A stretch of 20,307 nt of DNA from Candidatus Micrarchaeota archaeon (GTDB taxonomy: Archaea; Micrarchaeota; Micrarchaeia; Anstonellales; Bilamarchaeaceae). Positions 1 through 20,307 of this stretch are shown here, in pieces (positions within the stretch are counted from its first letter, which is position 1; each line of letters starts with the position of its first letter). A program made the position numbers and the translations under genes. Where the stretch lies: the NCBI GenBank assembly GCA_964651995.1, contig CAZYZZ010000009.1, forward strand, positions 1-20,307, in the 5' to 3' direction. The notes below the pieces were generated by a model. That model ran no database searches and was not told the DNA's origin. It worked only from the letters and a program-made list of their open reading frames with translations.

Positions 1-384
1 ATCTTCATGATGCAAATCCCGTCTCGTACATATATTCTTCTCTTTCATTAATTTCCTTGCAAGCTCAACAATATCCTCATCCTTCATCCCTTTCCATAAT
101 CTTGCCTTTTTTTGTTTTTTTCCAAATCCAACTTCTCCAAACAATTCTCTTTCATTCAAAACAAGATGTAATCCCCGGTCATTTTTTTTCAAATCATTTC
201 TTCTATTTATCCCCTTTTTCCCTATCACTTCTCTTGCATACTCGACAATCTCCCTATCGCTCATTTTACTCCATAATCTTCTTCCAGAAGAATCTTTTGG
301 TACTCTAACCTGCAGGCCTTCGGCTAGGGGTTCTTTTTCAGAAGTCTTTGCTTCTGCAACTGGAGGCTTCTGCAGTCTTCTCAT
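1..384 (-). CDS. Partial CDS (C-terminus lies beyond the left window edge): repeat-module protein, tandem paralog of 391..696
   Basis: Absent from the supplied ORF track because it runs off the edge. Manual minus-strand translation from ATG 382-384 stays open to position 1: MRRLQKPPVAEAKTSEKEPLAEGLQVRVPKDSSGRRLWSKMSDREIVEYAREVIGKKGINRRNDLKKNDRGLHLVLNERELFGEVGFGKKQKKARLWKGMKDEDIVELARKLMKEKNICTRRDLHHED... The N-terminus (MRR..EPLAEG) and the MSD[ER][ED]I...EVGF module align with the neighbouring ORF 391..696. Confidence 0.6.
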   Translation of the reverse strand, partial: MRRLQKPPVAEAKTSEKEPLAEGLQVRVPKDSSGRRLWSKMSDREIVEYAREVIGKKGINRRNDLKKNDRGLHLVLNERELFGEVGFGKKQKKARLWKGMKDEDIVELARKLMKEKNICTRRDLHHED

Positions 385-579
385 GGGATTCTAAGCCCCT
401 TCTTCTTTCACTGGCTTGTTCTCCTTTGCTTTATCTTCGAATCCTACTTCGGAAACCAGCCCCCTTCTTTTCACAGCCTCATATACTATGGGATTGTATT
501 TGCGCAATTCTGCCCGTGTGTGCAACCTTTTCTCTTTCATCACCTTTCTTGCAACACTAATGATGTCCTCATCGCTCAT
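1..579 (-). repeat. Three copies of a coding repeat module (47-aa core, about 59-aa period): copy A 439..579, copy B 124..264, copy C 1..87 (truncated by the window)
   Basis: Protein-level repeat M[SK]D[ER][ED]I[IV]..AR[KE][VL][MI].[EK]K.[IL]..R..L.K...... ..R.L..EVGF. Copies A and C also look similar at nucleotide level, e.g. ttctctttcatcacctttcttgcaacactaatgatgtcctcatc versus ttctctttcattaatttccttgcaagctcaacaatatcctcatc. Confidence 0.65.
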
Positions 580-696
580 GCTGCTCAGGAACATTGTCCT
601 CTTGGAAACAGGAGCATCATTTTGCGGTCCTTCACCAAGGGGTTCTCTGCTGCTTCTTGCTGGCTCTGTTCTTTTATCTTTAGGTATCTGTCTCAT
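391..696 (-). CDS. Small basic protein with one copy of the MSDEDI...EVGF helical module (possible HTH-like nucleic-acid-binding module); function unknown
   Basis: 101-aa ORF with ATG start. GAGGT sits about 8 nt upstream of the ATG on the minus strand. The module MSDEDIISVARKVMKEKRLHTRAELRKYNPIVYEAVKRRGLVSEVGF recurs twice in the downstream gene. The conserved paralogy supports real coding. Confidence 0.6.
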   Translation of the reverse strand: MRQIPKDKRTEPARSSREPLGEGPQNDAPVSKRTMFLSSMSDEDIISVARKVMKEKRLHTRAELRKYNPIVYEAVKRRGLVSEVGFEDKAKENKPVKEEGA

Positions 697-833
697 TCTG
701 GTCTACCTCATAAATTGCCATGATAATATGAAAACTACGACAAAACTAGTTAATTAAAGTTATTTCCGAATTTTATGCAAAACCTGAGTAAAACTAGCAG
801 ATATTCCTGTTATTGATTATCATGGCATTATGA

Positions 834-1295
834 TCAGTAGGTTTTTCCAAGTTTTCTTTTCCATTCCTTGAGAAGATCCATGCATTCTTCTCGCATGAAG
901 TCTCCCTTGATCTTAACCTTTGATCTGCCCTGTCTTTTCATCATCTGGCAGCTTATCGTAAGCTCTGAAAATCCAAGTTTCTTGACATCTGAAATATTTG
1001 TGCCATAGACGATTGCCCCGATCCTTGCCCAGTGGATTGCTGAAAAGCACATGGGGCAGGGCTCAGTAGTAGAATATATTGCGCAGCCAGAGAGGTCAAA
1101 AGTCCCCAGCTTTTTGCATGCCTTGCGGATTGCATTTATCTCAGCATGGTTTGTCGAATCATGCTTTTCCAAAACAGTGTTGTGTGCAACAGCGACAACT
1201 TTCCCGTTTTTCACAATGCATGCTCCAAACGGGGAATTCCCCTTTGAAAATCCCTTCCGGGCAACCTGAATTGCCTTTTCCATAAATTCCTTCAT
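834..1295 (-). CDS. CDA-fold zinc deaminase, guanine deaminase (GuaD)-like nucleoside/nucleobase deaminase
   Basis: Has the HAE...PCxxC signature (NHAEINAIRKACKKLG...TEPCPMCFSAIHWARIG). The N-terminal NSPFGACIVKNGK and the C-terminal Tyr (..GKTY) resemble Bacillus GuaD as I recall it. The start overlaps the stop of the upstream gene by 4 bp (ATGA at 1292-1295), so the two are probably co-transcribed. Confidence 0.8.
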   Translation of the reverse strand: MKEFMEKAIQVARKGFSKGNSPFGACIVKNGKVVAVAHNTVLEKHDSTNHAEINAIRKACKKLGTFDLSGCAIYSTTEPCPMCFSAIHWARIGAIVYGTNISDVKKLGFSELTISCQMMKRQGRSKVKIKGDFMREECMDLLKEWKRKLGKTY

Positions 1296-2125
1296 GCTCC
1301 AAGCACCATCCTAAGTATGTCCCGGATTCCAGGCGCAAAGCCCATGATCATCAGGACAATTGCAATGAAATATTTGTCTTCCTGGTCCATCTTCTCTCCC
1401 CGAAGAACATGTATTGCCGCAAATGCAATTGCGCATTTGACCAGATAGAACACAAAGAATGTTCCGCCGATATTCCCGATTGCAGCAGAAAACACATGCT
1501 GCTCAAAGTACTGGATTCCTGAAATATCCGAGAAAAAGTCTATCACGAAAAATGTTGCTGCACCATCAAGAGCCTGGCCTGCAACGACTGCTGAATATAT
1601 CTTGTCCTTGCAATACCTGTATGCAATATATGCTGGAATGGCTGCAAGTATGAATATGGGAAGGGAATAGACAAGGTACTCCATAAACGGAAGAAGCAAT
1701 AGGAAATGCGGAAGCCAGAGGGCAATACCGACCCATGCGAGTAGCTCCATCCTCTTTATCCTGTGCAATATGGCCATTGAAATAAACAGGAGCGCTGCAG
1801 TAACCAGGTATATGCCCGGGCTTACGGTAAGATAGCCGTATGCATAGATCCCGCTATCGAGCACCAATTGATGGATGGGCGAGACTGCCTGGAAAACATT
1901 ATTGTCAATTGCGTCTGTGAGGCTGCGAAGTGTTGAGCCCAGCAGGACAAATGCGAGTATGCTCTTGACAAAATTCTCATCTATTGCGATCTTTCCCTTG
2001 AGAATCCTGTTAATTATATAAACAGCTCCAATGGCAATTATCGCATATACAAGGGTATTTACCACATTATACCCTGTTTTATCCCAAATCGGATCAATAA
2101 AGTAATCTGTTATAATATTTTCCAT
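1292..2125 (-). CDS. Polytopic membrane protein, DUF63-like (archaeal family of unknown function)
   Basis: 277 aa with multiple hydrophobic helices. The N-terminal YFIDPIWDKTGYNVVNTLVYAI matches my recollection of archaeal DUF63 proteins. ATG start at 2125. Confidence 0.7.
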   Translation of the reverse strand: MENIITDYFIDPIWDKTGYNVVNTLVYAIIAIGAVYIINRILKGKIAIDENFVKSILAFVLLGSTLRSLTDAIDNNVFQAVSPIHQLVLDSGIYAYGYLTVSPGIYLVTAALLFISMAILHRIKRMELLAWVGIALWLPHFLLLLPFMEYLVYSLPIFILAAIPAYIAYRYCKDKIYSAVVAGQALDGAATFFVIDFFSDISGIQYFEQHVFSAAIGNIGGTFFVFYLVKCAIAFAAIHVLRGEKMDQEDKYFIAIVLMIMGFAPGIRDILRMVLGA

Positions 2126-2137
2126 CGTACCATCTGC

Positions 2138-2437
2138 ATGGACAATAGGCGCAAGAAGGTTATTAAATCGAGTGTCCGCTCTTCGATAACTGATTTGGTG
2201 CGCACAGCCCAGAAGACGTACGATCCCAAGAGCCCCGCACGCTCATCCAGATACGTCAAGATGGCACTGGATCTGATCAAAAAACACAAGGTGCGCCTTC
2301 CAAAAGAACTAAAAAACAGCTTTTGCAAGAAATGCTGCGTTGTCTGGATTCCTGGAAAGACAATAAATGTCACTTATGATAAGAAGAACGAATGCCTTCG
2401 TATAAAGTGCCAGTGCGGGCATTCAAAAAGGCTTTAA
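2138..2437 (+). CDS. rnp4: RNase P protein component 4 (Rpp21/Rpr2 family)
   Basis: 99 aa, basic. Helical N-terminus followed by a zinc ribbon FCKKCCVVWIPGKT...IKCQCGHSKR (CxxC...CxC), the typical archaeal Rpp21 layout. Confidence 0.8.
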   Translation: MDNRRKKVIKSSVRSSITDLVRTAQKTYDPKSPARSSRYVKMALDLIKKHKVRLPKELKNSFCKKCCVVWIPGKTINVTYDKKNECLRIKCQCGHSKRL

Positions 2438-2462
2438 ATAGCTCTTTGCACAAGGTTAGTTT

Positions 2463-3437
2463 ATGGATTGCCCTCAGATAAGGTCACATTTATCGAGCAT
2501 AGAGGAATTGATGCAAAATACTCTCAATGCAGAAGATGAGAGGATCTATGGCCTTCTTGCTCCTTATGTCATGCGCGGCGGAAAGAGAATCCGCCCGATG
2601 CTAGCTCTTCTCACATGCGGGGCAACCGGCGGCAAATATGAATCAGTCACCGAAGCTGCGGCAATCATCGAGCTCTTCCATAACTTCACTCTGATCCACG
2701 ACGATATCGAGGATGATTCGCAGTTCAGGCGCGGAAAGCCAACCCTTCACATTACTCACGGGCTTCCAATGGCACTGAATTCAGGCGATGCCCTCTACAC
2801 TCTGATCTGGAAAAAAATCGTTTCCCTTGATCTTGAGCCAAAAAAGCTCCTTGAGCTGCAGAGGCTCTATGCAAACGCATTCAAGAAAGTGGTTGACGGC
2901 CAGGGAATTGAAATCTCATGGATACAGTCGGATAAATTCGATGTCTCAGAGGAGGAGTATTTCCAGATGATCGGCGGCAAGACATCTGCGCTGATAGGGC
3001 TCTCATGCGAGCTTGGAGCATTGTTCGGAGGCAACAACAATCTGAATTTCAGGGAATTTGGTGAAAACATCGGAGCAGCATTCCAGATCCATGATGATGT
3101 CCTGAATGTAACCGGCGATTTTGAAAAATACCAAAAAGAGATAGGAGGGGACATATCCGAGGGAAAGCGAACCCTGATGGTTGTCCACTGCCTGAAGAAC
3201 GCATCTGAAGAGGACAAGGAAAGGCTTATCTCAATTCTCAGGAGCCATTCAAAGGACAAGAAAGAGATTGACGAGGCTATCTCTCTTCTAAGGAAACATG
3301 GCTCTGTCGACTATGCAAGGCAATATTCTATCAACCTGGTCAAGGAATCAAAAGCTGCAATTGAAAAGCTTCCTGATTCTCCTGACAAGCAGTCTTTGCT
3401 CTCTTTGGCCGATTATGTGATTAGTCGTGAATTATGA
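2463..3437 (+). CDS. idsA: Trans-isoprenyl diphosphate synthase, geranylgeranyl diphosphate synthase-like
   Basis: First Asp-rich motif LIHDDIEDDSQFRRGKPTLH, GGKRIRP near the N-terminus, and second motif FQIHDDVLNV (DDxxN rather than DDxxD). About 320 aa, typical of short-chain prenyl synthases. Confidence 0.85.
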   Translation: MDCPQIRSHLSSIEELMQNTLNAEDERIYGLLAPYVMRGGKRIRPMLALLTCGATGGKYESVTEAAAIIELFHNFTLIHDDIEDDSQFRRGKPTLHITHGLPMALNSGDALYTLIWKKIVSLDLEPKKLLELQRLYANAFKKVVDGQGIEISWIQSDKFDVSEEEYFQMIGGKTSALIGLSCELGALFGGNNNLNFREFGENIGAAFQIHDDVLNVTGDFEKYQKEIGGDISEGKRTLMVVHCLKNASEEDKERLISILRSHSKDKKEIDEAISLLRKHGSVDYARQYSINLVKESKAAIEKLPDSPDKQSLLSLADYVISREL

Positions 3438-3442
3438 AAAAG

Positions 3443-3452
3443 TATTTAAATA
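3443..3452 (+). promoter_or_regulatory. TATA-box-like element (TATTTAAATA) about 25 nt upstream of ATG 3473; suggests a leaderless or near-leaderless mRNA
   Basis: AT-rich TATA consensus in the 35-bp gap between the idsA stop and the next start. The same spacing recurs at several other genes in this window. Confidence 0.45.
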
Positions 3453-3472
3453 AGTTTAACTGATTCTATGTG

Positions 3473-5578
3473 ATGAACTCCCATAAAACCATTGTTACTC
3501 TACTATTATTGATCGGAATAGTATCTGCATTTAATCCAACAGATTATTTTTATTCTAGTGAATCTGGTATAACCATTTCCTATAATAATTTTACTCTGAA
3601 TTCTGTCGACTATTCAGTCGTTTCATTTGATGGGCAGGAAACATTCCTTCTCAAGGAAGGCGAGCCTGTTTCTGATAAAAATGAAATAGAGTCTGTCATG
3701 TATGACTACTACATGAGGGAGTACTACCCTTCTGATGAAGACATAGATGAGCTAGAATCCCTTGTCCAGAAATTCAATGACAGCAGAAACGATGGTTATG
3801 ACTGGAAGAACAAAGAGGAATATCTCTGCAGAAACGATGTTCTCTTTGCCAATGGGAAGATTACGGTTTCAGGAGAGCCTGTAACCTGTATTGATGAGGA
3901 GACATGCCAGCAGAATGCAATGCTTTTGTATGCTGCCTATGGAGAAGGCCTTGGACTTGGTTCTGTAGATCCGCTCTATGAGGCGATCTATGATTTTGCA
4001 CCATCCAGTTTTGCAATGGATGATATCCTGGGCAATTATTCTGCCAAGCTCAGCAGCCTGAATGAGGATTCTCTTCTTGATACGATCAGCTACATCGAAG
4101 GCACAACAGATGACCTTCGGGATTATTCAGGAGACATCGAATCAACCATCTTCAGAACTCCAAGAAGAGATGACCAGGAAGACAAGGATGACTGCTATCT
4201 CAAATGCTTTGCGATATGCCCCTCATTTGACCTTGACCAGGGTGCGATTACAGAGATAGAGGATGCTGTAAGCGCTCTCTCTACAAAAATCGAGCCATTA
4301 TCCGGCTACGAGGAAACATCATCCTCAATTTTCAACCAGTCAAGATCAAGGATCAATTATTCAACTACTGAATCTGCAGCATCAGAATACACTTCCAAAT
4401 ATGATTCCCTGAATTCTTCTGCCGAACTTGCAGTTTCCCTTGGAGATGAGGCAACCCTTCATGTTATAGATTCCACTCTTGAGCAGGACCTGGATGAGCT
4501 GAAGACACTGAAAGTCAGCATTCCAAATGACATTGAAGTTCGCGACTTTTCCACTACTGAAGGAGATCTTGATGACTATGAGGAGCTTATCGGAAAGGTC
4601 CACAATTCATCAACAGTGCTCCTTGACCAGTACAACAAAACCAGGAATTCAAAGAACATGCTAAATTCACTGATTCTTGTTCTTGATACCAAGGATCTTG
4701 ATCCTGTTTCACTGAGCAGCCTGGAGCTTCTAAAGAACGAGACTGATGATCTGGATGCGCAGTTCCATGATGGAATAACGCTTGAGGATCTTGTCTTGCT
4801 TGAAGAAGAATACGAGGAGCTGAATGCTGATGGGCAGATGCTTCTCAAAAAAGAGAGCACAATGCCAGCAACAAAGGTTCTCCTGCTCTTCCGCGGCTTT
4901 GCCAAAAACGTAAACCAGGGCATTGCAAGCGTTGCAGAAGATACTGATGTACTTTCCAAGGAGGAGATTTCTGAAAACCAGTACCTTGCCCTTGGAGGAT
5001 TCTCAACAATACTATTCCTTTCAATCGGCTCTCTGATGCTTCTGGCATTCCTCTACATCCTTGCAACCTCAAGATTCCTTATTCCAAAGACCAACCATAT
5101 TCTTGCAGCTGCATTTGTATCTGTGATTGTCCTTCTGCTTGGATTCAGTGCATTTACATTCCTGTTCATGAGCAAGACATCTTCAGATGCAACTCTAACT
5201 GAGTTCCTCACTGACTTTGAAGAGCGAAACGACACTGCAATTTTCGTTGACCTTCAGGAAACATCATACTCTGATGCTGTTGCAATGAACTCATGTGCAG
5301 GCAATCTTGCAAGTACATTCACAGACAAGAACAAGAGCTGGACACTCTACACCGTAGACTCATCAAAATGTGTTGTTACAGACTCAAATGGCCAGAACAA
5401 GTCGCTTACAGTAAGTGAATGCGAGGACCAGTATGTTGCAGAGCCATCATCATTTGAGCTTGGATATTCATCATCAAATGAACCTCCGAAATTCTCGATA
5501 ATTTATGAAAATAAAGCTAAGATCAGGGCAAACATGGATTATTATGATTCATGCCCGATAGCTTCTCTCTTCAGTTGA
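3473..5578 (+). CDS. Large acidic surface/membrane protein: N-terminal signal or anchor, ~480-aa acidic ectodomain, two TM helices, C-terminal 4-Cys domain; function unknown
   Basis: The track ORF starts at GTG 3470; ATG 3473 is more likely. Hydrophobic N-terminus TIVTLLLLIGIVSAF. Two TM segments (LALGGFSTILFLSIGSLMLLAFLYILA and ILAAAFVSVIVLLLGFSAFTFLFM). I count roughly a dozen N-x-S/T sequons. The C-terminal domain is paralogous to the ectodomain of the next gene. Confidence 0.75.
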   Translation: MNSHKTIVTLLLLIGIVSAFNPTDYFYSSESGITISYNNFTLNSVDYSVVSFDGQETFLLKEGEPVSDKNEIESVMYDYYMREYYPSDEDIDELESLVQKFNDSRNDGYDWKNKEEYLCRNDVLFANGKITVSGEPVTCIDEETCQQNAMLLYAAYGEGLGLGSVDPLYEAIYDFAPSSFAMDDILGNYSAKLSSLNEDSLLDTISYIEGTTDDLRDYSGDIESTIFRTPRRDDQEDKDDCYLKCFAICPSFDLDQGAITEIEDAVSALSTKIEPLSGYEETSSSIFNQSRSRINYSTTESAASEYTSKYDSLNSSAELAVSLGDEATLHVIDSTLEQDLDELKTLKVSIPNDIEVRDFSTTEGDLDDYEELIGKVHNSSTVLLDQYNKTRNSKNMLNSLILVLDTKDLDPVSLSSLELLKNETDDLDAQFHDGITLEDLVLLEEEYEELNADGQMLLKKESTMPATKVLLLFRGFAKNVNQGIASVAEDTDVLSKEEISENQYLALGGFSTILFLSIGSLMLLAFLYILATSRFLIPKTNHILAAAFVSVIVLLLGFSAFTFLFMSKTSSDATLTEFLTDFEERNDTAIFVDLQETSYSDAVAMNSCAGNLASTFTDKNKSWTLYTVDSSKCVVTDSNGQNKSLTVSECEDQYVAEPSSFELGYSSSNEPPKFSIIYENKAKIRANMDYYDSCPIASLFS

Positions 5579-5583
5579 TTTTC

Positions 5584-6201
5584 ATGGCAAAAAAGAAAAC
5601 AAGGAAGAAGAAAACAGCAAAGAAGAAAGAGCCGAAAAAGGCTCCGGAGCCTAAAGCTGTCAAAAAAGAAGTAGTCAATGAAAAGGAGCCTGCACTCCAG
5701 GAGCCTATGGAAAAAAAAGAGGATGCTCCTGAAAAGGGAACCGGCCTCAAGACAATTGTATTTGCAATACTGTTTGTTGCAGTTGCAACTCTTGCTGTTT
5801 ATGTTCTATTTATCCAGCCAACTGAAAAGTTTGTTCCAGGAACCGAAGTTGATTCAGAGACTTTTCTGCAGATTTTTGATTCTACTGAAAATGTCTATAT
5901 CTTCATGGATGTTCGCGGAGTTACTGATCCGGATGTCAAGCACAACATCCTTCAGTGCGGTGTTGACTTTGCAGCAAGCAGCGGCATGGGTCCAAAGAAT
6001 GCAACCTACTTCTCTCTGGGGGATGAAGGCTGCATAACTCCAAGAGGATCTTCAGAAGATTCCTATTGTTTCAATGAACTTAGAAAAGGAGTGGCGATCT
6101 ATATCCACGAAGGATCAGCAACTTCCTATCATAGCAATGGTATTGTGGTCGGAGTAGGCTCGGACTATTCACTGGGAACTTGCGGCATCCACAGGTCTTA
6201 G
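5584..6201 (+). CDS. Single-pass membrane protein: Lys-rich disordered N-terminal tail, TM helix, 4-Cys ectodomain paralogous to the C-terminus of the upstream protein
   Basis: The track ORF begins at ATG 5551 inside the upstream gene. ATG 5584 (MAKKKTRKKKTAKKKEPKK...), 5 nt after the upstream stop, is my preferred start, but this is uncertain. TM segment LKTIVFAILFVAVATLAVYVLFI. The positive-inside rule places the C-terminal Cys domain outside the cell. Confidence 0.65.
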   Translation: MAKKKTRKKKTAKKKEPKKAPEPKAVKKEVVNEKEPALQEPMEKKEDAPEKGTGLKTIVFAILFVAVATLAVYVLFIQPTEKFVPGTEVDSETFLQIFDSTENVYIFMDVRGVTDPDVKHNILQCGVDFAASSGMGPKNATYFSLGDEGCITPRGSSEDSYCFNELRKGVAIYIHEGSATSYHSNGIVVGVGSDYSLGTCGIHRS

Positions 6202-6678
6202 CCTGATGGATGTTTCAAAATTCCTGTTTCTTACTGCTTCTATATCAAGGTCAGTGTGATCGATTCTTGTCTCCTGGCCAAACATTACTGTCTGATAGCG
6301 CACCTGTCTGTCTTCCATAAAGAAGTCGAATTCCTGCTTTAGTACAATGCCGTGCGCGCCAATATCAGCAATGCTAACTTCCATTGTTGCGTTTTTTTCA
6401 GGCATGAATCTCATGATAAACAGTATGTCCCCGATGTTCACATCTACCTCGCATTCTGTTTTTCCTATGCATCTGTTGAACTTTCCGGAAATTACAGTGA
6501 GGCTTGTTATCTCCCCGTGTTTCTGGGCATCTGTTGCTTTTTGCAACTGCTCAACAATCGGCACTTGTGCTGGAAGAGGAGTCTGAGCCTGTCCGCATGA
6601 AGCGAGAAGTAGTCCGGTGAGAGCAGCTGCTGCGGCTTTTGGTGCTATGCGATTTCTTAATCTTTGTTTAGAAATCAT
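6169..6678 (-). CDS. Putative secreted lipoprotein (lipobox LLASC), function unknown
   Basis: N-terminus MISKQRLRNRIAPKAAAAALTGLLLAS-CGQ has a basic n-region, a hydrophobic core and an L-A-S-C lipobox. TTTATAA box lies 27 nt upstream of the ATG. The 3' end overlaps the convergent gene by 33 bp. Confidence 0.6.
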   Translation of the reverse strand: MISKQRLRNRIAPKAAAAALTGLLLASCGQAQTPLPAQVPIVEQLQKATDAQKHGEITSLTVISGKFNRCIGKTECEVDVNIGDILFIMRFMPEKNATMEVSIADIGAHGIVLKQEFDFFMEDRQVRYQTVMFGQETRIDHTDLDIEAVRNRNFETSIRLRPVDAASSQ

Positions 6679-6701
6679 AAGCTTACTGTGTATGTAAATG
6701 C

Positions 6702-6708
6702 TTATAAA
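6702..6708 (-). promoter_or_regulatory. TATA box (TTTATAA on the minus strand) 27 nt upstream of ATG 6678
   Basis: Sits in the 33-bp gap between the aRF1 stop and the lipoprotein start. The spacing fits a leaderless transcript. Confidence 0.45.
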
Positions 6709-6711
6709 TGG

Positions 6712-7914
6712 TCATCTTGACTTGTATCTGAGAAATGCCCCCACTCCTGCAAATCCGTTTAGGAACTGCGCTCCCTCAGTGGTGTTTGTCGATATGATCT
6801 CTACTTCTATATTGTTCTCCCTTGCAAGATCTGCCAGGGACTCCAGAAGAGGCTGCTTTTCGCGCAGTTTAAGCTCTCCTTCTCCTGACGGATTTGGAAT
6901 TGTTTCAGGAGCATCATCACGAAATACCTTTCTTGCCTCATTTCCCTTGGAATCAGAATAAGTTCCGACAATGTGCTCTACTCCCTCAGAAATCAGCACT
7001 TTGTCTGCCTGTTTTGAAACAATAGCTTCCCGGACCTGCCCCTCACCATATGTTGCAAGTCCGTCATGGACAACTTCATTGATGAACCTGTCGATTATCT
7101 CCTTTTCCTTTATCGCTTCCTGGGCCTCGAGAATCGAGCCGCATTTTGAGAGGATCTCACGAACCCCATATTCGTCGCTGTATCCAACATCGACTGTTCC
7201 CATGATCTTCAGCTGGTAGTTGAAGTACTTTTTCTCAATGAAATAGTCCTTTATGGGCCCCGGGCCTCCTATTATCACTCCTTTTACCTTGCCAAGAAAA
7301 GCCCTGTCCATGCCCTCTCCTACTCTCTTGTAGTAATTCTCCTTCTGCTCTTCAACAAGCCTCTCATATCTCCTTGCGCTCTGCCCTCCCTTTCTTACCT
7401 TTGCATGAGCAAGAGAGTGGATCTTATCGTCAATCTCAATATATGTGCCCTTGACCCTGGCAAGTGTTGCATCGCTTCCATCAATTGCTACTATCCCATA
7501 GGAGTCAGTTGACTCAAGCATCCTCTCAAGAGGCTCCAGAAAGAATTTGCTGTCGCAGCGGTATGCGCCGATTGTCAAGGGCGAAATTGGATTTACTGCA
7601 AAGAGCTCTATGTCAATTTTTGCAGGGTTGTCGGATATGTTCCCTGCAAATACCACTATCCCGTCATCAGGGGTTTTTTTGTATATCTTCAGGTAATTGA
7701 GGATCTTCTCAAGTGCTCCGCTTACATTTAATTTTGTGGATTTTGACTTGATGTTGCTTGCCTGTCCAAGTTCTTCCCTGAGTTTGGCAGTAGTATCATG
7801 CAGGGGCGATCCGCTTGCAATATATACAGAAATGAGCTCGGTTCCACTGCCCCGAAATTCCTGTAATTTCCGTATCTGCTTTTTGAATAGATACATCTTT
7901 TCAGTTTCTGCCAT
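6712..7914 (-). CDS. prf1: Archaeal peptide chain release factor 1 (aRF1)
   Basis: NIKS stop-codon-recognition motif (GQASNIKSKSTK) and GGQ motif (KVRKGGQSARRYERL). 400 aa. AT-rich TATA-like tract about 26 nt upstream of the ATG. Confidence 0.95.
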   Translation of the reverse strand: MAETEKMYLFKKQIRKLQEFRGSGTELISVYIASGSPLHDTTAKLREELGQASNIKSKSTKLNVSGALEKILNYLKIYKKTPDDGIVVFAGNISDNPAKIDIELFAVNPISPLTIGAYRCDSKFFLEPLERMLESTDSYGIVAIDGSDATLARVKGTYIEIDDKIHSLAHAKVRKGGQSARRYERLVEEQKENYYKRVGEGMDRAFLGKVKGVIIGGPGPIKDYFIEKKYFNYQLKIMGTVDVGYSDEYGVREILSKCGSILEAQEAIKEKEIIDRFINEVVHDGLATYGEGQVREAIVSKQADKVLISEGVEHIVGTYSDSKGNEARKVFRDDAPETIPNPSGEGELKLREKQPLLESLADLARENNIEVEIISTNTTEGAQFLNGFAGVGAFLRYKSR

Positions 7915-7947
7915 AACCCCGACCCTTGGAAAAAATAATAAAAAAAA

Positions 7948-8511
7948 TTATTTCTTCACTTCAACTCTTCCATCTTCAATATAGTACTTCATCTCTACGA
8001 TTTTTAACTTGCCTTCTTTCTCAAGATTCCGGACTATCTCGCTTCTTCTTCGGATCTCCTCACTTGCAACGTTCATGTTGAAGACAACAGATTCCTCGAC
8101 TTTGTCTGCTCCTCCTTTTTCAACAGCAGGCCTTATCTTCTCAAGTATTGCTGCGATATTCGGTGGACATGCTGCTCCTTCACAGGCAGCGGTTACTGCT
8201 CCGCACTTCTCATGTCCTAGTATGACCAGCAGGGGAGTCTTGAGATGCGAAACTCCATATTCTATTGATCCGAGCGCGAGTGTGTCAACACAGTGCCCAG
8301 CGTTCATGACTACGAAAATCTCTCCGAGGTTTACATCAAATACGAATTCCGGAACCACTCTTGAATCCGAGCATCCGATAACTGTTGCAAATGGGTGCTG
8401 ACCATCCTTGTTTGCCTCCCTGGCACTCCCTACGTCTTTTTCAGGCAGCTTGCCGCTCATATATCTCTTATTTCCCTCTAACAATTTGTTTATTGCACTC
8501 TCTGCATCCAT
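7948..8511 (-). CDS. Beta-class carbonic anhydrase
   Basis: Zinc and dyad motifs VIGCSDSRV and VILGHEKCGAV, plus FVVMNAGH. The track ORF starts at TTG 8529. ATG 8511 (MDAESAINKLLEGNKRY) is preceded by AGGTGA 8 nt upstream and is preferred. Confidence 0.9.
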   Translation of the reverse strand: MDAESAINKLLEGNKRYMSGKLPEKDVGSAREANKDGQHPFATVIGCSDSRVVPEFVFDVNLGEIFVVMNAGHCVDTLALGSIEYGVSHLKTPLLVILGHEKCGAVTAACEGAACPPNIAAILEKIRPAVEKGGADKVEESVVFNMNVASEEIRRRSEIVRNLEKEGKLKIVEMKYYIEDGRVEVKK

Positions 8512-8558
8512 AATTAATTCACCTGTCAAATATTCTGGAATTAATCTCAGCAGATATG

Positions 8559-8565
8559 TTTAAAA
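8559..8565 (+). promoter_or_regulatory. TATA box (TTTAAAA) 27 nt upstream of ATG 8589
   Basis: Supports ATG 8589 rather than the track start at 8556, because 8556 lies within the TATA element itself. Confidence 0.45.
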
Positions 8566-8588
8566 CCCCTATTTACCATATTAATATC

Positions 8589-9689
8589 ATGTCTAGCCAC
8601 AGTATAACACAAAAGGGTAAACCCAGGGAGGACGAGACAAAGAAAGTTTTGCACATGCCTTTGAGCAGCTCACGCACACTTGAGCTTAAGGAAAAGCACA
8701 GAGCAGGTGGACAAGGCGCATTGAATGCAAGAGAATCACGGGAGCTGATGCTCGGCGGAAACAAAAATCACCAGGAGAGAGTTCTTGCATCCGGCACTAC
8801 CCCCAAATCACGATACGAAAAGATCACTGCCAGGGAAGCTGATTACCTGACAGTTGCATGTTCTGATGCAAGAAACCAGACACTTGATTCTGAAGATGAC
8901 AAATTAGTAGGACTCCAGATCAGGGTTGCAGGAAATGTTGTTCCTGAGAGCGGAGTTTCAAGAGATGAAATAAAAGAAGCCGCACAAGGCCTCAAAGAAG
9001 GCGGCCTTGTTTTGGTTACTGCCCACATCAACTGCGGTGCAGTTGCAGAGCATGTAAAATGGGAAGCAGGAGGATGCTGCGATACTGGAAGCGAGCCTCT
9101 AAACAAGCTGCTTCATGCTGTAAAAGGTGAAAATCCAAAAGAAAACGCACTTGCGCAGCTAGATCATCTTCGCGATATAGTTGGCGATGACAAGTCTGTT
9201 GCTGCAGTCATCTATGACTGGGAAACAGGATCATATGAAGTTCTGAGCCCTGAGTCCTGTGAGCTTGTTGAGCTGCTCAAATCCAAATGGGAAATGGCAC
9301 ACAAAAGAGCAGATGATGGTACTTTGGGAAAAAGCCTTAGCGCAACTCAAAAACCACATGCAATAGTAATCGGAAGCAATGATATGCCATTTAGCGTTGA
9401 TACTGTATTTGATTCTGAGCAGAACGCAATCTTCTCAACAACCGGCTCCAGCGGAGGGCTTGACAATTACGATGAGGCTTCAATCCTTTATGCAGTGGAG
9501 CACCTTGGTGTGCAGCACATTGCATTTGTTGCACCGGAAAATGATTCAACAGGTGCGATGTTTGAAAAATGGGAAGCTGACATCAGGACAATGGGTGCTG
9601 TTGCAGAAAAGCTTGATTCAGGTGCATTGAAAATCACAAGACTTGGATATGATCTCTCCAGCGGCGCATGCAGGGACATGCAGGAATAG
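8589..9689 (+). CDS. Tandem (fused) beta-carbonic-anhydrase-like protein: intact N-terminal CA domain plus a degenerate C-terminal pseudo-CA domain
   Basis: Domain 1 has VACSDARN, IRVAGNVV, VTAHINCGAV and AAVIYDWETGSYEVL. Domain 2 has the same fold signature but the ligand positions are replaced: IVIGSNDMP in place of CSDSR, FVAPENDSTGA in place of GHxxCGA, and ITRLGYDLSSGA. The start is uncertain (8556, 8589 or later). Confidence 0.75.
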   Translation: MSSHSITQKGKPREDETKKVLHMPLSSSRTLELKEKHRAGGQGALNARESRELMLGGNKNHQERVLASGTTPKSRYEKITAREADYLTVACSDARNQTLDSEDDKLVGLQIRVAGNVVPESGVSRDEIKEAAQGLKEGGLVLVTAHINCGAVAEHVKWEAGGCCDTGSEPLNKLLHAVKGENPKENALAQLDHLRDIVGDDKSVAAVIYDWETGSYEVLSPESCELVELLKSKWEMAHKRADDGTLGKSLSATQKPHAIVIGSNDMPFSVDTVFDSEQNAIFSTTGSSGGLDNYDEASILYAVEHLGVQHIAFVAPENDSTGAMFEKWEADIRTMGAVAEKLDSGALKITRLGYDLSSGACRDMQE

Positions 9690-9690
9690 T

Positions 9691-10566
9691 TCACTCAAGG
9701 ATGTCGACCGAGTCAACAACTCCATCACCATCCTCATCAAAACCCTGTACTACTCTTGCGATTTCTTCTTCTTTTCCAAGTTCTTTTTTTACAAGTGCAA
9801 TTACTGCAGCGCGGGTTCCATGGCGGTTCAACCCACCGACAAGCAGCAGCTTTGATGCGGAATTGTATGGATTTTCAATAAGCTCTATCACTCCGACATT
9901 CTCCTCATATTTTTTTCCTGAATTTCTGCTGTGGACAACAAAATTCTTCTCATCAAATCTTATCGGCAGCTTGTCATTGATATCATGGACTATTGTATTT
10001 ACTTTCGGGCCGCCGGCTACTATCAGGTTCTTTTTCTTATCCTTTGAACGTATCCTCACATCAAGCTGGTAGAGTGGAAAATCAAATGTTGCATACTGGC
10101 CAAGGTGCATTGCAAGCTCAAGCGCTCCAAATTCGCTTGCCCTTGCCCTGTATTTTCCATGGGGATCAGGAGATCCGACAACCAGAACTCCGTCAAAACG
10201 CCCCCTTCTTATGAAAGGGCTGAGGATCCTTGGGACCTCTCTTGGGATGCTTGGGGCTTTTTTCCATCCATCCTCGTTTATGGCTATTGCAATGCTCTCG
10301 GCCTTGCTTCTGTACCTCTTTGCAATCCCCCCGTTTCTCTCTTCATAATCAACAAACTCAAGAAGCCCTGCCTTCTCAAGGATCTTTATATGGTAATAGA
10401 TTGTCTGCAGGGGCATTTTCAGCTTGCGCGCAAGCTCTGCCGGATATGCAGGCTCATCGCAGATCATCTTCAGTATCTCAAGCCTGTCCTTTGAGAGCGC
10501 TCTGACTGCTTCAGAGTCAATGCCAAGACAATCCATTGATCTTCCATCGTCGTTAAACAGCCTCAT
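9691..10566 (-). CDS. ArsR-type winged-HTH regulator fused to a C-terminal S-layer-like (VGGPxVN) domain
   Basis: wHTH segment RLEILKMICDEPAYPAELARKLKMPLQTIYYHIKILEKAGLLEF. The C-terminal region has KNLIVAGGPKVNTIV and LLLVGGLNRHGTRAAVIAL, reminiscent of motifs in methanogen S-layer proteins (from memory). The track starts at GTG 10575; ATG 10566 is preferred. Confidence 0.8.
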   Translation of the reverse strand: MRLFNDDGRSMDCLGIDSEAVRALSKDRLEILKMICDEPAYPAELARKLKMPLQTIYYHIKILEKAGLLEFVDYEERNGGIAKRYRSKAESIAIAINEDGWKKAPSIPREVPRILSPFIRRGRFDGVLVVGSPDPHGKYRARASEFGALELAMHLGQYATFDFPLYQLDVRIRSKDKKKNLIVAGGPKVNTIVHDINDKLPIRFDEKNFVVHSRNSGKKYEENVGVIELIENPYNSASKLLLVGGLNRHGTRAAVIALVKKELGKEEEIARVVQGFDEDGDGVVDSVDILE

Positions 10567-10591
10567 ATGAACCACTATGAAAATTTTTGAA

Positions 10592-10616
10592 TACTATTAA
10601 AGTTTTTTCAATAGTA
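10592..10616. promoter_or_regulatory. Inverted repeat TACTATT-N11-AATAGTA in the divergent regulator/glmS intergenic region; candidate operator
   Basis: Perfect 7-bp arms, read directly from the sequence, lying between the two divergent promoters and next to the TTTTAAAAA box at 10618..10626. The AT-rich context raises the chance that this occurs by accident. Confidence 0.3.
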
Positions 10617-10617
10617 G

Positions 10618-10626
10618 TTTTAAAAA
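10618..10626 (+). promoter_or_regulatory. TATA box (TTTTAAAAA) about 38 nt upstream of the glmS ATG, with GTGAT (SD-like) at 10649..10653
   Basis: The spacing implies a short leader of about 12 nt carrying a Shine-Dalgarno-like GTGAT. Confidence 0.4.
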
Positions 10627-10659
10627 TACTTTTGGTTTTACCTCTTCTGTGATTAATTT

Positions 10660-12381
10660 ATGTGCGGGATTATCGGATATATAGGATCTAATGCAGCTTC
10701 CCAAATCCTTACCGAAGGGCTCAGGAGGCTTGAGTACCGGGGATATGATTCTGTTGGAATAGCAGTTCTCGGCAACTCCGGTCTTGAGGTGCGAAAGGAC
10801 ATCGGGATGGTTGATGAAGTTTCAGCAGCTCTTCAGTTTACCAGCGTCAATGGGCATATCGGTCTTGGACACACAAGATGGGCGACGCATGGATCTGTCT
10901 GCAGGGAAAACTCCCATCCCCATTTTGATTCCAGCAAAAAAATAGTTGCAGCTCACAATGGAGTCATTGAAAATTTTTCAAAACTCAGGGAGGATCTTAT
11001 CTCAAAGGGTCACAAATTCGTATCTGATACTGATTCAGAGCTCATACCTCATCTTATCGAGGAGAATTCAAAGGATTCTAGTCTTCTGAAAGCATTTACA
11101 AAATCCGTCCTGCAGATACAGGGCTCATATGCAATAGTCGCACTAAGCTCTAGTGATAGTGAGGAGCGGCTTTTTTTAGCCAGGAAAAACAGCCCTCTTA
11201 TCATCGGAGTCGGGCAGGGAGAGATGTTTTGCGCTTCTGATATTTCTGCAATGCTCAAGCATACAAAGACATTTGTTCCTCTTGAGGAAGGGGATATTGC
11301 AATCCTCACAAAAACAGGCTACAAGGTCTATTCGTCTGATGGTGCAGAAGTCCAAAGAAAACAGATAACAGTTGACTGGAGCGAGTCTCTTGCGCAGAAA
11401 GGAGGATATCCTCATTTCATGCTAAAGGAGATCCATGACCAGAAGCACTTTATCAACGAGAGCCTTGCAACAGATGCTGGCCAGGCAAAAAAAATGATTA
11501 ATGACTATGACAAGATCCATATCCTTGGATGCGGAACTTCATACCATGCTGCCCTGATCCTGGCGCATCTTCTTGCGGAAAAAAATATCCAGGCATTTAT
11601 TGCAAGTGATTATCCTTTTGTTGCAAGGCCTGATGAAAAGACACTGGTAATTGCAATAAGCCAGAGCGGCGAAACCGCTGACATTCTGCAGGCTCTTCGA
11701 TTTGCAGAGAATTCTCCAAAAATAGCAATAACAAACACGGTCGAATCAACAATAACAAGGCTTTGTGATCTTACTGTCTATCTTAATTCAGGCCCTGAAA
11801 TCGGGGTTGCTGCAACCAAGACATTCACTTCCCAGCTTGCAGTGATGTTCAAGCTTGCCATGGAAAAGCCAGAAGGATTATCCTCTATAATCGAGCAGAT
11901 GATTGAGAAAGAAAATGAGGTCAAGGCAATTGCAGCAAAGCTTGCAGGCTCTGAGCATGCATTCTTTTTGGCGCGCGGGATCAATGTTCCGATTGCCCAG
12001 GAAGGCTCGCTTAAGTTCAAGGAAATTACCTATATTCATTCCGAGGCATATCCCGGAGGAGAGCTTAAGCACGGAACACTGAGCCTTATTACTGAAGGGA
12101 CTCCTGTTATCGCCCTTGCCCCAAAAGACGGGACTGCAACGAAGCTTCTGGGGAACATAAAAGAGGCAAAAGCACGAGGCGCCCTTGTAATCAGCCTGAC
12201 CAATGATGATAATATAAGAAATGAGAGCGACTTTTCAATATTGCTTCCGGATGTTGATCTGCATCTTTATCCATTTGCACTGATTGTTCCTCTGCAGCTG
12301 CTTGCCTATCACGTAAGTGTTCTTCGCGGCATAAATCCTGACCGGCCAAGAAACCTGGCAAAATCAGTTACTGTAGAATAG
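10660..12381 (+). CDS. glmS: Glutamine--fructose-6-phosphate aminotransferase (isomerizing)
   Basis: N-terminal MCGIIGYIG (Ntn Cys), GHTRWATHG, two SIS domains (ISQSGETAD), and the C-terminal ...NLAKSVTVE typical of GlmS. Confidence 0.95.
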   Translation: MCGIIGYIGSNAASQILTEGLRRLEYRGYDSVGIAVLGNSGLEVRKDIGMVDEVSAALQFTSVNGHIGLGHTRWATHGSVCRENSHPHFDSSKKIVAAHNGVIENFSKLREDLISKGHKFVSDTDSELIPHLIEENSKDSSLLKAFTKSVLQIQGSYAIVALSSSDSEERLFLARKNSPLIIGVGQGEMFCASDISAMLKHTKTFVPLEEGDIAILTKTGYKVYSSDGAEVQRKQITVDWSESLAQKGGYPHFMLKEIHDQKHFINESLATDAGQAKKMINDYDKIHILGCGTSYHAALILAHLLAEKNIQAFIASDYPFVARPDEKTLVIAISQSGETADILQALRFAENSPKIAITNTVESTITRLCDLTVYLNSGPEIGVAATKTFTSQLAVMFKLAMEKPEGLSSIIEQMIEKENEVKAIAAKLAGSEHAFFLARGINVPIAQEGSLKFKEITYIHSEAYPGGELKHGTLSLITEGTPVIALAPKDGTATKLLGNIKEAKARGALVISLTNDDNIRNESDFSILLPDVDLHLYPFALIVPLQLLAYHVSVLRGINPDRPRNLAKSVTVE

Positions 12382-12382
12382 C

Positions 12383-14044
12383 CTACCTTCTTTTCTTTTT
12401 GGCAAACCTCTGCTTCAGGAACCTTGTCCAAACCTGCCAGAGCACTATTACAATAACAAGAACTCCTCCGACCAGGATGAATGGATTTACCCCACTCTCA
12501 TTTACTGTGAATTTCACTGTCTTGTCATTGAATCCGATCTTCTTCACAGTGATTGTATGGCTTGATGGTTCGTTCAGTGTTATTGTAATATTTTTGCTTG
12601 ACTGCTTTTCTTCACCATCATTGAGGTTCCATGTAAACCTTTCAACAGGAGATCCGTCATCACCGTCATTTACGTAGATTGTGAATTCCTCTCCTTCCAC
12701 AATGCTTGGCGGAACCCTGATTTTCAGGTCTGATAGCTCGGCATTTGGATCATGATTGACTGTGACTTCAGTGAATGTCGGCCCGCTCTCTTGCCCTCCT
12801 GCATCTGAAACCATGCAGAAGATGGTGTTGAGGCCCATATTGAAGTTTCCGCTTGGATCAAGGTAGTACACCCAGTTGCTCTCACCGGTCTCTGCTTCCA
12901 TCCACTCTCCGTTGTTTATGCTTATCCAGACAGCTGCATTTCCTGATTCTGAAACATAGTTTCCATTGACAACTACTTCCTTCCGTCCAATCACATCTCC
13001 CTCCATTGGATTTGTTATGGAACAGGCTCTTTCAGTACTGTATGAATAAACATTGCTGTCTTCTGATCCGAATATAACTGAATTCAGGTAGAACAAAGGA
13101 CTTCCAACTGCTCCTGCAGAAGGTCCGCTCCAGAGTATATCTCCGTTTTCTCTTGAGATAGCATAAATGTTCTTGTCTCCTGCACCGACGAATACGACAT
13201 CGATTCCTCCCATCCTTCCAAGCTCTGGCTGTGATTTGATTGCCAGCTGCGTTTTTGCCTCCCAAAGGACATTTCCGTTTGAGTCAACTGCGTAGATCCT
13301 TCCATCATTGCTTCCGAAATATGCAGTATTTGAATCAACTGCAGCACTTCCCAAAACCCAGTTTCTGGTTTGGACTTCCCAGTGCTTGAGTCCTGTGCTG
13401 ATCCTGTAGGCATGCATCTTCTTGTCAAGTGCGCCGATATAGACAACATCTCCTGAAACTACAGGGCGGGAGAGCCAGTAATTTCCATCACTGATTGTTG
13501 TTTTCCAGAGGGTCTGGCCACTATCGCTGATCTTAACCAGCTCATTGTCTTTTCCATATATTACAAAGCCGCTGCCGGCTGCCGGCGCGCTGAGAATCTG
13601 CTCTTCCTCAAAGCTTTCCAGCATTGTCACTGCTCCTGCCTTGGATATCTTGTAGACACCGCGATCTGCAGTTACGAACACGTCATTGTTGTTTGCAGTG
13701 GCACCGAAAATCCTCGAAACATTGTAGTCTGTTGTATTGAAGTCAACTTGCCAGGCTACTTTTCCGCCTGCACCTAATTTCGTCAGTTTTGCCGATGTAG
13801 TTGAAGTGAATACTGCATTGTCAAAGACAAAAACCTCATTTGGAATGACTCCGACAGAAGTGGACCATTTTCTGGTTCCGCTAACAGCATCCATCGAATA
13901 TAAGTTTCCATCATCTGAAGCAGTTACAATTGCTCCCTGATAAACAACAGGCTTGATTGAAACAGGACCATCAGTATCGAATTCCCAGACTAAAGAAGAA
14001 AAAGAAATCGAAATCAAAAGAAGAAGAGCAAGGAGTTGTTTCAT
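12383..14044 (-). CDS. Secreted, C-terminally anchored PQQ-like beta-propeller protein with Ig/PKD-like domains
   Basis: Signal peptide MKQLLALLLLISISFSS. Repeated G.[LIV]Y[AS].D..[ST]G...W propeller blades (DGNLYSMDAVSGTRKW, DKKMHAYRISTGLKHW, DGRIYAVDSNGNVLW, DKNIYAISRENGDILW). Beta-rich Ig-like C-terminal region, then TM ILVGGVLVIVIVLWQVW followed by KQRFAKKKRR. Confidence 0.85.
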   Translation of the reverse strand: MKQLLALLLLISISFSSLVWEFDTDGPVSIKPVVYQGAIVTASDDGNLYSMDAVSGTRKWSTSVGVIPNEVFVFDNAVFTSTTSAKLTKLGAGGKVAWQVDFNTTDYNVSRIFGATANNNDVFVTADRGVYKISKAGAVTMLESFEEEQILSAPAAGSGFVIYGKDNELVKISDSGQTLWKTTISDGNYWLSRPVVSGDVVYIGALDKKMHAYRISTGLKHWEVQTRNWVLGSAAVDSNTAYFGSNDGRIYAVDSNGNVLWEAKTQLAIKSQPELGRMGGIDVVFVGAGDKNIYAISRENGDILWSGPSAGAVGSPLFYLNSVIFGSEDSNVYSYSTERACSITNPMEGDVIGRKEVVVNGNYVSESGNAAVWISINNGEWMEAETGESNWVYYLDPSGNFNMGLNTIFCMVSDAGGQESGPTFTEVTVNHDPNAELSDLKIRVPPSIVEGEEFTIYVNDGDDGSPVERFTWNLNDGEEKQSSKNITITLNEPSSHTITVKKIGFNDKTVKFTVNESGVNPFILVGGVLVIVIVLWQVWTRFLKQRFAKKKRR

Positions 14045-14048
14045 GGTT

Positions 14049-14513
14049 TCACATCATAGAGTCATGTTTTCCTTCATTAACTTCTCTGATAACCTCTCTC
14101 GCATTCTTTGAATCAATAGTAATGCCCATACTAAGGCATGTCCCAAGAACTTCCTTGACAATCTCTTTTTTGTTCGATCCAAGTGAATTACTCTTTGCTG
14201 CTGCAATCTTCACTATCTTCTCAAGTGAAATATCGCCAGCAGGAGCTTCCCTGTTTCCAGCACCCTTCTCAATTCCAACTTCCTTCTTGATGATCTCACC
14301 TGTCGGAGGACTTCCGACTTCTACTGTGAATTCCTTGGTTGCTGGATCTACCATTACTTTTACCGGGACCTTCATTCCTGCAAAATCCTTTGTTGATTCA
14401 TTGATTTTTGCAACAACCTGTCCGATGTTGACTCCCATTGGAGCCAGTGCAGGTGCCAGTGGCGGCCCTGCAGATGCTTTTCCGCCTTCAACGATAACAT
14501 CAATAGTTTTCAT
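14049..14513 (-). CDS. rpl11: Large-subunit ribosomal protein uL11
   Basis: VEGGKASAGPPLAPALAPMGVNIGQVV...VKVMVDPATKEFTVEVGSPP is the characteristic uL11 N-terminal domain. GAGGT sits 7 nt upstream of the ATG. Confidence 0.95.
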   Translation of the reverse strand: MKTIDVIVEGGKASAGPPLAPALAPMGVNIGQVVAKINESTKDFAGMKVPVKVMVDPATKEFTVEVGSPPTGEIIKKEVGIEKGAGNREAPAGDISLEKIVKIAAAKSNSLGSNKKEIVKEVLGTCLSMGITIDSKNAREVIREVNEGKHDSMM

Positions 14514-14595
14514 TTCACAAAACCTCTAATTATTAGTATGATTCGTCCGAGGTTAATTGATTATGTTTATTTTATAAATCTATACTCCTTCTGGT

Positions 14596-15276
14596 CTAGC
14601 CCCAGCCTTCGACTTTTATCTTCTTCGGACCTACTCCAAGAGAGATAAGCTCCTCCTTTCTCTCTTTTGCCATGGTAAGAGGGCCGCATATCCACCAGCT
14701 ATACCCAGCGACCTCTGGAATGTGCCTTTCGATCATTTCCCTGGAAATTCTTCCGCTTTCGCCTTCCCACTCTTCCCTGGTCAGGGTTATGATGATCCTG
14801 AACCTCTCGTCCTTCTTAAGCTGCTCAAGTTCTTCCCTGTATAATATGGACTCCTTGGATCTTGCACTGTAGAATAAGACAAACTCTCCCTGGATATCCC
14901 TTTTTGCAGCATCCCTGAGGATGCTCATCATAGGCGCTATTCCTGTTCCGCCTGCAATCATGGCGACTTTCTTCTCATCATTGTATGAAAAATGTCCGCC
15001 TGCCTGCTCCACTGCAAGTATGCTGCCTACTCTCATCTTCTCAAGTCTTCCGGTAAGCTCTCCGCCTACTAATTTGATGCAGAATTCAAGTTCATCGCCG
15101 GGGGCAGAAGCAATTGAATATGGCCTTCTTACTATGCTCTCATTGTTCTCATCAAGAATGTGGATGAATGCAAACTCACCTGACTTATATTCGATTTCAC
15201 TTTCAAGCGGCTTTAATCTGTATTTGTTTGTGAATGGGCTGAGCGCTTTAATATCACTGATTCTGTATCTTTTCAT
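14596..15276 (-). CDS. FNR-family FAD/NAD(P)-binding oxidoreductase (ferredoxin reductase-like)
   Basis: FAD-binding RPYSIAS motif and NAD(P)-binding MIAGGTGIAPM motif. 226 aa with no Fe-S cluster cysteines. The physiological partner is unknown. Confidence 0.8.
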   Translation of the reverse strand: MKRYRISDIKALSPFTNKYRLKPLESEIEYKSGEFAFIHILDENNESIVRRPYSIASAPGDELEFCIKLVGGELTGRLEKMRVGSILAVEQAGGHFSYNDEKKVAMIAGGTGIAPMMSILRDAAKRDIQGEFVLFYSARSKESILYREELEQLKKDERFRIIITLTREEWEGESGRISREMIERHIPEVAGYSWWICGPLTMAKERKEELISLGVGPKKIKVEGWG

Positions 15277-15295
15277 GGTTACATTCTCCTTCGAG

Positions 15296-15309
15296 TATAT
15301 ATTTAAATC
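15296..15309. promoter_or_regulatory. Near-palindromic TATA element (TATATATTTAAATC), roughly equidistant from two divergent ATGs (15276 minus strand, 15330 plus strand)
   Basis: Its centre near 15304 is 28 nt from ATG 15276 and 26 nt from ATG 15330. It is the only TATA-like element in the 53-bp gap. Confidence 0.4.
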
Positions 15310-15329
15310 TTATTTGTAATGTTTTGACT

Positions 15330-16067
15330 ATGGATGAAGAGCTATCTCGTGTATTCAAGTACTCGTTCGATTTCTATATGAAGCGCCTGGGCTTAATCGT
15401 AATATTCTCAGTTCCGTTCATAATATCATCATTATTGCTGATCCTGGTTGCCGCGCCTACCTATCTTGCTCTTGGCAGCGTCTTTCTCAGGATCGGAAGC
15501 ATCCCTGAGCTCTCAATCTTTGATCTGCTCATAACAGTTATTGCATATGTTCTCTCCATGTTTATCATCTCAGACACAATTGTAAATGTCAACATCATCA
15601 TCCGCTCAAAGAGAACCCTGACCTCGATAAAAACAGAGATTGTTACTGCTCTTGGAAAATACGCCACAAGGATCTTCTATATATATACAATGATGTCCCT
15701 TCTCCTTTTCATCGCGCAGCTGCTGCTATATGAAAACCCGCTTCAAACCTGGCTATATCCGCTGTTCCTTGTCATGATATCCTTTTTCCTGTTCTTTGTT
15801 CCGCCCGCAGTTGTAATTGACAATTCCGATACTCCAACTGCAATCAAAAGGTCTGTTCAGATGGCAATCAAGAATCCGACAATGATAATTATCTGGGCTT
15901 TGCTTGGCCTTGTTTCAATGTCCCTGGTCGAGCAGGTCGCATTTTTCCTCCTTCCAAGCCCGTTCTCAGGATACCTTATCCTTCTTGTGAATTCTCTCTT
16001 CATACTTCCGTTCCTGATTGTCCTTCAGACGCAGATGTACATGGAGAAGTATCCGCTTGCGAGATGA
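15330..16067 (+). CDS. Polytopic membrane protein, function unknown
   Basis: About 6 hydrophobic helices. The track start is TTG 15324; ATG 15330 (MDEELSRVFKY) is preferred. I recognise no catalytic motif. Confidence 0.7.
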   Translation: MDEELSRVFKYSFDFYMKRLGLIVIFSVPFIISSLLLILVAAPTYLALGSVFLRIGSIPELSIFDLLITVIAYVLSMFIISDTIVNVNIIIRSKRTLTSIKTEIVTALGKYATRIFYIYTMMSLLLFIAQLLLYENPLQTWLYPLFLVMISFFLFFVPPAVVIDNSDTPTAIKRSVQMAIKNPTMIIIWALLGLVSMSLVEQVAFFLLPSPFSGYLILLVNSLFILPFLIVLQTQMYMEKYPLAR

Positions 16068-16116
16068 TCTAGTTCTTTTTTAAAAGTTTTCAAACATAGT
16101 ATTTTGTGGTAATACT

Positions 16117-17226
16117 ATGCACAATACAAAAAAAACTTTACGAGCAGCCATGGCCATCACTGTTTGCGCAGCATTTGCACAGTCATGTGCAATCAGGGCA
16201 AAGCAGCCTCTTTTGGATGCAAGAGAGCAGCTTCCAAAACCAGTGTCAGTTGGAGTAGAATCTCCTCTGGTTCGGACTGTTGAAGCAAAGCATACAGTAA
16301 GTCCAAAACAAAAAATGAGGGATCTTTTCAGGACCCTCAGGCATGGCTCTAATGAAGAGCAGGTCTCTGCAATGAAGGAATTGGAGAAAAATGCAAACAA
16401 ATCCACAATCCCTCTTCTGCTACGTGAGCTTGATGATCCTGATACTTCTGCTCACCATGTTGCTATATTCCTGCTTGGCAATCTGAAGGCAAAATCAGCT
16501 GTTCCAGAGCTCTTAAAACTTGTCGATGATCCAATTCTTGGCCATGAATCAATTCAGGCACTTGAGAAAATAGGAGACAAGCGGGCAATTTCTGCCCTGA
16601 GCAAAAGAACAAAGGACCAGGATCCGTATGTCCGGGCAATTTCAATAAGGGCACTCGGAACTCTCGAGGCCCATGAATCAGCACCCTTGATTCTCGATGC
16701 ACTAAAGAGCAGGGACGAGCCTGTTCTTCTAAGTGCAATCCAAGCTATTGGAAAACTTGGAGATGCACGTGCTATCTCTGATCTGATAAATGCGCTTTCC
16801 CATCGAAAGCCTTCAATTGCATCTGCAGCAGCAGACTCACTTGGAGCGATCGGAACGCCCTCGCTGCTTCCGCTCATAGGAACTTTGCAAAATGCCAGCA
16901 TCGGCAACCGGGTGAACCTGATTGAAGCTATCGTGGCAGTAGGACATGTCGGCATCCCTATTCTTGACCAGGCAATGTACAGTGCAAGTCCGACAGCAGC
17001 ATACGGCATTGTAGCTGCACTTGGACTGATAAGGCACAAGTCCGCACTTCCAATTCTGGTCCAGGCACTTGAGCACCCAGAGGCCAATGTCCGTGGAACT
17101 GCAGCAAATTCGCTTCGGATTATCGGAGACAAGACTGCAATACCTGTTCTTGAAAAAGTTGTTGCAAATGATTCCAGTCCATTTACAGTGGCAGCAGCAC
17201 AGGCCGCAATCAGCTCGCTGCAATAA
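16117..17226 (+). CDS. HEAT-repeat (PBS-lyase-type HEAT-like) protein with an N-terminal signal-like hydrophobic segment
   Basis: About 8 tandem ~31-aa repeats of the form D....R..A...LG.lg...A...L...L.D, e.g. DPYVRAISIRALGTLEAHESAPLILDALKSRDEPVLLSAIQAIGKLGDARAISDLINAL. The N-terminus is MHNTKKTLRAAMAITVCAAFAQSCAI. Confidence 0.8.
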   Translation: MHNTKKTLRAAMAITVCAAFAQSCAIRAKQPLLDAREQLPKPVSVGVESPLVRTVEAKHTVSPKQKMRDLFRTLRHGSNEEQVSAMKELEKNANKSTIPLLLRELDDPDTSAHHVAIFLLGNLKAKSAVPELLKLVDDPILGHESIQALEKIGDKRAISALSKRTKDQDPYVRAISIRALGTLEAHESAPLILDALKSRDEPVLLSAIQAIGKLGDARAISDLINALSHRKPSIASAAADSLGAIGTPSLLPLIGTLQNASIGNRVNLIEAIVAVGHVGIPILDQAMYSASPTAAYGIVAALGLIRHKSALPILVQALEHPEANVRGTAANSLRIIGDKTAIPVLEKVVANDSSPFTVAAAQAAISSLQ

Positions 17227-17233
17227 ATTTCTT

Positions 17234-17241
17234 TTTTAAAA
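17234..17241 (+). promoter_or_regulatory. TATA box (TTTTAAAA) about 26 nt upstream of ATG 17264
   Basis: Supports ATG 17264 as a leaderless start for fni rather than the track start at TTG 17246. Confidence 0.45.
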
Positions 17242-17263
17242 TTCTTTGCTTCCTATTTCCCTT

Positions 17264-18247
17264 ATGTCCAAGACCGAATCAAGAAAAAAAGATCATGTTG
17301 AGCTTGTAATCGAGAAGGGAGCGCAATATGAAAAAACAACTGGTTTTGAAAAACTGGAATTTGTTCACAATGCACTTCCAGAAGTTTCCCTTGAAAAAAT
17401 AGACCTTTCTGTGAAATTTCTGGGTTATCAACTGAAATACCCCCTGGTCATAACAGGGATGACCGGCGGCTATTCTGATGCAACTGCAATAAACAAGGGA
17501 CTTGCAGAAGCTGCTCAAAGGCACGGTCTTGCATTTGGTCTTGGCTCGCAACGTGCAATGATCGAAAAGCCTGAGCTTGCAAAAACATACCTGGTCAGGG
17601 ATGTTGCTCCTGATATTCCTGTTATCTCAAATATCGGCGCATATCAGCTCAAGAAATACTCATTTGAGCAGATAGAGTCCCTGGTTGATTCAGTCGAGGC
17701 AGATGCTCTTGCCGTTCATCTAAATCCCCTTCAGGAGGTTATCCAGGGCGAGGGCGATACTGATTTTACAGGCATCGTTGATGCGATTTCAAAAACTGCG
17801 GAAAAGCTTGATGTTCCTGTGATTGCAAAGGAGACAGGAGCTGGAATCAGCCAGAATGTTGCCTTGAAGCTTAAATCTGCAGGAGTAAAGTATATTGACC
17901 TTGAAGGAGCAGGAGGAACGTCGTGGAGCAAGGTGGAGTATCTTCGCTCTGCTGCTACTGCCGGCTTTGAAAACTGGGGCATTCCAACTCTCCATTCCAT
18001 TCTCGAATGCAGGGGAATCCTTCCGATGATTGCAAGCGGAGGCATCCGCTCTGGCATTGATGCTGCAAAAGCAATTGCACTTGGCGCAGAGCTCTCTGGG
18101 GCTGCCTATCCGTTCATAAAGGCATTTACAGAAGGCTCTATCGAAGAATATGTCACTACATTCACTTCGCAGATGCGGATATGCGCTTTCCTCACAGGAT
18201 CTGCAGATTATGCTGCCCTTCGGACTGCAAGAACAGCATTTATCTGA
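17264..18247 (+). CDS. fni: Type 2 (FMN-dependent) isopentenyl-diphosphate delta-isomerase
   Basis: SRKKDHVEL near the N-terminus, ITGMTGG, LGSQR, AKETGAG, and LEGAGGTSW...ASGGIRSG, characteristic of IDI-2 TIM-barrel enzymes. Confidence 0.9.
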   Translation: MSKTESRKKDHVELVIEKGAQYEKTTGFEKLEFVHNALPEVSLEKIDLSVKFLGYQLKYPLVITGMTGGYSDATAINKGLAEAAQRHGLAFGLGSQRAMIEKPELAKTYLVRDVAPDIPVISNIGAYQLKKYSFEQIESLVDSVEADALAVHLNPLQEVIQGEGDTDFTGIVDAISKTAEKLDVPVIAKETGAGISQNVALKLKSAGVKYIDLEGAGGTSWSKVEYLRSAATAGFENWGIPTLHSILECRGILPMIASGGIRSGIDAAKAIALGAELSGAAYPFIKAFTEGSIEEYVTTFTSQMRICAFLTGSADYAALRTARTAFI

Positions 18248-18411
18248 TTTCCATTATCCTGTGGCTATAAGTGGAAAAACATATATTTAAAAGCTGTTTA
18301 TACCATAATTATATTATGTCCCCCACAGCAAGAGTAGACTCCGTACTGCAAAAATCATCCAGTCTCAGCTGCAGAATTCACAAAATCCCGTTCACATTAG
18401 TGTTACAAAAG

Positions 18412-18419
18412 TTTAAAAA
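18412..18419 (+). promoter_or_regulatory. TATA box (TTTAAAAA) 28 nt upstream of the second in-frame ATG (18443) of the RSH-like gene
   Basis: It is only about 16 nt from ATG 18431, so a leaderless start at 18443 (MSLANKLPSG) is plausible. A second TTTAAAA lies further upstream at 18286..18292. Confidence 0.35.
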
Positions 18420-18430
18420 CAGGTTTTTAC

Positions 18431-20026
18431 ATGAATATAGACATGTCCCTAGCTAACAAACTACCCAGTGGTAGAAATGTTCCAAAGCAGCTTCATGCAC
18501 AAATGGCTAGATGGGCAGCTACTTATCAAAAATTCGGTGGCCAGGATGCAATCCCGCATATCCTGAGGGTTCTTGATTCATCAATTGCACACAACATGGT
18601 CGAGCCGGTAAAGATCGGTTGTACGAGAAAAGATCCAAAACAGCTCAACCTTCAGCTTGCAAGTGTCATACAGGCGCACGTATTTCGAAAAAGACATACT
18701 AACAAGGCAGATTTTCCAACAGAAGATTTCGAACGCTTTCCATATGTTATGGAGGGTTTCAATACTTTTAATGACCTTAGGGAAAATGATCTTTCTGCTC
18801 AGGACCCGGAGACATACCGGAGACTTTTGGCAGAGCCTTCCCTTGGACTGCTTGCCAGAATGATTGATCTGCCTCAATATGGAAGTAGTATTTCTCATAA
18901 TTCAGAGGGCGAGCTCATGGGCCTCAATCCAGACCGATTCTATGTGTTTGACGGATCCCGCGGCAAGTCAGAATACCAGCTGATCGGAGAAGCTGCAAAA
19001 AGGATTTATTCTCCCCTTGCTGATCTGCTTGGATATAGGACTCTTGCAGGTCAGCTCTACCAGCTCTATTATCGTAATGTTGATGTGGAGACCTATCAAG
19101 CAGTTGTCAAGGCTCTCTTTTATCTGAAATACCGGATTGCAGCTACCAGGGCTCTTTCAAAGCAAGCTGTTGAAATGCTTTCTGCAAAGCTGGATCAGGA
19201 AGGATATAAATATTCCATCAAGCACCGCTCAGCAAAGCATCCTGGGAAAGTTATGGAAAAGGCAGACAGATATTCCCGCACAAGCAGCAGAACTATCCCA
19301 GATATTGTTTCAAACCTCAATGACCTGGTTGCGTTTACTGTGGTGCTCAGATCAAGGAATGGCAAACTAATTACTCAAAACGATGTCCATGAATTTGAGA
19401 ATGTTGCAAGAATGGTCGTTGAGACAGTAGCTTCACTTCATCCGATCTCGCGCGTCTCAAAAGCAAACCTGTTCACTGACATGGTAACCCATCCAAAGCC
19501 CAATGGATACCAGTCATTCCATGTTGATATGCCATTAGAGGGACCTGAAGTAGTCAACCTTGAAGTAATTGTAAGGAATTGGAGGATGGAAAAGTATGCT
19601 GAAACAGGAGGAGCTGCACATTATCTGTATAAGGGCGGAGGGGATCTTGCAAGATCTGTTTCGTCCGCATACCGTGGCATCATGGAGGCAATGAGCGGCA
19701 AATCCAAGGTTGTCTCAGATTCAATAAACCAGAGATTTATCACTGTCAATATAGAAGGACAGAAAACACGCCAGAGGATAGTTGACCAGCGTGCCTGTGT
19801 TGGTGAGGCTCTCATATGTGCAGATGTTGATCTTTCAAACGGCCTTGCCCTAAATCCACAGGTTTCCCTTCTCACTCCAATAAAAGGAATCGATACACTG
19901 AATCTTGAGCATGTACCGGTCTCAGGGCAGATGCTCTCAAGGCCCATACTGCAGCTGCTACTGGAAAAAGCAGTAAGTCCGCATGCACGGGAAAAACTTA
20001 GAGCATACCTCAAGCAATGCAGCTGA
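18431..20026 (+). CDS. RelA/SpoT-homologue (RSH)-like nucleotide pyrophosphokinase: degenerate HD domain + conserved synthetase domain + TGS-like C-terminal domain
   Basis: From memory of Rel/RelA sequences, these segments align:
- RIYSPLADLLGYRTLAGQLYQLYYR with eIYAPLAhRLGi..iKwELEDL.FR.
- IKHRSAKHPGKVMEK...LNDLVAFTVVL with GRpKh.YSI.rKM...i.Dl.aiRvi.
- THPKPNGYQSFHVDM....NLEVIVRNWRMEKYAETGGAAHYLYKGG with aPK.NGYQSlHT.v....iEiQIRT..MH..AE.GvAAHW.YK.
The position of the HD motif reads IQAHVFRK, so the His-Asp dyad is not intact. Confidence 0.8.
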   Translation: MNIDMSLANKLPSGRNVPKQLHAQMARWAATYQKFGGQDAIPHILRVLDSSIAHNMVEPVKIGCTRKDPKQLNLQLASVIQAHVFRKRHTNKADFPTEDFERFPYVMEGFNTFNDLRENDLSAQDPETYRRLLAEPSLGLLARMIDLPQYGSSISHNSEGELMGLNPDRFYVFDGSRGKSEYQLIGEAAKRIYSPLADLLGYRTLAGQLYQLYYRNVDVETYQAVVKALFYLKYRIAATRALSKQAVEMLSAKLDQEGYKYSIKHRSAKHPGKVMEKADRYSRTSSRTIPDIVSNLNDLVAFTVVLRSRNGKLITQNDVHEFENVARMVVETVASLHPISRVSKANLFTDMVTHPKPNGYQSFHVDMPLEGPEVVNLEVIVRNWRMEKYAETGGAAHYLYKGGGDLARSVSSAYRGIMEAMSGKSKVVSDSINQRFITVNIEGQKTRQRIVDQRACVGEALICADVDLSNGLALNPQVSLLTPIKGIDTLNLEHVPVSGQMLSRPILQLLLEKAVSPHAREKLRAYLKQCS

Positions 20027-20028
20027 TC

Positions 20029-20307
20029 TTATATCTGTGCGAAGTCTGTGAGCTTCTTGACTACATTGAGGACCATGTTAGTGTTTGTTTTTTCAACACC
20101 TTTAATTGCAAGAATTTTCTTTACCAGTCCAGAGAGCTCCCCCCTGCTTTTGCACATCAAAATCGCGGTTGCATCATATTGTCCGGTGGTATCATAAACT
20201 GAGGCAACTCCCTTTAGCCTGCTTATCCTGTCCTGGATGCTGAGAAGGTCACCTCTCATTGAAATCTGGACTATTGCCATGAATTCAAAGCCCAGCTGAA
20301 GGTAATC
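20029..20307 (-). CDS. Lrp/AsnC-family regulator, partial (only the C-terminal ligand-binding RAM domain is in the window; the N-terminal HTH lies beyond the right edge)
   Basis: The reading frame stays open upstream of the track ATG 20280 to the window end (..DYLQLGFEF-MAIVQISMRGD...). The beta-alpha-beta-beta-alpha-beta RAM-domain pattern (V.i.......L....I..l..V..vy.ttG.yD....v) is present. Confidence 0.8.
   Translation of the reverse strand, partial: DYLQLGFEFMAIVQISMRGDLLSIQDRISRLKGVASVYDTTGQYDATAILMCKSRGELSGLVKKILAIKGVEKTNTNMVLNVVKKLTDFAQI

Follow-up and report, generated by a model that had tools for sequence, protein, structure and literature searches.

The window that we analysed, that is, the whole stretch of 20,307 nucleotides from contig CAZYZZ010000009.1 of a Candidatus Micrarchaeota archaeon (GenBank assembly GCA_964651995.1), carries towards its end a gene for a RelA/SpoT-homologue (RSH)-like protein, and the parts of this gene and its direct neighbours are collected in Table 1. 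The neighbours found in the window are archaeal (aRF1, L11, DUF63 and a type-2 isopentenyl-diphosphate isomerase, IDI). On the upstream side, fni is separated from the RSH gene by a gap of 183 bp. On the other side lies an Lrp/AsnC-family gene, which a preliminary description of this DNA had already reported as convergent, with stop codons 2 bp apart; coordinates and Pfam confirm it, the RSH stop (TGA) being at 20024-20026 and the Lrp stop (TAA, reverse strand) at 20029-20031. The full regulator gene is found on longer contigs (L002 and L003), where it encodes 151 aa with HTH_AsnC and AsnC_trans_reg domains. An apparent frameshift in this gene (106 + 64 aa on some contigs vs 151 aa on others) was rejected, as the DNA is identical and the discrepancy reflects a gene-caller difference only. 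Searches for tRNA genes and Rfam families gave no match anywhere in the window, the region upstream of the RSH gene included.

Table 1. The RSH-like gene, the parts of its product and the flanking features (window coordinates; aa, residues of the encoded protein)
Feature	Coordinates	Strand	Remarks
fni, type-2 isopentenyl-diphosphate isomerase-like FMN enzyme	17246..18247	+	Pfam FMN_dh; conserved upstream neighbour
Upstream intergenic region	18248..18430	+	AT-rich, TATA-like boxes; presumed promoter/leader, from sequence
RSH-like gene, complete, stop codon included	18431..20026	+	531 aa, ATG start; ORF call and Pfam RelA_SpoT match
N-terminal helical domain, aa 1-180	18431..18970	+	HD-like by predicted fold; HD metal dyad lost
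Helical linker, aa 181-256	18971..19198	+	Counterpart of the central helix bundle in long RSHs; holds YSPLADLLGY
RelA_SpoT synthetase (SYNTH) domain, aa 257-405	19199..19645	+	Pfam match at aa 268-403
Linker, aa 406-432	19646..19726	+	Weak conservation; low model confidence at aa 416-431
Beta-grasp domain, aa 433-495	19727..19915	+	TGS position and fold, without TGS sequence motif
Two C-terminal helices, aa 496-531	19916..20023	+	Match the start of the post-TGS helical domain of long RSHs
Lrp/AsnC-family regulator, 3' part	20029..20307	-	Pfam AsnC_trans_reg; convergent, truncated by the window end

The assignment to the RSH superfamily is firm. The protein matches the Pfam RelA_SpoT model (PF04607) with an E value of 7.3e-14 and 52.5 bits for a cut-off of 27, in line with the synthetase call of the preliminary description, and the same domain stands above the Pfam threshold in 34/34 of its relatives. 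The motif blocks listed in that description are all present in the ORF: PKPNGYQSFH at aa 355-364, LEVIVRN at 377-383, AETGGAAHYLYKGG at 390-403, YSPLADLLGY at 193-202, IQAHVFRK at 80-87 and LARMIDL at 141-147. Searched against the PDB, the profile of the archaeal family finds E. coli RelA with an E value of 6e-16, and a profile-profile alignment (hhalign) with bacterial long RSHs reaches a probability of 99.7% (E 1.5e-26) and runs collinear along the linker helix, SYNTH and the TGS position as far as the helix that follows. In particular, aa 183-277 align with RelA 172-262, so that the YSPLADLLGY block, rightly read as a helical linker, pairs with IYAPLANRLGI, and in the C-terminal helices SRPILQLL...AREKLRAYLK is paired with SRDWL...ARAKVRAWFN.

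The predicted structure leads to the same family. The AF2 model of the 531-aa protein has a pLDDT of 85.5 and a pTM of 0.76, falling below pLDDT 50 in the linker at aa 416-431, with linker-region helices at 181-199, 203-216 and 219-256 and C-terminal helices at 504-513 and 517-530, the protein stopping at aa 531. In Foldseek it matches full-length SpoT, Rel and RelA best, with about 540 aligned columns, and no different nucleotidyltransferase fold is indicated; crystal fragments containing HD and SYNTH (316-350 residues) align over 389-416 columns with TMt up to 0.69, and small alarmone synthetases (SAS) cover about 210 columns of the model only. Bacterial long RSHs (E. coli RelA 5IQR, B. subtilis Rel 6YXA, A. 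baumannii SpoT 7QPR and T. thermophilus Rel 6S2U) are thus the best matches of both the sequence profile and the structure, and the archaeal protein shares with them the order HD-fold, helical linker, SYNTH, beta-grasp and start of the helical domain, and it has kept PKPNGYQSFH in the G-loop, both catalytic residues (Asp and Glu) and AAHxxYK.

The two groups nevertheless differ in several respects. The archaeal protein is about 200 residues shorter, and, as had been noticed from the sequence, it lacks the zinc-finger/CC and ACT/RRM domains, which the bacterial matches carry (PF19296, PF13291, PF01842), and ends after a two-helix stub. In bacterial RelA these domains anchor the enzyme to the ribosome. 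Its HD and TGS regions are not recognised by Pfam or NCBIfam; indeed, the NCBIfam spoT_relA model (TIGR00691) reaches 62.3 bits, where the cut-off is 499.2, with a match limited to model positions 135-346. An archaeal host, an xFTD motif and the clade-specific R-x-x-K spacing, Lys273, Thr303, Ile380 and change of RT to RN complete the differences. SAS such as RelP and RelQ (6EWZ, 5DEC, 6FGK) share the SYNTH fold and the catalytic residue set, but they consist of one domain of about 210-250 aa, form tetramers and lack the linker helix bundle and both flanks, and they align over about 210 columns of the archaeal model with E values of 1e-5 or weaker. Their layout, in which one SYNTH domain of about 200-250 aa stands without a linker on the HD side, does not fit a protein of 531 aa with conserved flanks and a long-RSH linker.

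We mapped the active site onto the residues of SaRelP, in which K80, K88 and R91 bind the ATP phosphates, R78 and R112 stack the adenine, and D107 and E174 are Mg2+ ligands (PMC5794853); conservation was counted over 34 family members with sequences down to 30% identical, and motifs were surveyed in roughly 80 canonical RSHs. The key SYNTH residues of the archaeal protein are R266, K269, K273, K277, R280, D298, T303, K356, Y360, H364, E378, I380, H397 and K401. The counterparts of the Mg2+ ligands, D298 and E378, which had been seen as retained in this one protein, are invariant (34/34), and so are R266, K269, K277 and R280 (ATP phosphates and first adenine-stacking Arg site), H397 (ribose) and K401. 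In the G-loop, K356 and G359 are found in all 34 members and Y360, which stacks the acceptor base, in 33. The spacing of the basic residues is identical to that of SaRelP from Lys to Lys (+8) and from Lys to Arg (+3), with one extra residue between R266 and K269.

Other positions of the nucleotide pocket have been replaced. The second adenine-stacking Arg (SaRelP R112, five residues past the catalytic Asp) is an Arg in nearly all of the canonical RSHs surveyed, and it is Thr303 in 31 of the 34 archaeal members. The Gln of ExQIRT, where the canonical RSHs surveyed read E.QIRT, is Ile380 in 29 members, Leu in four and Gln in one; in the same block RT has become RN, and where the alpha-phosphate Ser would stand, the whole core family has Lys273. 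The protein P0010 keeps the Gln, and second-tier paralogues keep the Gln and often the Arg. Two motif types are known ahead of the RSH G-loop, EXDD and RXKD, and the archaeal xFTD is neither. The preliminary description, according to which the synthetase hallmarks were retained, therefore holds for most catalytic residues, but it overlooked the changes of Arg to Thr303, Gln to Ile380 and Ser to Lys273. Since these fall on near-universal RSH positions, donor binding or chemistry may differ, and the question of the substrate is more open than such a statement implies.

Conservation of the N-terminal domain equals that of SYNTH (mean pairwise identity 51%, dN/dS 0.15), with G109, D120, Y129 and R143 invariant and an LRENDL motif. 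It had been described as colinear with an HD hydrolase domain, and this stands at the level of the predicted fold but not of the sequence. Pfam HD and HD_4 (PF13328 or PF01966) give no match at E<=10 with the full-length query or the isolated N-terminus, nor at E<=1 in any of the 34 family members, and hhalign of the isolated N-terminus against HD is not significant (probability 7%, covering the linker helix only). The Foldseek comparison of the predicted model with 6S2U gives a TMt of 0.69 and a TMq of 0.47, which exceeds what SYNTH and the linker alone could yield and suggests an HD fold packed against SYNTH. The degeneration of the metal dyad seen in the window (H-V) extends to the whole family, in which H83 is followed by V, L, I or P, never by D. 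We infer from model and sequence that this domain has an HD fold without the His-Asp metal dyad and would be hydrolase-dead, a condition shared with the HD domain of RelA, which also lacks the catalytic dyad. In one Micrarchaeota relative (L092) the same block also holds an intact HD_4 hydrolase as a gene of its own, which is consistent with alarmone turnover in the lineage. This stand-alone protein is rare, with four close relatives, and tblastn with it gives no match, either in the window or among the other core-family archaeal loci examined. A 338-aa gene between L11 and an oxidoreductase on the contig L089 was considered as a divergent hydrolase and rejected, as it shows weak methyltransferase-like matches and no HD.

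The C-terminal part was modelled in isolation as well, and it yields a beta-grasp fold (pLDDT 83.7) whose structural matches are ubiquitin-like beta-grasps, the TGS region of SpoT and RelA (TMq 0.45-0.52) and the TGS of ThrRS. The highest query-normalised TM scores belong to SpoT and RelA, with ubiquitin-like domains scoring alike and all E values at 1.3e-3 or above, so no PDB match is found at E<=1e-3. The TGS-like reading of this region is supported by a predicted beta-grasp in the TGS position, but every sequence method used fails to detect TGS: Pfam TGS has no match at E<=1 in any of the 34 members, and hhalign of the isolated C-terminus is not significant (probability 1.2%, E 0.045). As the isolated profile-profile tests of the flanks are not significant, we claim no sequence homology for the HD-like and TGS-like regions. 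With this restriction to fold level, the core of the earlier reading, a degenerate HD, a synthetase and a TGS-like beta-grasp in a protein resident in an archaeon, is supported, and it withstands all the refuting checks which that reading had named.

The archaeal family comprises about 38 proteins, the named ones being Candidatus Micrarchaeota or Bilamarchaeaceae; one TGS-less orthologue is labelled 'Candidatus ainarchaeum sp.' by its source. The great majority of RSH enzymes come from bacteria, and outside the family the closest proteins are long RSHs of bacteria, which could suggest a bacterial gene that is there through an assembly error, contamination during binning or a very recent horizontal transfer. 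These nearest proteins, however, are only 24-30% identical (E about 1e-8), and six contigs, drawn from at least four different metagenome samples, carry the identical RSH protein amid the same archaeal neighbours. The GC content stays flat (0.44-0.46) over the junctions. In at least five other genomes an orthologue occupies this slot, in some cases on contigs of 125-260 kb. Down to 37% identity, the genes follow one another as L11 ... fni - RSH - convergent Lrp/AsnC - glnA: fni is directly upstream of RSH on the contigs examined, separated from it in some by a small additional gene or by an RSH paralogue in tandem, and glnA is found beyond Lrp/AsnC in five of the six other genomes examined and in the genome of the window. 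The six-contig locus and the synteny refute a contaminating or mis-assembled origin for practical purposes, and we give it almost no credence; the chimera that the first reading had wished to see checked is not there. Purifying selection acts on every domain (dN/dS 0.10-0.23), SYNTH being the lowest with 0.10, and the linker at aa 406-432 has a mean pairwise identity of 27%. The RSH gene is a long-resident chromosomal gene, neither a chimera nor a toxin cassette. Of the horizontal acquisition proposed earlier, a recent transfer does not stand; any acquisition is ancient and was followed by vertical descent.

We hold, with moderate confidence once activity is included, that the product of this gene descends from a long RSH enzyme, is specific to its lineage and has been vertically inherited in Micrarchaeia (DPANN). 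Regarding its function, sequence and model make a monofunctional, hydrolase-dead, RelA-like pyrophosphokinase the most likely reading, with a probability that we place slightly above even. Such an enzyme would move pyrophosphate from ATP to the 3'-OH of GDP or GTP to make (p)ppGpp, and it would not be expected to hydrolyse it; the conserved N-terminal and beta-grasp domains would probably serve as regulatory or ligand-binding modules and not in ribosome docking. Catalytic activity, the guanine-nucleotide acceptor and a regulatory tie to the Lrp/AsnC-glnA pair are what we infer here.

An active pyrophosphokinase might also serve another acceptor or make another product, as toxSAS do: FaRel2, PhRel2 and CapRel pyrophosphorylate tRNA, and FaRel and Tas1 synthesise (pp)pApp. 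The archaeal protein could likewise modify the tRNA 3'-CCA or form (pp)pApp, in this case in a housekeeping, regulatory role instead of a toxic one. The clade-wide remodelling of the pocket (R to T303, Q to I380, S to K273) speaks for this, and tRNA-modifying enzymes likewise need the acceptor-stacking Tyr. In RelA, TGS has an established role in presenting the tRNA CCA end, and the TGS-like domain could do the same. ToxSAS share the RSH synthetase fold and have divergent active sites, and a study of them found no clear sequence signature for tRNA-acceptor RSHs, as opposed to the strongly differential motifs of (pp)pApp makers (10.1101/2021.04.30.441581). As no sequence signature is known that splits tRNA-modifying RSHs from alarmone synthetases, the assignment of guanine-nucleotide specificity is tentative. 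On the other hand, the G-loop PKxNGYQSxH has the canonical bacterial long-RSH form, and long RSHs are closer than SAS and toxSAS both in profile searches (E 6e-16 vs 2e-5 or weaker) and in structure (540 vs 210 aligned columns), with Tas1 (6OX6) a weak structural match (E 1.3e-2). ToxSAS are small, have an adjacent antitoxin or immunity gene and are often on mobile elements, whereas the archaeal RSH is a single 531-aa protein with housekeeping synteny and under strong purifying selection; its neighbours, fni and the convergent Lrp/AsnC gene, show no bicistronic antitoxin/SAH arrangement of the toxSAS type and keep their order across genomes, and the PADLOC defence-system HMMs do not match the gene. 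We consider this alternative rather unlikely.

It is a little less likely still that the protein is an inactive pseudo-enzyme, an RSH scaffold kept as a nucleotide-, tRNA- or protein-binding regulator after the substitutions abolished transfer. One adenine-stacking Arg and the ExQ Gln, termed 'catalytic' in one docking study, are indeed lost, and RelA and SpoT show that inactive RSH domains can persist as regulatory modules (PMC8012599). But the invariance of D298, E378, R266, K269, K277, R280, H397 and K401, with Y360 close behind, is hard to explain without catalysis at identities down to 30%, and SYNTH is the domain with the lowest dN/dS. The retention of the Gln in P0010, and of the Gln and often the Arg in second-tier paralogues, further suggests tolerated variation and not decay.

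To our knowledge, no one has ever found (p)ppGpp in Archaea. Published surveys found long RSHs to be absent from archaea (PMC3153485), and the accessible part of the supplementary tables of a 2019 RSH classification preprint contains none of the strings Micrarchaeota, Archaea, Woesearchaeota or Diapherotrites. A 2021 survey of DPANN lists RelA/SpoT in Diapherotrites, Woesearchaeota, Pacearchaeota and Nanoarchaeota but not in Micrarchaeota; it works at the level of eggNOG annotation, with no analysis of domains, active site or synteny (PMC8407392). Those genes resemble ours in their DPANN host and in an RSH annotation, which was read there as Bacteria-derived. The superfamily to which the archaeal RSH belongs is a very well-known one, and annotation pipelines already flag the protein. 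Thus the word undescribed, used of it at the outset, goes too far insofar as the pipelines label members as RelA/SpoT-type and other DPANN have been reported, but it is right in that Micrarchaeota are not listed there and the family is uncharacterised.

What emerges is a conserved, vertically inherited RSH family of Micrarchaeia, with the architecture of long RSHs, an intact catalytic core and distinctive active-site changes. More speculatively, and we regard this as doubtful, Micrarchaeia and possibly sister DPANN might run alarmone or tRNA-pyrophosphorylation signalling on a remodelled long RSH, in which the former HD domain would be a new ligand sensor, Thr303, Ile380 and Lys273 would alter the donor or the product, and Lrp/AsnC-glnA would link the output to nitrogen status. 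If this were true, a stringent-like response would have evolved independently of ribosome docking, in Archaea. The question of whether any archaea use alarmones becomes one for the bench, on a defined protein with a predicted activity, and this natural minimal Rel, made of an HD-fold, SYNTH and a beta-grasp, may allow one to study RSH regulation without the ribosome-binding domains.

The 531-aa RSH product of the window carries a single significant Pfam match, to RelA_SpoT (PF04607, E 7.3e-14, aa 268-403), whose 52.5 bits exceed the Pfam gathering score of 27, and all the motif blocks quoted in the preliminary description are found in it, in the order given there. The best match among PDB sequences is E. 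coli RelA (phmmer, E 9e-9), and in this comparison aa 183-277 pair with the RelA linker helices, YSPLADLLGY standing opposite IYAPLANRLGI. The reading of an RSH-superfamily protein in an archaeal genome is confirmed as an observation and supported as an interpretation. The convergent Lrp/AsnC gene does end 2 bases away. The fni-RSH intergenic region is AT-rich and contains TATA-like boxes ~110-150 nt 5' of the RSH ATG, so that the leader would be long, and the GTG ORF that covers this region and overlaps the RSH start is probably spurious.

Coordinates of the features discussed, in the window or in the fetched loci (L numbers)
Feature	Position	Strand	Remark
RSH gene	window 18431..20026	+	ATG start, 531 aa
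RSH stop	window 20024-20026	+	TGA
Lrp/AsnC stop	window 20029-20031	-	TAA
GTG ORF	window 18271-18456	+	61 aa
TATA-like boxes	window ~18276-18320
ORF without Pfam family	window 3470-5578	+	702 aa
ORF without Pfam family	window 5551-6201	+	216 aa
ORF without Pfam family	window 6169-6678	-	169 aa
Beta-carbonic-anhydrase-like gene	window 7948-8529	-
Beta-carbonic-anhydrase-like gene	window 8556-9689	+	377 aa
Glutamine/nitrogen genes	window 10660-12381
Glutamine/nitrogen genes	L001:11599-14407		past window 3' end
Tandem RelA_SpoT gene	L005:6660-7970	+
Tandem RelA_SpoT gene	L006:2122-3462
664-aa RSH relative (P0093)	L092:6001-7995	+	syntenic position
HD_4 gene	L092:1553-2710	-	385 aa

Several comparisons point to a long RSH, and not a small alarmone synthetase, as the origin of the protein. 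An hhalign-type profile comparison of the family with eight bacterial long RSHs (probability 99.7%, E 1.5e-26) aligns family positions 182-537 collinearly with long-RSH positions 175-504, that is, the linker helix bundle, the synthetase domain, the TGS position and the first post-TGS helix (AREKLRAYLK vs ARAKVRAWFN). The full-length AlphaFold2 model built from the family alignment (mean pLDDT 85.5, pTM 0.76) falls below pLDDT 50 only at aa 1-6 and 416-431, and its top Foldseek matches in the PDB are full-length SpoT (7QPR, E 8e-13), B. subtilis Rel (6YXA) and ribosome-bound RelA (5IQR), with 536-550 aligned columns; small alarmone synthetases align over ~210 columns only. Crystal fragments with the hydrolase (HD) and synthetase domains (316-350 residues) align over 375-416 columns, the best being 6S2U (TMt 0.69 on 341 residues, TMq 0.47 on 531). 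As these scores exceed what the synthetase domain and linker would contribute, part of the modelled N-terminal domain must superpose on HD.

The two ends of the protein had been described as HD-colinear and TGS-like, and this stands for their position and predicted fold; no sequence method, Pfam or hhalign, detects either domain. Pfam finds nothing on the isolated aa 1-190 or aa 431-531, nor any HD or TGS at E<=1 in the 34 family members or in ten proteins of the shorter second tier, and isolated hhalign gives a probability of 7% for the N-terminus against HD, where the match covers just the linker helix, and of 1.2% for the C-terminus against TGS. Modelled alone (pLDDT 83.7), the C-terminal 104 residues fold into a beta-beta-alpha-beta-beta grasp and then two helices. 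No PDB match reaches E<=1e-3; those listed are the beta-grasps of ubiquitin, SUMO and FERM-F1, and also the ThrRS TGS domain, while the highest query-normalised TM goes to SpoT in its TGS-plus-helix region (TMq 0.50-0.52, rmsd 4.2-4.7 A over 103-109 columns) and to RelA. Position and predicted fold thus make pseudo-HD and TGS-like reasonable labels. The protein definitely has no zinc-finger/CC and no ACT/RRM domain, as had been noted.

On a low-confidence collinear alignment combined with the predicted fold match, H43 and H83 (each 30/34) lie opposite the first HD-domain His and the His of the HD dyad. Where the dyad has its Asp, the family holds V, L, I, P, S or G, and in none of the 34 members Asp; LARMIDL occupies the place of LADRLHN, the invariant R143 falling on the metal-binding Asp position or beside it. 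The domain has an invariant set of its own (G109, D120, Y129, R143 and the LRENDL motif), and it is as constrained as the synthetase domain. The best reading is that it would be hydrolase-dead and that its retention serves structure or regulation, as it does in RelA; the label "bifunctional (p)ppGpp synthetase/hydrolase" given to one member by an annotation pipeline is probably wrong. Neither the window nor any other core-family locus fetched has an HD_4-like gene. One genome (Micrarchaeota GCA_043827025.1, locus L092) encodes a stand-alone, bona fide HD_4 protein (E 6.5e-14, HP...LLHDVIED signature with HD..ED intact) within the same conserved block, between L11 and the FAD/NAD oxidoreductase. 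It has a ~170-aa C-terminal extension without assigned function, and its next-best matches are HD domains of bacterial long RSHs, Chloroflexota included. Its presence fits with some alarmone turnover within the lineage; having only four close relatives among 5.8 billion sequences, it is not a general partner.

The catalytic Asp and Glu are retained, as had been claimed. With the residue roles of S. aureus RelP (PMC5794853), the positions invariant in the 34 members are R266 (R78, adenine stacking), K269, K277 and R280 (K80, K88 and R91, ATP phosphates), D298 and E378 (D107 and E174, Mg2+) and H397 (H190, ribose); Y360 (Y151, G-loop, acceptor stacking) is found in 33. The alpha-phosphate residue S84 becomes K273 (31 K, 3 R), and R112, the second adenine-stacking Arg, becomes T303 (Thr in 31/34). 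The Gln of E-x-Q-I-R-T is replaced by I380 (29 I, 4 L, 1 Q), and RT by RN. Among 194 retrieved proteins, canonical RSHs carry D..A.R[IV] and E.QIRT almost without exception, whereas the core family carries DLVAFTV and E.I[IV]RN; the ~450-aa second tier has retained the Gln and, in many cases, the Arg, and the derived motif R-x-x-K-[HS]-x-G-K-x-M-x-K is common to the whole clade. This combination of invariant catalytic residues and clade-wide substitutions indicates an intact machinery with a donor pocket remodelled in a clade-specific way.

The protein is most likely a hydrolase-dead, RelA-like putative pyrophosphokinase, with (p)ppGpp slightly favoured as its product. Transfer to another acceptor, tRNA or adenine nucleotides, seems rather unlikely; according to the toxSAS study, tRNA-accepting RSHs have no clear sequence signature, so that acceptor specificity is unreadable from sequence. 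An inactive regulatory scaffold is a little less probable still.

The family comprises 38 relatives (403-572 aa, 30-79% identity over most of their length) among 5.8 billion proteins, all with PF04607 as sole domain, followed by a gap before bacterial long RSHs at E ~1e-8. Four (P0003, P0013, P0027, P0029) are named Candidatus Micrarchaeota archaeon at source and one (P0036) Candidatus ainarchaeum sp.; more distant relatives bear the names Bilamarchaeaceae (class Micrarchaeia) and Micrarchaeota. Searched exhaustively with an HMM, 1.84 billion cluster representatives yielded 48 proteins at E<=1e-30, ~16 of them core-type (~530 aa); the second tier matches profile positions ~15-425 only and so lacks the C-terminal domain. 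The RSH-like proteins P0060-P0107, of ~450 aa, make up an entire second subfamily; they share the N-terminal domain and KHxGKxMRK with the clade, keep the ExQ Gln and have AAHYYY[IL]GG in place of AAHxxYK, losing the conserved Lys. The single contig consulted for their context measures 2.8 kb.

Mean pairwise identity (31 members of >=500 aa) and dN/dS (query vs its P0002 orthologue, dS ~1) are 51% and 0.15 for the N-terminal domain, 45% and 0.23 for the linker helices, 53% and 0.10 for the synthetase domain, 27% and 0.10 for the inter-domain linker, and 37% and 0.11 for the C-terminal region. Every domain, the hydrolase-like one included, is thus maintained, as befits a chromosomal gene that is old and has passed down vertically, and not a mobile toxin or a recent transfer.

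The gene lies in a conserved block: PQQ-propeller (-), L11 (-), FAD/NAD oxidoreductase (-), 245-aa membrane protein (+), optional HEAT protein (+), fni (+), RSH (+), Lrp/AsnC (-) and glnA (+). Besides the window genome, it is found on the contigs of P0002 (78% identity, 215 kb), P0027 (46%, GCA_043821365.1), P0035 (39%, a 429-aa orthologue without the C-terminal domain, 260 kb), P0033 (36-37%, local and alignment-wide, from a 37,912-bp NCBI record) and P0093 (68.6 kb); in one genome, that of P0010, glucokinase lies downstream instead. P0093 has a longer N-terminal region, and a PPDK_N-domain gene separates it from Lrp/AsnC. L005 (the P0002 contig) and L006 hold a tandem second RelA_SpoT gene (436-446 aa) between fni and the RSH orthologue, where the window has just 183 bp. 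Its product, with just 23% identity to the window protein across 433 aa, shares its N-terminal domain, lacks the C-terminal beta-grasp and has aberrant motifs (PKQVTNYQSVH, DWSGLTV, GEACHDGYK). Glutamine/nitrogen genes abound near the RSH gene: in L001, a divergent glutamine synthetase comes after Lrp/AsnC and a glutaminase ~6 kb further, with GlmS upstream in the window. The Lrp-glnA pair is conserved in most genomes examined, and a functional coupling to RSH is speculation.

The window also encodes an aRF1/eRF1-type release factor, L11, a DUF63 membrane protein, a polyprenyl synthetase, GlmS, an ArsR-HTH/S-layer-like protein, a type-2 IDI-like FMN enzyme and two divergently oriented beta-carbonic-anhydrase-like genes, the second of which, with a partial Pro_CA match only (aa 97-189), may be a fusion or degenerate copy; three ORFs have no Pfam family at E<=0.001. 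Six contigs, which come from at least four different samples of ENA and JGI, encode the identical RSH protein, flanked by fni and Lrp/AsnC on all six; this excludes for practical purposes the chimera considered earlier; GC is flat (0.44-0.46) over the 3' third.

Atkinson et al. (2011; PMC3153485) reported only sporadic small synthetases and hydrolases in a few Euryarchaeota and listed long-RSH absence as an archaeal trait. A 2021 DPANN survey (PMC8407392) gave RelA/SpoT annotations for Diapherotrites (69%), Woesearchaeota (42%), Pacearchaeota (21%) and Nanoarchaeota (19%), predicting acquisition from Bacteria; Micrarchaeota are absent from its list and it holds no protein-level analysis. Our full-text searches for ppGpp/RelA in Micrarchaeota or alarmones in DPANN found nothing further. 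Since HD and TGS are undetectable, the C-terminal regulatory domains are absent, TIGR00691 (long RSH) gives 62 bits over model positions 135-346 only, far under its cut-off of 499, and two positions conserved in canonical RSHs are changed, we file the family as a new subfamily of RSH. The superfamily is very well known, some members already bear the automatic label "ppGpp synthetase/RelA/SpoT-type nucleotidyltransferase", and the activity is a predicted one. An RSH-superfamily protein is nonetheless long fixed in Micrarchaeia, which contradicts textbook accounts of where long RSHs occur and opens archaeal alarmone signalling to direct tests.
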